The position numbers and the translations under genes are program-made. A stretch of DNA of 64,000 nucleotides from an uncultured Candidatus Saccharibacteria bacterium (GTDB taxonomy: Bacteria; Patescibacteriota; Saccharimonadia; Saccharimonadales; 2-12-FULL-41-12), in the NCBI GenBank assembly GCA_947085855.1, contig CAMTYB010000001.1, positions 469,788 through 533,787 of the forward strand, written 5' to 3'. This document shows positions 1-64,000 of this stretch, piece by piece (the first letter of the stretch is position 1; every line of letters begins with the position of its first letter). The notes beneath the pieces were generated by a model that ran no database searches, was not told the DNA's origin, and worked only from the letters and a program-made list of their open reading frames with translations.

Positions 1-64
1 TCGAAAGTCAACTAAAGCAGTTTATATAAAGCTTGGCTCACACCATGCTAACGAGTGTCCTCTG

Positions 65-143
65 AAAAGGCACACTGCGTGTGCTAATGAAGCGTTTTCA
101 ACACCTTTGAATTTGCACTGGTGACACACGCAGTGTGCCTTTT
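65..143. repeat. 19-bp perfect inverted repeat (arms 65-83 and 125-143, 41-nt spacer)
   Basis: aaaaggcacactgcgtgtg (65-83) is the exact reverse complement of cacacgcagtgtgcctttt (125-143). It lies just 3' of the minus-strand DUF805 gene. Confidence 0.8.
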
Positions 144-151
144 AAAATGTG

Positions 152-168
152 GTGTGGTGACACCACAC
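152..168. repeat. 17-bp perfect palindrome GTGTGGTG-A-CACCACAC
   Basis: Read directly from the sequence; 7 nt beyond the stop codon (175-177) of the DUF805 gene. Confidence 0.8.
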
Positions 169-174
169 GCTCGT

Positions 175-627
175 CTAGAAGCGGACTGCGATGTGCTGTA
201 GCCGAAACTTTTTGCCTGGCTTGGGACCAAAGTTATTGCGGCCCTTTTGACCCGGCAAAGCACAGATTGCAAGCAAGATAGCGAGGCTAATCAGATGCAA
301 CTGCCATAGTCCAAGGAGTTGTGACCCCACCTGGATACCAATAAAGATCCAGAGGATCAACATGCCTGGGTAACCGATGTCATGGAGACGTTTCACGAAT
401 AGTACTGTGAAAAAGAAGAAGTAGAAGATACAGGGGATCAAGAATAGGGAATAGAGGACTTTGAAAAGCGGCGCGGCACCGTTTTCGGTAAAGGCACTGA
501 TCATGATGTCGAAGATGGCTACCGGTACGATGTACAACAGCGCCGCGAAGCTGAGCGCTCCGAGACCGACGGCGTTGCCGAGAATAAATGTTTTGCGATT
601 AATGCGTCCTTTATACGCTGGTAACAT
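175..627 (-). CDS. DUF805-family small membrane protein
   Basis: 150-aa ORF with about 4 hydrophobic helices. N-terminal 'GRINRKTF' and 'KRLHDIGYPG' motifs are typical of DUF805/YhaH-like proteins. Confidence 0.65.
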   Translation of the reverse strand: MLPAYKGRINRKTFILGNAVGLGALSFAALLYIVPVAIFDIMISAFTENGAAPLFKVLYSLFLIPCIFYFFFFTVLFVKRLHDIGYPGMLILWIFIGIQVGSQLLGLWQLHLISLAILLAICALPGQKGRNNFGPKPGKKFRLQHIAVRF

Positions 628-629
628 GT

Positions 630-1463
630 CTAAAACTCCAATACTTTTTCAATACGACGGACCGATTCTTGAGGTGCATAGCCATCAAACCACAGCACGT
701 GCCACCCCTGTTTTTCCGCTGCCATTAGATTGGCGCGCGAATCATCGATCAGTAAAATTTCACTTGGTTTGCAGCCGGCTTTCTGGGCCGCAATTTCATA
801 CACCTTCGGCTCTGGCTTTATAGCCTTTACCTCTGAAGAGTCAACAATAGCGTCAAAGTCTATGGCCGGCAAGGTGCCGTTAGCACGCATTGCCTCTAGA
901 AAACCTGGCATGATGTTACTCATCAGACCAATTTTATAATGCGAGGCTACCCATTTGGCAACTTCAACCGTTTCGGTAATAGATTTAACTGTATCCAGGT
1001 AGTACGGTTGCCAATCAAACTGAGGCACATCAAATGTTTGGGCCAGCTTCTTGTTGAGGTCATCCATGCTCATGTCACCTCGGCAGACCTCATCGTTAAA
1101 GTGCCAAAACGTCGTTTCTACGAGATCTGGCGAGACGCCTATGTCTTTAGCTACAGCAGTAAAGGCCTGCTGAAAAAATCGTACCATGCAGCCATTGACG
1201 TCAAAGTAAACAAAACTAATGCCAGTCTTGGATCGTTTTTTGGCAAGCTGAGAAGTTTTGCCGGCTAGCAATACATCTACAGAGGTATTGAGTGCGCCAG
1301 CAATCTGTTGAATCGTAAAAATCGAGGGTGACCTGATAGCTCCGCGTTCGATTTTAGCCAACGTAGAATAACTTAAGCCCGATTTTTGACACAGCTGTTG
1401 CTGCGTATAGCCAGCTTTGCGGCGCGCAGTTTGTAAACGATCCCCCAGACCCTTCTCATCCAT
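630..1463 (-). CDS. XRE-type HTH domain fused to a HAD-like hydrolase domain
   Basis: N-terminus 'LQTARRKAGYTQQQLCQKSGLSYSTLAKIERG' is a Cro/C1-type HTH. The C-terminal ~200 aa carry HAD-like motifs 'FVYFDVNGC' (motif I-like, DxN instead of DxD) and 'LLIDDSRANL' (motif IV-like). Confidence 0.65.
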   Translation of the reverse strand: MDEKGLGDRLQTARRKAGYTQQQLCQKSGLSYSTLAKIERGAIRSPSIFTIQQIAGALNTSVDVLLAGKTSQLAKKRSKTGISFVYFDVNGCMVRFFQQAFTAVAKDIGVSPDLVETTFWHFNDEVCRGDMSMDDLNKKLAQTFDVPQFDWQPYYLDTVKSITETVEVAKWVASHYKIGLMSNIMPGFLEAMRANGTLPAIDFDAIVDSSEVKAIKPEPKVYEIAAQKAGCKPSEILLIDDSRANLMAAEKQGWHVLWFDGYAPQESVRRIEKVLEF

Positions 1464-1515
1464 ACGCCATATAATACCAGTTATTTACAGATATAACTAG
1501 CCTTAAATGGCTAGA

Positions 1516-1704
1516 TCAGTTACCGAGCATACTGTCGATAGTAATAATGACCGTCGCAAAGATTACGAAGGCAAAAAAGCCGGCAATGGCGGCTGCGGTA
1601 ATTGAGCTCTTATTATTACCACCGGTACGGCGCATAGTCTGAGAGTATACCCATGCCGCTACGCCAATTCCTGCTAAAAATCCAACTGCTACGCTACCTA
1701 ACAT
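1516..1704 (-). CDS. small two-helix membrane protein (hypothetical)
   Basis: 62-aa ORF with two hydrophobic segments flanking the basic loop 'RRTGGNNK'. No antisense competitor of similar quality. Confidence 0.4.
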   Translation of the reverse strand: MLGSVAVGFLAGIGVAAWVYSQTMRRTGGNNKSSITAAAIAGFFAFVIFATVIITIDSMLGN

Positions 1705-1752
1705 CTTGATTGTAGTATAGCTCAGTTAGCTCAGAAGTTGTAAAGTACCTGC

Positions 1753-2790
1753 ATGAATACATTGCGAAATCCATTGAGTCGACTTTTTCTGTATCTGACA
1801 GCGGCCTTTTTGTTCTTTACCGCCAATGTCTTTGCGTTTTATACCGTCATGGACCGCGACAACATCAAATCTACCCTCAAAGAAGAGCAGGTATACACTA
1901 AGTTGGTACCAACTTTGTTGGCCACTGCCAGAGATAATAACGCCACTACGGTAACTATCGATGGTGTTGGTCAGCTGCCATTACAAGAAGAGTGGGTAAA
2001 CCAGGCTGCTCAGTCAGCTTTTCCAGCCAACGACTTGGAGCAAAAAGGGAATACTATCGTAGATGCTACCTTTGATTGGCTCGAAGGCAAAAATGACTCT
2101 TTGCAATTCCAGCTCGATTTTACGCAAAACAAACAACAGCTTGGCGAAGCCATTGGCACGTATGCCGAGCAGCGCATGACGAGCTTGCCACGCTGCACCG
2201 GCAATGAAGGATTGGCTACTGAATTTAACGCCTTTACCAGCCCGTGTGCACCGCCTCAAGCATCAGTAGATGTCGCTCGTCTCAAGGCGACTATCGCTCA
2301 GCAAGTTGCCGCCGATCAGGATTTCTTGAAAGACCCGATCGTTACGCCTCAAACTATCTCAGCCGATCCAAACCTTGGACAGCCTTCAACGTCACTTGAT
2401 CAAACAGGCGGTTCAGCGCCACCGGCGTATGGCTACAAGAACTGGTTTTTGTGGCTACTGCCAATAAGTACACTGGTTTTCGCTGCACTTGGTATTTATC
2501 TAGCCAAGGATAAGACCAAAGCGCTCCGACGACTTGGCTTTGGCCTTATAGCGGTGTCGGTCAGCTTACTACTTATGGCATTGGTTGTTGGGTGGGGTTT
2601 CAAGGCCGCACTAGGCGAAGCCCAAAGTGACCACCTTATGACGGATATTTTGACCCCGGTCTTAACTAACCTGGCTCAAGAGGCTCGCAACATTTATATG
2701 ATCTTCACAGCAATTGCGGTAGCTGGAATAATTGTTTGCTTCACTATTGCGAAACGACTACCAGCTCCTCGAGCTAAACAATTGCAATAA
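1753..2790 (+). CDS. hypothetical membrane protein (N-terminal anchor, extracytoplasmic domain, C-terminal multi-TM)
   Basis: 345-aa ORF with an N-terminal hydrophobic helix and about 4 C-terminal helices. No recognisable catalytic motif. Confidence 0.5.
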   Translation: MNTLRNPLSRLFLYLTAAFLFFTANVFAFYTVMDRDNIKSTLKEEQVYTKLVPTLLATARDNNATTVTIDGVGQLPLQEEWVNQAAQSAFPANDLEQKGNTIVDATFDWLEGKNDSLQFQLDFTQNKQQLGEAIGTYAEQRMTSLPRCTGNEGLATEFNAFTSPCAPPQASVDVARLKATIAQQVAADQDFLKDPIVTPQTISADPNLGQPSTSLDQTGGSAPPAYGYKNWFLWLLPISTLVFAALGIYLAKDKTKALRRLGFGLIAVSVSLLLMALVVGWGFKAALGEAQSDHLMTDILTPVLTNLAQEARNIYMIFTAIAVAGIIVCFTIAKRLPAPRAKQLQ

Positions 2791-4285
2791 CCGGAGCCAG
2801 CGTACTTGATGCTACCCGGTGTGGCGTCGGATATGAGCCTCCCATACAGCCGTCACACACTTCAGACGCATCAACTCCAACAGCTTCATGCATGTTCTGT
2901 AGGGGTAAAAACATCAGAGAGTCAGCCCCAATTGCAATGTTCATGTCGTCTACAGTTCGTTCATACGCCAACAGCTCCTGCCGAGACTGGACGTTGACCC
3001 CGAATTTGCACGTGTCAGAATATACAGCCGAACCAATTCTGACATGTACTTCTTTGGCGCCCGCATCGCGCAACATTTGGATAATGATCTTGGTCGTTGT
3101 GCCTCTGACGAGCGAATCGTCAACAACTACAACGGACCTATCCTTAACTGCTACTTCGTCCACAATAAATTTTTGGCGAACGGCTGCTTCGCGATCAAGT
3201 TGTGTTTTTTCAATAAAAGTCCGATCGCTCTCTGGGTTTTTGCGATCCGGGTTTTTGCGTAGAGCTTCACTATATTCAATTCCAGAGGCAGCAGCGTAGC
3301 CGTGAGCATAGACTTTTGCCGATCCAAGGACTGGTACAACGAGTTCGGCTTGCACGCCATCCATCTCTGCAAGCATGCTGCCGGCTTCGAAACGGGTATC
3401 GCCCACTCGAATGCCATTAATAATGTTATCGGCCTTAGATAAATAGGTATATTCAAATATACAAGTTTTTTGATCACTATCGGCCCAACGTTCCTCGCGG
3501 ACGCCATAATCATCAATAATCACATAGGTTCCAGGCTGAACTTCGCCATCATATTCGTAATCGAGACGGTGATTATTATAATGATCACCTCCATGCAGGC
3601 CCCTGACCTCTGAAGCAATCATGATGGAGTCGCCAGAACTGCCAATAGCCAGTGGTCGAAGTCCATTCCGATCGCGAACTCCATAGACTGCTTCGGGGCT
3701 CAGAATAGTCAAACTGAACGCTCCTTCGAGTTGGGGCAACAAGTGATGTAGAGCCGGTTCGATGTGACCAAACTTATCAATCGCAGCACCAAATAGGGCA
3801 GCGGCCAACTCGCTATCGGTGCCGATTGGCGGAACCTCATAGTGTTTGGCCAAGCTAGTAAGATTATCCATGTCAAACTGGCCATTGTGGGCCAATTTAC
3901 ATGATAGATCGGGGTTGGTGACCGGAATATCAAGTGGGTGTAATGCGTCAAACGGATTATCTGTCTCTGTTGTGCCATAACGTACGTGGGCGATCGCTTG
4001 GTTTGAGCGAGTATCTGCTAGTTCAGCACCGCCACTAAACGCGGCTGCCACACGACCCAATGCTTTTTCAACTTTGATTTGAGGTTCTTCCAAGCCAGAT
4101 TGTTCAACGTAGGAGATGCCGACTCCGTCTTGTCCACGATGTCCGAGCGCCTCAATCGCCACATATGCCGAAGTGACCGCTCCACCACTGGCGTCATACA
4201 CGCCAACAATGCCGCATTTTTCGTATACGGTATCGTCAAGTTCAGGAGTAACTGCTGTAACCGGGAGATGCGCGGCACTAAACAT
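2774..4285 (-). CDS. purF: amidophosphoribosyltransferase (glutamine-PRPP amidotransferase)
   Basis: Ntn-type 'CGIVGVY' nucleophile, 'ALGHRGQDGVGI', 'HVRYGTT', 'LAHNGQF' and 'TDSEL' motifs. PRPP loop 'VVVVDDSLVRGTTT' and C-terminal 'CDGCMGGSYPT'. The ORF is open to 4348; the ATG at 4285 was chosen, so the start is uncertain. Confidence 0.8.
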   Translation of the reverse strand: MFSAAHLPVTAVTPELDDTVYEKCGIVGVYDASGGAVTSAYVAIEALGHRGQDGVGISYVEQSGLEEPQIKVEKALGRVAAAFSGGAELADTRSNQAIAHVRYGTTETDNPFDALHPLDIPVTNPDLSCKLAHNGQFDMDNLTSLAKHYEVPPIGTDSELAAALFGAAIDKFGHIEPALHHLLPQLEGAFSLTILSPEAVYGVRDRNGLRPLAIGSSGDSIMIASEVRGLHGGDHYNNHRLDYEYDGEVQPGTYVIIDDYGVREERWADSDQKTCIFEYTYLSKADNIINGIRVGDTRFEAGSMLAEMDGVQAELVVPVLGSAKVYAHGYAAASGIEYSEALRKNPDRKNPESDRTFIEKTQLDREAAVRQKFIVDEVAVKDRSVVVVDDSLVRGTTTKIIIQMLRDAGAKEVHVRIGSAVYSDTCKFGVNVQSRQELLAYERTVDDMNIAIGADSLMFLPLQNMHEAVGVDASEVCDGCMGGSYPTPHRVASSTLAPVIAIV

Positions 4286-4341
4286 AAGCTTAGCTTTAGT
4301 ATTGCACACAAATGTTAGATTGGGTACGGTACAATGTTTGT

Positions 4342-4710
4342 ATGACAATAATACTTATGCTCGGCTGGTGGTACAGTCGGGGCTGGCTCTGGACATTGCA
4401 AGCAACCGAGCGGCGACTGCAAACTATTGCACGTGTTTTTGCAGTTAAAATACTGTTTCGTACCTGGTTTTCACCTTGGAAGCAAATCTACACTGGCAAG
4501 TCCACCTTCCAAACCTTTATCCGTGATGTCGTCGACAACACCGTTTCGCGCTGCATTGGCGCCGTAGTCCGTGGCACCATTTTGCTATGGGCGGGCATTC
4601 TTAGTTTGTTCGTGCTTGTATTCGGCGTACTGCTGTTCTTGGCCTGGCCATTCATTCCATTTTTAACGATTATTCTGCCAATCTTAACGCTCACAGGGGT
4701 GGGGTTGTAA
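4342..4710 (+). CDS. small polytopic membrane protein, coupled to the downstream AAA+ gene
   Basis: ORF open from 4312; the ATG at 4342 avoids overlap with purF. It has Trp-rich 'GWWYSRGWLW' and hydrophobic C-terminal helices. Its stop TAA overlaps the ATG of the next gene (taATG at 4708-4712). Confidence 0.5.
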   Translation: MTIILMLGWWYSRGWLWTLQATERRLQTIARVFAVKILFRTWFSPWKQIYTGKSTFQTFIRDVVDNTVSRCIGAVVRGTILLWAGILSLFVLVFGVLLFLAWPFIPFLTIILPILTLTGVGL

Positions 4711-7109
4711 TGGAGTTCGTGTACCACGCCCATAGCGCCCGCCGCTCTAAAGCACGTGTTGGTCGAGCCATTGGCAAAAAACCGCTCGCCTACAGCACGG
4801 GCACACTAGCCATAGCCTTGGCCGTCACTGGCATGACCTTACTTGTTGCTGGCAACAGTCTTGGCTGGCTCTGTATGTTGCCCTTGGCTTGGTTTGGCTC
4901 GCTGTACGCTTGGTATAAAGGCGACTTGGCGGAACTCAAGCCAGGCAGGTTTGAAGAACAGGGAACTATATTGCTACACGAGGCATTAGAGCCTTCTGCC
5001 TTGGCGCTACTACCGAGCAAGCAGGATCTGTCGGCTTTTGAGTTATGGCAAGCACTCAGCGAAACCGAAGAACGATACTTTATGCAGAATCGCTTCCTCA
5101 TCGACAATACATTCTTTGAGCAATTTATGAGCAAAGAACCCGGTACTGCGCAACTGGTCTGGCAACAAGCTCAAAATCTCCAGCACAAACACCAAACCAA
5201 CGGCTATCCCACAATCTTAGTGTTCGTAGCTATGGTTAAGGCCGTACCAAATGTTGATCAGCTGCTGCGAACCGTTAGCCTTGAATTATCTGATATTGAA
5301 ACGAGTATTTCCTGGCTCGGCGACATTTACAAAAAACGGGCCTTGGCTCGCAAGAAACAATATTTTGGCGGCATTGGCAGAGACTGGGCCTATGGCTACA
5401 CGCCAATTCTTGGCACCTTGGGATTGAATATATCAAGGGGCATCGAAGAGCACGGCTTCTTTAGCGATACCAGTATGCATGAACACATCGTGCAGCAGAT
5501 GACTCAACTCCTGGGCAGCGGGCGACAAACTATTACCTTAGTTGGCGATGAAGGTGTTGGTAAAACAACCTGCGTCTACGCCTTTGCCGAGGCCTTGCTG
5601 GTCGATCCAGCTCTCAAGCGAAGCATTAAATATAGTCAGGTTATCCAGCTAGATGCTTCGACTTTGATTGCCAATGCCAAGCGACCGGGCGAACTTGAAG
5701 ACTTGATGATTCAAATCTTTAACGAAGCACATCATGCCAAAAATATCATTCTTTTCTTTGATGAAGCTCATCGCTTCTTCGACGCCGGCACCGGCAGCGT
5801 CGACCTATCTCACGTATTGCAACCAATACTCGAATCTGGCAGTTTGCGCATTATCTTGGCCATGAGCCCGCAACAGTGGCAAAAACTGGCAACCAGTGGC
5901 CGAGCCGCTAAACTAACTCCTGTTACTATCCCTCCAGCTGACGAAGAAAATACCCTAGCTATACTGCGCGACCAGGTTGGTATCATCGAGTATAGACATA
6001 AAGTTGCATTTACCTATCAGGCGCTGCAAGAAGCCTTTAAGCTCGGCAGCCGATACGTAACCACTCAGTCCATGCCAGGAGCGGGACTTGAAGTCCTGAA
6101 GCAAGCCGCCTCCAGCACCCAACAACAATTGATCACTCGAGAAGTTGTCCAAGCATCCATTGAGCAGACCTACGGCATCAAAGTACAGACAGCCGGCTCT
6201 CAGTCCGGTGAATCAAGTAATCTTTTGCATTTGGAAGATGAATTACGCCGACAGGTTGTCAGTCAAGATCGCGCCATTAGTGTCATCGCTAACGCCTTGC
6301 GTCGCTCTCGCAGCGGTGTTGGTAACCCCGATCGGCCAATTGGCACATTCTTATTCTTAGGCCCAACTGGCGTTGGTAAAACCGAACTCTCCAAAGCCTT
6401 GGCTCGCTCGTATTTTGGCGACGAAAAAGCCCTAGTGCGAGTGGACATGAATCAGTACGTCGGCGCTGACGATGTTAATCGCCTCATTGCCCCGATGAAG
6501 GGAAGCGACTTGGGCTTCCTAGGTGAAGTGCGCAAGCAACCATTTAGTGTCATCTTGCTTGATGAGATTGAAAAAGCCCATTCATCGGTGATCAACGCAC
6601 TTTTGCAGATGCTTGATGAAGACATGATGCGCGACAGCAACAACCAGACTGTGTCATTTCGTGATGCCATAATTATTGCCACCTCCAATGCTGGTGCTGA
6701 CGAAATCCGACGCTACATTGAAGAAGGTAAAGACATTGGTGAACTCGAGGCAACCTTTATTGATACGCTGATCAGCCGAGGCAGTTTTGCGCCAGAATTC
6801 GTCAACCGTTTTGACGAAGTCGTCCTATTTAAACCATTGTCGCCCCAAGATCTAATTCAAGTAATCGACTTGATCGTTGCCGGCATTAATAAGACTCTTG
6901 ATGCTCAAAAAGTTACGGTCAGCCTAACACCAGCTGCCAAACAATGGTTGGTAGAGAAGGGTTATGACTCTAAACTCGGTGCCCGCCCGATGCGCCGCAT
7001 GGCCCAACGCTACGTCGAAAATATTGTTGCCAAGAGACTGCTCGAAGGCACTAATCAGCCTGGCAGTGCTATTCAGCTCGATGTGGCTGACTTTGAAACA
7101 ACTCAGTAA
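4710..7109 (+). CDS. Clp/Hsp100-like double AAA+ ATPase with N-terminal transmembrane anchor
   Basis: AAA-1 has 'GDEGVGKTT' (Walker A) and 'ILFFDEAH' (Walker B). AAA-2 has 'GPTGVGKTELSKALA', 'VILLDEIEKAH' and sensor-2 'GARPMRR'. The first ~70 aa contain two hydrophobic helices ('LAIALAVTGMTLLVAG', 'WLCMLPLAWFGSLYAWY'). Confidence 0.8.
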   Translation: MEFVYHAHSARRSKARVGRAIGKKPLAYSTGTLAIALAVTGMTLLVAGNSLGWLCMLPLAWFGSLYAWYKGDLAELKPGRFEEQGTILLHEALEPSALALLPSKQDLSAFELWQALSETEERYFMQNRFLIDNTFFEQFMSKEPGTAQLVWQQAQNLQHKHQTNGYPTILVFVAMVKAVPNVDQLLRTVSLELSDIETSISWLGDIYKKRALARKKQYFGGIGRDWAYGYTPILGTLGLNISRGIEEHGFFSDTSMHEHIVQQMTQLLGSGRQTITLVGDEGVGKTTCVYAFAEALLVDPALKRSIKYSQVIQLDASTLIANAKRPGELEDLMIQIFNEAHHAKNIILFFDEAHRFFDAGTGSVDLSHVLQPILESGSLRIILAMSPQQWQKLATSGRAAKLTPVTIPPADEENTLAILRDQVGIIEYRHKVAFTYQALQEAFKLGSRYVTTQSMPGAGLEVLKQAASSTQQQLITREVVQASIEQTYGIKVQTAGSQSGESSNLLHLEDELRRQVVSQDRAISVIANALRRSRSGVGNPDRPIGTFLFLGPTGVGKTELSKALARSYFGDEKALVRVDMNQYVGADDVNRLIAPMKGSDLGFLGEVRKQPFSVILLDEIEKAHSSVINALLQMLDEDMMRDSNNQTVSFRDAIIIATSNAGADEIRRYIEEGKDIGELEATFIDTLISRGSFAPEFVNRFDEVVLFKPLSPQDLIQVIDLIVAGINKTLDAQKVTVSLTPAAKQWLVEKGYDSKLGARPMRRMAQRYVENIVAKRLLEGTNQPGSAIQLDVADFETTQ

Positions 7110-7119
7110 ATAACTGGGG

Positions 7120-7227
7120 GATATCGCCGCCTACGCGGCTCCTCCGCTCAGTCATGCTCGAAACAAGTTTCTGTGCGTGCCTTCGCTCCGCCGAACCCCT
7201 TTTGCTTCGCAAAAGTTGGGTTCTCAT
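7120..7227 (+). repeat. inverted-repeat element, copy A (77-bp conserved core 7120-7196 plus variable hairpin)
   Basis: The core matches the reverse complement of 8994-9070 with 3 mismatches in 77 bp (hand alignment). It is followed by GAACCC-cttttgcttcgcaaaag-tt-GGGTTC and a shared 'ggttctcat' end. Confidence 0.85.
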
Positions 7228-7240
7228 CTCTTTCGTTAAT

Positions 7241-7274
7241 AGAAAAGAGGCTAGCTTGTGCTAACCTCTTTTCT
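7241..7274. terminator. 10-bp perfect stem-loop between the AAA+ gene and tRNA-Ser
   Basis: agaaaagagg (7241-7250) pairs with cctcttttct (7265-7274) around a 14-nt loop. It abuts the 3' end of the minus-strand tRNA. There is no clean U-tract, so terminator function is uncertain. Confidence 0.35.
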
Positions 7275-7275
7275 A

Positions 7276-7365
7276 TGGCGGAAGGGGTGGGATTCGAACC
7301 CACGGTACCGTTGCCGGCACGACGGTTTTCAAGACCGTTTCCTTAAACCACTCGGACACCCTTCC
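7276..7365 (-). tRNA. tRNA-Ser (anticodon UGA)
   Basis: Hand-folded cloverleaf. Acceptor GGAAGGG/CCCTTCC, anticodon stem ACGGT/ACCGT with loop CTTGAAA, long variable arm, T-arm GTGGG-TTCGAAT-CCCAC, encoded CCA. Confidence 0.9.
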
Positions 7366-7449
7366 GTGGCAGTTTCAAATCATATTGATTTGAGAACAAT
7401 TTGCCTATTATAACAGATAGGGTGTCCGTTTACGAGTGATTAAGATTAG

Positions 7450-7611
7450 TTAGGATTGGAAGACGCTTCGAGAGCGACCTTCACTGACAAGATCCTCGAG
7501 CAACTGATCTGCGGTTTGATCGCGCAATTCTGGAAACTTATCCATCTTGCGAGAATAAAAGTCCTGCATTTGTCGTCGAGTTTGTCGCGTAGTGAACGTT
7601 ATTGAGCTCAT
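7450..7611 (-). CDS. small hypothetical protein (53 aa)
   Basis: The ATG at 7611 is preceded by GGGAGG with an 8-nt spacer. The product is basic at the N-terminus and acidic at the C-terminus. The longer ORF to 7692 lacks an RBS. Confidence 0.4.
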   Translation of the reverse strand: MSSITFTTRQTRRQMQDFYSRKMDKFPELRDQTADQLLEDLVSEGRSRSVFQS

Positions 7612-7724
7612 CGCTTTTCGCCTCCCTTTAGTTGTTACATTAGTACTGTATCTTCTTGGGCTATTTTGTACTGTTAAATAACTCACGCTCACAAAAATAC
7701 CGAAGTTATGCGATAATCAATTGC

Positions 7725-8012
7725 ATGAAAAAACAGTCCGCCGTTATGGAATTTGTGGCCACTGAGCGAGCCAGAGGGAAGGGCGACAAGGAAATCCAAC
7801 ATGATTTGCTTGATGCCGGTTGGCACATGGACATTGTTCGACACGCTCTTGGCAAGAAGACGCACAACACTCCAAACATGAAAACCAAAGCCAAAACAGC
7901 TGAAGTGCCGGTTTCACTGTGGCAACATCCAAAGCTGCAAAGCGTTATTCGGCACCCGTACACATGGGTGACTGTTTTTATGATCTTAATACTCTTGGCG
8001 TTGTTTGCCTGA
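7725..8012 (+). CDS. small C-terminally anchored hypothetical protein (95 aa)
   Basis: The ATG at 7725 gives 'MKKQSAV...'. It has a single C-terminal hydrophobic helix 'WVTVFMILILLALFA'. ORF open from 7656. Confidence 0.35.
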   Translation: MKKQSAVMEFVATERARGKGDKEIQHDLLDAGWHMDIVRHALGKKTHNTPNMKTKAKTAEVPVSLWQHPKLQSVIRHPYTWVTVFMILILLALFA

Positions 8013-8075
8013 CCTCCTGATTGTCTGGTATACTCTACATCTGTTGCACTGGTGTAAAATGCCGCACAACTCCAT

Positions 8076-8168
8076 GGAGAGGTACCCAAGTGGCTGAAGG
8101 GGACGGTTTGCTAAATCGTTAGGGGGGCGAAAGCTCCCGCGAGGGTTCGAATCCCTCTCTCTCCGCCA
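8076..8168 (+). tRNA. tRNA-Ser (anticodon GCU)
   Basis: Acceptor GGAGAGG/TCTCTCC, anticodon stem ACGGT/ATCGT with loop TTGCTAA, long variable arm GGGGGGCGAAAGCTCCCGC, T-arm GAGGG-TTCGAAT-CCCTC, encoded CCA. Confidence 0.85.
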
Positions 8169-8202
8169 AGTTGTTCGGCACAATCATTTCATCTGTTACA
8201 AT

Positions 8203-8763
8203 ATGCTTATGCAACCAACAAGTCAGCCGACTGAACCTACCGAAACTCAAGACAGCAATTGGGCGTTTCGCCCTGAAGACACCTCTGCGACTCCTTCATC
8301 ATCACCTCAACCGGTAACGTGGACAGCTTCCGAATTTATAGCCCATCACAAAGATGGCGGTTGGTACACGCTAGTCATCGTTGGATTTATCATTCTTTGT
8401 AGCGCTATCTATCTAGTAACCAAAGATATTATTTCGGTTGTAGCCATTAGTGTCGTGGCATTTTTGTTTTTAATCGTCAGCAGTAAAAAGCCAAAACAAC
8501 AATCTTACACTGTCGATGACCGAGGCGTTTCAATTGGTCAAAAATTCTACCCCTATAGCTCATTCAAATCTTTTGCGCTACTGCATGAAGGTGCCTTTTC
8601 GTACATCAGCTTCATGCCACTCAAGCGCTTGATGCCGGAGCTATCCATCTATTTTGCACCAGAAGATGAAGCTCGAATTGTCAGTGTATTAGCCACTAAC
8701 TTGCCAAATGATCAGACTATCGAAAAGGGTATCGATCGCGTCATGAAACAACTTCGTTTCTAA
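8203..8763 (+). CDS. hypothetical membrane protein (two TM helices plus C-terminal soluble domain)
   Basis: 186-aa ORF with a Pro/Ser/Thr-rich N-terminus and hydrophobic hairpin 'WYTLVIVGFIILCSAIYL...VVAISVVAFLFLIV'. No known motif recognised. Confidence 0.5.
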   Translation: MLMQPTSQPTEPTETQDSNWAFRPEDTSATPSSSPQPVTWTASEFIAHHKDGGWYTLVIVGFIILCSAIYLVTKDIISVVAISVVAFLFLIVSSKKPKQQSYTVDDRGVSIGQKFYPYSSFKSFALLHEGAFSYISFMPLKRLMPELSIYFAPEDEARIVSVLATNLPNDQTIEKGIDRVMKQLRF

Positions 8764-8840
8764 AATTTACAGGCTCTAACCCTAGTAATTTAGTGGAAAA
8801 CGTGCTAAGATAACCCCTGTTTCCGCACAATTTTATATGT

Positions 8841-8917
8841 GTACCCGTAGCTCAGCTGGATAGAGCGTTGGCTTGCGGAGCCAAAGGTCGTAGGTTCAAA
8901 TCCTGCCGGGTATACCA
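8841..8917 (+). tRNA. tRNA-Arg (anticodon GCG)
   Basis: 77-nt cloverleaf. D-arm GCTC-AGCTGGATA-GAGC, anticodon stem TTGGC/GCCAA with loop TTGCGGA, T-arm GTAGG-TTCAAAT-CCTGC, encoded CCA. Confidence 0.8.
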
Positions 8918-8926
8918 AATTAAGGA

Positions 8927-8947
8927 CCTCACGAAAGTGGGGTTTTT
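8927..8947 (+). terminator. rho-independent terminator after tRNA-Arg
   Basis: cctcac-gaaa-gtgggg stem-loop (one G:U pair) followed by TTTTT. Confidence 0.6.
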
Positions 8948-8967
8948 AATTTGGTTAATCATCACGC

Positions 8968-9070
8968 ATGAGAACCGTCCTGCGCAGCAGTAGGTTCAGC
9001 GGAGCGAAGGCACGCGCAGAAACTTGTTTCGAGCATGACTGAGCGGAGGAGCCGCGGAGGCGGCGATATC
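8968..9070 (-). repeat. inverted-repeat element, copy B (core 8994-9070)
   Basis: Reverse complement of copy A. The internal hairpin differs in sequence (GAACC-tactgctgcgcaggac-GGTTC) but keeps the outer stem. Confidence 0.85.
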
Positions 9071-9107
9071 CTGTTGGTTCTATGTTTTTAGATGCTACTA
9101 TTAAATT

Positions 9108-9596
9108 GTGCGAAAGAAATACCTTGCTTTTGTTGCCGTAGCGCTCACTATTTTGGTAGGTGGAATTTTGCTACTTGTCGGCAAAACTAACAATCCCATT
9201 ACTTCCAATACGGGAACCTTGGGAAGATCTGGCGCCGATATCGAGATTATTACTGGCGCCGGCGGTATGCCGCCAACTACGAGCCAAGGAGAATTACTGA
9301 CAGGCGAACAATTTACCGTAGTATTCACAGAACCATTTTCAAGCCTAGATAATTGGCAAGCTTCGAAGGAGATAGCGTCAGTAAGCACTACTTCCGGCAA
9401 AGCAAGTATTGATCTTTCACCCGGAAAATACGGTGTTTATTACATATACCAAGGAGAAAAAATACTCTACGGAGGTTTAACACTAGAAAATCCTCGCAAT
9501 GATATTCAGCGGAATAAACAAGGCCCCTGGTACATCCAGGTACATAATCTCCTCCGAACTAAACTAAACTTTTCAATAAATTCTCAACCAAGCTAG
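9108..9596 (+). CDS. membrane-anchored or secreted hypothetical protein
   Basis: GTG start. N-terminal signal/anchor 'YLAFVAVALTILVGGILLLVG' followed by a beta-rich-looking soluble domain. Confidence 0.5.
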   Translation: MRKKYLAFVAVALTILVGGILLLVGKTNNPITSNTGTLGRSGADIEIITGAGGMPPTTSQGELLTGEQFTVVFTEPFSSLDNWQASKEIASVSTTSGKASIDLSPGKYGVYYIYQGEKILYGGLTLENPRNDIQRNKQGPWYIQVHNLLRTKLNFSINSQPS

Positions 9597-9603
9597 GACC
9601 TAG

Positions 9604-10203
9604 ATGACTGAGCGAGCCGGATTCAATCCTGAAATAGCTGCCGAAGAAACCTGGGAAGCACTACTGAGCGCTGGAGTGTTCATTGAGGGTGATTTTACGT
9701 TTGCTTCAGGCGTACATGCCACCCTCAAAGCCGACGCAGAACGTTTGTATTCACGACCCAAAGAATTAGCTACCGTAATGGGTCATTTTGCTAACCATCC
9801 AAGTGTTCAAGATGCAGACGTCTTACTGTATGTACCCGATGGCATGAGGCAATTTATGACAATGCTCGGCAATGAACTCGGCAAGCCGGTTGCGGAAACG
9901 ATTCGCAAACCAGGAGCAACTTCCAAATACGACTTCACCTTCGCATCTCCCGAAGATGAGGAACTGGCACATGCCGCTCAAGAAGCAGTTATTGGAGAAG
10001 ACATTGTGAGCACCCTCGGCTCAGTGGCCGGCGTGCGAAAATTATTAAAACCCGAGCAATCAGTTCACTCACTAAGCATATTACTCAGAGGCACCGTCAA
10101 TCCTGAATTTCAAGAAGGCCTGACTGATCACTATCTTTTGGTTCGTGAAATACCGACCGATAAAGAGGTCTTTAGGCGCAGCCTAGAAGAAAATTTGCTA
10201 TAG
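9604..10203 (+). CDS. type I phosphoribosyltransferase family protein (PyrE-like)
   Basis: 'GDFTFASGVHATLKAD' resembles the orotate-PRT N-terminal motif. 'VIGEDIVSTLGS' is a PRPP-binding-loop-like motif. Confidence 0.5.
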   Translation: MTERAGFNPEIAAEETWEALLSAGVFIEGDFTFASGVHATLKADAERLYSRPKELATVMGHFANHPSVQDADVLLYVPDGMRQFMTMLGNELGKPVAETIRKPGATSKYDFTFASPEDEELAHAAQEAVIGEDIVSTLGSVAGVRKLLKPEQSVHSLSILLRGTVNPEFQEGLTDHYLLVREIPTDKEVFRRSLEENLL

Positions 10204-10211
10204 TCTATAGG

Positions 10212-11126
10212 ATGATTAAAGCCTCAAGTCTTTCCAAGCGCTACAAGAAAAAACTGGCCGTTGATAATATTTCCTTCAAAGTCGAGACCGGAAAAGTCAC
10301 CGGATTTCTTGGCCCAAACGGAGCAGGGAAGTCAACCACCATGCGCCTCATGCTCGGGCTCGATAACGGCAGTGGCAACACACTCTATGGCGGCAAACGC
10401 CTAGCTGATTACCCTCAGCCCTCAAAAGTCGTTGGCATCATGCTCGAAGCCAAAGCCTTTCACCCAACCCGCAGCGCCCGCAATCATTTACGTATCTTGG
10501 CTGCGGCTGGTAACGTACCGGATGCACGCGTCGATGAAGTCCTCGATATCGTCGGCTTAACAGAGGTAGCTCGCAAAAAACCAGGTAAATTCTCACTCGG
10601 TATGAGCCAGCGCCTCGGGATTGCAGCTGCAATTCTTGGTCAGCCAAAGTATCTCATCCTTGATGAACCAGCTAACGGTCTCGACCCCGAAGGCATCGCG
10701 TGGTTGCGACAGTTTTTGAAAGATTACGCCGACCAAGGTAACGCAGTATTTGTTTCTAGTCACTTGCTGAGCGAAATGGCCCAAATGGCTGACAACATAG
10801 TTGTGATTGGTAAAGGAAGGTTAATCGCCGATACTTCAATCAGTGAACTAGTTGGCGGCAGCAAACAATCCTGTGTGTTTGTCAGAACTTCCAAAAAAGC
10901 CGACCTTGAAAAACTTATCAAAGCCAACAAGTTATCCTACAGCAAAGCCAACGATGGACTAAAGATTAACGGCACCACCACAGATAGTATTGGTAAATTA
11001 GCCTTCAAAAACAATATACCTTTGCTTGAACTTGCCAATCTCAGCGCCTCACTCGAAGATGTCTTCCTAGAATTAACTGAGGGCGAAGAAGAATACCGTT
11101 CTCGACGTCAGAAAGGAGCCAAGTAA
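10212..11126 (+). CDS. ABC transporter ATP-binding protein (ABC-2 type exporter)
   Basis: Walker A 'GPNGAGKST', signature 'LSLGMSQRL', Walker B 'LILDEPANGLD', H-loop 'VSSH'. Confidence 0.9.
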   Translation: MIKASSLSKRYKKKLAVDNISFKVETGKVTGFLGPNGAGKSTTMRLMLGLDNGSGNTLYGGKRLADYPQPSKVVGIMLEAKAFHPTRSARNHLRILAAAGNVPDARVDEVLDIVGLTEVARKKPGKFSLGMSQRLGIAAAILGQPKYLILDEPANGLDPEGIAWLRQFLKDYADQGNAVFVSSHLLSEMAQMADNIVVIGKGRLIADTSISELVGGSKQSCVFVRTSKKADLEKLIKANKLSYSKANDGLKINGTTTDSIGKLAFKNNIPLLELANLSASLEDVFLELTEGEEEYRSRRQKGAK

Positions 11127-11127
11127 T

Positions 11128-11880
11128 ATGCTAGCTCTCTTTAAAGCCGAGTTTCGTAAGCTCTTTACCGTACGCTCGACGTACATCATGACCATTTTTG
11201 CCCTGATATTTATGGGGCTCTACAGTTTTTACTTCGAAGGTTACAAAGGTAACACTGGCTCAGCCGCCTCGCAGCTATCGCCGACTGCACTGCAAGAAAT
11301 TGTTACCAACGGTGCTGGCATGGGCGTGCTGTTTGCAAGCATCATTGCTATTTTATTCATGGCCCACGAGTATCGCTACAACACCATCATGTATACATTG
11401 ACTATTAATGTCCGACGAACCAAGGTCTTGCTAGCAAAAATGTTCACTATCTCAATTTTTGGTGCGATTTACGGCCTGCTATTTATCTTACTCGCGATCG
11501 GTAGCTATCTACTGGGCATTTCGCTACGTGATGCTTCGCTGCCACCGCAACAATTTGAAGTCTGGGCAGAGCTCGGTAAAGTAGCCTTCTACTATGCCGG
11601 CTATTCGATACTTGGCATCATCTTAGCCATCGTAACCCGGAATGTTGTTGGAGCTATTGCTACGCTACTTATTGTCTCTACTACGCTGGAACCACTGCTT
11701 GGTGTTCTTTTAAAAGACAACGCTAAGTACCTGCCGATTACCGTGCTAGACAGTACCGTTGGTGCGGCTATATCGCAGAACGTACTTTCACCAGGTAAGG
11801 CCATCTTATTCAGTACGCTTTATCTGTCAATCGGGGCTTTTGTAGCTTGGCTACTGTTCATGCGCCGTGATGCTAGCTAG
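11128..11880 (+). CDS. ABC-2 family permease
   Basis: 250 aa with about 6 hydrophobic helices. It starts 1 nt after the ATPase stop. Confidence 0.7.
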   Translation: MLALFKAEFRKLFTVRSTYIMTIFALIFMGLYSFYFEGYKGNTGSAASQLSPTALQEIVTNGAGMGVLFASIIAILFMAHEYRYNTIMYTLTINVRRTKVLLAKMFTISIFGAIYGLLFILLAIGSYLLGISLRDASLPPQQFEVWAELGKVAFYYAGYSILGIILAIVTRNVVGAIATLLIVSTTLEPLLGVLLKDNAKYLPITVLDSTVGAAISQNVLSPGKAILFSTLYLSIGAFVAWLLFMRRDAS

Positions 11881-11931
11881 GTTATTATGCTCATGCTTGT
11901 GGTTTGAGGCTCGGCCCTTTACTATCTGAAT

Positions 11932-13005
11932 ATGATAGATTCTTCGCCTGAAATTGACGCAACACTCGCCCGATCTCCATTTGCTGAAATCGGCGAAAGT
12001 ATTATTGCCAACCATGGCGAGCTTGAAAAATGGGAAACAGAAGCAGAGCGCATACAAAGCGAACGCCAAGCGGCAATTGATGCTGCTACAAAAGCCGCAG
12101 CCGAACCATTCATAGAACCTTTAGAAGAAGCAAACAGCCACCTCTCTAACCTCAAAGGAGAACTTGACCCAGATAAGCTGGGCCAGAAACTGCGAGAAGT
12201 TGAACTTGCACCCATGGCGCTTACCGCCCTTGATATTATTCTGCGATGTGATCAACTTTCAACCGATAAATTTGCAGCTGGGTTAGTCGATAGGACTTTG
12301 TCGAAAGACACACGAAACGCAAACAATGCATACCGCGCACTCGGCTCATTCATGAGTTTTGAGAATTTTCGTAGCACGGTTGAAAATCTTGACGGCAAAA
12401 CGCTACCAGTTGCCGCAATACACCTCGACTGGTTTGAGCAAATAGATATCCAGGCACAACACGAGGGCAGAGACTATCATACGGGGGACTTTGTTAAAGA
12501 GTGCGAGCTATACCTCGGTTCGGTCACGGAGAGTGACCTAGTCACACTAACTCGAGACATTGCTCCAGCCGGCAGTCTTACGCCTATCTATCAACCACAA
12601 GCAGTGGGGCTAAACCTCGCACAAGCGTTGCATATTCAAACCAAGGAAAAGTGGAACCAGCTAGAATCGGAAGCCATACAAAATTTGCCTGAACCAGTTA
12701 TAGTCCCTCTTCTAAAAGACCAGATAGGCAAACCAATTTTAGCAAAACAGAATCGCAGCCTTGGTGGCAGCGTAAATTGGGCTAAAAGCCAAGCTCTTGA
12801 TTTCAGCATGGTGCGCCCAGGCTTACATGGAGTAGGCCACCAAATCCGCGCTGACGCCCGTTTATTCCTTGTGTGGGGAGATGACACAGAAAAAGCGTTG
12901 AACGTACTCAAAGACGATGAAGCAATTCCATTTACTACAGGCCAGGCCATCAAGGTTGCACTCGAAGTGCTTCATGATCGAAAAGGCCAAGAAAGTGTGT
13001 CATAA
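11932..13005 (+). CDS. hypothetical soluble protein
   Basis: 357-aa ORF with no TM segments and an acidic, helical-looking N-terminus. No motif recognised. Confidence 0.5.
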   Translation: MIDSSPEIDATLARSPFAEIGESIIANHGELEKWETEAERIQSERQAAIDAATKAAAEPFIEPLEEANSHLSNLKGELDPDKLGQKLREVELAPMALTALDIILRCDQLSTDKFAAGLVDRTLSKDTRNANNAYRALGSFMSFENFRSTVENLDGKTLPVAAIHLDWFEQIDIQAQHEGRDYHTGDFVKECELYLGSVTESDLVTLTRDIAPAGSLTPIYQPQAVGLNLAQALHIQTKEKWNQLESEAIQNLPEPVIVPLLKDQIGKPILAKQNRSLGGSVNWAKSQALDFSMVRPGLHGVGHQIRADARLFLVWGDDTEKALNVLKDDEAIPFTTGQAIKVALEVLHDRKGQESVS

Positions 13006-13049
13006 TATTATAAAATACTCAGTTCTTGCTACAGTAAAGGGATAAAACT

Positions 13050-13223
13050 ATGGACTTAAATAAAGTAACCGACATTCAACAGCTCAAGGCGTTGGCTTAT
13101 GACGAATTACAGCGTCTCGAGATCGCCAAACAAAACCTCCAGCTTATCAATCAACGCATGGCTGAACTGGAAGAAGCTCAGCAGAAAAAAGCCCCAGCCA
13201 CTTCACCCAAGTCAAAGAAGTAA
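13050..13223 (+). CDS. small coiled-coil protein (57 aa), below the ORF-track cut-off
   Basis: ATG at 13050 is preceded by 'aaaggga'. The product 'MDLNKVTDIQQLKALAYDELQRLEIAKQNLQLINQRMAELEEAQQKKAPATSPKSKK' has heptad-like character. Confidence 0.4.
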   Translation: MDLNKVTDIQQLKALAYDELQRLEIAKQNLQLINQRMAELEEAQQKKAPATSPKSKK

Positions 13224-13265
13224 AGCCCTAGACAAAAAACCTGATTTGTGGTAATATTACTCTTT

Positions 13266-14618
13266 ATGAGTGAGGTTATCGCTGCAAAAGTAGGTGGAAC
13301 TTCTAATGCGGACGCTGATGCAGTGCGCCTATCTATGGAATGGGGTGAAGGATCTGACCTCCTTGCAGTTTCGGCTCCAGGTACATTAGCGGCCGGTGGC
13401 GAAGGGTCAGAAAAAGTAACCAGAATGTCACTGAGCGCCCGCAATGACTACGTGCAAACTGGCGAGATTAATTATGATACTGTCGGTCTTATCACTGAAC
13501 GCTATGAAAATATTGTTAATGATTTAGGTCGTGGCACTTTGTCTGCAGGCTGGATTGACCGAATACCAGGCAGACTTGAGCAAGCCATTATTATGGGCCC
13601 CGATGCTACCTCTATGATTGGTGAGCGGCTCCAAGCAGAAATATATGAAGGTCATGGCTACAGTCTTATTGACCCCGGGCGCGCTCCACACGACCTCGGT
13701 GCCGACCATCATGCCTGGCGCTCTTGGTTCCAGAATGCCGACGTATATACACCAGGCCAAAAACATGTCTTACCCGGCAATACAACTAAAGCGGGTGGCG
13801 ATCTTGTGGTCTTTGGTGAGGGAGGTTCAGATATTAGTGGCGGTCTGGGTGCTTTCGCTATTGAAGCCGACCTTAACCGAAACCTCACCGATGGCTGCGC
13901 GTTATCGGCCGACCCTCGTTTGATTGAATCAAGTGATCGCCTGTTACCAATTGAACACCTAACATATGAAGAGGGCCGCGAGCTCGGACTCAGTGGCACA
14001 GGACTCGTCCACCCAGCAGCCATGGTGCCCCTGATGTACGGTAATATCCCCACCGAAGTACGCAGTACTTTTGATCGCAACGGATTGGTTACCTTGCTCG
14101 ACAATGATCAAGAACGAGCAGCCCAAAGAGCCGGCACGGTCATGGCTTTATCTCTGATGAATAACGTATCGCTCCTATATGTACATGAACCAGGTATGGC
14201 CGAAGCCACTGGTCGATTGGCAATTTTTGAGAATGCCCTGGCAGAAAAAAATATTTCCCTTGTTGACTCACGTGGCCATGGCTTCGATTGGCAGACCTAT
14301 ATCGTCAGTACTAAGGACGTCGAAGCTGCCCGAGATTGCCTGACAAACGTTAATCATGGTTCAACTGTAGAAATGAGCGACGATCTATCACTCATTACCT
14401 TGGTAGGCCACCGCCTGGAAGATCGCTTTGCCGACCTCATGATCGGCATTCTTCTAAACTCCGGAATTAATGGCAAAGAATGGCAGGGTGAAGGTCATGA
14501 CTTCTCACGCGGTCGACACAGCTTGCGTATTAGCGTCAATCCAGATCAAGCTCATCGTGTTCACGACCACATGCATAGCTACTTCATAGAAGACCCTCGG
14601 CGGGATCGCACAGCGTAA
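13266..14618 (+). CDS. aspartokinase-like amino-acid kinase with C-terminal ACT-like region
   Basis: 'IAAKVGGTS' (KFGGTS-like), 'LLAVSAPG' (VVVSA-like), and C-terminal 'LSLITLVGHRLEDRF...' resembling AK ACT repeats. Divergent. The start could be 13248. Confidence 0.55.
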   Translation: MSEVIAAKVGGTSNADADAVRLSMEWGEGSDLLAVSAPGTLAAGGEGSEKVTRMSLSARNDYVQTGEINYDTVGLITERYENIVNDLGRGTLSAGWIDRIPGRLEQAIIMGPDATSMIGERLQAEIYEGHGYSLIDPGRAPHDLGADHHAWRSWFQNADVYTPGQKHVLPGNTTKAGGDLVVFGEGGSDISGGLGAFAIEADLNRNLTDGCALSADPRLIESSDRLLPIEHLTYEEGRELGLSGTGLVHPAAMVPLMYGNIPTEVRSTFDRNGLVTLLDNDQERAAQRAGTVMALSLMNNVSLLYVHEPGMAEATGRLAIFENALAEKNISLVDSRGHGFDWQTYIVSTKDVEAARDCLTNVNHGSTVEMSDDLSLITLVGHRLEDRFADLMIGILLNSGINGKEWQGEGHDFSRGRHSLRISVNPDQAHRVHDHMHSYFIEDPRRDRTA

Positions 14619-14660
14619 GGCTCAAACTCAAAGCCGAAACTTGCTATACTATAAATAGTT

Positions 14661-15287
14661 ATGAAAAAGCCGAAAACTAAAACCGCTGGTGGAATATTCA
14701 GCTCAAAGGATCGATTTTTACCGTTTTTGCTGGCTTATGGTGGCTTAATTGGGCTCCTTGCTTCGTTTACAATTGCCGTTGAGAAAGTTGAGTTGCTCAA
14801 AAATCCAGCCTTTCAACCAAGCTGCAATATTAACCCTGTAATCAGCTGCGGTTCAGTCATGGCTACCCCTCAAGCCGAGGTATTTGGCTTTCCTAATCCT
14901 TTTCTTGGTATTCTTGGGTTTGCTGCCGTTGTTACAGTTGGTTTCGCTTTACTCGCAGGTGCCACTTTTAAACGATGGTTTTGGATTGGTCTGCAAATTG
15001 GCCTGACTTTTGCAGTTATTTTTGTTCACTGGCTCTTTTTCCAAGCTGTTTATCGTATTGAGGCACTTTGCCCCTACTGTATGGTTGTGTGGGCTATGGT
15101 TATCCCAAGTTTCTGGTACGTAACGTTGTACAACTTTAGAAATAGCGTTATTGCTACGCCAACTAGACTTAAAGGTGTAATTAGCTTTGCACAAAAGCAT
15201 CATGGCGATATTTTACTCGTTTGGTTCCTGGCTATTATTTTGGCCATTGTGCATCATTTTTGGTACTACTGGAAAACACTGATTTAA
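14661..15287 (+). CDS. vitamin K epoxide reductase (VKOR) family protein
   Basis: Polytopic 208 aa. It has the loop Cys pair 'CNINPVISCGSV' and the membrane 'CPYC' redox motif. Confidence 0.75.
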   Translation: MKKPKTKTAGGIFSSKDRFLPFLLAYGGLIGLLASFTIAVEKVELLKNPAFQPSCNINPVISCGSVMATPQAEVFGFPNPFLGILGFAAVVTVGFALLAGATFKRWFWIGLQIGLTFAVIFVHWLFFQAVYRIEALCPYCMVVWAMVIPSFWYVTLYNFRNSVIATPTRLKGVISFAQKHHGDILLVWFLAIILAIVHHFWYYWKTLI

Positions 15288-15289
15288 TT

Positions 15290-15916
15290 TTACTGAGCCC
15301 GAGCGAATACTACGCCGATTACCGATAGTGCACCAGCTTTGAGTAGGGTCTCGGCTGCTGCCATGAGCGTTGCACCAGTTGTAAAAACATCATCTACGAG
15401 TACGACTGGCATACCTGTTATGCGCGCAGGATTCCGGACAGTAAATGCTCCTTGCAGCTGATCAAACCTTTGCTGCCGTGCCGAACCAACCTGACGAGTT
15501 TGTTTTTGCCTGAGCAAGACTTCTTGGTAAACCAAGTTGCGTCGTCTGGCAAAGCTCTGAGCCATCAAGACGGCTTGATCATACCCACGCTGCCGAATTC
15601 TTGCGTGAGCCGTAGGGACAGGGCAAATCACTACATGAGGCGGTAGTTTCGGGACAATTCCATGAAGAGCGCTGCCAAGTAGCCGAGCTGTGGCCTTTTG
15701 GCGTTTAAACTTCATGCCGCTAATTACTTCCTTGGCGAGGCCTCCGTAAGCTGTTCCGGCCCAAACCACTATAAAGCTGTGGCCTTGACCAAGCTTTATA
15801 GAGTGCGGCGAGAGAAGCTGCTGTAGACAAGGTTCACACAGTGACTGAGCTTCTGCACCACAGCCAGCACAGAGATGAGGAGCAAGCAGGGAAGTTAACC
15901 ATTCAACTGTGTTCAT
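15290..15916 (-). CDS. comFC: ComF family protein (ComFC-like phosphoribosyltransferase-fold competence protein)
   Basis: N-terminal 4-Cys zinc-finger-like 'CAGCG...CEPC' and C-terminal PRT loop 'VVLVDDVFTTGATL'. Confidence 0.8.
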   Translation of the reverse strand: MNTVEWLTSLLAPHLCAGCGAEAQSLCEPCLQQLLSPHSIKLGQGHSFIVVWAGTAYGGLAKEVISGMKFKRQKATARLLGSALHGIVPKLPPHVVICPVPTAHARIRQRGYDQAVLMAQSFARRRNLVYQEVLLRQKQTRQVGSARQQRFDQLQGAFTVRNPARITGMPVVLVDDVFTTGATLMAAAETLLKAGALSVIGVVFARAQ

Positions 15917-16013
15917 AACGAACAGTATGGAGTCCTTGGGTAAAATTTTGGTTAACGAACAACATTTTGTTATATGTAGTAATTATTGTGTTGTAAATAA
16001 GTAAGCGTATTGC

Positions 16014-16041
16014 TTGCACCACTGTCTTCATGGGGTATACT
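16014..16041 (+). promoter_or_regulatory. candidate sigma-70-type promoter for hsp20 (TTGCAC-16 nt-TATACT)
   Basis: Hexamers read at 16014-16019 and 16036-16041. Three GGGTATA motifs lie downstream, and a GGAGG RBS lies upstream of the ATG at 16121. Confidence 0.3.
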
Positions 16042-16120
16042 GGGTATAAAGATAAAAACACTCGGGTATACCACTCGGAAATTCTAAAACAATCTAACGA
16101 AAAACCTGGAGGATACCAGT

Positions 16121-16612
16121 ATGGCGCGACGAAATCGCGACGAAGACTTACTGATGGAAGACGAACTTACCGCCGCTTTCTTAGGTGACGATGAATTTGC
16201 AGCATCAGACCAACCGCAACAAGCAGACGCTTCTGCAGTTCAAACAGCACAACCAGCTGCTGACGAGTGGGATGAAGAAGACGCTGTACCCGGACAACTG
16301 GCTGTCGATGTTTACGAAACTAAAGAAAAACTAGTCGTCAAAGCCCGTACAGCTGGCGTTAATAAGCACGATCTAGATGTTAGTATTTCTGACAACACAC
16401 TTAGTATCCGTGGCACCTTGAGCGCCGGCAACGAAGATGACGTCGAGAACTACTTTGTACAAGAATGTTACTGGGGTGAATTCAGTCGCAGTATTGCTTT
16501 GCCAGTACCTGTTAAAGAAGATGAGATTGAAGCTCTCCTTAAAGATGGTGTACTTACCATCAGCTTTACAAAAGTAAAACAAGATACTGTTAAGAAAATC
16601 CAGGTTCTATAG
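16121..16612 (+). CDS. Hsp20/alpha-crystallin family small heat-shock protein
   Basis: The alpha-crystallin domain 'LAVDVYETKEKLVVKARTAGVNKHDLDVSISDNTLSIRG...GVLTISFTK' follows an acidic N-terminus. Confidence 0.9.
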   Translation: MARRNRDEDLLMEDELTAAFLGDDEFAASDQPQQADASAVQTAQPAADEWDEEDAVPGQLAVDVYETKEKLVVKARTAGVNKHDLDVSISDNTLSIRGTLSAGNEDDVENYFVQECYWGEFSRSIALPVPVKEDEIEALLKDGVLTISFTKVKQDTVKKIQVL

Positions 16613-16637
16613 CAGCCACAGACAAAGCTATCAAAAT

Positions 16638-16668
16638 AAAAACCTCCTGCCGATGCAGGAGGTTTTTT
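16638..16668. terminator. bidirectional rho-independent terminator (hsp20 / pilin operon)
   Basis: Perfect 10-bp stem aacctcctgc / gcaggaggtt with loop cgat, an A-run on the left and a T-run on the right. It sits between convergent genes ending at 16612 and 16690. Confidence 0.75.
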
Positions 16669-16689
16669 AGTACAAGCTTACTGGTAAAA

Positions 16690-17124
16690 CTAGGAAGCTG
16701 TGCCTGTTGCTTTGCTAAGTACGAAGCGGACAACGAACTGGGCAAGCGCTACGATGATGAGACCAACGATAGCGTACAAGATAGTGTTCTTGGCACCTGT
16801 AACGTTACCTGAGTCGCCACCAGAGGTGATGTACTTGAGGCCGCCCCAGATAATCATGATCACGGCAACGATACCGACGATGACTGAGAAGATGTTGATG
16901 ATCTGAGTGATAAGGGTGTTGACCTTGTCTTCAGTACCGTCTGCAGCAGTCGCACAGTCAGTAGTTGGAGAAGTAGATACCTCCAAATTTGTTGCACCCG
17001 AACAAAGCGAGTCGTTGATATTAGCGCCAGTGTCTTGGGCTACGGCTACACCAGCGAAGCCGAAAGTTGCAAGCAATGTGAGTACAGAGAACTGCAAGAA
17101 ACTTGTTTTGATTTTTTTAAGCAT
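16690..17124 (-). CDS. T4SS pilin-like protein (VirB2/TrbC-like), paralog 1 of 7
   Basis: Signal peptide 'MLKKIKTSF...GVAVAQD' and a Cys pair. C-terminal two-helix module '...VAVIMIIWGGLKYITSGGDSGNVTGAKNTILYAIVGLIIVALAQ'. Confidence 0.7.
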   Translation of the reverse strand: MLKKIKTSFLQFSVLTLLATFGFAGVAVAQDTGANINDSLCSGATNLEVSTSPTTDCATAADGTEDKVNTLITQIINIFSVIVGIVAVIMIIWGGLKYITSGGDSGNVTGAKNTILYAIVGLIIVALAQFVVRFVLSKATGTAS

Positions 17125-17189
17125 CTATTTTAAATACCTTTCATTAATTCCTTAAATTTATACCATACAGAAGGCCATATTAACAACCA

Positions 17190-17657
17190 TTACACTTTGT
17201 TTAGCACAAATCGAACAATGACTTGAGCCAGTGCTACGATGATTAGACCAATAATTGCATAGATAACTGTGTTTTTGGCAGATGAAACATTACCCGAGTC
17301 ACCACTGGAGGTAATGAACTTAAAGCCGCCCCAGATGATCATGATCACGGCCACAATGCCGATAATGACCGACAGAACATTGATGATCTGTGTGATTAAT
17401 TTATTAAGTTTATCTTCGGCATAGGTACCATCTCGTTCACTTTGGGTAATTTGGCCGTCGCCGTTAAGATCTTTATTGTCACACTTTGCGTCATCTTTGC
17501 TCAGAGATAAATCGGCGCCACCGCATAAGTTACCTTTGATGTTTTGTGCGCCCACCTGTGGGGCGGCTAAACTTGTAGCGGCAACTGCTAAGAGCACGGC
17601 TGTGAACGCGGTAATTATGAGTCTTGCTATGTTTGTTTGTATGGTTGTAGCAATCAT
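17190..17657 (-). CDS. T4SS pilin-like protein, paralog 2 of 7
   Basis: Signal peptide and Cys pair 'LCGG...KCD'. The C-terminal module 'IIWGGFKFITSSGDSGNVSSAKNTVIYAIIGLIIVALAQ' is nearly identical to paralogs 1 and 3. Confidence 0.7.
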   Translation of the reverse strand: MIATTIQTNIARLIITAFTAVLLAVAATSLAAPQVGAQNIKGNLCGGADLSLSKDDAKCDNKDLNGDGQITQSERDGTYAEDKLNKLITQIINVLSVIIGIVAVIMIIWGGFKFITSSGDSGNVSSAKNTVIYAIIGLIIVALAQVIVRFVLNKV

Positions 17658-17662
17658 TTTTG

Positions 17663-18076
17663 TTATATCCTGTCTAGTACAAAGCGTACGATTACTTGCG
17701 CAAGCGCAACAATAATTAATCCCACAATAGCATATATAATGCCGTTTTTGGCTGAACTGACATTATTTGAATCACCATTTGAGGTGATGAACTTGAGGCC
17801 ATTAATAATGATCATGATTACAGCGACAATACCAACGATAACCGTGATTATGTTGACGATGTTCTGAATGGTCGTATCAAGTTTAGAGGTGGCTTCGGCT
17901 GATTTACAATCAGTATCCGAATTACTCAAATTAGCCCCTTTACAGGCCTCATCCACAGCGCCGTCAAACAGAGCCCCGACTGCCGGTGCTGGCTGCGCAA
18001 TGAAAAAGATGCCAAACAAGCTCACGGCCAACGTCAGCATTATATTTTTTATATAAGTCGTATTCAATATTTTCAT
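17663..18076 (-). CDS. T4SS pilin-like protein, paralog 3 of 7
   Basis: The ATG at 18076 overlaps the upstream stop (ATGA). It has signal peptide 'MKILNTTY...APAVG' and a Cys pair. Module 'INGLKFITSNGDSNNVSSAKNGIIYAIVGLIIVALAQ'. Confidence 0.7.
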   Translation of the reverse strand: MKILNTTYIKNIMLTLAVSLFGIFFIAQPAPAVGALFDGAVDEACKGANLSNSDTDCKSAEATSKLDTTIQNIVNIITVIVGIVAVIMIIINGLKFITSNGDSNNVSSAKNGIIYAIVGLIIVALAQVIVRFVLDRI

Positions 18077-18486
18077 GTTCCGATCCTTCCTAGTATAAAC
18101 CGTACCAACGCTTGGGCCATAGCTGCAATCACGAGCGCTACACATGCGTAGATAATTTGTTCTCGTGCATTAGCCACATCTTGTGGGTTGGTACCAGAGG
18201 TGATGAACTTGAGGCCAGCCAAAATAATGACAATCACGGCAACAATACCAACAATAATACTGAGAACGTTCAAAACACTCGTTAAAATGCCCTTCGGCCC
18301 AAACAAGGGGTTTTCGCCACCAGTATCGTTATCCTGACAAACAGCTGGCTTTTCATTGGCGGCCTTACCTTTGTACTTTTCGCACACACCAGGCTCTAGC
18401 ACATCAACCGCACCAACTGCGGCCACTGGTCCAGCGATTGAAGGCACTAATACTAATGCAGCCATGATCAAAAATCGCTTTATCAT
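18073..18486 (-). CDS. T4SS pilin-like protein, paralog 4 of 7
   Basis: Signal peptide and Cys pair 'VCEKY...VCQ'. Module 'LAGLKFITSGTNPQDVANAREQIIYACVALVIAAMAQ'. Confidence 0.65.
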   Translation of the reverse strand: MIKRFLIMAALVLVPSIAGPVAAVGAVDVLEPGVCEKYKGKAANEKPAVCQDNDTGGENPLFGPKGILTSVLNVLSIIVGIVAVIVIILAGLKFITSGTNPQDVANAREQIIYACVALVIAAMAQALVRFILGRIGT

Positions 18487-18785
18487 ATCCTGCCCACCAC
18501 TGTCAGAACAATAATCTCGGCGCTGAGCGCGATTACTAATCCGATTAATGCATAAATGATGGTCCTTTTGGCTCGTGAGATATTGTCGGGATTACCTTCA
18601 CTACTTGCAAAGTTGATGGCGGCAATAACAATAATTATTACCGCTACGGCCGCAAATACACCAAATACTATGGCCAATATGGCCTCGACCTGGTTTTCGC
18701 CCGCACTTACTGACGGCAGATTACTTAAGCACTTATCACCTTCGCAGTTATCAGGTTTGAATTGAGCAATGAGCCTGTGGACCAT
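18483..18785 (-). CDS. T4SS pilin-like protein, paralog 5 of 7 (no cleavable signal peptide evident)
   Basis: 100 aa with 'NCEGDKC' Cys pair. Module 'IAAINFASSEGNPDNISRAKRTIIYALIGLVIALSAE'. ATGA overlap with paralog 4. Confidence 0.6.
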   Translation of the reverse strand: MVHRLIAQFKPDNCEGDKCLSNLPSVSAGENQVEAILAIVFGVFAAVAVIIIVIAAINFASSEGNPDNISRAKRTIIYALIGLVIALSAEIIVLTVVGRI

Positions 18786-19154
18786 TTAGTTAAACCTTCC
18801 TGCGATAAAGCTTACGACAGCGGTTGCGGCTACCGCAATAAGCAAGCCTGCTAAGGCATCTGTGATTGTATTCTTGGCCTGGCTGGTCTTGTCGGGATTA
18901 CCTCTGGAAGTAATGTACTTAAAGCCACCCATTAACACGAAAACAATAGCCACCACCATAGCAATCCGAAGGAGCAGCTCGGCAATTGCGAGAGCGATGA
19001 GCCAGATATCATTAATACCGGTTAGCTTTGGCTCACAGACATCAGCTCCTTCGAGGTACTTATACCAAGTAGGGAGGCCGAAAAAGTTCTTGCTACAGCT
19101 AGCTGCAAACAACCTCAGGCTCTCCGGCACAAAACCAGCAAGCAGCGGCATCAT
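18786..19154 (-). CDS. T4SS pilin-like protein, paralog 6 of 7 (no cleavable signal peptide evident)
   Basis: 122 aa with Cys pair 'SCSKNFFGLPTWYKYLEGADVC'. Module 'MGGFKYITSRGNPDKTSQAKNTITDALAGLLIAVAA'. Confidence 0.6.
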   Translation of the reverse strand: MMPLLAGFVPESLRLFAASCSKNFFGLPTWYKYLEGADVCEPKLTGINDIWLIALAIAELLLRIAMVVAIVFVLMGGFKYITSRGNPDKTSQAKNTITDALAGLLIAVAATAVVSFIAGRFN

Positions 19155-19849
19155 TTAAAAAGTCCTCCCGGTACCAGGAATTGTATGAATGAAAAGGCAA
19201 AGATGTAGACAATCAGTCCCACCACAGCATCTCGAACTCGATTTTTAGCATTTTGGGTTGCCTCAGGATTGCCTTCGGACGAGCTGTACTGGATACCAGC
19301 GTAAATAATGGAAATAACCAGCACAATGCCCACACCAAAGGACAAGAAGCGGATAATCGCAAAAGTGAGATCCATAATGGCACCGGTGCCAGCTGGCGCT
19401 TTGTCTCCTAAACAACCAAAGTTAAACTTGGTCTTGATGGCGTTGTCACCTTGGCCACACTGATATTTAGCATCGAGACCGCCATAAAAACTACCGTTCG
19501 CAGAATCTCGGCTCTGTTTATCGCCGCTTTTTTCTTCTTTACCTTTAGCATACCCGTCGCCACATTTGTTCTTGGCACGATTACTATATTGTGGCGAGTC
19601 ACAGGCTCGATTTTGTTGCTGCTCGCCTTTATAGCCTTCTCGGTACCCGGTTCGACAGGCTTTTTCGACTTCATCGTCACCTTTACCGCAATACTCTTCG
19701 GCAGCAGTCTGGACTTGGTCATCGGACTTAACTTTTGCTTCAGCCTTAGGCGCTGCCAGAACGGCAGCAGACAGAAAAGCTGCCAGTATAGCCACGAAAA
19801 CCATAGTTTTCACAGACCGTATAGTAAAAAGAGTTGAATTGCGTAACAT
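19151..19849 (-). CDS. T4SS pilin-like protein, paralog 7 of 7 (extended 6-Cys N-terminal domain)
   Basis: 232 aa with a signal peptide and a Lys/Asp/Gly-rich region carrying 6 Cys. C-terminal module 'YAGIQYSSSEGNPEATQNAKNRVRDAVVGLIVYIFA'. First gene of the array. Confidence 0.6.
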   Translation of the reverse strand: MLRNSTLFTIRSVKTMVFVAILAAFLSAAVLAAPKAEAKVKSDDQVQTAAEEYCGKGDDEVEKACRTGYREGYKGEQQQNRACDSPQYSNRAKNKCGDGYAKGKEEKSGDKQSRDSANGSFYGGLDAKYQCGQGDNAIKTKFNFGCLGDKAPAGTGAIMDLTFAIIRFLSFGVGIVLVISIIYAGIQYSSSEGNPEATQNAKNRVRDAVVGLIVYIFAFSFIQFLVPGGLFK

Positions 19850-19959
19850 GTTTGTATTGTGTTCCTGGGCTAAATTATGCCCTGATTATCTAAGAAAAGC
19901 AATACATGCGCGTCTGATTAGCTTATCTGTGGAACTTTATTTATTAGGTAGCATGGCTT

Positions 19960-21075
19960 ATGATTAATAGAGAGAGTTCAAATCAATATATTGACATGTT
20001 CAAAACAAATAAGTTTGTGACGTACGCACTAAGGGGCTGGGCATATGTAGCGGCAGTCTTAGTTCTGGCGTCCTCATTTAGCGGCTTTTTGTTTCTCATA
20101 CCTCAGTCAGTCGAAGCTGCCGGCGAACAATACGTTTACCGATACGACGAAAAAAATACTGACCTCATCAAGGACCTGCAGAAAGCTTTCAAAGATAAAG
20201 ACTTCGAAGCTGACACGCTTGATAATGATGCAACGCGCATCTTGGTTCGCGGCGGTATCTTTGGCGAAGAGCAATTCATGCTCAAGTACAGTGCCGATTA
20301 TTCAGTGTCCAACAAAGACGGATCTTCTAAAGTCAAAGAAACTGGCTTTAAAGAAAAAGAGAGCGACAATGTCAAGGTAAATGGCCAAAACCCATTTACA
20401 TACCAGATGCAGTACTACTGCGACAAAAACTCAAAGAAAGTTACCTCTAAGCAGCCTAGTGGCGCCCGTTACTTAGTTAATGCAATAGCGTACGTTGATT
20501 TAGGCCCGAATTTCAACAAAAATCCACATAAATTCCGGGTAGCGATTGATTCAATAAGCTATCGTGACTCTACTAAGCCGAATGAACCTACGCCTGATGC
20601 GAAAAATACTGGCGAGATAAATGGCAACCCTCTGAAAGACGACCAGATACGCTCCAGTGGCATTCCTCGCGACTGCCTGCCGACATATAGCGCAACAGCC
20701 GATTACAGCCCAGCAATGCCCAACTATAACCAACTCTCTAAAGAAGATCAGGAAAAGTGGAATGAACAAGCGGCAGCGGCCAACTCTGGCGGTGGTGGCG
20801 GAGAAGAGGGCGGCAATAACGAAAGCCCTGACTGTGACGCCAAGCTATCGTCACCACTCAGCTGGATTGTCTGTCCGGTCGTAGACATGGGCACAGCCTT
20901 TACTGACTTTGTATATACCGAGTTCGTGCAAGGCCTCCTAGAAGACGTACCCATCGGTACCGACCCCAGTAATGGCGGCTTTTTAGCCTGGCAACAATTC
21001 CGTTTACTTGGCAATATTATCTTGGTTGGAACTTTGTTAGCTGTTGTCTACAGCCAGGCGAGGGGAGGCAAGTAG
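19960..21075 (+). CDS. T4SS-associated surface protein (N-terminal anchor, C-terminal hydrophobic tail)
   Basis: 371 aa with N-terminal helix 'WAYVAAVLVLASSFSGFLFLI' and a poly-Gly/acidic patch 'SGGGGGEEGGNN'. The C-terminus is 'LLGNIILVGTLLAVVY'. Its stop lies 1 nt before the start of the next gene, which has a GGGGAGG RBS. Confidence 0.5.
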   Translation: MINRESSNQYIDMFKTNKFVTYALRGWAYVAAVLVLASSFSGFLFLIPQSVEAAGEQYVYRYDEKNTDLIKDLQKAFKDKDFEADTLDNDATRILVRGGIFGEEQFMLKYSADYSVSNKDGSSKVKETGFKEKESDNVKVNGQNPFTYQMQYYCDKNSKKVTSKQPSGARYLVNAIAYVDLGPNFNKNPHKFRVAIDSISYRDSTKPNEPTPDAKNTGEINGNPLKDDQIRSSGIPRDCLPTYSATADYSPAMPNYNQLSKEDQEKWNEQAAAANSGGGGGEEGGNNESPDCDAKLSSPLSWIVCPVVDMGTAFTDFVYTEFVQGLLEDVPIGTDPSNGGFLAWQQFRLLGNIILVGTLLAVVYSQARGGK

Positions 21076-21076
21076 C

Positions 21077-22903
21077 ATGTTAGATGCTTACGCTATCCGC
21101 AAAGCCGCTCCGCGTATTGTTTTAGCCGTAATCGGCATTAACCTTTCTATTTATCTCTGCTTGGCTGCCGTGGACATAACTAACGTGATAGGCCGAGGCA
21201 TTGCCGAACTGCTCACTACGCCATTTGTGACTGCTGATAGCTACGACATTACTGTTGATAGTAGCGTCGAAAACATCGCCGCTACCGGAGGTATCGTCGG
21301 AATATTCGTCGGTGCTGGTGGCCTCGGTGCTGCTGCGGGCGGCATTGCCGGTCTAGCCACAGCTCCGCTAGCTACGCTTGGTGCCTTACTGATTATTATG
21401 ATTCCAATTGCCCTCATTGCCCTCGCCGTTATGGCGACTATCGTTATTCGACAAGCTTTGTTGATATTCTTAATCATTGTTTCTCCGGTAGCCATAGCCT
21501 GTTTTGTGCTGCCAGGTACTGAAAAATACTTCCGGCAATGGTTCGATACTTTCGTAAAAACACTACTGGTCTATCCAATTATTGCCATCATATTTGCTAT
21601 GTCCGATGTATTTGGTGCCATCATCTTTGGGTCAGCCCAGGCAGGTAACGACTGGAGCGGTCCAGTCAAGGTAATTACCGGTGTTATTGTCATCTACGCA
21701 CCACTCGTGCTCATACCGTTTGCCTTCCGTTTTGCTGGCGGTGTTATTGGCCAAATTTCCAAGGTTGCCGCTGGCAGCGCCAGCAAGCTGGCCGATCTTG
21801 GTCCTATCAAAAACCGCCGCGCCATCGCCAAACGCGACCTGCAAAACCAGCAAATTCAACATAAATCAGACATAGCCGGAAGACTCCAAGAGCGTGGCTC
21901 ACAAGACCGAGGCTTCCTAGGTCGCCATGTCACCAATCGAGCTTACAGGGGTCTAGCTGGAGCCGTCGGTGGCTATAACATTGAAGAGCAGGCTTCTGCC
22001 GCCCGCCAAGCTATGGCTAAAACCCTTAACGATCAGATCGCTACTGGCCGCGATGAAGAAATTCGTGGTTTAACAGTCAATAAAACTACGGCCGACCAGG
22101 GAGCCTGGGCGGCGGCTGCCGCTGCAGACGGTAATACCTACGGCCAGAACGGTCTGCGTCGACGCACAGCAGACGGCAGAGTCCAGTACAAAACTCTTGC
22201 TGGAGCATGGGTGGACGACGCTCACGTGCGCGCCGGTCATGCTAGATGGGGCCGAGACAGCTTTGCTCAACAGACAGCATTGTCCTATGAGATGCGCAAA
22301 GCAGCTAACAACGAGGAAGTTGCGGATGTCTCACAGCGATACATGGACCTTGCTACCGGCTCTGGTGGCTGGGGAATGTCACAGGGCATGGCTGCTGGAT
22401 CCTTCAAGGGAGCCGGTTTCGAAAACCAAGGTGCTCACTTGGAGTTCAAACACATGAACTTCGATTCAGCCACTGGCGCTCCGCAACTTGACTACGCTGG
22501 CTTCAGTAAAGAAGCTTACGAGAAGAAGGGAACCTATGCCCTTTCTCAAATGAGTGCTCACACCTTCGATCAACTACGTGAAGCACACCGCAATGGCGAC
22601 ACCGAAACCAAGGCTCGTGTAGAAGCAGTTGCCGAATCATTCATGACCCGCTTTGGCGGCGGTGGCGCAGGGGTAGCCGGCATGGAAGGCGACGTTCCGT
22701 TGATGGAAGGCGGCAGTCCATTAGCTACCCGTGGTGCTCCTGGCGCCAGCCAGTCTCAATACCAAACTAACGCTCCTGGTGCAGCCCACGTAGCCGAGGC
22801 AGTCAGACAATTGGCTGTCGACGTTGGCGTCTATCGACCGCTTGATCAATCTACTGAAACTCATTCAGCCCAAGAACGAACTAACGAAACCAGACAAGGC
22901 TAA
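21077..22903 (+). CDS. VirB6/TrbL-like polytopic T4SS channel protein with long C-terminal soluble domain
   Basis: The ATG at 21077 is preceded by GGGGAGG. There are about 6-7 hydrophobic helices in the first ~250 aa, including the Gly/Ala-rich 'GIFVGAGGLGAAAGGIAGLATAPLATLGALLII'. About 340 soluble residues follow. The assignment rests on architecture and context. Confidence 0.5.
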   Translation: MLDAYAIRKAAPRIVLAVIGINLSIYLCLAAVDITNVIGRGIAELLTTPFVTADSYDITVDSSVENIAATGGIVGIFVGAGGLGAAAGGIAGLATAPLATLGALLIIMIPIALIALAVMATIVIRQALLIFLIIVSPVAIACFVLPGTEKYFRQWFDTFVKTLLVYPIIAIIFAMSDVFGAIIFGSAQAGNDWSGPVKVITGVIVIYAPLVLIPFAFRFAGGVIGQISKVAAGSASKLADLGPIKNRRAIAKRDLQNQQIQHKSDIAGRLQERGSQDRGFLGRHVTNRAYRGLAGAVGGYNIEEQASAARQAMAKTLNDQIATGRDEEIRGLTVNKTTADQGAWAAAAAADGNTYGQNGLRRRTADGRVQYKTLAGAWVDDAHVRAGHARWGRDSFAQQTALSYEMRKAANNEEVADVSQRYMDLATGSGGWGMSQGMAAGSFKGAGFENQGAHLEFKHMNFDSATGAPQLDYAGFSKEAYEKKGTYALSQMSAHTFDQLREAHRNGDTETKARVEAVAESFMTRFGGGGAGVAGMEGDVPLMEGGSPLATRGAPGASQSQYQTNAPGAAHVAEAVRQLAVDVGVYRPLDQSTETHSAQERTNETRQG

Positions 22904-22910
22904 TAGACTC

Positions 22911-24278
22911 TTAGACTATGAGACGAAGTTCATCGTCGCGCTGTAGTTTTTGTAACGCATCTTTCTGAGCGGCTTCTAGTATTGCTGCCCGAACTTTGCC
23001 TGGTATAAATCGTAGATCACCAACGTTTTGCGGTAATCGCTTTTGGTATCGCGCCACAATGAGCCTGCTAGTGTCATATTCATCGGGATTAGGCGCGTCT
23101 GTCGAGGCATTGTGCTTAGCTTCTTTTCTCGTATGAACAAGGTCACTTACAGTCTCTGAACCGGGCAAGCTAATGCGACGTGGTGGTCGATTGTAGGGTT
23201 TTGGTTCAACTACAAGATTACGAAGCTGAACAATTTGCTCAAGGTGACTTCTTTCGGAGTCATCGAGTAGCCATGTAGTCGGGCTAAGGCTTTCGACTGC
23301 TTTAGCAACTAAATCTTCTTCTCGGGAAAGATACGGACCAAATCTTTGACCGGTTTCCGCAGAAATGTAACGAGGCTTTGTTACTGCCGCATGATGGTCA
23401 GGAATCCTCTCTCGTGTGACAGGATCAATGGTGAAGGGGACTACGGCCTGAATGTTCTGAGCAACAAACACTCGTGACAATTTAAACAGCATGTCAGGAG
23501 TTGGCCGGTCTGGCAGCGCACCAAGACCATGGGCTATCATCTCGAGTCCTTCTTGACTAAGCTGTACTTTATCTAAATGCTCTTGAGCTACTGACGAAGC
23601 CAGCAAATCAATAAAGTCTGGGGCGTTCTTAGCAAGGGCAGAGTCGTACCCAAAATTATTTTGAGTTTGGGCAGCCATCTTTTTTGCCCCAGCGAGTGAT
23701 GCCTGCATGGTGCTGATTTTAACAAGCTGAACCGGCACTGGCTCCTCGACTTCTGGCGAAAAGAATGGGTCGACTTCTGGCAGCGGCTCTGGCGGAGTTT
23801 CTGGCTCGTCTGGTTCGTCCGGCTCGTCTTCTGGCACTTCTTCGACTTCTGGAATATCATCTGGCTCTGGAATTGTATCTTCTTCCGGCTCGTCTTCTGG
23901 AATTAGTTCAGCTTCAACCAGCTCTCCTGGTTCTTCGCCACCATCTGGACCACGACCGTCCGGCTCGTCTTCGGACAACAGCGGTTTTAACGAGCGAGTA
24001 ATGACCGGGATTGTTTGCGGCTCAGAAAGCGGAGGCCGACCACCATAGGAAGCCAGATCGTCAAACGACAGATTCTTGAAGGTATCTTGCAGAGCGAGAG
24101 CGCCGGCACGTATGCCTACATGCGCTGGAATTTCCAAACCGGATGGCAATTCAGACTCTCTATTGAGCTGATAGTTTGTTACTACTAAACCGTTCTCAGG
24201 AATATTATGATGAGCCAATTGCTCGATCTGCTGTGTTTCCTGGGGTGTATTGTTTATGTTTTCTTCTGGTGAGGCCAT
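22911..24278 (-). CDS. hypothetical acidic protein with Pro/Glu/Asp repeat region
   Basis: The ATG at 24278 gives 'MASPEENINN...'. The central low-complexity tract is 'PEDEPEEDTIPEPDDIPEVEEVPEDEPDEPDEPETPPEPLPEVDP'. No TM segment or signal peptide. ORF open to a TTG at 24419. Confidence 0.55.
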   Translation of the reverse strand: MASPEENINNTPQETQQIEQLAHHNIPENGLVVTNYQLNRESELPSGLEIPAHVGIRAGALALQDTFKNLSFDDLASYGGRPPLSEPQTIPVITRSLKPLLSEDEPDGRGPDGGEEPGELVEAELIPEDEPEEDTIPEPDDIPEVEEVPEDEPDEPDEPETPPEPLPEVDPFFSPEVEEPVPVQLVKISTMQASLAGAKKMAAQTQNNFGYDSALAKNAPDFIDLLASSVAQEHLDKVQLSQEGLEMIAHGLGALPDRPTPDMLFKLSRVFVAQNIQAVVPFTIDPVTRERIPDHHAAVTKPRYISAETGQRFGPYLSREEDLVAKAVESLSPTTWLLDDSERSHLEQIVQLRNLVVEPKPYNRPPRRISLPGSETVSDLVHTRKEAKHNASTDAPNPDEYDTSRLIVARYQKRLPQNVGDLRFIPGKVRAAILEAAQKDALQKLQRDDELRLIV

Positions 24279-24421
24279 GATTGTAACTATCAATTTTGCT
24301 TCATTAATACTGTCTACTATATTAGCATAAACTTGATAAAAATGCAATAGGCAATTATGGCTTGTCCATTGTTGCTTGATGGCTTCTCGGGAAGGGCGTG
24401 TTAAAATAAGCATAGGCAATT

Positions 24422-25597
24422 ATGGCAACACACAAAGTTATCCAAGATATTGAAGCCGAGGATAAATTCCTGGGTCCTTTGACGCTTAAACAGTTTATCT
24501 TTGCTGGTGCGGGCGTGTTTTTTATCTATTTGAGCTTTTTTGCCGTAACCAAAGGTGCAGGCTTCTTGCTTGTACTGTTTCTACCAATTGCACTACTAGG
24601 AATCTTTTTGGCAATACCGTGGAGTAGCGATCAATCTACTGAGCTGTGGGTGCTCGCTAAGCTGCGGTTTCGTTTTAAGTCACAGATTCGAGTTTGGGAT
24701 CAAGCCGGTCTTGAAGAACTTGTGACCATAACCGTACCAAAGAAGATCGAAAAGCAACTCACTAATGGCCTGGATCAGATAGAGGTGAGGAGTCGTTTGA
24801 AAGCACTGGCTGAGACGATTGATAGTCGCGGCTGGGCTATAAAGCATGCCTCGCTCAGCGAGAACTACTCACCACTACCGCCAGAAGGTGAGCGTTTGAT
24901 TGACCTACGCTCAATCCCATCGCAGGTGCCTGACACCAATCTTGCTGCTTATGAGGACGCGTTTGACGAACAAGGTACCATAGCGAACACGTTTAATCAT
25001 ATGATGGAAGAAAGTTCCGAAATTCATAAGCAAGAGTCCTTATACGTGATGGACCAGGCTCGTCGCGGCGAACCAACCCAACAACAATCAATAGGCGCCG
25101 CACCAACCAACTTTATGCCGCCCGCCAGTCCATATGCGGCACCCCAGCAGGCGCCGGCCGTGGCACCACAGGCCGCACCTGCCCAACAACAGCAGCAACG
25201 TCCTCGCCAGCCAGCCGCCAAACCACGCCAGGCAAAAGCATACGATGAAAAATCACTGAGCGATGAGTTGCGCCACCGACGTGATGAGCGCGACCAAGTA
25301 AGTAAGCATCTTAAGCGTTTCCCAGTCAACCCTGACGAGCGCGCCATCCAACCTAGTGCGGCCGACCTTGACCCAACTCTACAAACGACACCTGTCGGCA
25401 ATGATGCAACTATGGCGTCCGCAACCGATGACGGAACGGCGGCTGGACAAGCACAAGCGTCGATGACAAACACCCCTGATCCTGGTATACTTAATCTTGC
25501 TCAGAATAACGATTTAAACATCGATACAATCGCCCGGCAAGCCAACAAAAATGTGGCTCGATCGGGAGACGATGAGGTCGTGATTTCACTCCGTTAA
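24422..25597 (+). CDS. PrgI/VirB3-like T4SS membrane protein with long Gln/Ala/Pro-rich tail
   Basis: N-terminus 'KVIQDIEAEDKFLGPLTLKQFIFAGAGVFFIYLSFF' plus a second helix matches the PrgI-family pattern (Gram-positive VirB3 analogue). It sits just upstream of VirB4-like genes. The tail contains 'PQQAPAVAPQAAPAQQQQQRPRQPAAKPRQ'. Confidence 0.55.
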   Translation: MATHKVIQDIEAEDKFLGPLTLKQFIFAGAGVFFIYLSFFAVTKGAGFLLVLFLPIALLGIFLAIPWSSDQSTELWVLAKLRFRFKSQIRVWDQAGLEELVTITVPKKIEKQLTNGLDQIEVRSRLKALAETIDSRGWAIKHASLSENYSPLPPEGERLIDLRSIPSQVPDTNLAAYEDAFDEQGTIANTFNHMMEESSEIHKQESLYVMDQARRGEPTQQQSIGAAPTNFMPPASPYAAPQQAPAVAPQAAPAQQQQQRPRQPAAKPRQAKAYDEKSLSDELRHRRDERDQVSKHLKRFPVNPDERAIQPSAADLDPTLQTTPVGNDATMASATDDGTAAGQAQASMTNTPDPGILNLAQNNDLNIDTIARQANKNVARSGDDEVVISLR

Positions 25598-25648
25598 AGC
25601 GGGAACATCAATAATGTTTACTTTCAAAAGAGGTGGGAACTGATTCCT

Positions 25649-26581
25649 ATGAATCCAAACGATCAGCTAAATCAAACCCCCGGCCAGGCTCCACCAGCTG
25701 GACAGCCCCTTCAGAGACAACCCCTGGGACCGCAGCAGCCTACTCAACAGATCGATCCTCGAGCTAATTTTTTGCCAGCTATGAATCCAGGCGTCGTTAT
25801 ACCTGGCAATCCGAACGACTCGGTCAAAACGCCCGCCGGATCTCGACAGGCTATCAACCCAAACAGTACGCAAAATAATCTTCAGATCGCTGAAATTCGT
25901 GACGGCGTTGTGATCATGAATGATGGCTCATTTCGATCTGTAGTGATGGTGAAATCAATCAACTTTGACTTGATGAGTCCGGCCGAGCGAGAAGGTGTTG
26001 AGTTTAGCTATCAGGGCTTTCTTAATTCACTCTACTTTCCACTTCAGATTTTTATTCGCTCCGAAAAAGTCGACATCCGGCCGTACATTGAAAAGCTCGA
26101 TAAAATCCGTTCCGAACATGACAACATGCTCCTCGCCTTGCTGATGGACGACTACATTACATACATCGACCAGGTCGCTGCCCAAACTAATATCATGGAT
26201 AAAAAATTTTACTTAGTTATCCCATTCTTCCCAGTTATCGAGGCCGAGAAGTCATACACTTCGAGCAAGAATTTACTTGATGGCGTCGTTAAGTTGTTTG
26301 GTAACGCCAAAACCCATGTCGTTATTAATGAAAAGCACCTAGAAGAAGCCAAGACGGAATTACGTAACCGTGTGCAAGCTGTGTTAGGCGGCCTTCAGCA
26401 ATGCGGAGTACAGGGCCTGCCGCTTGATACCCAAGAACTCATTGAATTGTATTACGACACCTACAATCCGGATACTGCGACCCGGCAACAGCTGAAAAAT
26501 TTTGATGATCTGCAGGTCCCCATTGTCACCAAAGGCGACGGCCAAGCTCCGCAACCAAGTCTTGATCGGGAGCTACAGTAA
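25649..26581 (+). CDS. VirB4 N-terminal-domain-like protein lacking an ATPase domain
   Basis: 'DGSFRSVVMVKSINFDLMSPAEREGVEFSYQGFLNSLYFPLQIFIRSEKVDIRPYIEKL' resembles the N-terminal domain of Tn916-Orf16/TcpF-type VirB4 proteins. No Walker motifs. Its stop overlaps the next ATG (taATG). Confidence 0.45.
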   Translation: MNPNDQLNQTPGQAPPAGQPLQRQPLGPQQPTQQIDPRANFLPAMNPGVVIPGNPNDSVKTPAGSRQAINPNSTQNNLQIAEIRDGVVIMNDGSFRSVVMVKSINFDLMSPAEREGVEFSYQGFLNSLYFPLQIFIRSEKVDIRPYIEKLDKIRSEHDNMLLALLMDDYITYIDQVAAQTNIMDKKFYLVIPFFPVIEAEKSYTSSKNLLDGVVKLFGNAKTHVVINEKHLEEAKTELRNRVQAVLGGLQQCGVQGLPLDTQELIELYYDTYNPDTATRQQLKNFDDLQVPIVTKGDGQAPQPSLDRELQ

Positions 26582-28503
26582 TGGCGTTTGGTAAAAAGAA
26601 TAATCAGCCGCCAGCCGACCCAATTGCGATTGCGCAGGCTCAGCGAGTCCGCGAAGAACAAGAGGTAGAGCAGGCCTTCAAAAAGGGCATCACAGCACTT
26701 CGAGACTTCATTGCGCCGAGTTCAATTGAATATTCCAAGACCCACTTTCAACTTGGTACCCGCTTTGCACGCACCTACTATGTGTACGGTTACCCACGAC
26801 AACTTACCACTGGCTGGCTATCCAGCATGGTCAACCTTGATGAAATCATGGACCTTTCACTGTATGTATACCCGGTAGAAAGCCAAGTCGTGCTCGAGAA
26901 TCTGCGCAAAAAAGTTGCCCAGCTTGAAGCAGGCATTATGATTGACGCCGAAAAGGGCCGCGTCCGTGACCCAGCCAAGCAATCAGCTATTTTGGACGCC
27001 GAGGAAATGCGTAGCAAGCTACAGGTAGGAGAAGAGCGCTTCTTCCGCTTTGGCTTTTACTTCACCATCTATGGAAACTCTATGGAAGATCTTGAATTTG
27101 TGGCCAACAAAGTTGAATCGATTCTTGGCCAGCAACTGGTGTATTCAAAGGCAGCTAGTAGCCAGCAGGAGCAGGGCCTTAACAGTACAGTGCCGCAGTT
27201 TACTGATCAACTTCAAGTCCGTCGCAACATGAACACCGGCGCCGTCAGTACGAGTTTTCCATTTACCAGTGCTGACCTGACCCAAGACAATGGCATTCTG
27301 TATGGCATCAATATGCATAACTCTGGCCTCGTTATCTTTGACCGTTTTACTCTTGAGAACGGTAACGCTGTCGTCTTTGCTAAGTCTGGTGCTGGTAAGA
27401 GCTTTACAGTAAAACTAGAAGCCCTCCGCAGTATGATGCTCGGAATCGAGATCTTCATTGTCGACCCAGAGAATGAGTACCAACGCATGTGCGAAGCTGT
27501 TGGTGGTGCCTATGTGCGATTAAGCCTGAGCTCTGCCACGCGCATTAATCCTTTTGACTTGCCTCGAGTTATTGACACTGAAGAGGCCGATAATGCACTC
27601 CGCAGCAACTTGATTACGCTCCACGGCCTGTTGCGCCTCATGATGGGCGGTGCGGCTGCTCAGGTAACCGGACAAGGTGTCCTAAACACCAATGCCTTAA
27701 GCCCGGCAGAAGAAGCTGACCTTGATGCCGCTTTGATAGAAACCTACGCCAAAGCTGGCATTACGAATGACCCTTTGACGCACACTGCTACGCCACCGAC
27801 TATCAATGACCTGTACGACACACTGCTGCACATGGGAGGCAATGGTCCTTCGTTAGCCCAACGTTTGCGCAAGTATACGAGCGGTACGTTTGCTGGCATC
27901 TTTTCACAACAAAGCAACATCAACATCAACAATCCGATGGTGGTCTTCAATATTCGTGATCTAGAAGACGAACTACGTCCAGTGGCTATGTATATTGTCT
28001 TGAATTTTATTTGGAACCGAACTAAGAGTGACCAGAAGCGCCGAGTCCTGGTGGTTGACGAAGCCTGGCAACTCATGAAGTATGAAGATAGCGCTAACTT
28101 CTTATTTAGTCTGGCCAAACGAGCCCGTAAGTATAATTTGGGTATTTCTACTATCACCCAAGACGTGGAAGACTTTATGGGCTCCCGCATGGGTCGCGCA
28201 ATCGTTGCCAACTCTTCTATGCAGATACTCCTGAAGCAATCGCCTTCGGCTGTTGACGTTTTGGCAGATGTATTTAAGCTTACGAGCGAGGAACGAAAAC
28301 GTCTGAGTCAGTTCCCAGTCGGTCAGGGTCTCTTCTTTGCGGGCCAAAACCACGTTCATATCCAGATTACCGCCAGTCCAACCGAACAAAACCTTATTAC
28401 GACTAACCCCGAGCAAGTGAAACAGATCCAGCAAGCAGGTGAAATTGCAGCTGGACAAGGCACCATTGACCTCCAAAATCGCTTGCAGCCGGGCAGCATG
28501 TAA
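26581..28503 (+). CDS. virB4: VirB4/TrsE-type T4SS ATPase
   Basis: Walker A 'AKSGAGKSF' and Walker B 'VLVVDEAWQLM'. N-terminal 'ARTYYVYGYPRQLTTGWLSSMV' is typical of Gram-positive VirB4. 'ISTITQDVEDF' is a motif C-like segment. Confidence 0.85.
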   Translation: MAFGKKNNQPPADPIAIAQAQRVREEQEVEQAFKKGITALRDFIAPSSIEYSKTHFQLGTRFARTYYVYGYPRQLTTGWLSSMVNLDEIMDLSLYVYPVESQVVLENLRKKVAQLEAGIMIDAEKGRVRDPAKQSAILDAEEMRSKLQVGEERFFRFGFYFTIYGNSMEDLEFVANKVESILGQQLVYSKAASSQQEQGLNSTVPQFTDQLQVRRNMNTGAVSTSFPFTSADLTQDNGILYGINMHNSGLVIFDRFTLENGNAVVFAKSGAGKSFTVKLEALRSMMLGIEIFIVDPENEYQRMCEAVGGAYVRLSLSSATRINPFDLPRVIDTEEADNALRSNLITLHGLLRLMMGGAAAQVTGQGVLNTNALSPAEEADLDAALIETYAKAGITNDPLTHTATPPTINDLYDTLLHMGGNGPSLAQRLRKYTSGTFAGIFSQQSNININNPMVVFNIRDLEDELRPVAMYIVLNFIWNRTKSDQKRRVLVVDEAWQLMKYEDSANFLFSLAKRARKYNLGISTITQDVEDFMGSRMGRAIVANSSMQILLKQSPSAVDVLADVFKLTSEERKRLSQFPVGQGLFFAGQNHVHIQITASPTEQNLITTNPEQVKQIQQAGEIAAGQGTIDLQNRLQPGSM

Positions 28504-28582
28504 TTTTAGCCTTTTCTACCGTATACTAGAGGTATAGACGGTGAACCATGGGGGCATAGTAAACCACTAACAACACGCAATT

Positions 28583-31500
28583 ATGGCAACACAAACACCT
28601 AAAAAAGATGACACACACGGCGAGGAGCAGGTAACACCTCGTTTTGGTGGTGGGCAGGAGCCTGGCGAACAAAGCTTTGGCAAGGTCTACGACGACCAAG
28701 GACCACAGTCAGGCAACTTACTTGAAACTGACAAGTATAATGACCGGCAGTTTAGTCCGACCGCTTCTGGTAGTCGCGATTCTGACCCGGATAGTCCGCG
28801 GCAACTAGATGACAAAGAAAAGGCGGCTGGTAGCGGCAGCTCCGGATCAGTCGACTCTAGTGAGCAGTCCTTTATGGATCGGATCGGATCAATAACGGCT
28901 GCTGGAAAAGCTAAGCGAGAAGCCGCCCAGGGCGGCAGCGAGAGCTTCTACCGCAACGAGGGTTCCGGGGGGCTGCTTGGTCGTCTGACATCGGTCAAAG
29001 GACTGTCCGGCAAGGTTAAGCCCAAGCATATTGCAACCAGCGCCATTATTGGACTCTTAGCCGGTGGCGGTTTTTACTCGGTAGCTATCTTGTCTGGTCC
29101 TTTTCAATTTATACACTTTGCCCAGCACCTGCAAAAACACTTTAAGCCAAACGACGATTTCGGCAATGACCGCACCTCTAAGGTGCTGCTGTACGCCCTA
29201 GCTGGTCAAGGCGGCCAAAATGGACGTCTTGGTGTTGTCGGCAACAAAGTGGCCACCAAGTGGGAGAAGAAGCTTATAGACGAAACCGGCCTGCGCCCGG
29301 TCTACCAAGAAGGAACACGCCGATTTGTTGGCTATGAAATTGTAGACGACAACAAAGCCCAACGTGTTCTAGGGGACATAGGCGAACAAGAGGGACGTAG
29401 GGCCAACAAACTTCAGCAAACGATGGGCAGAGGGGCAGAGATTCGCCAAGTCGGCAATGTAGGGCTCTATAATTCAGATAATAATACGCAACGAATTGAA
29501 GGTAGTAAGCGTTTTGTAGACTTACGATCTGTAAGTTTTGCCGACAGACGAGTCTGGATCAACACAATTACAAACGCCACCGAGACAAATGGTGTATCAG
29601 GTCGCCTCGGTGCCCGCGTTTTGAAGCAGCGCGCCGGCGTAACGCTCCACCCAGTGAATAAAGCAAAGGGCAAGATTGACGCTGCCGCAGCCAAAGCACT
29701 CGAAGATAGACGCCAAAATGCCGTCAGCAATGGCACTAATAGTAGTTCTGGAGAACTGAGGCCGCAGCCTGGCCCTGAGGACGAAGAAGGCAACGCGACC
29801 GCTCCTAATGAAGCCGACGTTGAAGCGAGCGCAGAGACAAAGAGTTATTTTGACGAATTCAAGCAATCGGGCTCATTCAAAACTGCCAAAAGCGCCGCCA
29901 TTGTTACTGGTGTTCTTTGTCTTGCCAAGGCCTTTGGTAACAATGTAGAAGATTACCGTTACACGAACACGGCGCTACCGATGATTCGCTCTGGCATGTT
30001 CGATGTTGCGCTCGGCAATCAAGCAATGTCGGGCGACGATATAGACCTGGCCACAATGGGTGTCTACACAAAAGCACTCTACGATGAAGAGACTAAAACA
30101 TCAGTTGGACAAGCAGCTAGCATTCGGGCAGCTAATGGCAAAACCGGGGGAGTAGAGTTACCGCGTGAGGCTGATCTTGGAAACGTGGGCGAGAAACCGC
30201 GACTATTCAGAATTATTGATGGCATACCTGTCCTTGGCACTGTCTGCGATGTCCAAAATGCCATCGGCAACCTACCGATCATTAAGCAGATTGGCGATGC
30301 CAGCTCTGCAGCCCTAGAAGAATCGGCTTCTGCCGTAGGCGTTAATTTAGATGATTTGACAGAATCAGCTGTGAAAGCAGTGGCCGGTAAGGGTGTTGAT
30401 CCGTCCAAAGCAGGCGGCGTCCGTGGAGCCATTTCAGACACAGGAACTTTTATGGCAGCTGGAGATTCCTCGCGAGCGACCGGTGGCCACCCCCTAACAG
30501 ATGGGGAGCGTGCCAATATTACAGCTCTTAATGAATACTATGAGCAACAAGAGCGTGCCAACAAGCCGATGCTGGCCCGGTACTTCGATCCGTTCGACCA
30601 AAAATCGATTGCTGGCACGATGATAGGCAGCGCGCCTGTTTCGGCTACCCAAGCCGCTGATATGGTTTCAAATCCTATCCGTATCATTGGGTCCAGTCTA
30701 TCAAGCTTGGCTTCCACATTTACTCCTAAGGTCGGAGCCCAAGAAGCTCGGCAATATGATTATGGATTCCCAATGATTGGTCGCTCTTTGACAGAGATGC
30801 GTGACCCTCTCTATGAAAATCCGTACGAGAACGGCCAGCGTAGTCGATCGGATGATGACACCAAAGAATTACCTAAGCTCGAGGACGACCTCGACAGGCT
30901 AAACGAACAGTACGGCAAGATTTGTTACGGAACTACTGTCACCGCCGGAACCGACGGAGTTCATATTAAGCTTCACAAAGAAAATACACCGAACCCGTTC
31001 GAGGTAATAAAGAAGCACCCAGAATGCGATGTCAAAACAAATCGCAATGATCGCTTGAGCCAGTACAGTATGTACCTGGGCGATGCCTTTAATCTTGTCA
31101 CGCTCGATTGTTACGATGGCAACGAAGAAGCTTGTGCCGAAATCGGCGTTGATATCGGCAACAATAACGACCCTAGTGCTACAACCAGCGAACCAGCTGA
31201 AGTAGATGGTGATTTCAAGATTAAGAAGCTTAAAAACACCTTGCCTGGCGCCAGGTCAGGTGGTGAAATTGAACCCAAGGGTATTGTTTTACACTGGTGG
31301 GGCAGTCAGTATAACGAGGGTATTAAAGGCTTAACTGACATCTTTAAGAAAAATGGATTATCGGTACAGGTCGGCATCACATCAGATGGTCAAGTTTACC
31401 AGCTTACTAATAAGCTCACGACCAAGACTAACCATGCAATTGGCGGCAACTCCACTACCATTGGCATAGAAATTGAAGGTGGTCCGAATGAATTTGGCAA

Positions 31501-31720
31501 AGAAGGTATCGAGGAATATCCGGAGAAATTTGAAGCCGTCGTCCAGACCGTAAAATACCTGACTAAGAAGTACAACATCCCCCTTGAAAAGAAGGTTGTT
31601 TGTAATGATGCCAGTGGTGTTCTGCAACACAAAGACTTAAATAAATGCCCCCCAGCAGCCATTAAGAGTGACATTGATGATTACTACTACAACGAGGTGA
31701 TGAAGCGTGTCCGTCAATAA
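28583..31720 (+). CDS. large membrane-anchored protein with C-terminal N-acetylmuramoyl-L-alanine amidase (Amidase_2/PGRP-like) domain
   Basis: 1045 aa with a TM helix 'SAIIGLLAGGGFYSVAILSG' near residue 160. The C-terminus 'GIVLHWWGS...NHAIGGNSTTIGIEIEGG...LQHKDL' matches the Amidase_2 pattern. Its position corresponds to the T4SS-associated hydrolase (PrgK/TcpG analogue). Confidence 0.65.
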   Translation: MATQTPKKDDTHGEEQVTPRFGGGQEPGEQSFGKVYDDQGPQSGNLLETDKYNDRQFSPTASGSRDSDPDSPRQLDDKEKAAGSGSSGSVDSSEQSFMDRIGSITAAGKAKREAAQGGSESFYRNEGSGGLLGRLTSVKGLSGKVKPKHIATSAIIGLLAGGGFYSVAILSGPFQFIHFAQHLQKHFKPNDDFGNDRTSKVLLYALAGQGGQNGRLGVVGNKVATKWEKKLIDETGLRPVYQEGTRRFVGYEIVDDNKAQRVLGDIGEQEGRRANKLQQTMGRGAEIRQVGNVGLYNSDNNTQRIEGSKRFVDLRSVSFADRRVWINTITNATETNGVSGRLGARVLKQRAGVTLHPVNKAKGKIDAAAAKALEDRRQNAVSNGTNSSSGELRPQPGPEDEEGNATAPNEADVEASAETKSYFDEFKQSGSFKTAKSAAIVTGVLCLAKAFGNNVEDYRYTNTALPMIRSGMFDVALGNQAMSGDDIDLATMGVYTKALYDEETKTSVGQAASIRAANGKTGGVELPREADLGNVGEKPRLFRIIDGIPVLGTVCDVQNAIGNLPIIKQIGDASSAALEESASAVGVNLDDLTESAVKAVAGKGVDPSKAGGVRGAISDTGTFMAAGDSSRATGGHPLTDGERANITALNEYYEQQERANKPMLARYFDPFDQKSIAGTMIGSAPVSATQAADMVSNPIRIIGSSLSSLASTFTPKVGAQEARQYDYGFPMIGRSLTEMRDPLYENPYENGQRSRSDDDTKELPKLEDDLDRLNEQYGKICYGTTVTAGTDGVHIKLHKENTPNPFEVIKKHPECDVKTNRNDRLSQYSMYLGDAFNLVTLDCYDGNEEACAEIGVDIGNNNDPSATTSEPAEVDGDFKIKKLKNTLPGARSGGEIEPKGIVLHWWGSQYNEGIKGLTDIFKKNGLSVQVGITSDGQVYQLTNKLTTKTNHAIGGNSTTIGIEIEGGPNEFGKEGIEEYPEKFEAVVQTVKYLTKKYNIPLEKKVVCNDASGVLQHKDLNKCPPAAIKSDIDDYYYNEVMKRVRQ

Positions 31721-33968
31721 GTTCAACACGCGTTCTATACTACAGCGCAGCTTGATTCTGCTTATTATTAGCGTCTTTTCGCTACAAATCTTTGCGTTTG
31801 GTCGCGCCCAAGCTATCACCGAAGAGCAAAAGCGACTGTACCGCCTTGGTATTGGTTACTATGACTTGGCTGCTTGTGGCGCCGTGGCCGCCGGGGTAAC
31901 CGAAGATGCTCCGAGCGAAACAAGTGACGACCTAAAAGACCTGGCTACTCGCATGCTGCAAGAAGGCAACATTACATATTGGACAAATAACGGCGTTAAC
32001 ACTCGTGACGTCGTAAAAGCTTTGTCAGAAGGCAAGAAGGCCTACACTACCTCGCCAGAAGCAGCCTCAAAAGAGGTTGACTTGAATCCAAATATTCTGA
32101 GTTTCATCTTGGAGGCAGCTAAAGATGGTCGCATTATGGTCAATGCCTTGACCGACAAAGATCACTCTTCAAATTCAAATCACTACAAGGGCCTAGCGGT
32201 CGACCTGGATAGTGCCTCTCAAAACACTGCTATCCCGGTAGACAAACTTCAGTCAATAGCCAGCAAGTTTGGGGGCAAAAAGAATTTCGAAACAGGGCAT
32301 CATCACTTTGACTTCACAGAACGGCCAGCCGGCAGTAAGACCGGAAATGGTGGTGAAGGCGGTCCAGAAGACGGCAACGTCAAAAAGGGCGTGTATATGG
32401 TCGGGGATTCGATATCACTGGCGTCTAGAGAAGAGCTGGCCGACAGGTTTCGGGCCAAGAGTCTTGATTTCTACCTAAATGCCTCGGTAAGTCGGTCAAT
32501 CACCGGCAAGGGCACAACTTCAGGCAACAAGACGAGCGGACTTGGGGCGGTCGACGAAGACAAAAAACGCATAGAAAATGCGAGTGTAGTAATTGTAGCG
32601 CTCGGCACCAACCAGAACAATGAATTCCCAAAAACTATCCGCGAACTTACCGATAAAATAAAATCAATAAACGGTGATGCCACTGTTTATTGGGTAAATG
32701 TTTTTAGCGAGGGGAAGGGTAGCAACAAAGTGGACAAACAAAGGATCAATGAGGACATTGAAGAAGTCGCGAAAGGCCAAGGCTTTAGCGTTATAGACAC
32801 TGTCGAGCAAGAGATAGAGCTCGGTGATGATAAAGTGCACCCTACGCCCAAAGGCGAGAAAGCCTTTGCAGAAGCTGTCTCGGTTGGCATTGAAAGCGAA
32901 CGATCAGTTGACTCATCGGCCGACAATTCAAGTATTTGTGAGTGTAACGGTGAACAATTTGACGCTGGTGCTGCTCTGCGTGGTGCCGAAAACGCCGAAA
33001 AGATATGGAACTTCTTTATTGACCAAGACTTCAAGCCATTCCAGGTCGCTGGCATTATGGGTAACATCCAGGTAGAGTCCGGCTTTAACCCACGGGCGCT
33101 CCAACCGAGCACCACTGGCGATGCACCAGTAACCGGTCAGGGATACGGCCTCGTACAATGGACGGACCGACACGAGAATTTGATACGCCGCGCCAAAGAA
33201 AAGAAGGTCAAAATTTACGATTTAGCATTCCAGCTCGACCACATTATGTGGGAGCTAAAAAATACAGAGAAAGCTGCCTATGAAAACTTCAAGAAAACCA
33301 CAAACATTGAAGAGGCATGGAAGGTCTTCTCTAAGGAATATGAGCGACCAGCTCAGTGGGACAACCCCGAGCGCGGCAGAGCAGCTAGAGACGCCATGAC
33401 AAAATTTGGGGGCGGCAGCAGTGATGCTGGCAGTAGCACAACCCCATCTGAAACATCATGTTCTGATACCTCAGATGAGGGCGGTAGTAGCGGCCAGGTA
33501 ACAGGCAAATACAGTTTGCCGGTGGCCCGCAAATGGTACAAACAGCACAAAGACTGGTTCACCAAGCCGCACCACGGTCGAAACCCTGCCTCCGATATAC
33601 CCGTGCCGTCTGGCACACCAGTTTATTCAATGACCGATGGTAAAATCATTCAAGCCCCCACAAACGACCCAAACGGTTGTGGTACTGGAGTGATTATTAT
33701 GAGCGACGACGGTTATGAGTACACGTACTGCCACGGCACCGATGGAGGCAGCATCAAAAATGCCAAGCAAGGGGATACTGTCAAAGCCGGTCAACGAATC
33801 ATGACATCAGGCAATACCGGTCATTCAACCGGCCCCCATTTACATGTTCAGATCAGGGTAGACGGCCAGCTTAAATGCCCTCAAAAATTGTTTGAGAGTA
33901 TTGCCGACGGCAGCCCCAAAAGCGAAAAAACACTATCTAGTGTAGGCTGTAATAGTGGTGGTGCATAG
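31707..33968 (+). CDS. secreted four-module cell-wall hydrolase (M15-like, SGNH, lysozyme-like, M23)
   Basis: GTG start with a GAGGTGA RBS, followed by a signal peptide. 'SNHYKGLAVD' matches SxHxxGxAxD (peptidase M15/VanY-like). SGNH blocks are 'VGDSISL', 'ALGTNQ' and 'DKVHPT'. 'IMGNIQVESGFNP...GYGLVQWT' is phage-tail-lysozyme-like. 'HHGRNPASDIPVPSGTPV' and 'GNTGHSTGPHLHVQI' indicate M23. Confidence 0.7.
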   Translation: MSVNKFNTRSILQRSLILLIISVFSLQIFAFGRAQAITEEQKRLYRLGIGYYDLAACGAVAAGVTEDAPSETSDDLKDLATRMLQEGNITYWTNNGVNTRDVVKALSEGKKAYTTSPEAASKEVDLNPNILSFILEAAKDGRIMVNALTDKDHSSNSNHYKGLAVDLDSASQNTAIPVDKLQSIASKFGGKKNFETGHHHFDFTERPAGSKTGNGGEGGPEDGNVKKGVYMVGDSISLASREELADRFRAKSLDFYLNASVSRSITGKGTTSGNKTSGLGAVDEDKKRIENASVVIVALGTNQNNEFPKTIRELTDKIKSINGDATVYWVNVFSEGKGSNKVDKQRINEDIEEVAKGQGFSVIDTVEQEIELGDDKVHPTPKGEKAFAEAVSVGIESERSVDSSADNSSICECNGEQFDAGAALRGAENAEKIWNFFIDQDFKPFQVAGIMGNIQVESGFNPRALQPSTTGDAPVTGQGYGLVQWTDRHENLIRRAKEKKVKIYDLAFQLDHIMWELKNTEKAAYENFKKTTNIEEAWKVFSKEYERPAQWDNPERGRAARDAMTKFGGGSSDAGSSTTPSETSCSDTSDEGGSSGQVTGKYSLPVARKWYKQHKDWFTKPHHGRNPASDIPVPSGTPVYSMTDGKIIQAPTNDPNGCGTGVIIMSDDGYEYTYCHGTDGGSIKNAKQGDTVKAGQRIMTSGNTGHSTGPHLHVQIRVDGQLKCPQKLFESIADGSPKSEKTLSSVGCNSGGA

Positions 33969-33976
33969 GAAAAATT

Positions 33977-35500
33977 ATGGACTTATTTGAGTTAGCAACA
34001 CGAAGAAGAACCTGGGTAATCATTGGTTTTGTGCTGGTAACGTTGTTATTGTTGAACTGGCTCTACAACACATCATATATTGAGATCAAAGTACCTAATG
34101 CTGGCTCAAAAACAGTTTCCTATGAACTATTGAACCAGACTACTAACAAGCAAGACTCGTTTGAGGCTGAAGGTGATTCTGTTAGAAAGCGCGTGAGTCG
34201 TGGTAATTATGAGGTTGTTGCAAAGCTTGAAGGCAGTTCTTACTTCCAGGTTACTAAGACAAAGGCCTTTCTGCGCCCGACTACTATCGAGGCTTCACTT
34301 AAAAAAGAACGAGATCGACAATTTGTCGGCAACAACCCGGAGGGCTGTGCACTCTACGACCAAACGATTGCTTTCTCGTATGCCTGTAACGGGACGCTTG
34401 GTGAACTCATGATCCACACTCCAGCCACAGACCAAGCACCGACTGCAACTGAAAATGTTTCGAGCGACTTGGCCAACCTTGATATCGGCGGCATCATACC
34501 CTTGGGCGACAAGCGCTATGTGTACGCCCAGGGCGCTACCGATCTTGAATCCGATATCCAGGAGCCGATCATGTTCCAGCTTACTGATTCGGGTGGGCTA
34601 GTAAATCGAACTGATCTTGAAAATGCCAACGCGGAACAACAACACAAGATTAGTCGATACCAGGAAGGATTTTTACTATACGCCGCTGACGCCAGTGACC
34701 TTAAATACTACAAAAAACCCGACGCTAAACCAGAAAAAATCACCATACCACGACCAGATAAAAAGAATATTGAGCCGTTTGGCATGAGCGCATCCGGAGA
34801 CACCATTGCTGTCGCTTATCAAGACGCAGAACTAGCTGAGCGCGCCGACGTCCATGACGAAAATCAAACCGGTAAAACATATATTCAAATTTATCAGCAA
34901 AGGGAAGTGAAGACTGTTGAGATAGCAAAAGCTGTATCAAGTTTTGTGTTATGTGGCGATAGGTATTTGTGCGCTATCGCAAATAATGAATTAGGCGTCT
35001 ACGACATCAGCGGCAAGAAAGCCGAGTCTCTTTATCAGGTAAAAAACGTGAAGTCCGTCATACAAAACGACAAGCAGATAGCTGTTGAACGCGAATCAGA
35101 GATTCTCAATATTGATGTTTCTAGCAGAAACGGCTCTGTTGGCCTGAGTCTCGAAAAGGTCACATCTTGTGGTTTGTCTGGTGCTGCCAACGGATATACT
35201 GTTTGCGCTATCAATAATAAGAACGACAAGGTCTTGTTGTATGTAGACAACACCAAAGAAAATGTGAGTAACATTGATAAAAAGACTGCTTCGCTCCTCG
35301 AGCAACCATATATAGACTCTGTTTCTGTATATAAGAACTTCGTGTTTGTAAGCCCTAATGTGGGTAGCCTGGTGTACAACCCAGCCACTAAAGGCTACGA
35401 GTATGACGCCGTGCTTAAAGCCGACGTCGCTCAAAAACTTAACAATTTTGTTGGTTCAACGAACTTCAGCGGCTATCAAGTAATCAATACTCGACTTTAG
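33977..35500 (+). CDS. N-terminally anchored hypothetical protein (last gene of the T4SS-like block)
   Basis: 507 aa with anchor 'WVIIGFVLVTLLLLNWL' and a repetitive beta-strand-like composition. Its stop overlaps the recF stop (TTAG at 35497-35500). Confidence 0.5.
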   Translation: MDLFELATRRRTWVIIGFVLVTLLLLNWLYNTSYIEIKVPNAGSKTVSYELLNQTTNKQDSFEAEGDSVRKRVSRGNYEVVAKLEGSSYFQVTKTKAFLRPTTIEASLKKERDRQFVGNNPEGCALYDQTIAFSYACNGTLGELMIHTPATDQAPTATENVSSDLANLDIGGIIPLGDKRYVYAQGATDLESDIQEPIMFQLTDSGGLVNRTDLENANAEQQHKISRYQEGFLLYAADASDLKYYKKPDAKPEKITIPRPDKKNIEPFGMSASGDTIAVAYQDAELAERADVHDENQTGKTYIQIYQQREVKTVEIAKAVSSFVLCGDRYLCAIANNELGVYDISGKKAESLYQVKNVKSVIQNDKQIAVERESEILNIDVSSRNGSVGLSLEKVTSCGLSGAANGYTVCAINNKNDKVLLYVDNTKENVSNIDKKTASLLEQPYIDSVSVYKNFVFVSPNVGSLVYNPATKGYEYDAVLKADVAQKLNNFVGSTNFSGYQVINTRL

Positions 35501-36555
35501 ACAGCAATAACCGTAGCTCTTTTACTAAAGTGCTCGACAGCAATATCTGCATCTGTGGTAGTAAGAATAGTTTGGTGGTCTTTTAGAAAATCTGTCAAAG
35601 CATGGCGACGACCACCGTCCAGCTCACTAAATACGTCGTCAAGCAGCAAGAGCGGTCGGTTGCCCCGTTCTTTTTCGAGAATTTCAAGTTCAATTATTTT
35701 AAGGGTCAAAACTAATGTTCGCAATTCACCACGAGATGCAGAGACAATGGCTGGATCATTGCCAAAATAAAGCACAAAGTCATCACGATGCGGCCCATTG
35801 CCTGTAAAGCCACGTGCTGCATCCTTATCTATATTTATTTCCAGCAGACGCATGAGGTCTGAAGAGTAGTTACGCGTGTCTACAGTGGTTTCATAGTTAG
35901 CACGGACCTGCTTATCTTTATTTGAAATTGTTTTATATAAATCGTTTATCTTGTTGCTTATTGCTTCGGTGGTAGCGAGTCGATGCTGAACAATTTGCTC
36001 AGCCAACTCAACGAGACGCAAGTTCCACGCAAACAACTGCTTGGTGTTTGCACCGTTTCTTTTCAGTAGGGTGTTGCGCTGCAGTAATGTTCTTTTATAT
36101 TGCTGTCTAACAGTTTCGTAGCCTGAGACATATTGCTCAATTAAATCATCCACGTATTCACGTCTTTTACTTGGTTCACCCTCTACTAGCTGGAGATTGT
36201 TTGGCTCAAACAAAACTATAGGCTGCTGTGAAGCCAGGGGTAGTCTTTTGTGTGCTTTGCCGTCGATTTCAAACTGTTTTTCGAGCCGGTCAGCAGTATT
36301 AGTCTGTAATTTTACTGTACGTAATGTATTAGTGTTTGTATGGACATCTATCCGCGCCCAGCTTTGGCCTGCTTGTAATAATTGAATGTCTTTTGATCGG
36401 TAAGATTTACCAACACTAGCTACCATAATTGCTTCCAACAGATTTGTTTTACCAGCTGTGTTAGGGCCTACTACTATAGTTACACCTGGTCCTAGTTCAA
36501 ATGACGCATCAGTATACGACCGATAGTGCTGGAGGCGAACATCTGTAAATACCAT
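35497..36555 (-). CDS. recF: DNA replication and repair protein RecF
   Basis: Walker A 'GPNTAGKTNLLEAI' and Walker B/D-loop 'LLLLDDVFSELD'. Conserved position after dnaN. Confidence 0.9.
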   Translation of the reverse strand: MVFTDVRLQHYRSYTDASFELGPGVTIVVGPNTAGKTNLLEAIMVASVGKSYRSKDIQLLQAGQSWARIDVHTNTNTLRTVKLQTNTADRLEKQFEIDGKAHKRLPLASQQPIVLFEPNNLQLVEGEPSKRREYVDDLIEQYVSGYETVRQQYKRTLLQRNTLLKRNGANTKQLFAWNLRLVELAEQIVQHRLATTEAISNKINDLYKTISNKDKQVRANYETTVDTRNYSSDLMRLLEINIDKDAARGFTGNGPHRDDFVLYFGNDPAIVSASRGELRTLVLTLKIIELEILEKERGNRPLLLLDDVFSELDGGRRHALTDFLKDHQTILTTTDADIAVEHFSKRATVIAV

Positions 36556-36574
36556 GTCTGTATTATAAGTACTA

Positions 36575-37666
36575 TCAACTCTTGAGTGGCATAATTAGGT
36601 GTAGGTAGTCTTTTTCGTCTATGCCACGCAACACACACGGCTCGAGCTTACCATTAAATGCCAAACTAACTTCTTGATCGCCAATTACAGCCAGTGCGTC
36701 CAAAAGATAACGAGAGTTTAGGGTGATACTAGCGGTGCCAGTAACCTTAGCTTCGGCTGTGGCTGTGTTTTCACCAAGTTGGGAGGCGACTGAGCGGATG
36801 CTTACTTTTTTCTCATCTTCATCGAGCTCAAGTGTAATACTACCGGCGCTCTCCCGAGCGAACAAACTCGAAACCTTAGTAATATTCACAAGTTCTGCTT
36901 TAGGTAGAATAGCGGAGGTAGAAAAAGAAGCTGGAATTAGCTTGCGGTAGTCTGGGTAATTTCCGTCGATCAGTCGAGTAACTAGCTCGACATCACCCAC
37001 TGTAAACAACACCTGTTGGTCGTCGTGAGTCACTACAACATCGTCGTCGTAATCACTGATTATCCGAAGCAGGTCTTGCATGGCACTAGCCGGTATTAGT
37101 AGTTTTACTTCTTGTTTAAGGTCTATTATTTTTCGCTCAGCCAATCGGTAACTGTCAGTAGCTGCTACAAATAGGCTGCCTTTTTCGGTATGGAAAAATA
37201 CACCGGTAAGGGTTGGTCGTGCTTCGTCATTACTGGCAGCCAACACAACCTGTTGGAGCGCTTTTTTGAGCGAGCTAGCAGCCACATTCCATGAGGTACC
37301 GTTTTTTATTTGTGGCATAACCGGATAGTCATCAGCAAGTGCGCCATTGATGGTTGATTTATACTGGTCGGCTTTGATTTTTAGTTTTGTTTCATCAACC
37401 TGAATATCAATTACACCTTGTGGCAGACTACTGACAAAATCTTGCATAAGGCGGGCAGGCACCGTGATCGAACCTTCTTCTTTCACCTTAGAACCGATGA
37501 AGTGTGTGATAGCAATATTTAGGTTTGTAGCGGCAATACACACCCGATTATCAACGGTTTTAATCAAGACATTTGACAGGATTGGTAACGCATTTCGAGT
37601 ACTCGCAACACGAGCTACGTTTAAAAGTGCCCGGCTTAGGTTTTCTTGTGTGACTTGGAGCTTCAT
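36575..37666 (-). CDS. dnaN: DNA polymerase III beta sliding clamp
   Basis: 363 aa with typical N-terminus 'MKLQVTQENLSRALLNVARVASTRNALPILSNVLI' and a three-domain length. Conserved position after dnaA. Confidence 0.9.
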   Translation of the reverse strand: MKLQVTQENLSRALLNVARVASTRNALPILSNVLIKTVDNRVCIAATNLNIAITHFIGSKVKEEGSITVPARLMQDFVSSLPQGVIDIQVDETKLKIKADQYKSTINGALADDYPVMPQIKNGTSWNVAASSLKKALQQVVLAASNDEARPTLTGVFFHTEKGSLFVAATDSYRLAERKIIDLKQEVKLLIPASAMQDLLRIISDYDDDVVVTHDDQQVLFTVGDVELVTRLIDGNYPDYRKLIPASFSTSAILPKAELVNITKVSSLFARESAGSITLELDEDEKKVSIRSVASQLGENTATAEAKVTGTASITLNSRYLLDALAVIGDQEVSLAFNGKLEPCVLRGIDEKDYLHLIMPLKS

Positions 37667-37766
37667 GTAATTACCTGGCTTTCCTAAAACTATTAGTTAA
37701 CTTAATTAGAGTAGTAGATATAGTAGTAAGGCCTGTGGAGACTGTCGAAAAGAACCGATTAATAGA

Positions 37767-37794
37767 TGTGAAAAATCTTACAAGCTGTGGGTAA
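37767..37794 (+). repeat. 28-bp direct repeat copy 1 (tgtgaaaaatcttacaagctgtgggtaa)
   Basis: Identical to 37821-37848. Each copy ends in a DnaA-box-like TGTGGGTAA. Confidence 0.85.
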
Positions 37795-37820
37795 AACCTG
37801 TGAGTTGGTTGCGGGTAATT

Positions 37821-37848
37821 TGTGAAAAATCTTACAAGCTGTGGGTAA
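37821..37848 (+). repeat. 28-bp direct repeat copy 2
   Basis: Identical to 37767-37794; 54-bp periodicity. Confidence 0.85.
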
Positions 37849-37935
37849 TAAAAATTATTAAGCACAGGGCGGTGGAAAACCAACCAAGTTATACCTGTGT
37901 TGGCCCACAGGTCGTGCACAGTATATCCACGGACA

Positions 37936-39330
37936 TTAGACATACAAACGCTCCTTAATCTCGGCAATTGCTTCCCGAATTTCGCTATCGTACGCCTGCT
38001 CCTTGCCGATTTTATCGACTGAGTGGAGGGCGGTTGTGTGGTCTTTGCGCCCAAGCTCCCGAGCGATCTTAGGAAAGCTTAAATGAAGCTCACTACGAAG
38101 CATATACATAGCAATTTGGCGTGGTACCACGATCTCTTTATCGCGTTTTGGCCCGAGGAGCTCCTCCATAGACAGGTGGAAGTGTTTAGCGGTGCGCTCC
38201 ACAATTTGCTTAGCGCTCACATGTTTCGGCCGTGATCTATTATTTCCAAACAAGGCCACTGCCACATCAATTGAAGGTTCGATGTTCCGCATCTCACAAA
38301 AAGCCAGCAAGCGATTAAGCATGCCTTCAAGCTCACGGATGTTACTTTGGCCACCACCACCAAGGTGCTGAACAAGGTCATTACTAAGGTCGACACCGCT
38401 ATTCTGAGCCTTAGATTGAATAATGGCGCACCGTGTTTCGAAATCCGGTGCTTGCATATCAATTGCCATACCCCATTCAAATCGTGAGCGAAGACGATCG
38501 GTTAGAGTCGGTATTTTTTTAGGATGCGTATCGCACGTAATAATAATCTGTTTATTAGCCTGATGGAGGGCATTAAATGTATGAAAGAACTCCTCTTGGG
38601 TCTTTTCTTTGCCGGCTATGAACTGGATATCGTCAATTATCAAGACATCCGCACTTCGGTAACGACCAGCAAAGTCAGTGTTTTTCTTGTAGCGAATGGC
38701 GTCTAGAAATTCTTGAACAAACTGCTCGCTTGAAACGTAGACAATTCGCGCCTGATCATTGTTGCTCAAGATGCCATTACCGGCTGCTTGGATAAGGTGT
38801 GTTTTGCCAATACCAACGCCGCCGTACAGGAAGAGCGGGTTGTATTTTTGGCCAGGAGTTTGGGAGATTGCCTGACAAGCTGCGTACGCGAGCTCGTTGC
38901 CTGATCCGACAATAAAATTATCAAATGTGTAGCGTAGATTAAGTCCCTGACGGTAACTATGAGTTATGTCGTTAGTTGGCGCGGTGCTTGACTTGGTGAC
39001 CGGCTTATTTTCTGTCTGAACGGCATTTTCTAGAATGATAGCATCGTCTTCGACCCGTCGATTAAGACTATGTGAGGATAGGATTTTATATTCAATTTTC
39101 TCAAACTCGACACCGTTCTTTTTAAGAGTATCCTCAACAAGGTCATTGAAGCGGCGTTCGAGTTGCTGTTTGGCAAAAATATTCTGAGCACCAATAACCA
39201 CGCAACCATCCTTAATCTTAAGAAGACGCGAGGTTTTAAACCACGTCACATAATTGCCTTTAGAAACGCCAAGCTCAATTTCACCCAGAACTGCCTGCCA
39301 AAGATTACCAAAATCGACTTGTTGAGCCAT
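37936..39330 (-). CDS. dnaA: chromosomal replication initiator protein DnaA
   Basis: The ATG at 39330 is preceded by AGGAAGG. Walker A 'GGVGIGKTHL', Walker B 'VLIIDDIQF', and C-terminal DNA-binding 'IARELGRKDHTTALHSVDKI'. Confidence 0.92.
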   Translation of the reverse strand: MAQQVDFGNLWQAVLGEIELGVSKGNYVTWFKTSRLLKIKDGCVVIGAQNIFAKQQLERRFNDLVEDTLKKNGVEFEKIEYKILSSHSLNRRVEDDAIILENAVQTENKPVTKSSTAPTNDITHSYRQGLNLRYTFDNFIVGSGNELAYAACQAISQTPGQKYNPLFLYGGVGIGKTHLIQAAGNGILSNNDQARIVYVSSEQFVQEFLDAIRYKKNTDFAGRYRSADVLIIDDIQFIAGKEKTQEEFFHTFNALHQANKQIIITCDTHPKKIPTLTDRLRSRFEWGMAIDMQAPDFETRCAIIQSKAQNSGVDLSNDLVQHLGGGGQSNIRELEGMLNRLLAFCEMRNIEPSIDVAVALFGNNRSRPKHVSAKQIVERTAKHFHLSMEELLGPKRDKEIVVPRQIAMYMLRSELHLSFPKIARELGRKDHTTALHSVDKIGKEQAYDSEIREAIAEIKERLYV

Positions 39331-39703
39331 ACCCTTCCTAACATTAATTTTTATGTTGGCGGTCAACAAACAGGGGTTTATGAGGTAACCCCACATATTC
39401 TCCGACCACACCGAGCTATTTTTGAGTAAAAGATTTTTGTATACCTAAACTATAACAAATGTTCGGATCTTTTCCACAGAATTTGTGCAGTAATTTTGAC
39501 ATTTCATAAAGTTTCATTAAATAGGTGCGCAACAGAGGGGAAGTTATACACACCATAAAACCACCCCTGTATTTGTGTGGATAAAACCGTTCACTACGTG
39601 GAAAAGTGGCAGCAAAGGAGGGGACTTCCATTGTTAATTCTACGTTAAGTCGGAACACCGAAGTTTGACTTACAGGGGTAAAACAGGTATAGTTATACGG
39701 ATT
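39331..39703. other. rpmH-dnaA intergenic region: second DnaA-box cluster and dnaA promoter region
   Basis: Perfect TGTGGATAA at 39576-39584. TTTTCCACA (39470-39478) and TTATACACA (39544-39552) each have 1 mismatch. Confidence 0.6.
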
Positions 39704-39841
39704 ATGCCAAAAAGAACGTATCAACCAAAAAAGCGACACCGCTCACGCGAACATGGCTTTATAAAGCGTATGGCCTCTAAAGCTGGCCGTAACGTCCTTA
39801 AGCGCCGCCGCCTCAAAGGCCGCGCTCGTTTATCTCACTAA
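39704..39841 (+). CDS. rpmH: 50S ribosomal protein L34
   Basis: The 45-aa product '[45 protein letters not shown]' is below the ORF-track cut-off. Confidence 0.92.
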
Positions 39842-39862
39842 ATACCGTGCGTTAGCACAAAG

Positions 39863-40225
39863 GTGGCGATAATGATCGCACAAATCAATCGCTTTCATGG
39901 CAGAACAGCTATCGGGCTTGTCTATAAAAAGGGCAGGGCTGTGCGCAGTGATGCAATAACGTTGCGCTACTCGCCATCAAAACGTAAAGACTACCGGTTG
40001 GCAGTAGTAGTAAGCCGCAAGGTAAGCAAATCTGCCGTGGTGCGCAATCGCATTCGTCGTCGCATATACGAAGTGGTTCGAAATGAACACAAGGCACATA
40101 AGGTTGAATGGCCGTACGATCTCGTGTTGAGTGTATTTGACGAAAAAGTGGCAACCATGTCGCCCGAGTCACTCAGTGAGTGTGTCCAAAAAATATTAAA
40201 GCGTGCCGGCCTGTTGTCGGCCTAA
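39863..40225 (+). CDS. rnpA: ribonuclease P protein component
   Basis: GTG start. 'RLAVVVSRKVSKSAVVRNRIRRRIYEVVR' contains the RNR motif. Conserved position after rpmH. Confidence 0.85.
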   Translation: MAIMIAQINRFHGRTAIGLVYKKGRAVRSDAITLRYSPSKRKDYRLAVVVSRKVSKSAVVRNRIRRRIYEVVRNEHKAHKVEWPYDLVLSVFDEKVATMSPESLSECVQKILKRAGLLSA

Positions 40226-40263
40226 ATCATTGCATGTTACAGTAGTAATAAGGAGTTTACTTT

Positions 40264-41187
40264 ATGTTTGAGACGTTGTTAGTCCGTCCTGTTTTTAATC
40301 TCTTAGAATTCATATACGCTATTGTTCCTGGCCATGACCTTGGTATTGCCATTCTCATATTTACGGTAATCATTCGGCTGGCACTTTGGCCACTGGTGCA
40401 CCGCCAGCTTCATCACGCCAAAGTTATGCGCCAACTCCAACCAGAGCTTAAGAAGATCAAAAAGGCAGCCTCAGGCGATCGCCAAAAAGAAGTACGCCTG
40501 CAGATGGAACTCTATAAAGAACGAGGCATCAAGCCGCTGGCTAGCATCGGCACGCTTATTATTCAGATCCCCATATTCATCGCTTTGTACCAGGCAGTGC
40601 TCAAGATTACCAACGACCCGTCAAGCCTTATCAACTTCTCGTATGACTGGGTACGAAACTTACCTTGGATTCAAACACTTGCCAATGACATCACTAAATT
40701 TGACGAAATGTTCCTCGGTTTTGTTGACCTAACGCGCAAGGGTGTCGAGAATGGTAACCTGTATTTCCCGGCCATTCTCATTGTTGCGGTCTCCACGCTC
40801 ATGCAGTACATCCAGACCAGACAAATGCTCTCAAGCGACAAAGATGCCCGCAAACTATCAGTTATCTTGAAGGAATCAGCCTCAGGCAAGGAAGTTGATC
40901 AGTCGGAAGTAACGGCTGCTATTAGTCGTTTGATGGTCTACGTTTTACCAGTCTTCATATTTGTTTTCGGCCTGATTGTTCCAGCCGCTCTGGCGCTTTA
41001 TATCTTTGCCAGCAGCGCCGTTGGTTATGTCCAGCAGCGCCGGGTCTTTAAAGAAGACGCTGAAGAGTTGCAGGAAATTGCCGATGAGCCAGTTGACGAT
41101 GCTAATCAAACAGCGGCCACTAAATCTAAAACCAAAAAAACACAAACCAAGAAAAAACGAACTACTAAAAAGAAACGGAGGAAGTAG
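40264..41187 (+). CDS. yidC: membrane protein insertase YidC/Oxa1 family (short, Gram-positive type)
   Basis: Polytopic 307 aa with 'LIIQIPIFIALYQAV' and a highly basic C-terminal tail 'KTKKTQTKKKRTTKKKRRK'. Conserved synteny. Confidence 0.85.
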   Translation: MFETLLVRPVFNLLEFIYAIVPGHDLGIAILIFTVIIRLALWPLVHRQLHHAKVMRQLQPELKKIKKAASGDRQKEVRLQMELYKERGIKPLASIGTLIIQIPIFIALYQAVLKITNDPSSLINFSYDWVRNLPWIQTLANDITKFDEMFLGFVDLTRKGVENGNLYFPAILIVAVSTLMQYIQTRQMLSSDKDARKLSVILKESASGKEVDQSEVTAAISRLMVYVLPVFIFVFGLIVPAALALYIFASSAVGYVQQRRVFKEDAEELQEIADEPVDDANQTAATKSKTKKTQTKKKRTTKKKRRK

Positions 41188-41666
41188 TGGAAGAGTCTAT
41201 CCAGTATGCCAAAAAATACCTCGAGGACTTGCTGTCGTTTTTTGGTCTCAACACAGAAGTAAATGCTTCAAATAGTGATGACGAAGTAATAGAATTACAC
41301 GTACCTTCTTCGCACCTCAATGGTTTTTTGATTGGTCAGCGCGGTGAAACTATGCACGCCCTACAGTTTTTGGTTAGCAGCGCTCTTAGGGCTAATGATT
41401 ACGAAGTTTCACGAGTAAATGTGGATGTGGCCGATTATAAGCAGCAACGCGCTGATCGTTTGGCCGAAAAAGCCGTAACTTGGATCGAGGCAGTTAAGAA
41501 ATCTGGCGAGCCAATGCCTTTGCAGCCAATGAATGCAGCTGACCGCAGAACTATTCATCGTCTGGCTGGTGAGCACGGTGTTGAAACCGAATCCCACGGT
41601 GAAGGTCGAGATCGCCACATTATCTTAAAGGCATCAAGCGACACACCAGGCGAAACTGACGATTAG
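41187..41666 (+). CDS. jag: Jag/SpoIIIJ-associated KH + R3H RNA-binding protein
   Basis: KH-like 'GFLIGQRGETMHALQFLV' and R3H 'ADRRTIHRLAGEHGVETESHGEGRDRHIIL'. Follows yidC. Confidence 0.8.
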   Translation: MEESIQYAKKYLEDLLSFFGLNTEVNASNSDDEVIELHVPSSHLNGFLIGQRGETMHALQFLVSSALRANDYEVSRVNVDVADYKQQRADRLAEKAVTWIEAVKKSGEPMPLQPMNAADRRTIHRLAGEHGVETESHGEGRDRHIILKASSDTPGETDD

Positions 41667-42223
41667 TGCTGGTGAGGTGTCCGTTTCTTCCTCGAGCGCT
41701 TCTTCTTGTGTTTTGGTTGTGACGGTGCACTAGCTTCTGTTGGGGTGTGTACAGCAAAAGTGTTGCCTGGATGTATGGGCGATTGCGAAGCAGTAATATA
41801 GCGCTGTCCGGCCCAGTAAGCAACACTCGCGATCAGTATAATTAAGCAGATCACCAAGATAACGGGAGATTTACGACTTGGTTCTTTTTTGTTAACCGGG
41901 GCAGTGCTGAGTGTTGTGCTGGGTTGCACCACAACTTCTGGTTGCGTTTGATTTGGGCTTGAAACCACCCCAAGCGCGTGGCTGCTACTCCGCGACAATA
42001 CGTCTTCACCCTTGTTTTGCTGCAAAGAACCGACTTGGTTTTGAGTGTTGGCAGTTGCTTGCGCCTGGGACGACTGGGCGCTTTGAGGCTGCAACCCGGT
42101 CTGTGAAGTGGTTTGCTGTAGTGAAGACTGAGCATGAACCAACTGAGGGATCGCCAACACCAAGAAAACAGTCAGACCACTCGCTACAACTGAAACCCAA
42201 TTTTTGCTCATTATTTTTTGCAT
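41663..42223 (-). CDS. secreted Gln/Ser/Thr-rich protein with C-terminal TM anchor and basic tail
   Basis: Signal peptide 'VASGLTVFLVLAIPQLVHAQ' followed by a low-complexity Q/S/T region. The anchor is 'VILVICLIILIASVAYW' and the tail 'KHKKKRSRKKRTPHQH'. Confidence 0.5.
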   Translation of the reverse strand: MQKIMSKNWVSVVASGLTVFLVLAIPQLVHAQSSLQQTTSQTGLQPQSAQSSQAQATANTQNQVGSLQQNKGEDVLSRSSSHALGVVSSPNQTQPEVVVQPSTTLSTAPVNKKEPSRKSPVILVICLIILIASVAYWAGQRYITASQSPIHPGNTFAVHTPTEASAPSQPKHKKKRSRKKRTPHQH

Positions 42224-42232
42224 CAGATGTTC

Positions 42233-44863
42233 CTATTGTAAGTGTTTATGCCGATCTACGCCACTGCGGCCAAAGATATAGAGGAGGCTTCCAAGCATAC
42301 ACACAGCTCCACCAATCGTAAGCCAATCAATAGGACTTTGAACACTCTTTGAGGGGAAACTAACTCCTGGTTTATGTGCTTCGGCAGGAGAATTTTTAGC
42401 TTCAGCTGCGCTCAAAACTGATGACGAAACAGCACTAAGAATCGAAGTTTTGCCTTGAGCAAAGTTAGTGTTGGTGGGTTTGGTACCGGCGCTGAACAAT
42501 AAATACGGCATATTTTGATATGTAAAAGACTTGGGTAGTCCGATTTGACCGTCACAACCATCGTCAATGGTGTCGTTGTCTGCGTCAACAAATGCAGGTT
42601 CTACGATTAAGCATAGTTCCTGGCTGTTTGGCGTGGCGTCGCCATCAATATCTTCAACAGAGTTGGCAACATAGATAACCTTCTGTATTTCTAAAGGTTC
42701 GCCAGCGGTACTTTTTATGTGTAGTCGCAGACTGTATATTCCAGGGGTCACAGAAGCGGGTATTTCAGTAACGGCAACCAGAGAACTGCCTGAAATAGAC
42801 CGAACAGTAAGCGGCAGAGGCACGTTGTCTAGGTATAGTTGCTTGCTGTCACTTGGTAACACGCCCGAGGCATAGATTGAGGCACTATCACCGCGCAAAC
42901 TCATTGAAGGTGTTAGGCCATTATCGAAAGCTATCCGTCGACCATGAGACACTGAGGTGTTTGCCGATTGATACGCAGCAAATGGAGGTGTTTGGTCTAG
43001 GACTTTACTGATCCCCCCGGCGTATAGTTGGTGACCAAGCTTTGTGGGGTGGTAGCTTTCACGCCCAGTTAGATGGAAGTCGATTGACCACGCTAGATCA
43101 TTGAGCGCCAGCGTGAACGTTTTATCATTACCAGCGGTCAGGCCATTAATAGCTAACTGATCCCCAGTGTTTTCACATAAGCGGTGTCCGTGTAGCACGT
43201 GCGCGACATCGATATACGCTACGCGAGCTAGCTGAGCGGCTTGTTGCAAGGTTTCGTTAAGCTGACCAACGATTTCATTACCAAACTCCAACTCGTTCTT
43301 ATCAAGCCGAACGTTTAACCCGCAGGCACCATCTGGATTGGCGAGGCTCGGGTAGCCGACGACGTAAATTGAAGCATTCGTGGCAGCAGCTTGCTTGATG
43401 TGCTGAAAAATCATAGTAAGCTGATCTTTCTTACTTGCGATCGTGTTCAAGAGGTCGGCTTTTTGGGTGGGATCTTTATAACAAGTTCCCGGCGATAAGC
43501 AGTTTGCAATAATGTGTCCAAAGCCAATATCATTGCCGCCAATCGAAACGGTTACCGCGCGCGGTTTATAGTGATCAACAAAGTCAATTTGTGGCCGATA
43601 TCCCACAAAGAAATTATTATAGATTTCTTGGTCTAGAAGATGGTGCTCTTTGCCGTGTGACTGTCGGGCATCTGAACGATAGTTTTTGGTAGGATCGTCA
43701 AATCGGATATCTTTCATTTTGGCACCAGAACAGGCTACCGACTCCACCTGGTTGAACTGTTGGCTTTGCTTTAGTAAAAATGGATAGGAAAAGTCAGACA
43801 GGTGACATTTATTAAACGGGTTGTCGCTATCGGTACCAGTTTTGTAATCAAAGATCCCTTCACCTGAAGTAAACGAGTCACCCAATGCCAAGTAATCAAG
43901 CTGCGATTCCTCGGAAGCGTCAGCCTTAAGCAAAAAATACCCAGTTTTTCCGGCATAATTTATGTATAATCGTACGCTTTTATTGGTACTAAATTGCGCA
44001 TGATGAACGTTCCGAAATCCAGGTAGCGATGTTTTTACAAATGGTAAAAAGTCTCGACTAGGACACATAGAGCGCATTTGGTTTACAGGAGTGCAATTTG
44101 CTAAGTCGTATATCTTCAGTATGTCGTAACCAGCAGCTGCTGCAAACACATAGCGACCGTCGCCAGAAATAGATAGTACGTAATGTGGCCGTATGCCAAT
44201 TCCGTAATTGTAGGCATCGCCAAAAATTAACGTTTGGCCAGTTTCGGTATTGACGCGTGTTAAGCCTTGGAAGGGTACGTCGCCCACTAGCCACTGGCCA
44301 TTGGAGGAGAAACGTACGTCTGCGAACTCTAAAGCGACGCCAAGATTGTCTGTGATCGCCAATATTGAGGCTGAAGCTGATAGTTGGTGGCGGATTATGC
44401 CAGTCGACTCAATAATTGGTTGAGAATTTTCTGCAAAATTTTTGACCAAATACTGTTTGCTGCCATATGTGCCACCACCCTGGAACAAAAAGTGTTTACT
44501 TGCCGGGATAGCTTGCCCGATTAACCTGTTGCCACTCTGGGCTACGACGGGCCCAGCTAGACGTGAGCCGGTCAGGGCGACAGTTGTGTCGGAGGCGCTC
44601 TGGAGCCCATACGCTGTGGCTACGGCGCAGACTTCGGTGCTCTGCTCGCTCTGCCCGTTTAATGGGCGTGCAGGTCTAGTTACGAAGGTTATCTGAGGCT
44701 GACAATCCTTGTTGCTGTAAAGCGGTATATGATCACTCGAGACAGTCTCGCTAATTTGCTGCAGTACAGGTGTTTGTCCAGCTGGGAACCAAGCATGAAC
44801 TGACTGTAATTGACCGCTAAAAACAGCGAGCAGAATTAAACTGATGTATACCAACCAAAACAA
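42233..44863 (-). CDS. large surface-anchored protein with central SGNH/GDSL hydrolase domain
   Basis: 876 aa with a signal peptide. SGNH blocks are 'ALGDSFTSGEG', 'VSIGGNDIGF' and 'YHPTKLGH'. C-terminal anchor 'WLTIGGAVCMLGSLLYIF'. Confidence 0.65.
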   Translation of the reverse strand: MFWLVYISLILLAVFSGQLQSVHAWFPAGQTPVLQQISETVSSDHIPLYSNKDCQPQITFVTRPARPLNGQSEQSTEVCAVATAYGLQSASDTTVALTGSRLAGPVVAQSGNRLIGQAIPASKHFLFQGGGTYGSKQYLVKNFAENSQPIIESTGIIRHQLSASASILAITDNLGVALEFADVRFSSNGQWLVGDVPFQGLTRVNTETGQTLIFGDAYNYGIGIRPHYVLSISGDGRYVFAAAAGYDILKIYDLANCTPVNQMRSMCPSRDFLPFVKTSLPGFRNVHHAQFSTNKSVRLYINYAGKTGYFLLKADASEESQLDYLALGDSFTSGEGIFDYKTGTDSDNPFNKCHLSDFSYPFLLKQSQQFNQVESVACSGAKMKDIRFDDPTKNYRSDARQSHGKEHHLLDQEIYNNFFVGYRPQIDFVDHYKPRAVTVSIGGNDIGFGHIIANCLSPGTCYKDPTQKADLLNTIASKKDQLTMIFQHIKQAAATNASIYVVGYPSLANPDGACGLNVRLDKNELEFGNEIVGQLNETLQQAAQLARVAYIDVAHVLHGHRLCENTGDQLAINGLTAGNDKTFTLALNDLAWSIDFHLTGRESYHPTKLGHQLYAGGISKVLDQTPPFAAYQSANTSVSHGRRIAFDNGLTPSMSLRGDSASIYASGVLPSDSKQLYLDNVPLPLTVRSISGSSLVAVTEIPASVTPGIYSLRLHIKSTAGEPLEIQKVIYVANSVEDIDGDATPNSQELCLIVEPAFVDADNDTIDDGCDGQIGLPKSFTYQNMPYLLFSAGTKPTNTNFAQGKTSILSAVSSSVLSAAEAKNSPAEAHKPGVSFPSKSVQSPIDWLTIGGAVCMLGSLLYIFGRSGVDRHKHLQ

Positions 44864-44928
44864 GACAATTCCCCGTACTAATTAAGTGCTAGTACAGAAC
44901 AGAGTGACAGCCGAGTATTTTGAAAACG

Positions 44929-46038
44929 TTAACGAACGAGGGCTTTGTCGTATAATTCGTGAGTTTGCTTGGCCATAGCTTGCCAGGAGTATTTTTTTAG
45001 CTGCTGGTGACCGGCGGCGACATATTTTTTTTGTATTTTTTTATCACCAAGCATTGATGAAATAGCTGTCGCCATGTCGTGGACATTGAGCGGATCAAAA
45101 TAAAGTGCAGCATCTCCGTAAACTTCTGGTAGGCAGGTGGCACTGCTACTGACAAGCGGACATCCGTGAGACATGGCTTCCATGCCGGGCAGGCCAAAGC
45201 CTTCACTCAAGGAAGGCAATACATAGGCCTCGGCGTTCTTGTAGAGCCACTTAAGCTCGCTGTCACTTACAAAACCAGTGAACTGTATACGCGAATATGA
45301 TGGCTGCTTCTTGGCCCATTGCTTGAGCTCCTTAAAGTAAAACTCTTCTTTACCTGCCAGAACAAGCTGTAGCTTAGGGTGATCAGCCGCAAGCATATCA
45401 AAAGCAGCAATCAGCCGGTAAATATTTTTATGTGGGAACGGGCTGCCAACGTGCATAATGAAGGGTTTGGTAATGTTTTTAGGCCTGTCTGCAGGTTCGC
45501 TGATTGGTGGTTCGCTGGACTCATATGTTACCTCTGTTTTAGAAGCCGTGAATGCGTAGTAGCGAGCTAGATCCTGGGCGACAAACTTAGTTGGGACAAT
45601 CACCAAATCTGTTCGTTTGTGAACGAGATAAAACATAAGACGATAGCCAAGACGCTTCAGCCAGAAGATAGGCGCCGGAGTTTTGCCGGCTCTAACAAAG
45701 CGCAGCATGGTCAAATCATGCGTAGTCGTGATTGTTTTACCCCAGTAGCTGAGCGGCTGTTGTGTCATCGTAAAGTGCACCAAATCTGGCTTGAGTTTGC
45801 GCAGCAGGTGACCAAACGCTACATCGTTTAATGGGTTAAATGAAAACTGCCGGAAACGGCAGGGAATAACCGTTATGTTATCTGTGCGAGGTCGCCATGC
45901 GTCATCGGGCTCAATAAGTACCGTAAAACGATGTGGTGACGGTAGTTTTTGCAGGTGCTCAAGTAGACGATCAGTGTAGCGCCCAGTGCTAGAGCGACGA
46001 ATTCGAGCGTCAATTACAATGTGTTTTCCGTTTGTCAT
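44929..46038 (-). CDS. glycosyltransferase family 4 (GT-B fold)
   Basis: 'LPSLSEGFGLPGMEAMSHGCPLVSS' is the GT1/GT4 nucleotide-sugar-binding signature. Confidence 0.85.
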   Translation of the reverse strand: MTNGKHIVIDARIRRSSTGRYTDRLLEHLQKLPSPHRFTVLIEPDDAWRPRTDNITVIPCRFRQFSFNPLNDVAFGHLLRKLKPDLVHFTMTQQPLSYWGKTITTTHDLTMLRFVRAGKTPAPIFWLKRLGYRLMFYLVHKRTDLVIVPTKFVAQDLARYYAFTASKTEVTYESSEPPISEPADRPKNITKPFIMHVGSPFPHKNIYRLIAAFDMLAADHPKLQLVLAGKEEFYFKELKQWAKKQPSYSRIQFTGFVSDSELKWLYKNAEAYVLPSLSEGFGLPGMEAMSHGCPLVSSSATCLPEVYGDAALYFDPLNVHDMATAISSMLGDKKIQKKYVAAGHQQLKKYSWQAMAKQTHELYDKALVR

Positions 46039-46066
46039 AAGTCTTCTTGCTACAATTATACGAAGA

Positions 46067-47410
46067 ATGAACGACTTTAAGAAGTATCTAACATGGTTTG
46101 TGGTTGCGCTATTTGCGTATATGCCGTTCCATATCTTCTTGTCTCAATGGCTCAGCACCTTTACCGGCGGGCTTGATATCTGGAAAATCGCCAAGGATGT
46201 TGTGACGGCGCTCCTGGTTTCAATATTGGTAATCTCTGTATTGCTACTCAAAAAATATACAAGAACATATCTGTTATTTGTTGGTTTTGCCGTAGTATTC
46301 CTGTTGCTGCATATTGGATTGCTTTTTGGTACCAATCAACCCCTTGATAATGGCCTTCTGGCAACAGTCTACAACAATAGGCTTGCCTGGTACTTTCTGA
46401 TTGGCTACAGCTTGGTATTATTAGCGCCCAAAACTGTTACGTCAAAAAAGTTTATCAAGATACTTCTGGTAGCTAGCACGATTGTCTGTTTGATTGGTTT
46501 TGCTCAATGGTTGTTGCCGAAAGATATCATGACGCACTTCGGTTATGGTGTAGACAGAGGGACAAAACCCGCCTTCTTCATCGATGATAAGCCTGATTTG
46601 CCGCGGGTGATGTCGACAATTCGTGACCCAAGCTCACTGGGCGTATTCTTGATTTTGCCGGTAACTATTTTAGTGGGTGCCCTCATTTCTTTTTGGAACA
46701 CAAAACGTCGTCAGCTCATTTGTGGCCTGCTTTTGTTGCATCTTCTCGTGTTGTTTTGGACGTTTTCACGCAGTGCTTTGCTGGGTGCAGTCTTAGCCGT
46801 AGGTGTTTTATTAGTACTGCGCTACGGTAGTTTACTCAAAAAACATGCGAGCAAAATCTTCGTACCGGCATTGATAGCGTTACTGATTTTAGTAGGTCTG
46901 GTTTATGTCCTTCGAGATCAATATATTGTGCAAAATGTAGTTTTTCACGCCGACGAAAGCACGACCCTTGAAGACCCTAATGAATTAAGACTTAAATTTA
47001 TGGGTGAAACGATAGAAGGGATTGGAAACGAACCGGAAGGTCATGGCCCTGGTACTGCTGGATTAGTGTCGATTCGATCTGAAAGTGGACAAGGCTTATT
47101 AACAGAAAACTATTATCTGCAAATTGCCTACGAAGTAGGAATTATCGGTCTGATCCTGTTCCTGATGTTTATCAGCCTGATCCTATTTAAATTATGGAAG
47201 GGTCGTGTGTCTCAGACCAATCAGGCGCTTATTGCAAGTTTGATAGGTATTTCCTTTACGGCGTTACTATTTCATACCTGGAGCAATGAAGCGATAGCGG
47301 CTACGTGGTTTGTTATAGCGGGCGTGGCGGTAGCAGCTACAGATCAGGAATTACCGGTGGACGCTTTTTATAAAGCAAAGCGTCAACCTCGGAAACGGAA
47401 AGCTGCCTAG
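46067..47410 (+). CDS. O-antigen ligase/polymerase-like (Wzy_C domain) polytopic membrane protein
   Basis: More than 10 hydrophobic helices, with 'WTFSRSALLGAVLAVG' typical of the Wzy_C loop region. The ATG at 46067 avoids overlap with the divergent GT4 gene. Confidence 0.65.
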   Translation: MNDFKKYLTWFVVALFAYMPFHIFLSQWLSTFTGGLDIWKIAKDVVTALLVSILVISVLLLKKYTRTYLLFVGFAVVFLLLHIGLLFGTNQPLDNGLLATVYNNRLAWYFLIGYSLVLLAPKTVTSKKFIKILLVASTIVCLIGFAQWLLPKDIMTHFGYGVDRGTKPAFFIDDKPDLPRVMSTIRDPSSLGVFLILPVTILVGALISFWNTKRRQLICGLLLLHLLVLFWTFSRSALLGAVLAVGVLLVLRYGSLLKKHASKIFVPALIALLILVGLVYVLRDQYIVQNVVFHADESTTLEDPNELRLKFMGETIEGIGNEPEGHGPGTAGLVSIRSESGQGLLTENYYLQIAYEVGIIGLILFLMFISLILFKLWKGRVSQTNQALIASLIGISFTALLFHTWSNEAIAATWFVIAGVAVAATDQELPVDAFYKAKRQPRKRKAA

Positions 47411-48299
47411 ATCGCTGAATGTCAAAACGATCTTTTAAGATACTTGGCACGTAGGCTAGAAACACGACTAGGGCTTTCAGCCAGATGTGTAGTTGAAAGT
47501 TAATGGCAGATCGAGCGGCCGTGCGCAGGAATTGATATAAGTATTTAGGTAAATATTTCCAGTACAGTTTGGTGGGCATATTCTTGGTATAAATGATTAA
47601 GAAGTTTTTTATCGAATGGTAGCGAGAGAAGTTACCTAATTTTGAGCTTGTAGCAGACAGGTGATGGTAGACAATCGAACTTGGCTCATAGAAAACCTTC
47701 CAGCCGGCTAATTGTGCCCTGAATGAGATATCAACGTCTTCGAAATAAGCAAAGAATCGTTCGTCAAAGAGGCCAATTTTTTTTAGCATTTTGGCGCTGT
47801 ATAAACTGGCTCCACCACTGGCGCCAAAGACTTCCTCGGCTTGGTCATATTGGCCGCTATCTTCTTGATTTCGGCCACGAGGGAAACCGATGCCATAAAC
47901 AGAATAAAAATCGCCAGTGCTATCAAAATATTTTTTATCACTACGCATGAGCTTACAGGTGACAATACCGGCATTGGTGGTTTTCATTGCTCGAGCTAGG
48001 TTTTTAAGCCAATCTTTGTCAGCGACAGCATCGTTATTGAAGAGCGCAATGGCGTCTGCTTTATTCTCGAGCGCGTAGCGAATACCGGTGTTAACTCCAC
48101 CGGCAAAACCAAGATTTTTTGAATTCTTGATCAGGACCACGTCGGGATATTTTGCCTCTATAAGTTCTATGGAGTTGTCTACTGAGCCGTTGTCGACAAC
48201 TACGGCGGTGTGTTCCTGAGTTTGGGTTTTGAGCGAATCAAGACAATCTGCTAAAAGATCGGCTCCGTTCCAATTAGGTATTACTACAAATATATTCAT
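47337..48299 (-). CDS. glycosyltransferase family 2
   Basis: 'VVIPNWNGADLLADCLDSL', 'VDNGSVDNS' and 'LFNNDAVAD' (DxD-like). Confidence 0.85.
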   Translation of the reverse strand: MNIFVVIPNWNGADLLADCLDSLKTQTQEHTAVVVDNGSVDNSIELIEAKYPDVVLIKNSKNLGFAGGVNTGIRYALENKADAIALFNNDAVADKDWLKNLARAMKTTNAGIVTCKLMRSDKKYFDSTGDFYSVYGIGFPRGRNQEDSGQYDQAEEVFGASGGASLYSAKMLKKIGLFDERFFAYFEDVDISFRAQLAGWKVFYEPSSIVYHHLSATSSKLGNFSRYHSIKNFLIIYTKNMPTKLYWKYLPKYLYQFLRTAARSAINFQLHIWLKALVVFLAYVPSILKDRFDIQRSRQLSVSEVDALLYKKRPPVIPDL

Positions 48300-48346
48300 T
48301 CCATTTACTTCTGTCTTCGACTATAATGACATACTAGCTATCACTT

Positions 48347-49147
48347 ATGAAACATGTATTTAGTAAGCAAAACCGTGCTTTATTGGCTGAACTAGTCCGC
48401 ACGGATTTTAAACTTAGATATCAAGGCTCTTTATTGGGCTACGCTTGGTCATTGCTTAAGCCATTGATGCTCTTTGCAATTCTGTATGTGGTGTTTGTTA
48501 AATTCTTAAAAATTGGCACTGGTGTCCCGCATTTTCCTATCTACCTTTTACTAGGTATAGTTTTGTGGAACTTCTTTTCAGAAATGACGAGTCAGAGCTT
48601 GTCGTCAATTGTTGAAAGAGGTGATTTAATACGTAAAATAAGAATACCAAGGTGGATTATAGTTGTCTCGGCTAGCGTTTCGGCTCTCATAAACCTCTTC
48701 TTAAACTTACTGGTAGTCTTAGTGTTTATGGTGATTAATAATGTAGATCTAATGCAGTCGGGTTTGTACTTCCCGATTATACTATTTGAAATATATCTTT
48801 TCTCACTAGGGATGTCTCTTTTCCTAGCCGCTGCATATGTGAAGTTTCGTGACATTGGACATATTTGGGAAGTTATACTGCAAGGTCTTTTCTATTTAAC
48901 ACCGATTTTATATCCCCTCACGCTAATTACAAACGAAACTTTGCAAAAGATTATTCTCTTAAACCCAATGGCGCAGTCTATACAAGATGCTAGATACTCA
49001 CTAATTACGCATGAAACTTTAACCATAGGGCAAGTTTATGGTGATACGGCTGCTCGCTTACTGCCGATAGGAATATGCGCAGCAGTTCTTGTAATCGGCA
49101 CCCTATATTTTAAGCGAGAAGCAAGAGATTTCGCGGAGAATCTATAA
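48347..49147 (+). CDS. wzm: polysaccharide ABC exporter permease (ABC-2, Wzm/TagG-like)
   Basis: 266 aa with 6 helices and N-terminal 'LVRTDFKLRYQGSLLGYAWSLLKPL', typical of Wzm/TagG. Confidence 0.8.
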   Translation: MKHVFSKQNRALLAELVRTDFKLRYQGSLLGYAWSLLKPLMLFAILYVVFVKFLKIGTGVPHFPIYLLLGIVLWNFFSEMTSQSLSSIVERGDLIRKIRIPRWIIVVSASVSALINLFLNLLVVLVFMVINNVDLMQSGLYFPIILFEIYLFSLGMSLFLAAAYVKFRDIGHIWEVILQGLFYLTPILYPLTLITNETLQKIILLNPMAQSIQDARYSLITHETLTIGQVYGDTAARLLPIGICAAVLVIGTLYFKREARDFAENL

Positions 49148-50331
49148 TGAGCGAAACAGCAATAAAAGTAACCAACGTAAGTAAAACATTTAAGCTGCCC
49201 CATGAGAAAAAAAGTTCCGTGAAAGGATTGTTCCTTGGCATATTTAAACCCAAAGCCACCTATGATAGACAGCAAGTTTTAGATGGTGTTTCATTTGAAA
49301 TAAAAAAAGGTGAATTCTTTGGGATTGTTGGGCGAAACGGTAGTGGAAAAAGCACACTACTCAAATTATTAGCAGGTATATATAGTCCAGACAAAGGCCA
49401 CATACAGATTAACGGCAAGCTAACTCCCTTTATAGAGCTAGGGGTTGGTTTTAATCCGGAGCTGACCGGTAGAGAAAACGTTTATTTAAATGGCGCCTTA
49501 CTTGGCTTCAATCGATCTGAAATGGATAAAATGTACAATGAAATTGTAGAGTTTGCCGAACTTGAAAAATTTATGGACCAGAAGCTGAAAAACTATTCTT
49601 CAGGTATGCAGGTTAGACTCGCCTTTTCTATCGCCATACAAGCTCAGAGCGACCTGATGCTTATAGACGAGGTTTTGGCAGTTGGAGACCAAGGTTTTCA
49701 GGAAAAATGCTACAGATACTTTTCAGATGTAAAAAAGACAGACAAGACCGTAGTGTTTGTGACCCATGACATGGGTAGCGTAGAAAGGTTTTGTGATCGA
49801 GTGTTATTGCTAGATAAAAGCCAGACAGAGAACGGAATTTACAAAGTAAGAGAAGCTGTCTCGCAGTATAATCAATTAAACTATCAGAAGAAAGCAAAAA
49901 AAGGCTCTCAAGTTAGAACGCAAAAAAACTTGTCGATCGAAGCTGTTAAGCTCGTCGACAAAAACGGCAAGGTAACTGACAAGTTTATGCAAGGCGATCC
50001 ACTAACTATACAGATTAAGGTTGATGAGTCGCAAAAAAATACCAAGCTAAAGGCTTATGTTATCGGATTGGCAATTCACGATAATGATGACATTAGTCTG
50101 GCGGGGCCAAATAGTCTTGGACACACTTTTAGCACAGATAAAAAAATAGTTGAATATAATATACCATCGATCCCCTTTAATCTGGGCGAATACTACTTGA
50201 CCGTCGCTCTTTATAATGAAGATGCCACAGAGATTCAGGATCTAATTGATAAAGACATTTCATTCTTTGTGAATACTAAAGAAGTTAAACACGGCAAATT
50301 TGTCCTGGATGGAATATGGAAAAATCACTAA
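49147..50331 (+). CDS. wzt: polysaccharide ABC exporter ATPase with C-terminal glycan-binding-like domain (Wzt/TagH-like)
   Basis: Walker A 'GRNGSGKST', signature 'YSSGMQVRL', Walker B 'LMLIDEVLAVGD'. A beta-rich C-terminal extension of about 150 aa resembles the Wzt_C domain. Confidence 0.8.
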   Translation: MSETAIKVTNVSKTFKLPHEKKSSVKGLFLGIFKPKATYDRQQVLDGVSFEIKKGEFFGIVGRNGSGKSTLLKLLAGIYSPDKGHIQINGKLTPFIELGVGFNPELTGRENVYLNGALLGFNRSEMDKMYNEIVEFAELEKFMDQKLKNYSSGMQVRLAFSIAIQAQSDLMLIDEVLAVGDQGFQEKCYRYFSDVKKTDKTVVFVTHDMGSVERFCDRVLLLDKSQTENGIYKVREAVSQYNQLNYQKKAKKGSQVRTQKNLSIEAVKLVDKNGKVTDKFMQGDPLTIQIKVDESQKNTKLKAYVIGLAIHDNDDISLAGPNSLGHTFSTDKKIVEYNIPSIPFNLGEYYLTVALYNEDATEIQDLIDKDISFFVNTKEVKHGKFVLDGIWKNH

Positions 50332-51332
50332 TTGAACAGACTCCTTTTGACCAGTTCAGCCGTCAATACCAAGTAGCTGAACAAATTAACAGTCTTCGTA
50401 AGAAGGGTGAAAAATTTAAAATTCTTGACGTCGGTGGGTACAAAGGTAAAACTGCAGACTTTCTTCCTGATGATGTTGTGATTGTCATGGATCTATTCGA
50501 GGCTAAAGAAGAAAACTATGTGAAAGGTAGTGCACTAGACATGCCTTTCAAAGACCGATCCTTTGATTTTATAGTTAGCTTTGACGTTCTGGAGCATATT
50601 GAAAAGAAAAATCGGAAGGTTTTTATTGATGAGTGCAACCGGGTTGCTTCCAGGGCTTTCTTTATCTGTGCTCCTCATATGTCGAAGATAAACGAAGAGT
50701 CTGAAACAATACTCAACTCCATGTATAAAAAGCTGCATGGTAAAGACCATGAATGGCTCAAGGAGCATATTGACTACACAATCCCTGATTTTGAACAAAT
50801 GGAAAAAATTGCAGAAGAAAAAAAGTTATATATACGAAAGTCTTTTAGCAATAAAACTTATTTATGGCTGGCAATGCAGCAGGCAATATTCTTAAATTCA
50901 AAGTATCCTTTAGGTGCTCAAAGTCTAGTAGAGCTTAATAAGTTTTATAATCAGAACCTAAAATATGACGGGGGGGCTGAAGAGGACGAAACCTACAGGA
51001 TAATTTTGTGTTGTTTCAGGCAAAAGGCTGATCATGCAAAAACCAAAGCCATCTCAACCGTTATTGATAAAGAAACTGATGGTCTTACGGAGATCCAGCT
51101 GATCAGTAAAATAGGTGACTACTATATGTATCTGGCTGAGAAGATGGGATCAGTCGCTAAAGATTATGAAGAAATGTATAAACACGAACAAAATCGGGCG
51201 CTTAAACTTGAGGAAGACAATAAGGTTTTGTGGGCTAGAATTAATTACATAGAGGATAATAAACTAAAAAATAAGCTAAAAAAATACACTGAAAGAATAC
51301 TGCATAGAGTAACTTTCAGAAAGAAAAGTTAA
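50316..51332 (+). CDS. class I SAM-dependent methyltransferase with C-terminal coiled-coil-like region
   Basis: Motif I 'ILDVGGYKG' and 'FDFIVSFDVLEHI'. The C-terminus 'YEEMYKHEQNRALKLEEDNKVLWARINYIEDNKLKNKLKKY' is heptad-like. 16-nt overlap with wzt. Confidence 0.7.
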   Translation: MEKSLIEQTPFDQFSRQYQVAEQINSLRKKGEKFKILDVGGYKGKTADFLPDDVVIVMDLFEAKEENYVKGSALDMPFKDRSFDFIVSFDVLEHIEKKNRKVFIDECNRVASRAFFICAPHMSKINEESETILNSMYKKLHGKDHEWLKEHIDYTIPDFEQMEKIAEEKKLYIRKSFSNKTYLWLAMQQAIFLNSKYPLGAQSLVELNKFYNQNLKYDGGAEEDETYRIILCCFRQKADHAKTKAISTVIDKETDGLTEIQLISKIGDYYMYLAEKMGSVAKDYEEMYKHEQNRALKLEEDNKVLWARINYIEDNKLKNKLKKYTERILHRVTFRKKS

Positions 51333-51342
51333 GCGGCATCAA

Positions 51343-53130
51343 ATGAAAAAGAATTTGATAAAGAAACTTGCGCCTGAGCATTCTAGAAGACGTAAGGTAG
51401 CAAAAAAAATCGTTGATCGTGTTAGAAGTGCACGGAAAAACCTTCCGCCATCCGAGTCTTTTTCTTACGATAATTGGATTATAAAAATGGAGCCAAAGCT
51501 TTTTGGTGGCTACAACAAAGCTTCGCTAAAAAGCACCCCCTTAATAAGTATTGTTGTGCCTTGCTACAATACCCCCTTAAAGTACCTGGAGCCTTTGGTT
51601 AGATCTGTAATTAGTCAAAAATATGAAAAGTGGGAGTTAATTTTATCTGATGGCTCGGTTGATCCCACTAAATCTCGGGCCATCCGAAAGATGAGTGACC
51701 AGGACGAACGGATAAAGTACGTAAAACTTGCCGAAAACAAAGGAATTGTTGGTAACACAAATGAAGGACTGAAGAAGGCAACAGGAGAGTTTATTGGATT
51801 TTTGGATCATGACGACATTCTTTCAGAGCATGCCTTGATCGAAGTGATCTTGGCCTTAAATAAAAATCCAGACACAGATTTGTTTTACTCCGACGAAGAT
51901 AAACTTAGCGATGACGGCAGAACTCGTTTGCTCCCGTTTTTTAAACCTGATTGGTCGCCCGACTTACTACTAGCAGTTAACTATATCACTCACTTCACAG
52001 TAGTTCGCAAGACCACTGTCGACAAAATTGGTGGACTGCGTCCTGGTTTTGACGGAGCCCAAGACTACGACTTCTTGCTAAGGGTTACGGAAATTACAGA
52101 CAAGATAGTTCATATACCCAAAATACTTTATCATTGGCGTCTTGCCGAGGGTTCGACGGCGAAACAACCTTCCGTCAAAAACTATGCAGACGCAGCTGGC
52201 CAAATGGCACTCAAAGATGCTGTTAAGCGGAGAGGAATAAATGCACAAGTTGTTGAAATTCCCGAAAGACCTACAAACTATCGCTTAAGATATGCACTTC
52301 CAAAAGAAAAGTCGCTAGTATCCATAATTATTCCGTTTAAAGATAAGGTTGAATACCTTGAGAAGTGTGTGCCTAGTATTTTGGATAAAACCACATACGT
52401 TAATTATGAAATCCTCCTCATTTCTAATGGTAGCAAAGAAGAAAAAACCCACGCCTATCTTGAAAGCATAAAACAAGACAAAAGATGCAGAGTATTGGAA
52501 TGGAACAAAAAATTTAATTACTCTGCAATAAATAATTTCGGGCGTATGAAGGCAAAAGGTGCTTACTTAGTTTTTTTAAATAACGACACAGAGATAATGT
52601 CTCCTGACTGGTTAGATGAGTTGATAGGTGTAGCGTCTCAAAAAGATACTGGAGCGGTCGGACCACTTCTGAGATACCCAGACAAGAGAATCCAACAAGC
52701 CGGAGTCATCTTAGGTATGGGAGGTATGGCTGGAAATGTATTTAGGTTCCTGTTACCTACCAACTGGACACATTTCGGTTTGCCGTGCTGGCCAAGAAAC
52801 TATCTGGCGGTTACAGGGGCGTGTCTTGCAGTGAAGGCAAGCAAGTTTGACGAGGTGGGCGGTTTCGACGAGAAGCTTACTATTGGCGGCAACGATGTCT
52901 CTTTGGGTATAAAATTATTTGAGGCCGGGTACAGAAATATTTTTTGGCCATTTGCGGAATTAATACATTATGAAAATGTGTCGGTAGGTCCTTATAGTTC
53001 CAGTGTGCCAATAGGTGACTATAATAGATCCTTAGAGTACTATCGTCCTTACCATGAAAATGGTGATCCGTATTTTAATCCAAATCTTGATTTAATGAAC
53101 GAGCAAATTGGCATGAAGGGTAGTAAGTAA
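51343..53130 (+). CDS. bifunctional glycosyltransferase with two GT2 domains
   Basis: Domain 1 has 'ISIVVPCYNTP' and 'FLDHDDIL'. Domain 2 has 'VSIIIPFKDK' and 'VFLNNDTEI'. Confidence 0.85.
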   Translation: MKKNLIKKLAPEHSRRRKVAKKIVDRVRSARKNLPPSESFSYDNWIIKMEPKLFGGYNKASLKSTPLISIVVPCYNTPLKYLEPLVRSVISQKYEKWELILSDGSVDPTKSRAIRKMSDQDERIKYVKLAENKGIVGNTNEGLKKATGEFIGFLDHDDILSEHALIEVILALNKNPDTDLFYSDEDKLSDDGRTRLLPFFKPDWSPDLLLAVNYITHFTVVRKTTVDKIGGLRPGFDGAQDYDFLLRVTEITDKIVHIPKILYHWRLAEGSTAKQPSVKNYADAAGQMALKDAVKRRGINAQVVEIPERPTNYRLRYALPKEKSLVSIIIPFKDKVEYLEKCVPSILDKTTYVNYEILLISNGSKEEKTHAYLESIKQDKRCRVLEWNKKFNYSAINNFGRMKAKGAYLVFLNNDTEIMSPDWLDELIGVASQKDTGAVGPLLRYPDKRIQQAGVILGMGGMAGNVFRFLLPTNWTHFGLPCWPRNYLAVTGACLAVKASKFDEVGGFDEKLTIGGNDVSLGIKLFEAGYRNIFWPFAELIHYENVSVGPYSSSVPIGDYNRSLEYYRPYHENGDPYFNPNLDLMNEQIGMKGSK

Positions 53131-53131
53131 G

Positions 53132-54448
53132 ATGGTAAGAAAATTTAAAAAAGCAGTATGGACATTAAAAGAAGAAGGCATAAGGGAATTCCTTAGAAAA
53201 TTACTTATTTTTTTCAAATGGGCGGCTCGTAATATCCACTATAGGCTCAATAAGTATCTACCTGTTTTCTTAAGAGCTAACAAAAGTCAGTATGATCATG
53301 ATTTTCTATATCTTAATAACTCATTGTTTAAAATAGGGGCAGATGATCTTAAGTTGAGCAAGGAAGTCCAGCTCTCTAAGAAGCCAAAAAAAATAAAAAC
53401 AGCAACTTGGTTTGTGCCATATTTCAATCACTTAAGCTTCGGTGGTATATATACTATATTTCGTTTCATAGATTACTTTTCTGCGCAGGGTGTGCAAAAT
53501 CGCATCATCATATATGACAATCCAAGTGTGGACAAGGAGAAGATGCGCTCGGAGATATCGAAAGCATTCCCCGGCTTGTCCGATGTCGAATTAGTAATAT
53601 TTAATCCGGCGTCCGATAGCGTATCAGATCTTCCAGCTACGGACATCGCTGTCTGCACGTTTTGGGTATCAGCCTATTATTTGCTTAGGTTCAATAAGAC
53701 AAAAAGGAAGTACTATTTTGTCCAAGATTACGAACCACTCTTTTATGAAGGTGGTTCAACTTATGCTCTTGCAGAATCAACGTATCGCTTTGGTTTCTCT
53801 GGTATTGTAAACACTCCAGGTTTGTTGAGGGCAGTAAATCAGAGGCACGGCATGGAGGGAGTAAGCTTTACTCCGGCTGTCGACTCAAGGTTTTATTTCC
53901 CGTCTAAAAATCAGAAAAATAATAAGAAGATTAAAATATTTTTCTACGCTCGTCCTAACAATCCTCGAAATGCCTTCTACTTAGGCATCATGATAATAAA
54001 AGAACTCCTAGATAAGTATGAAGATCAGATTGAAATCGTAACAGCCGGAGCTGAGTGGAAAGAAGGCCACTATGACTTGAAAGGCAGGATCAATAACCTT
54101 GGCCTACTAAAGAGCTTGGATGATGTGGGTGAGCTCTATAGAACCTGTGACATAGGTTTTGTTTACATGCTTTCAAAACATCCTTCATACCAACCATTTG
54201 AGTTTATGGCTAGCGGTGTGGCAACAGTGACAAATAACAACGAGGATAATTTGTGGTTCCTGAGAGACGGCACAAACTGTCTAATTGCTGAGCCTTCTCC
54301 TTCCGCCATGGCAGAAAAAATAGGTTGGCTAATCGAAGATGCCAAGTTGCGTAAGAAGATCCAGGAGGGCGGTTATGACACTGTTAGCACTGACTGGGAC
54401 GCCCAGACGTCAATTATCTGGAACGATATATGTAAATCAAATAGGTAA
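53132..54448 (+). CDS. GT-B-fold glycosyltransferase (WsaF/GT4-like)
   Basis: 438 aa with C-terminal 'PSYQPFEFMASGVATVTNN' resembling the GT-B donor-binding motif. Lies inside the glycan locus. Confidence 0.5.
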   Translation: MVRKFKKAVWTLKEEGIREFLRKLLIFFKWAARNIHYRLNKYLPVFLRANKSQYDHDFLYLNNSLFKIGADDLKLSKEVQLSKKPKKIKTATWFVPYFNHLSFGGIYTIFRFIDYFSAQGVQNRIIIYDNPSVDKEKMRSEISKAFPGLSDVELVIFNPASDSVSDLPATDIAVCTFWVSAYYLLRFNKTKRKYYFVQDYEPLFYEGGSTYALAESTYRFGFSGIVNTPGLLRAVNQRHGMEGVSFTPAVDSRFYFPSKNQKNNKKIKIFFYARPNNPRNAFYLGIMIIKELLDKYEDQIEIVTAGAEWKEGHYDLKGRINNLGLLKSLDDVGELYRTCDIGFVYMLSKHPSYQPFEFMASGVATVTNNNEDNLWFLRDGTNCLIAEPSPSAMAEKIGWLIEDAKLRKKIQEGGYDTVSTDWDAQTSIIWNDICKSNR

Positions 54449-54449
54449 C

Positions 54450-55289
54450 TTATCTACTTGTAAACTTCAAGGGTTTTGAGAATTGTGCCAGACGTTCGCG
54501 GCGGGACATTTTCTGCAGTATCAGTATGTCCTGACCGTTAGAGGCCTCTTTTATGCCTGACCATCCACCGCGATGTACAAAACCGCCATGTATACCGAGA
54601 CCACCTCTATTTAACATGCTTTTAATTTTTTTAGGAGTGAAGCCGATTGCTCCTTCAGGATACTTTTCATCATTTATATACGTTTCGCTGTTAAGTTTAT
54701 GCTCAAAAGTTAGGGGGTGGCGATGCTTCTTACCTTTTCCTTTGTGGGCTAATTTTAAAGAACTCTCATCGATCACAAAGAAAGATGCCAAGACCAAGCC
54801 ATCCGGCTTAAGCACTCGGTTGAATTCTTTTAAGTAATGTACGATGTCCTTTTCGTACATATGTGTAAATACAGAGTGCAGAAAGATTCTATCAACTGTA
54901 CCGTCCTTTGCTGGTAGCTTTATGTCGGTGCTATCGATCTTGCCACCGCTGTTGTGTATCTGGCTTTGGATATCATAGTAGTGGAAAACGAAATTTTTAT
55001 GTTTCTTTGTAATATTCTGCTTACACCAATCAATGCTTGGTTTAATGATGTCGAATCCGACGTATTTTCCTTTAGGAGATAATGTGTTGGTTAACTCAAT
55101 AGCGTCACGGCCAACACCACAACCAACTTCCAGAATATTGTCGTCAGGGTTTATTGGCGTGTACTTTCGATACATTTCAGCATGATATTTTGTTATTCGA
55201 TCCCAGTCATCAGTCCCGCCACCGGTGAGAATCACTAAGTCTTCTGGAATTGAATAACCATCATATTTAAACATTTTGGGTTTAGCCAC
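54450..55289 (-). CDS. class I SAM-dependent methyltransferase
   Basis: Motif I 'ILEVGCGVGRDA' and motif post-I 'YVGFDI'. Confidence 0.75.
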   Translation of the reverse strand: MAKPKMFKYDGYSIPEDLVILTGGGTDDWDRITKYHAEMYRKYTPINPDDNILEVGCGVGRDAIELTNTLSPKGKYVGFDIIKPSIDWCKQNITKKHKNFVFHYYDIQSQIHNSGGKIDSTDIKLPAKDGTVDRIFLHSVFTHMYEKDIVHYLKEFNRVLKPDGLVLASFFVIDESSLKLAHKGKGKKHRHPLTFEHKLNSETYINDEKYPEGAIGFTPKKIKSMLNRGGLGIHGGFVHRGGWSGIKEASNGQDILILQKMSRRERLAQFSKPLKFTSR

Positions 55290-55353
55290 AGGAACCTCCG
55301 CAGTTTTAGTTAAGCCTTAATCTTACCCATACTATACTGTGCTTGCGTAGAAC

Positions 55354-57441
55354 TCAAGGGTTATAAGAGCCATTTACTGGATAGCGACTGGCTGTCAGTG
55401 GATCAACGGTAATAAGCTTGTCGTACTCGAGACCTGGATAGTTAATTGAATTCACGGTCTGGCTATTGGAGCCGTTGACACGGTAAATCTGGTGAGGGTT
55501 ATCATTTACTTTATATAATCTACCGTTCGACATGTGCATTCCACCATATGAAAATCCTGGGAGGTTTTCTACGGACCCAGACAAACGACGGATGGCTGCC
55601 GGGTTGAACCCTAATCGGAAGAAATCGTCCATAGTAGGGAAAACAAACCGTTTCTTTCCGTAAACTGTAAATATTTGTCCGCTTCCATCCGACAGATAAA
55701 CATTGCTTAGAGGAATTGCTGGCATCCCTGAAAGCATACCAGGAATAGTAAGAGCTGAATCGGTTGGCCATTGTGCTGTGTCGTTTGCCAGAGGGAGTTT
55801 GTAGCCTTTGTCGACGACATAGAAAGAATCTCCTTCTTTCGCAATTTGGGTAAGTTGGCCGCCCATCGGAAGAGGGTCCGGGGCGTTATAGCTTGCTGGC
55901 AAGTCGGTGAGGCCTTTATGCATGCCCCAATTTACGAAGGTATCTAGTGAAGCAACTGTGTTTAATTGGCCGTTATCGTAAAGATAAACTACCGGTGAGT
56001 TCGAGAAACGAACAGGGTAACCATTGCGCATTATTATTTTGCCTTCAGGCTGCAGAGCGTTAGAATCCTTCATCCATCGAACATTATTCCAGCCGCCCAA
56101 TACGTCAACGATTAATCCATCGACAATCCGGCGCTTTTTGCCACCTTCTAACTTCCAGACAGAGTTCTGGTAGGCCATCATTGGAGGTAGTGTAATGTCG
56201 TGGGCCGTTGCATTTTCTATAAATGCCTTAGGAAAACTCTTGGATACGTTTGTATTGAAGCAGTCTAGGCCCCAAGTGGTTGTTGGATTAGGAGAACCGT
56301 CAAGGTTAAAGCCGCAAGCATTACCTGGTATAGGGTAGCGCTTACCATCATCGAATAGATATAGTGGGCTGTTTGGGTCATCAGACATTTTAGCTATATT
56401 CGAAAGACTGGAATCCGTCGTGAGATTGGCGATCGTTTGATCGCTAACGACATTAACATTTTGTCTATGTAGACCCCAGGCAATCATTATATCCCAGCTA
56501 GGTATATAATATTTTTTACCGTCCCATACTGCATAAAGTTCCGTACCATTTTGTCCTTTGTATACTACAGAAAGACGCTGACCGATAATTGTTGAACCAA
56601 ACCAATCATTAAACAGCCTCCAGAAATTACGATTGCCGTATGCACTACAGCCATCCCCTGTCTCGTAGAGGTTGTCTAAGGCTGCCTGGTTGGGTCGGTA
56701 AGGTGTATAAACGTACAGTCCAGCAGTTGCTTGATTTTGCAAGTATACAGTAGAGCTTCCGCAAGCTGTATTCGGGTTATACAGAATATTGTTATTGCGG
56801 TATGCTCTGTAGCCGTAGTTGTTAGGGTTTTTTGCATAATTCTTGAACTGGCGAGCCGCATAGAAGACTTGGTAGAAGAAGCCCCCGAATGCTGGATCAC
56901 ATGGAGCGGTATCTGGGCAACCAAAGCCAGTAGCTTTTGCATATTGATTGCCCCAAGGCCAGTCATCGGTTACCAGACTTTGTTCCTTCTGTAGTAATAC
57001 GATTAACACTTGAGGGTTAATACCGCATGACTTACCAACTTCATAAATAATTTCAGCAGCAGATTTAATGCCGCCATTGTATTGGTTACATAGACCAGCC
57101 TCTGCGCCCATGGTTGGCGTGTTTTGAATATATTCCTTTAAGCAGGTGTATGGAGGGGGGTAGCCTCTGCTAGCCCCATATGCTGCCCTTGTATCGCCGC
57201 CATAAGGTTGTGAACCATTTGTGTCGCAAACAGGAACCTTAGCATTTAAGAAGGCCTGAATTTGTGAGGGTACCATTGTCGCTGAGTTGAAGAATATGTC
57301 ATCGTCAATGATTCGCCCAGCTTGAAAATCATTACCAGACAAGGCCTGAGTATGAGATGGGAGCAAAATAACAAAACTAAGGATAGAAACAAGCAGGGTA
57401 CTTGAGATTAAGTGAGCCGATTTTCTTATGCTGACGATCAT
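55354..57441 (-). CDS. secreted hypothetical protein (possible cell-wall-active N-terminal domain)
   Basis: Signal peptide 'LLVSILSFVILLPSHTQA' and conserved-looking 'CGINPQVLIVLLQKEQSLV' with several Cys. The long beta-rich C-terminus has repeated 'Y.LP/Y.IP' segments. Function not assignable by eye. Confidence 0.5.
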   Translation of the reverse strand: MIVSIRKSAHLISSTLLVSILSFVILLPSHTQALSGNDFQAGRIIDDDIFFNSATMVPSQIQAFLNAKVPVCDTNGSQPYGGDTRAAYGASRGYPPPYTCLKEYIQNTPTMGAEAGLCNQYNGGIKSAAEIIYEVGKSCGINPQVLIVLLQKEQSLVTDDWPWGNQYAKATGFGCPDTAPCDPAFGGFFYQVFYAARQFKNYAKNPNNYGYRAYRNNNILYNPNTACGSSTVYLQNQATAGLYVYTPYRPNQAALDNLYETGDGCSAYGNRNFWRLFNDWFGSTIIGQRLSVVYKGQNGTELYAVWDGKKYYIPSWDIMIAWGLHRQNVNVVSDQTIANLTTDSSLSNIAKMSDDPNSPLYLFDDGKRYPIPGNACGFNLDGSPNPTTTWGLDCFNTNVSKSFPKAFIENATAHDITLPPMMAYQNSVWKLEGGKKRRIVDGLIVDVLGGWNNVRWMKDSNALQPEGKIIMRNGYPVRFSNSPVVYLYDNGQLNTVASLDTFVNWGMHKGLTDLPASYNAPDPLPMGGQLTQIAKEGDSFYVVDKGYKLPLANDTAQWPTDSALTIPGMLSGMPAIPLSNVYLSDGSGQIFTVYGKKRFVFPTMDDFFRLGFNPAAIRRLSGSVENLPGFSYGGMHMSNGRLYKVNDNPHQIYRVNGSNSQTVNSINYPGLEYDKLITVDPLTASRYPVNGSYNP

Positions 57442-57457
57442 GCTTACTTATTTTACC

Positions 57458-57982
57458 TTACTTTATGGTTATGTTTTGTGGTGAACTTGATCCAGATGCT
57501 TTATCGGAAGAATAGTTTAGGACAACTATCCACTGTCCACCACTAGGGAATTTTGAGCGGGGAATATCTATAGCTCCGCACTGAGTTGTGGTGGCGTCTT
57601 TTTGGGCTGAGGTAGATTGCTTTATGGTTTTTTCATCTTGTGTAAAAGTTGCTGTACAGGTGCCGCCGTTTTCATAAATGTTCGAAATATATCCTCGAAC
57701 TTCAACGGTTTCAAAATATTGATTTGCATCAACTAATACAATATTGGCGGTAGTAGCAGGTTTATTGTTCTGCACAGCCTTCTCGCGTGCTTCATTAGTT
57801 GTTTTCTGCTCGTCGCCAGCTGCAGCTTCTTCTTTTGTAGGTGGTCCGTAATTTATGTTGCTATCTGGAGACTTATTGAGATTGTTATCATTCTTGAAGA
57901 AAAAAAAGTAGCCAACGATACCAGTTAGAGTCAAAACTATAACTAGAACAATAAGGATTTTTTTAGAAGCGATTTTTTTCAT
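57458..57982 (-). CDS. N-terminally anchored hypothetical protein
   Basis: 174 aa with anchor 'ILIVLVIVLTLTGIVGYFFFF' and a soluble domain carrying 2 Cys. Confidence 0.5.
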   Translation of the reverse strand: MKKIASKKILIVLVIVLTLTGIVGYFFFFKNDNNLNKSPDSNINYGPPTKEEAAAGDEQKTTNEAREKAVQNNKPATTANIVLVDANQYFETVEVRGYISNIYENGGTCTATFTQDEKTIKQSTSAQKDATTTQCGAIDIPRSKFPSGGQWIVVLNYSSDKASGSSSPQNITIK

Positions 57983-58055
57983 TTTAATTTTACAGTCATC
58001 TACTATATTATAAGCATAAAAGATCTAGAAAGTCAAAAGCAGGACAGTCTCTAAA

Positions 58056-58460
58056 CTAATTGAATATATATTTTTGGCGAACGAAAAAGTTCCAGAAAAA
58101 AGTCACTGCTATTGCCAGAATTTTTGCGAAAAATGGCAACATATTAATTATCTCAACACTGATAAATACCACAGTAATTTGTATGCCCACACCCACAATA
58201 CTAGCCAGCATAACAAACACAAATTCTTTATGTGCCTCATGTTTCGACTTTTTGAATATAAACAGGCGGCCAATATACCAGTTGAGGACTATTATAAGTA
58301 CTATGCTTGCTGGAGTTGCGATTAAGTAGTTGATTCCAAGAGTAGTGTTGAGGAATACAAAGCTTGCCAATTCCAATACAACTAAAAAGCCGGACATAAT
58401 AAAGTAACGGATAATTGACTTCTGTAATACTGATGCAAGGAAGTTTTTTGACTTACTCAT
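58056..58460 (-). CDS. GtrA-family membrane protein
   Basis: 134 aa with 4 helices and a C-terminus 'FFWNFFVRQKYIF' typical of GtrA-like proteins. 8-nt overlap with the upstream gene. Confidence 0.7.
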   Translation of the reverse strand: MSKSKNFLASVLQKSIIRYFIMSGFLVVLELASFVFLNTTLGINYLIATPASIVLIIVLNWYIGRLFIFKKSKHEAHKEFVFVMLASIVGVGIQITVVFISVEIINMLPFFAKILAIAVTFFWNFFVRQKYIFN

Positions 58461-60540
58461 ACTGCTTGAGGAATTCGTTAAATAGTTTTACGGCAGTCGC
58501 GTAGAATACGGCTACCGTTTCCGGGTTGATAGTTGCCCTATACGTGAGCATTCTGCAGTAGTGAACACCTTCGTGAAATAGGATGGACTTGTAGTCTGTA
58601 TTTGAGAGAGATTTGTGGAGTTCTTTATCTAGGAAATTGAAGAGTGCTTCATATTTCTGCGACTTTGATTCCTCGAATGAAATACTGTTATTTTTTATTT
58701 CGCACCGCTCAAGTTGTATTAAGAATTCGTAACCCGAATTAAGTGATTGATAGAGTTTACCATAGTCAACAACTGCAGATGAGACTTGATTTTCGTTATT
58801 TGGGTCTATAATCATGAAGTCGCCTTCACCAGAGACTATAAGATTATCTATAGTCAGGTCGCCGTGGATAGGGCTTTGGCTGTAGCTTGCCAAATCCTGC
58901 ATGGCTGCTTCGTTTTTTTTAATTTTCTCGATGATTTGCAGCATGTTGTCATAAGATTTACCGTTAACACTTAGTTTTTTATGAGCTACGATATGACTAA
59001 TATCACCATTTATGTTGACTGTGTCAGTGACTTTGCCTAGAATTTTACTTTTAATATATTTATCTAAATTATTTCGCTTGTCCTCGCCTTCGGTAGGCCT
59101 GTAAATGTTCTTGTTCATAAAACTGAGTACCTTTTTGAGAACGGCTGAGTTTTCTGCTGACGTATGGCTATGGATATATTCAAAAAACGGAAAATAGTCT
59201 TCGTGATAGGCTAAATCAAATGAGTAGTAATGATCTGTTTTTTCTTGCTCAACAACCTTGGGAAGATTTGATAAGTCCTTATAATCGATCAGCCAGTTGG
59301 CTTGCGCTTCGAGTTTATCAGCATACTGTTTGAGAGTTATTTTCTTAACCCTCATCTCATTATTTTGCCAAACTAGCATAGTGTGAGCGTTCGAACCGCC
59401 TTTAAATGACTTAATAAGCCTGAAGGCGTCATTAAGTTCAGCCTCTGTTAAGATTTTATTGATTCGCTCGCCTTTAAAATATGCATCAAGGAAGTGTCTA
59501 AACTCCGAGCTTATATCATTCTCACGGTAAAGTTTGTTTATGAGAGTTTCTTGTTTAGGTGCTTCCTTCTTCTCTCCTACTTTTTGTCGCGCAAGTACGT
59601 AAAGCCCGATTAGTGAGATAGGTGCGACCAGTATGACCCAGGTTAATACGGCAAAACCACCAGCCGACACAATACCAATTTTTTCTACTTGAGATGTGAC
59701 AATGGAGAAGAAAGTACCTATGTATCCTGGCCCAATTGGAGTTCCGACTCCTGCAAAACAAGACTGTATAACATACCATAACTCGTCAAATTGCAGTGCC
59801 TTAAAAAAGGCTAACGCAATACTAGCGATGGATCCGAAGTATATGATCCACATTGCAATAGATGCGAAATAATATTTTCTCAACCTACGCTTATCACTGA
59901 GCATTAGTTTGATGCCGTATATACCAGACCAAGCCATTAGTCTAATACGACTGGAAATGCGATCATTAAAGATCCCACTGAATGAATGAATCGTACGAAG
60001 AAGAAGCTTGTTTTCGGAACCAAGGAAAAGCAAAGTGATTAACAAGACTACTGATACGACTACTATTCCAATGCCGATTTGTGTCATTAAACCATGTGCA
60101 CTTTCTGAAGATCCCTTAATGAGTAGTCCGCTAATAAAGAAACACGCTCCGAGTATAAATCCGTCTATTACTCTTTCGAAAATAATAGCCATGAAAACGG
60201 TCGTCTTACTGACAGAAAGTGCGTCTCCAGTGTAAAAGGCTCGAATAAACTCGCCGAGCCGTAGGGGCAGCAAACTGTTAAAAAGATTTCCGACTGCCAA
60301 GCCTTTAAAGAGTGTGATGCTACTACTCTCTCTTATATTATCGAGCAAATACTTTGACTTTGCTGCTCGAACGTAGTGAGCAGTTATTTGCAAAGTGACT
60401 GCAAGTGCAATGAGTACAAAAAACCCAGTACTTAATTGCGCTCCAATATCATGTTTTTCGTTCAGGAAGTCTATAAAGTAGGTGACCCCAAAGTATAGAC
60501 TTATCAATAGCAGTCCAAAAAAGAATAGCCTTAACTTCAT
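58453..60540 (-). CDS. fusion of a flippase-like/LPG-synthase-TM-like polytopic domain with a choline/aminoglycoside-kinase-like phosphotransferase
   Basis: The N-terminal ~330 aa are polytopic, with 'PLRLGEFIRAFY'. The C-terminal domain has Brenner motif 'IHGDLTIDNLIV' (HxDxxxxN) and 'MIIDPN'. Confidence 0.6.
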   Translation of the reverse strand: MKLRLFFFGLLLISLYFGVTYFIDFLNEKHDIGAQLSTGFFVLIALAVTLQITAHYVRAAKSKYLLDNIRESSSITLFKGLAVGNLFNSLLPLRLGEFIRAFYTGDALSVSKTTVFMAIIFERVIDGFILGACFFISGLLIKGSSESAHGLMTQIGIGIVVVSVVLLITLLFLGSENKLLLRTIHSFSGIFNDRISSRIRLMAWSGIYGIKLMLSDKRRLRKYYFASIAMWIIYFGSIASIALAFFKALQFDELWYVIQSCFAGVGTPIGPGYIGTFFSIVTSQVEKIGIVSAGGFAVLTWVILVAPISLIGLYVLARQKVGEKKEAPKQETLINKLYRENDISSEFRHFLDAYFKGERINKILTEAELNDAFRLIKSFKGGSNAHTMLVWQNNEMRVKKITLKQYADKLEAQANWLIDYKDLSNLPKVVEQEKTDHYYSFDLAYHEDYFPFFEYIHSHTSAENSAVLKKVLSFMNKNIYRPTEGEDKRNNLDKYIKSKILGKVTDTVNINGDISHIVAHKKLSVNGKSYDNMLQIIEKIKKNEAAMQDLASYSQSPIHGDLTIDNLIVSGEGDFMIIDPNNENQVSSAVVDYGKLYQSLNSGYEFLIQLERCEIKNNSISFEESKSQKYEALFNFLDKELHKSLSNTDYKSILFHEGVHYCRMLTYRATINPETVAVFYATAVKLFNEFLKQYE

Positions 60541-61091
60541 ATTTTAATCCTAACTACCTCGCCACCAGCTGCCTTGGCTGCCTCTACGCCTATGTCGCTA
60601 TCTTCAAATATTACACATGCTGAAGGGTCCACATCTATTGCATCGATTGCTTTTTTGTAGCATTCCATATGTGGCTTGCCGTGTGTTACGTTTTCGCCCG
60701 TGATTATTACATCGAACAAATCAGCAGATATATCATAATGAGTCAGTACATTTTCGACGTTAACTCTACTAGCAGTCGTTACAAGCGCAGTATAATAGCT
60801 TGGTCTAATTAGTCGCAGAAAGCTAATTAGACGCTCATTTGGCTTAACTAATGACAAATTTTCTTTGTATGCCTCAGCTTTACGTTCTTTAATTCTTTTT
60901 CTTGTTGATTCATCAGTGTTTGGTGCTAAGCGATCCATCATTTCTGGAAAGCGAAGGCCAAATGCGTGTCTGTACTTACTTTCATCGAAATGTAAGCCTT
61001 CAGCCTGAAATGCCTCAGCGTAAGAAGCGATGTTTGCCTCAGCAGAGTCAAACAGTGTACCGTCAAAGTCAAATAAGAAACACTTGAACAT
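60537..61091 (-). CDS. HAD-superfamily phosphatase (beta-PGM-like subfamily)
   Basis: Motif I 'FLFDFDGTLFDS', motif II 'ALVTTAS', motif IV 'VIFEDSDIGVEAAKAAG'. Confidence 0.8.
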   Translation of the reverse strand: MFKCFLFDFDGTLFDSAEANIASYAEAFQAEGLHFDESKYRHAFGLRFPEMMDRLAPNTDESTRKRIKERKAEAYKENLSLVKPNERLISFLRLIRPSYYTALVTTASRVNVENVLTHYDISADLFDVIITGENVTHGKPHMECYKKAIDAIDVDPSACVIFEDSDIGVEAAKAAGGEVVRIKI

Positions 61092-61093
61092 GG

Positions 61094-63004
61094 TTATTTG
61101 TAGTGGATATTAAAGACAACATCTCGATTACTCGGCTGTCCATTAATGAATGTAAGACCTTCAATGTACACATCAGGCTTGCTAAGTTGTACAGCAAGCG
61201 GGTCTGAAGGACTACCAGGATCGGATGCTATGCTGAAGCAGTAAGTTTTATCGGTGGAGTCTGTTTGCACTGGGAATTCAATCAGATGATATTCATTATC
61301 TTCGATCTTCTTGTTTGCCATTTTAACTGATGCGATTGTATTTTTGCAATCTGCGTCCATTAACTTAAAGTTGAAAGATGTGTCTACTCTTTCGGTGAAT
61401 GTAGACAAATAAACATTTACTCCATCAAGTTTAGCTTGAGGTGACTTGAACGTTTGCGTGAAGTTGTTCTTCTCTCCTAATCCGGCAATATATTGGTTGT
61501 CGGCGGGGGACAAGTCGAACCTCACAATCTTGGGATAGTAATTCAAGGCATCTTCGCTGCAAAGCTGTGATCGTTGGGCGTTTTCGTAAAACATTACATT
61601 AGGTGAAGGGTAGAGGGGTATATTGAAATTTGAGCTGTCGGAAGCACATAGCTTTTTCGCATTTACATAAATTGTTCCAACCTGTTCCGACATAAAATTG
61701 TTAGCGCCGTACGTTCCAGATTTCGGTGCCAAAAAAAATACACACGCGGCGAGTAACACCAAGTAGATACCAGTTCTGTATCGGAACAGTTTAATCTTAC
61801 TTATCATCTCTACTACAACAACACTTAAGATAAAAGTAAAAATCCAATTTTGTGGATAAAAGAACTGGTCAGGCCCACCGCTTCTGTAGCCAATAAAAGA
61901 ATCACTTATTCCGGTTCTTTTTATTACAAACAAAAAAGTACCCAAGAATATAGTTACCAGTCCGAAGATAAAAATTTTTCTGTATTTTCCTGAAAATAAA
62001 ACGCCTAATCCTATCAATACTATTGATAAAATTACCACTACTACGTCGGACATAACATTGTTTATAGGGAAGGTAATAGCATAGAGGTAGGATCTTGATA
62101 CAAAAATCTCGATTGTTTTGCCGAAATCATACGGTGTATCCAAGTAGCCGGGCATAACTGGTATGCCATCTCTGTAGACTATGTAAAGCTGTGGCAGTAA
62201 CGCGACTCCCAGTACCAGTAAGCTCAAGAAGGTTTTGTCGGCCAGTATTTTTCGGTGAAAGTTCTTTGTCTTAATTTTTGGTGTGTAACGCAAAAGAGCG
62301 AAAGGTAACATGAAATAGACTGTAACGTTTGTATACGCGCAAACTAATAGAGCGACATCTACCAGGTACACCTTTCTTGATCCTTCTGGCATCAAGTGTC
62401 GATATACAAGCAATACAAAAGCCACATAGATAAACGCAAATTTTAGGTTGCCCAGTACGCCAATTATGGCGTAGTCGGAGCCTTGCATGGGCACAAAAAG
62501 TCCAAGTAAAACAATAAAAACGAGTGCCATAGGCCTTAGGTATTTCCTGAGTAGCAACACTGGCAGGGTGACCGCCAATCCGAAAAATCCATAGGAAGCA
62601 ATTGCAAAAGATTTAGCCAAATTAACGAATTCAGCCTCAAATAATAAACTGTTTAGCGCAACACCGAAATCTGCCAGGATATAAAGACCCCAGATGTAAT
62701 AGCCATTAAAAGTTGAGAAAAATGCATCAAAAACGCCGTATTTTATAATGTTTTCAGCTAATACATGTCCATCCTCTGCGTAAAAATTAGGCTCTAAGAA
62801 ATTATTTGGGAAGCGTAGGTAGAAAATATAACTGGCTGCTAGCCATAGAAATACGACAAATATAACAAACGAGTACTTGCTGGACACCAGATTACTTGCA
62901 AGTTTATGGTACTTACTAATTTTGGTGGTAAGCTTCGAGTTCTTCTGGAGTGCCAAAGGAAGCAAACTCATCCACGCGGGCGGCTTTGATTTTTTTACCT
63001 TCAT
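61094..63004 (-). CDS. large polytopic membrane protein with C-terminal soluble domain (possible GT-C-type transferase)
   Basis: 636-aa ORF with more than 10 helices followed by about 200 soluble residues. The start is uncertain: the ATG at 63004 overlaps the upstream gene by 89 nt, and a GTG at about 62887 would avoid the overlap. Confidence 0.45.
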   Translation of the reverse strand: MKVKKSKPPAWMSLLPLALQKNSKLTTKISKYHKLASNLVSSKYSFVIFVVFLWLAASYIFYLRFPNNFLEPNFYAEDGHVLAENIIKYGVFDAFFSTFNGYYIWGLYILADFGVALNSLLFEAEFVNLAKSFAIASYGFFGLAVTLPVLLLRKYLRPMALVFIVLLGLFVPMQGSDYAIIGVLGNLKFAFIYVAFVLLVYRHLMPEGSRKVYLVDVALLVCAYTNVTVYFMLPFALLRYTPKIKTKNFHRKILADKTFLSLLVLGVALLPQLYIVYRDGIPVMPGYLDTPYDFGKTIEIFVSRSYLYAITFPINNVMSDVVVVILSIVLIGLGVLFSGKYRKIFIFGLVTIFLGTFLFVIKRTGISDSFIGYRSGGPDQFFYPQNWIFTFILSVVVVEMISKIKLFRYRTGIYLVLLAACVFFLAPKSGTYGANNFMSEQVGTIYVNAKKLCASDSSNFNIPLYPSPNVMFYENAQRSQLCSEDALNYYPKIVRFDLSPADNQYIAGLGEKNNFTQTFKSPQAKLDGVNVYLSTFTERVDTSFNFKLMDADCKNTIASVKMANKKIEDNEYHLIEFPVQTDSTDKTYCFSIASDPGSPSDPLAVQLSKPDVYIEGLTFINGQPSNRDVVFNIHYK

Positions 63005-63653
63005 CTATCAGTATATTGTACAGCAGTGACATGTAATATTCCGGCATTTTCTCATCGAGGGGCCTTTTTAACAACTCTTTAGCCGCATGCAAGAAGTCCT
63101 CAGTAGTGGCAAAGAAGTAAGCGCCGGTGATAGCATCGCCTGAAATGACACTTTTTTCAGCCGTTTCACTTACGATACCGTCCGTGCCAAACTTAGCATA
63201 ACTGTAGCGAGGATTGTCGGCAGGAAAGGTGAGTAGACCACCAGCAATATCTGACGTGCCATTAAGTGAATCCTGGACCATTTGACTGTAGCTTTCGCTC
63301 TGGAACCACATATCGCAGTCCATAACCATCATGCCTTCGCCAGATATTACATATTTTTCAGCTCGATAAGCGTCTACTACCGGACCAATTGGTTCCTCTG
63401 AGGTAATGATGATATTAACTTTATATAGATAATCGGCAAGTTTTTTTGCAAGGTCATACTGCTCGACGTGCTCTGATCGAATAATAATTGTATATTTTTT
63501 CTCACAATCGATAGCATCGAGACTTTCTAATGCTTTCATGAACATCGGCTTACCATCGACAGTAATGAGTGGTTTTGGAGTAGAAATACCAGATTTAACA
63601 AATCGAGAGCCTCGCCCCGACATCGGCATAACAATGTGTAAAATTCGAGACAT
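62916..63653 (-). CDS. sugar/alcohol-phosphate nucleotidyltransferase (LicC/cytidylyltransferase-like)
   Basis: N-terminal 'IVMPMSGRGSRFVKSGISTPKPLITVDGKPM' matches the GxGxR nucleotidyltransferase signature. 245 aa. Confidence 0.7.
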   Translation of the reverse strand: MSRILHIVMPMSGRGSRFVKSGISTPKPLITVDGKPMFMKALESLDAIDCEKKYTIIIRSEHVEQYDLAKKLADYLYKVNIIITSEEPIGPVVDAYRAEKYVISGEGMMVMDCDMWFQSESYSQMVQDSLNGTSDIAGGLLTFPADNPRYSYAKFGTDGIVSETAEKSVISGDAITGAYFFATTEDFLHAAKELLKRPLDEKMPEYYMSLLYNILIDEGKKIKAARVDEFASFGTPEELEAYHQN

Positions 63654-63655
63654 AG

Positions 63656-64000
63656 CTACTTACCTTTTTTATATGGTGAAGAAGTATACTTGCTAGCTGG
63701 TTGCATATTGAGCGGCAATTTACCTACGCGCCAGAAAGCAAGCTGTGTTAATGCTATTTTGCCAATAGTGAAGTTACGCGCGTTGCTAACTTGATCGGCC
63801 TCACTCCAACTTATCGGAACAAACGTAATCTTCGTTTGCTTGGTAAAGTAATCGAGGAGCAAGTCGATATTAAAAGTCATTCTATCATCAAATCCTAGGT
63901 AACGATGGTCGGCCAAGTCTTTAAGACGAAACAAGTTTAAGCCTGAACCTAAATCCCGGCTGCCGCGCAGAGCAACCAGACTATAAACCCAGTTAATAGC
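63656..64000 (-). CDS. glycosyltransferase family 2-like, C-terminal part (truncated by the window edge)
   Basis: The reading frame stays open to the window end. '...GSRDLGSGLNLFRLKDL...' resembles the GT2 acceptor-loop region. Confidence 0.4.
   Translation of the reverse strand, partial: AINWVYSLVALRGSRDLGSGLNLFRLKDLADHRYLGFDDRMTFNIDLLLDYFTKQTKITFVPISWSEADQVSNARNFTIGKIALTQLAFWRVGKLPLNMQPASKYTSSPYKKGK

Follow-up and report, generated by a model that had tools for sequence, protein, structure and literature searches.

The near-identical inverted repeat that brackets positions 7120-9070 of the window, i.e. of the whole 64,000-nt stretch of Candidatus Saccharibacteria DNA analyzed here, is formed by two members of a widespread family of modules of about 100-190 nt, located directly 3' of tRNA genes. 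The family is apparently undescribed; its members occur on 86 metagenome contigs and in three Saccharibacteria/Patescibacteria MAGs, which bears out the dispersed family that a preliminary description of this DNA had listed among its options. We favor, at a little under even confidence, the view that these are non-autonomous insertion modules that target tRNA T-loops and work as a folded single strand.

A repeat search of the window confirmed the previously noted repeat, with arms at 7119-7197 and 8993-9071 (79 nt, 96% complementary). The arms had been taken for a stand-alone unit of 105 bp; instead, each is the distal part of a module of about 160 nt that starts at a tRNA 3' end, module A (7116-7275, minus strand) at that of the tRNA-Ser(UGA) gene and module B (8918-9074, plus strand) at that of the tRNA-Arg(GCG) gene. 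The repeat is inverted only because these two genes (7276..7365, minus strand, Rfam tRNA 59.1 bits, and 8841..8917, plus strand, 68.1 bits) diverge and each copy follows the orientation of its own tRNA. Both genes, as well as tRNA-Ser(GCU) inside the islet (8076..8168, plus strand), which has no module according to the covariance model, were called by ARAGORN and Rfam in agreement with the earlier assignment.

In module A the CCA end of the tRNA is directly followed by a terminator-like palindromic hairpin (7239..7276, minus strand; ATAGAAAAGAGGTTAGC-acaa-GCTAGCCTCTTTTCTAT), identical with the inverted repeat I5 (17-nt arms, 94%). Stem P1 (GAACCC/GGGTTC; 7193..7225, minus strand), evident from the sequence and from DNA and RNA folds, encloses hairpin X (CTTTTGC-GAA-GCAAAAG, with a GCGAAGC-type triloop), and the same GAGAACC...GGTTCGG design recurs in other family members. 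The core unit (7116..7200, minus strand), delimited by the alignment and by covariance model R1 (84.7 bits, E 9e-20), comprises a T-stem 5' mimic with TTCG, a 45-nt conserved core (7143-7187), hairpin P4 (7126-7139), GAT, and ATCCCCC, a remnant of the T-loop/T-stem 3' side of the tRNA. In module B the stem of the terminator-like hairpin includes the ACCA end of the tRNA (8914..8955, plus strand; ACCAAATTAAGGACCTCAC-gaaa-GTGGGGTTTTTAATTTGGT; inverted repeat I6, 19-nt arms, 84%). It is followed by P1 (GAGAACC/GGTTC) around hairpin X (CTGC-GCA-GCAG) at 8970..8998 on the plus strand, identified from the sequence and the alignment with copy A, and by the core unit (8990..9074, plus strand; model R1, 82.4 bits), whose parts were assigned by comparison with the tRNA 3' end: GTAGG-TTCA, which agrees with the 5' side of the T-arm in the neighboring tRNA-Arg down to the TTCA loop variant, a 45-nt conserved core (9003-9047), P4 (9051-9064), GAT, and ATCCTGT, a remnant of nt 59-65 of tRNA-Arg. 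Both tRNA 3' fragments in the window are shortened to 5-7 nt. The finer features reported earlier are all visible in the sequence and in the alignment of the copies: GATATC on the outer side of both, inner GAACC...GGTTC stems with unlike hairpins (cttttgc-ttc-gcaaaag vs ctgc-gca-gcag), a common end 'ggttctcat', and a GCCGC-nnnn-GCGGC hairpin with one loop mismatch between the copies. A core 27-mer occurs exactly twice in the window (0 occurrences expected from shuffles), and a search of the 64 kb with the covariance model, filters off, returned these two copies only, the next best match scoring 8.7 bits. The 96% identity of the two modules may reflect recent spread or gene conversion between paralogues.

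Across the family, a co-oriented tRNA ends 74-110 nt ahead of the core in 56 non-redundant cases representing more than 20 isoacceptors, and the module has the orientation of its tRNA in all copies. The 5'->3' order is tRNA, terminator hairpin abutting the CCA end, GAACC-n/n-GGTTC stem with a small hairpin, T-stem/TTCG mimic, core, and tRNA 3' copy. In the conserved core of about 75 nt, P2/P3 form a long, irregular hairpin and P4 a variable one; the two are connected by invariant, purine-rich joining strands (AGCGAA, CRCAG/CGAG, YGAGCGGA). The 3' end of the module is a copy of the last 18 nt of the tRNA (nt 59-76, CCA included). Locating the T-stem 3' strand solely by complementarity gave many wrong boundaries and was replaced by matching to the upstream tRNA. 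The terminator travels together with the module: a terminator-like hairpin is present behind 56 of 56 module-bearing tRNAs (mean -26.6 kcal/mol), compared to 43% of other tRNAs. These proximal hairpins are strong and have A/T-tract arms; a simple terminator scan flagged neither I5 nor I6. The pattern match in locus L049 is devoid of all module context and looks like a chance occurrence.

The preliminary description had argued for a structured, noncoding nucleic-acid element, and the family supports this, since the helices covary over 37-76 members. In the alignment 90.4% of cells are paired (72.4% in shuffles) and the covariation reaches 0.487, compared to 0.175 in shuffles, none of which (0/500) scored as high, and to at most 0.10 with the partners slid; 17 of 22 pairs change on both sides, and 20 or more positions are invariant across 76 distinct cores. 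Single-sequence fold z-scores are significant for copy A only, and therefore the structure call rests on covariation. Coding sequence is out: a comparison of ORFs showed that the small ORF over the repeat lies in different frames in the two copies, as had been noticed before, and neither a conserved start nor a Shine-Dalgarno signal was found. A search of the window with Rfam 15, whose families include group I/II introns, ribozymes and tRNA-like RNAs, returned at the gathering score only the three tRNAs, and over the core nothing even at E<=10. Motifs of known RNAs were compared by eye, which led us to reject the hammerhead (the core has no CUGANGA/GAAA), other small ribozymes, and k-turn/box C/D elements; for a k-turn with a 3-nt bulge the variable base N13 gives no support, and a plain tandem G.A in a helix fits better. 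TIGR arrays were also set aside, as the modules are not regularly spaced repeats.

Judged by loop statistics only, the core is more likely folded DNA than RNA. Among 75 P4 loops 38 are triloops (GNA in 19, C-G closing in 31), GNRA loops are absent (0) and UNCG loops occur twice; triloops of the d(GCGAAGC) type are a signature of DNA hairpins. The main rival of the insertion module, less probable yet to be taken seriously, is a structured non-coding RNA, i.e. a tRNA-trailer RNA or a cis element. Under this reading the transcript, made with the tRNA or just after it, would comprise the core and the T-arm-like frame, and the tRNA-derived flanks would record only the origin; the product could serve e.g. 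as a signal for processing or stability, bind a protein, or act as a small ribozyme. The strong covariation in P2/P3/P4 is what one would expect of such an RNA, as are the fixed orientation relative to a transcribed gene, the excess of G.T (23) over A.C (8) among the variable pairs on the tRNA-sense strand, the RNAalifold prediction of tandem G.A pairs between invariant G-C pairs, and the CUUG/UUUA type of the P3 loops. Besides, the core is the best conserved part of the sequence after the tRNA in orthologous pairs, with 76-100% identity compared to about 50-60% in the flanks. The covariation, the G.T excess and the conservation of the core are at the same time among the grounds for the insertion module, the G.T excess as a sign of a single strand that acts in the sense orientation. 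Against a trailer RNA, a strong terminator-like hairpin precedes the module, promoter prediction gave no candidate site ahead of either copy in the window, no Rfam family matches, the GNRA and UNCG loops are nearly absent, and RNA alone leaves unexplained why 18-nt repeats are exact, why unlike modules form tandem arrays, and why modules are gained and lost between relatives. The two readings are compatible if a mobile module also encodes an RNA.

The junction between the core and the tRNA 3' copy falls exactly between positions 58 and 59 of the T-loop. In 37 clear cases, the copy of nt 59-76 is identical at 18/18 positions in 16 and at 17/18 in 9, and the base ahead of it is T in 30, while the tRNA itself has A58 in all 37. 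A survey of 102 tRNAs revealed about three dozen displaced 18-nt fragments, all of them co-oriented and located behind a core or a variant core, and no displaced fragment with an uninterrupted T-arm. Over the inner 3-4 bp, the T-stem 3' strand of the fragment finds its pairing partner in the T-stem mimic, even where the mimic differs from the tRNA. An intron in the T-loop of the tRNA was considered and rejected: only nt ~49-57 and 59-76 are present, and upstream of them lie the module hairpins and the intact tRNA. The known tRNA introns of Patescibacteria are group I introns located in the anticodon loop (PMC13011429), and hence unrelated to the modules.

The exactness of the 58|59 boundary in all fragments, together with the inclusion of CCA and the replacement of A58 by T, could also speak for a tRNA-primed or tRNA-templated retro-copy, made by reverse transcription of the mature tRNA that would have stopped or misread at m1A58. 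The same m1A58 accounts for the 18-nt length of retroviral primer-binding sites, which, like the fragments, represent precisely the last 18 nt of a tRNA up to the limit set by position 58; moreover, the terminator is followed in many modules by the tRNA 3' end in reverse complement (TGG-N-acceptor...), a sequence that resembles such a site. The fragment of the module, in contrast, is in the sense orientation and adjoins the gene for the same tRNA, LTR-like repeats were not found, and no reverse transcriptase was detected near any module. The CCA carries no information because it is genome-encoded in these tRNAs, which counts against a retro-copy, and the T-stem 5' mimic ahead of the core is left unexplained. 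A survey of 95 complete Patescibacteria genomes revealed no group II introns (PMC13011429), and on balance we consider a retro-copy improbable.

Comparison of related loci bears on the history of the islet, i.e. of the 1.9-kb segment between the copies. It had been suggested that the copies are terminal inverted repeats of a non-autonomous cassette carrying the three tRNAs and three ORFs, which the 79-nt, 96% inverted repeat around the segment would accommodate. The relative L003, however, contains the same islet (tRNA-Ser(tga) on the minus strand, tRNA-Ser(gct), a 187-aa ORF, and tRNA-Arg(gcg)) in the same gene order and orientation and without the two copies, from which we conclude that the islet is not a cassette. 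Other modules are single behind single tRNAs or, in L006, arranged as direct repeats; in addition, the three tRNAs are the only ones in the 64 kb and presumably essential, and so this explanation retains hardly any probability. The three ORFs had been described as orphans; this does not hold for the 186-aa ORF (8203-8763), which has homologues in L003 and five other loci. An exact-protein look-up of the 186-aa ORF returned no record.

Modules are gained or lost between relatives, a presence/absence polymorphism of the kind seen in tRNA-targeting elements. The module of tRNA-Ser(tga) is present in the window and in L001 and absent from L002 and L003; the sites that modules occupy in the window are empty in L002 (80% Clp identity) and in L003 (70%) and lack the hairpin as well. 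L003 contains instead a variant (divergent) module after tRNA-Ser(gct) (15759-15920), where the window has none. For the module itself, the loci compared include no empty/filled pair whose flanks are more than 95% identical. Behind one tRNA there may be tandem modules with unlike cores, as in L031 (cores about 70% identical), L005 (three different cores), L042, and L019. The tandem unlike members, the gain and loss between relatives, and the lack of core-less fragments point to serial insertion at the T-loop position 58|59. Once present, modules are retained at orthologous sites across long divergence while their helices undergo compensatory changes.

The same data weigh on the notion of inert leftovers, either scars of former integrations, with att sites in decay, or an old duplication without present function. 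The reduction of both tRNA 3' fragments in the window to 5-7 nt and the absence of a nearby recombinase in the Pfam scan of the window would suit such scars. Scars do not, however, preserve helices by compensatory change or 20+ invariant positions across 76 distinct cores; the core survives longer than its flanks, and the two paralogues in the window share a P4 hairpin that is not shared by the orthologue in L001, a 94% relative. The notion is contradicted by the covariation data, and we regard it as highly unlikely.

Variation beside the modules also extends to genes. Loci L036 and L078, with flanks 99.8% identical, carry different cargo between tRNA-Asn and the module, while L063 has no cargo; L058 and L023 (99.9% identical) differ at the same junction by an island of at least 4.8 kb; and L032 looks like a recombinant joined at the core, with a tRNA-Gln left side and a tRNA-Asn right side. 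The recombinant-like L032 also counts in favor of the insertion module. Recombinational inversion between the copies had been suggested earlier and may occur; contigs L001 and L093 merely end inside the repeat, and the one locus that looks recombinant is L032. Such cases would fit portable homology, in which the core, whatever its origin, serves together with the conserved tRNA mainly as a homology anchor, naturally competent cells swap the variable genes adjacent to tRNAs, and the chromosome rearranges or inverts. This would explain consequences, but neither the conserved fold nor the 58|59 junction, and as an account of the modules we find it rather unlikely. The cargo junctions sit at the last 6-7 nt of the tRNA, which suggests that other integrative elements are responsible for the cargo.

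The surroundings of the modules yielded no candidate for a mobilizing enzyme. The module (100-190 nt) holds no ORF, and clustering of 284 neighboring ORFs yielded 244 clusters with no enriched family beyond synteny. Neither this clustering nor three Pfam scans revealed a recombinase, transposase or reverse transcriptase near the modules; among the cargo and window proteins we found toxin-antitoxin, Fic, DUF, and T4SS genes and no integrase, and the top Pfam families of the window include nothing of the Y1 transposase (TnpA) type. The module has no match in viral contigs of IMG/VR (two patterns) or in phage and plasmid collections. An IncP-type nic site (YATCCTG|Y) fits only the copies derived from tRNA-Arg and was dropped. 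Membership among MITE or REP elements, another earlier suggestion, could not be upheld: the inverted repeat is a relation between two separate modules, and a module taken by itself has internal hairpins, unlike ends and no terminal inverted repeats; there are only two copies in the 64 kb and one or two strict-pattern matches per large metagenome contig, far from the many copies of MITE or REP/BIME families, and the linkage to tRNA 3' ends is strict.

The closest parallels are found among tRNA-targeting islands. Islander-type elements insert in the 3' part of a tRNA gene and restore the gene, with a displaced 3' fragment marking the far end (PMC4383910). The modules likewise leave a regenerated tRNA gene and a displaced 3' fragment as a direct repeat, of which the window itself keeps the 5-7 nt mentioned above. 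The likeness holds for both Islander elements and tycheposons of Prochlorococcus, and it extends to successive insertions that push older ones outward and to variable cargo that gathers beside the tRNA (PMC4383910; 10.1101/2020.12.28.424599). Unlike these islands, the modules measure only 100-190 bp and have no integrase in or near them, and their displaced fragment is never a plain partial tRNA, being always interrupted at position 58 by the covarying core. Further, each tycheposon integrase is specific to one tRNA, while one family of module cores serves more than 20 isoacceptors (10.1101/2020.12.28.424599).

The dependence on intrastrand folding and conserved structure that we propose would resemble other systems. 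Integron attC sites and the attP(+) hairpin of CTX phage are folded single-strand recombination sites with variable stems and one active strand, and in L019, the only array-like locus, small ORFs alternate with modules in a way reminiscent of a cassette array. The modules nevertheless do not fit the attC pattern: the R''/R' consensus is RYYYAAC/GTTRRRY, and the candidate boxes of the module, CCGAACC/GGTTCGG, have C at the first R position. They also differ from attC in showing no link to IntI or Xer, in having a far more conserved core, and in their target, the tRNA T-loop. Miniature derivatives of IS200/IS605 (PATEs), moved by Y1 HUH transposases, are likewise small and devoid of ORFs, with two hairpins and one-strand insertion directly 3' of a fixed short motif (in the modules it would be TTCGA of the T-loop), and CGAA and GGA 5' of the module hairpins are complementary to TTCG and TCC flanking the insertion, which resembles guide/cleavage-site pairing. 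The modules differ from PATEs in that no TnpA was found, the left end, as set by the insertion point, is tRNA-specific, the sequence of the terminator hairpin is not conserved, and the copy number is very low.

The insertion-module reading can be phrased as a series of steps. A module would enter a tRNA gene between nt 58 and 59, supplying its own copy of nt 59-76 and a terminator; since it brings both, the tRNA would stay intact, and the original 3' end would be displaced downstream, behind the core. The core would act as a folded single strand, with DNA more likely than RNA, and would set the T-stem mimic beside the displaced T-stem 3' strand, thus creating a structure similar to a T-arm, from which the core branches off sideways. 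This T-arm look-alike may serve as a structured attachment site for a recombinase or transposase whose gene lies elsewhere. At 100-190 bp, the element falls short of the size that an ordinary excised circle of double-stranded DNA requires, which speaks against the mobile reading, and the low copy number (two in 64 kb) and the persistence at orthologous sites equally suit a host-useful RNA. As a more speculative extension, which we think has only a modest chance of being right, the family could represent a new class of miniature mobile elements, in which the core of about 75 nt, as ssDNA or as an RNA guide, pairs with the universally conserved T-loop, inserts at 58|59 and rebuilds the gene. Recognition would proceed by base pairing of CGAA with TTCG, of GGA with TCC, and of the T-stem 3' strand with its mimic; given such recognition, a change of 3-5 bases would suffice to direct a module to any tRNA.

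The genomes of Saccharibacteria and other CPR bacteria are tiny, contain few recognized mobile elements, and show strain-level gene turnover beside tRNA genes. A conserved, covarying module that marks tRNA sites would provide a concrete handle on gene acquisition in these genomes; in practical terms, it also accounts for the breaks and mis-joins that assemblies of these MAGs show at tRNA loci. What makes it notable is the combination of an exact T-loop junction, a terminator of its own, the use of more than 20 tRNAs, and the lack of a linked integrase. Should the core turn out to act as an RNA, a new widespread family absent from Rfam would result. A core that guides its own insertion would represent an integration device of a new, site-specific and possibly retargetable kind, and if the retargeting is true, it would amount to programmable, structure-guided integration in ultra-small CPR genomes that are otherwise seemingly poor in mobile elements.

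The inverted repeat in the window is borne out by comparison of its arms (7119-7197 and 8993-9071), which are 79 nt long and 96% complementary; the central 27-mer occurs exactly twice in the window, compared with 0 occurrences expected from shuffled sequences. The anatomy given in the preliminary description, namely an outer GATATC in both copies, inner GAACC...GGTTC stems enclosing unlike small hairpins, the common end 'ggttctcat' and a GCCGC-nnnn-GCGGC hairpin with one loop difference, is seen in the sequence. The three tRNAs of the islet between the copies were confirmed as well, and the short ORFs across the repeat have frames that differ between the copies. The repeat matches no Rfam family, even at E<=10. 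The finding is real, and it is more interesting than the first reading of it. When each copy is read along the orientation of its nearest tRNA, both exhibit the same order: tRNA, terminator-like palindrome, GAGAACC, small hairpin, GGTTC, conserved core and GAT-ATCC. The palindromes, I5 (7239-7276, behind tRNA-Ser(UGA), copy A) and I6 (8914-8955, behind tRNA-Arg(GCG), copy B), include the ACCA end of the respective tRNA. The modules are mutually inverted because the two tRNA genes are on opposite strands, tRNA-Ser(UGA) on minus and tRNA-Arg(GCG) on plus. No promoter-like site was found in front of either copy.

A 20-mer scan of species-representative genomes led to three Saccharibacteria/Patescibacteria MAGs, from whose copies we drew a search pattern comprising only unpaired conserved positions (AGCGAA-N6-CRCAG-N10-CGAG-N7-GAGCGRA). 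The pattern retrieved 86 metagenome contigs and had no matches in the viral contigs searched; all collected loci together contain 98 matches, with 76 distinct 45-nt cores. One match, in L049 (L numbers denote compared loci and contigs), looks like chance. A covariance model built from 37 members gave 105 matches in 498 kb of collected locus sequence; with filters off, its only matches in the window were the two known copies, which are ordinary members of the family. Going upstream from the core, one first meets a tRNA gene in the same orientation in 56 non-redundant cases; its end lies at a distance of 74-110 nt. The tRNAs in question are those for Arg (four anticodons), Ser (three), Val (three), Lys, Gln and Leu (two each), Asn, Met, Pro, Trp, Phe, Asp and Glu, while variant cores sit behind Thr, Gly, Glu(ttc) and Ser(cga). 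Phage and plasmid collections contained nothing similar, and a literature search returned no description of this module. A relation to the known tRNA group I introns of Patescibacteria was rejected, since those sit in the anticodon loop.

In the long irregular hairpin of the core (P2/P3) the spacing is fixed, and pairs were counted directly. Pair 10-34 is AT in 51 cores, TA in 16 and GC in 6; pair 12-32 is GC in 51, TA in 17 and AT in 4; pair 7-37 is GC in 39, AT in 23, CG in 4 and TA in 2. Each of the four P3 pairs switches between two Watson-Crick types, and one C.A mismatch is kept in 70 of 75 cores. Covariation across copies, raised in the preliminary description, is evident in the family alignment (A3): its score of 0.487, versus 0.175, is reached by none of 500 shuffles, and it is at most 0.10 when partners are slid; paired cells amount to 90.4%, versus 72.4% in shuffles. 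Both sides change in 17 of 22 pairs, including all four pairs of the variable hairpin P4 and four T-stem pairs. The P4 hairpin is common to the two paralogues of the window, and its orthologue in a 94% relative, L001, differs in a compensated manner (GCCC-GCA-GGGC). RNAalifold places invariant G-C/C-G pairs around tandem G.A pairs (AGCGAA x UGAGCG) and predicts a GGA/UCC helix as a competitor of the T-stem. Two independent short-read contigs of close relatives break mid-module at the P3 hairpin (L001, 13311-13356, at its end, and L093, 1-48, at its start), probably as an assembly artefact of the inverted repeat.

Among variable pairs on the tRNA-sense strand G.T outnumbers A.C (23 versus 8), which points to the sense strand as the folded one. 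A structured trailer RNA is the main rival to an insertion module, and we regard this rival as rather unlikely; the two are not mutually exclusive. The P4 loops are triloops in 38 of 75 cores (GNA in 19, AAA in 8), with C-G closing in 31, and include no GNRA and only two UNCG loops, and many of the hairpins X enclosed by the stem P1 are GCGAAGC or GCGNAGC. Hairpins of the GCGAAGC type are classic ultra-stable DNA mini-hairpins and not a typical RNA loop choice. The loop choice is thus a hint, although not proof, in favour of DNA over RNA.

Downstream of the core, the 18 nt that end the adjacent tRNA (nt 59-76, with CCA) recur as a copy. In 37 clear cases this copy is identical to the tRNA at 18/18 positions in 16 and at 17/18 in 9; it is preceded by T in 30 of the 37, where the tRNA has A58 in all 37. 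Upstream of the core, TTCG follows 2-5 bases matching the 5' strand of the tRNA T-stem; together with the start of the tail copy at nt 59, this places the core exactly at the A58 position of a T-arm. A search for displaced 3'-end copies of 102 tRNAs revealed about three dozen 18-nt fragments, all co-oriented, all starting at nt 59 and every one preceded by a core or variant core; none contains an uninterrupted T-arm. In the window these fragments are worn down to ATCCCCC (copy A) and ATCCTGT (copy B), and the loop variant TTCA of the tRNA-Arg that copy B follows is still present in this copy. In many modules the terminator is directly followed by the 3' half of the tRNA in degenerate, reverse-complemented form (TGG-N-acceptor-T arm), which prolongs the palindrome into the tRNA (e.g. 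L003, L042, L043, L046, L053).

A second, unlike structured core occupies the same position in L005 (346-466) and L019 (reverse strand, about 186-258, 1020-1090 and 2240-2300), with a TTCG/TTCAA-like motif in front of it and ATCC, T-stem, acceptor and CCA behind it. The 58|59 junction is hence shared by at least two core families. Further variant cores are found in L036 (712-791), L003 (15823-15920), L038 (1778-1864), L082 (1761-1840) and L061 (1490-1575). In L054, L060, L063 (about 6176-6230), L078, L086 and L089 the displaced tail has an extra small hairpin after its 10th nucleotide, e.g. ATCCGGCCTC[44 nt]CGGAGCCA, and L058 (about 2545-2565) has an 18-nt hairpin; these mark a second recurrent insertion point, within the acceptor 3' strand.

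All module-bearing tRNAs possess a strong trailer hairpin, versus 43% of other tRNAs, several of which bear variant modules; empty sites in L002 and L003 lack it, and the terminator is therefore part of the module. Tandem modules with unlike cores follow single tRNAs in L031 (two cores, ~70% identical), L005 (three different cores, a tRNA-Arg tail after each), L042 (two modules) and L019 (three, alternating with ORFs). At orthologous loci the core retains 76-100% identity while the flanks have drifted to about 50-60%; the hairpins that separate it from the terminator are less well conserved than the core. The earlier suggestion of a cassette with terminal inverted repeats is contradicted by L003, a 1.19-Mb contig of a relative at 70% Clp identity, which has the same islet as the window (tRNA-Ser(tga) on the minus strand, tRNA-Ser(gct), a 187-aa ORF, tRNA-Arg(gcg)) with neither module nor trailing hairpin at either outer tRNA; the islet is therefore ancestral. 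The tRNA-Ser(gct) of L003 has a variant module, where the window has none.

The 186-aa membrane-type ORF between tRNA-Ser(gct) and tRNA-Arg (window 8203-8763) has no Pfam family above threshold and is not the orphan it was taken for: homologues are kept beside these tRNAs in several Saccharibacteria loci (L003 15974-16537, L006, L007, L026, L042, L071). Gene content varies in the gap between clp and tRNA-Ser(tga): mutually unrelated genes occur in L001 (12372-13301, 309 aa), L002 (2724-3848, 374 aa) and L003 (12414-14497, 224 and 412 aa) and none in the window, where only 10 nt separate the clp stop codon from the module (7110-7119). By eye, the N-terminus of the Clp/AAA+ protein (4710-7109) resembles two membrane helices replacing the usual Clp N-domain; close homologues of ~800 aa are common among Saccharimonadales-type metagenome proteins. 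The sources of the Clp homologues, together with the MAGs reached by the 20-mer scan, mark the bacterium of the window as a CPR member of Saccharibacteria type.

The DNA between tRNA and module differs even among near-identical strains. L036 (646-1426) and L078 (3660-6500) have 99.8% identical flanks and different cargo (0.8 kb versus 2.8 kb), L063 (6017-6227) has none at this site, and an island of at least 4.8 kb distinguishes L058 from L023 (4782), a pair with 99.9% identity. Cargo comprises typical accessory genes: PemK, a RelE-like ORF (by eye), Fic and, at the variable sites, a zeta-toxin-like kinase, DUF4145, an AlaX-like protein and a beta-eliminating lyase, besides DUF4238. At the cargo joints no more than the final 6-7 nt of the tRNA are used (GAGCCA/GCTACCA), and therefore other integrative elements are probably responsible for them. 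L023 shows a degenerate attR that resembles a T-arm. L032 (reverse strand, 833-1130) combines tRNA-Gln(ctg) and its hairpin with a core, a tRNA-Asn 18-mer and the tRNA-Asn downstream flank; its right flank is 95% identical to L090 (1427-1630), with the switch at the core, so that it looks like a recombinant between two modules, formed by rearrangement.

Clustering of 284 nearby ORFs gave 244 clusters, the larger of which reflect synteny only, and linked no recombinase, transposase or reverse transcriptase to the modules. The top families of the window include T4SS pilins, TraG, DnaA and DnaN, and no integrase. Seven ORFs (roughly 16.7-19.9 kb and elsewhere) match pilin/TrbC families, and one encodes a TraG P-loop protein; with both dnaA and dnaN present, the window is probably near the replication origin.

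The general model of tRNA-targeting islands is outlined in PMC4383910 and 10.1101/2020.12.28.424599. Several features of the modules fit the logic of such integrative elements: the junction falls exactly at 58|59, the gene is regenerated and has its own terminator, the tail is displaced, unlike insertions follow one another in series, and modules are gained and lost between relatives. Other features depart from it: the unit is miniature and has no integrase, more than 20 tRNAs are served by a single core family, and a covarying structured core interrupts the displaced fragment in every case. Our best account, held tentatively, is a non-autonomous insertion module whose core would act as a folded single strand, putatively of DNA rather than RNA, rebuilding a T-arm look-alike attachment site, and which may be moved by an enzyme encoded elsewhere. 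The modules appear to represent a hitherto undescribed family of CPR bacteria, conserved in structure and linked to tRNA genes.
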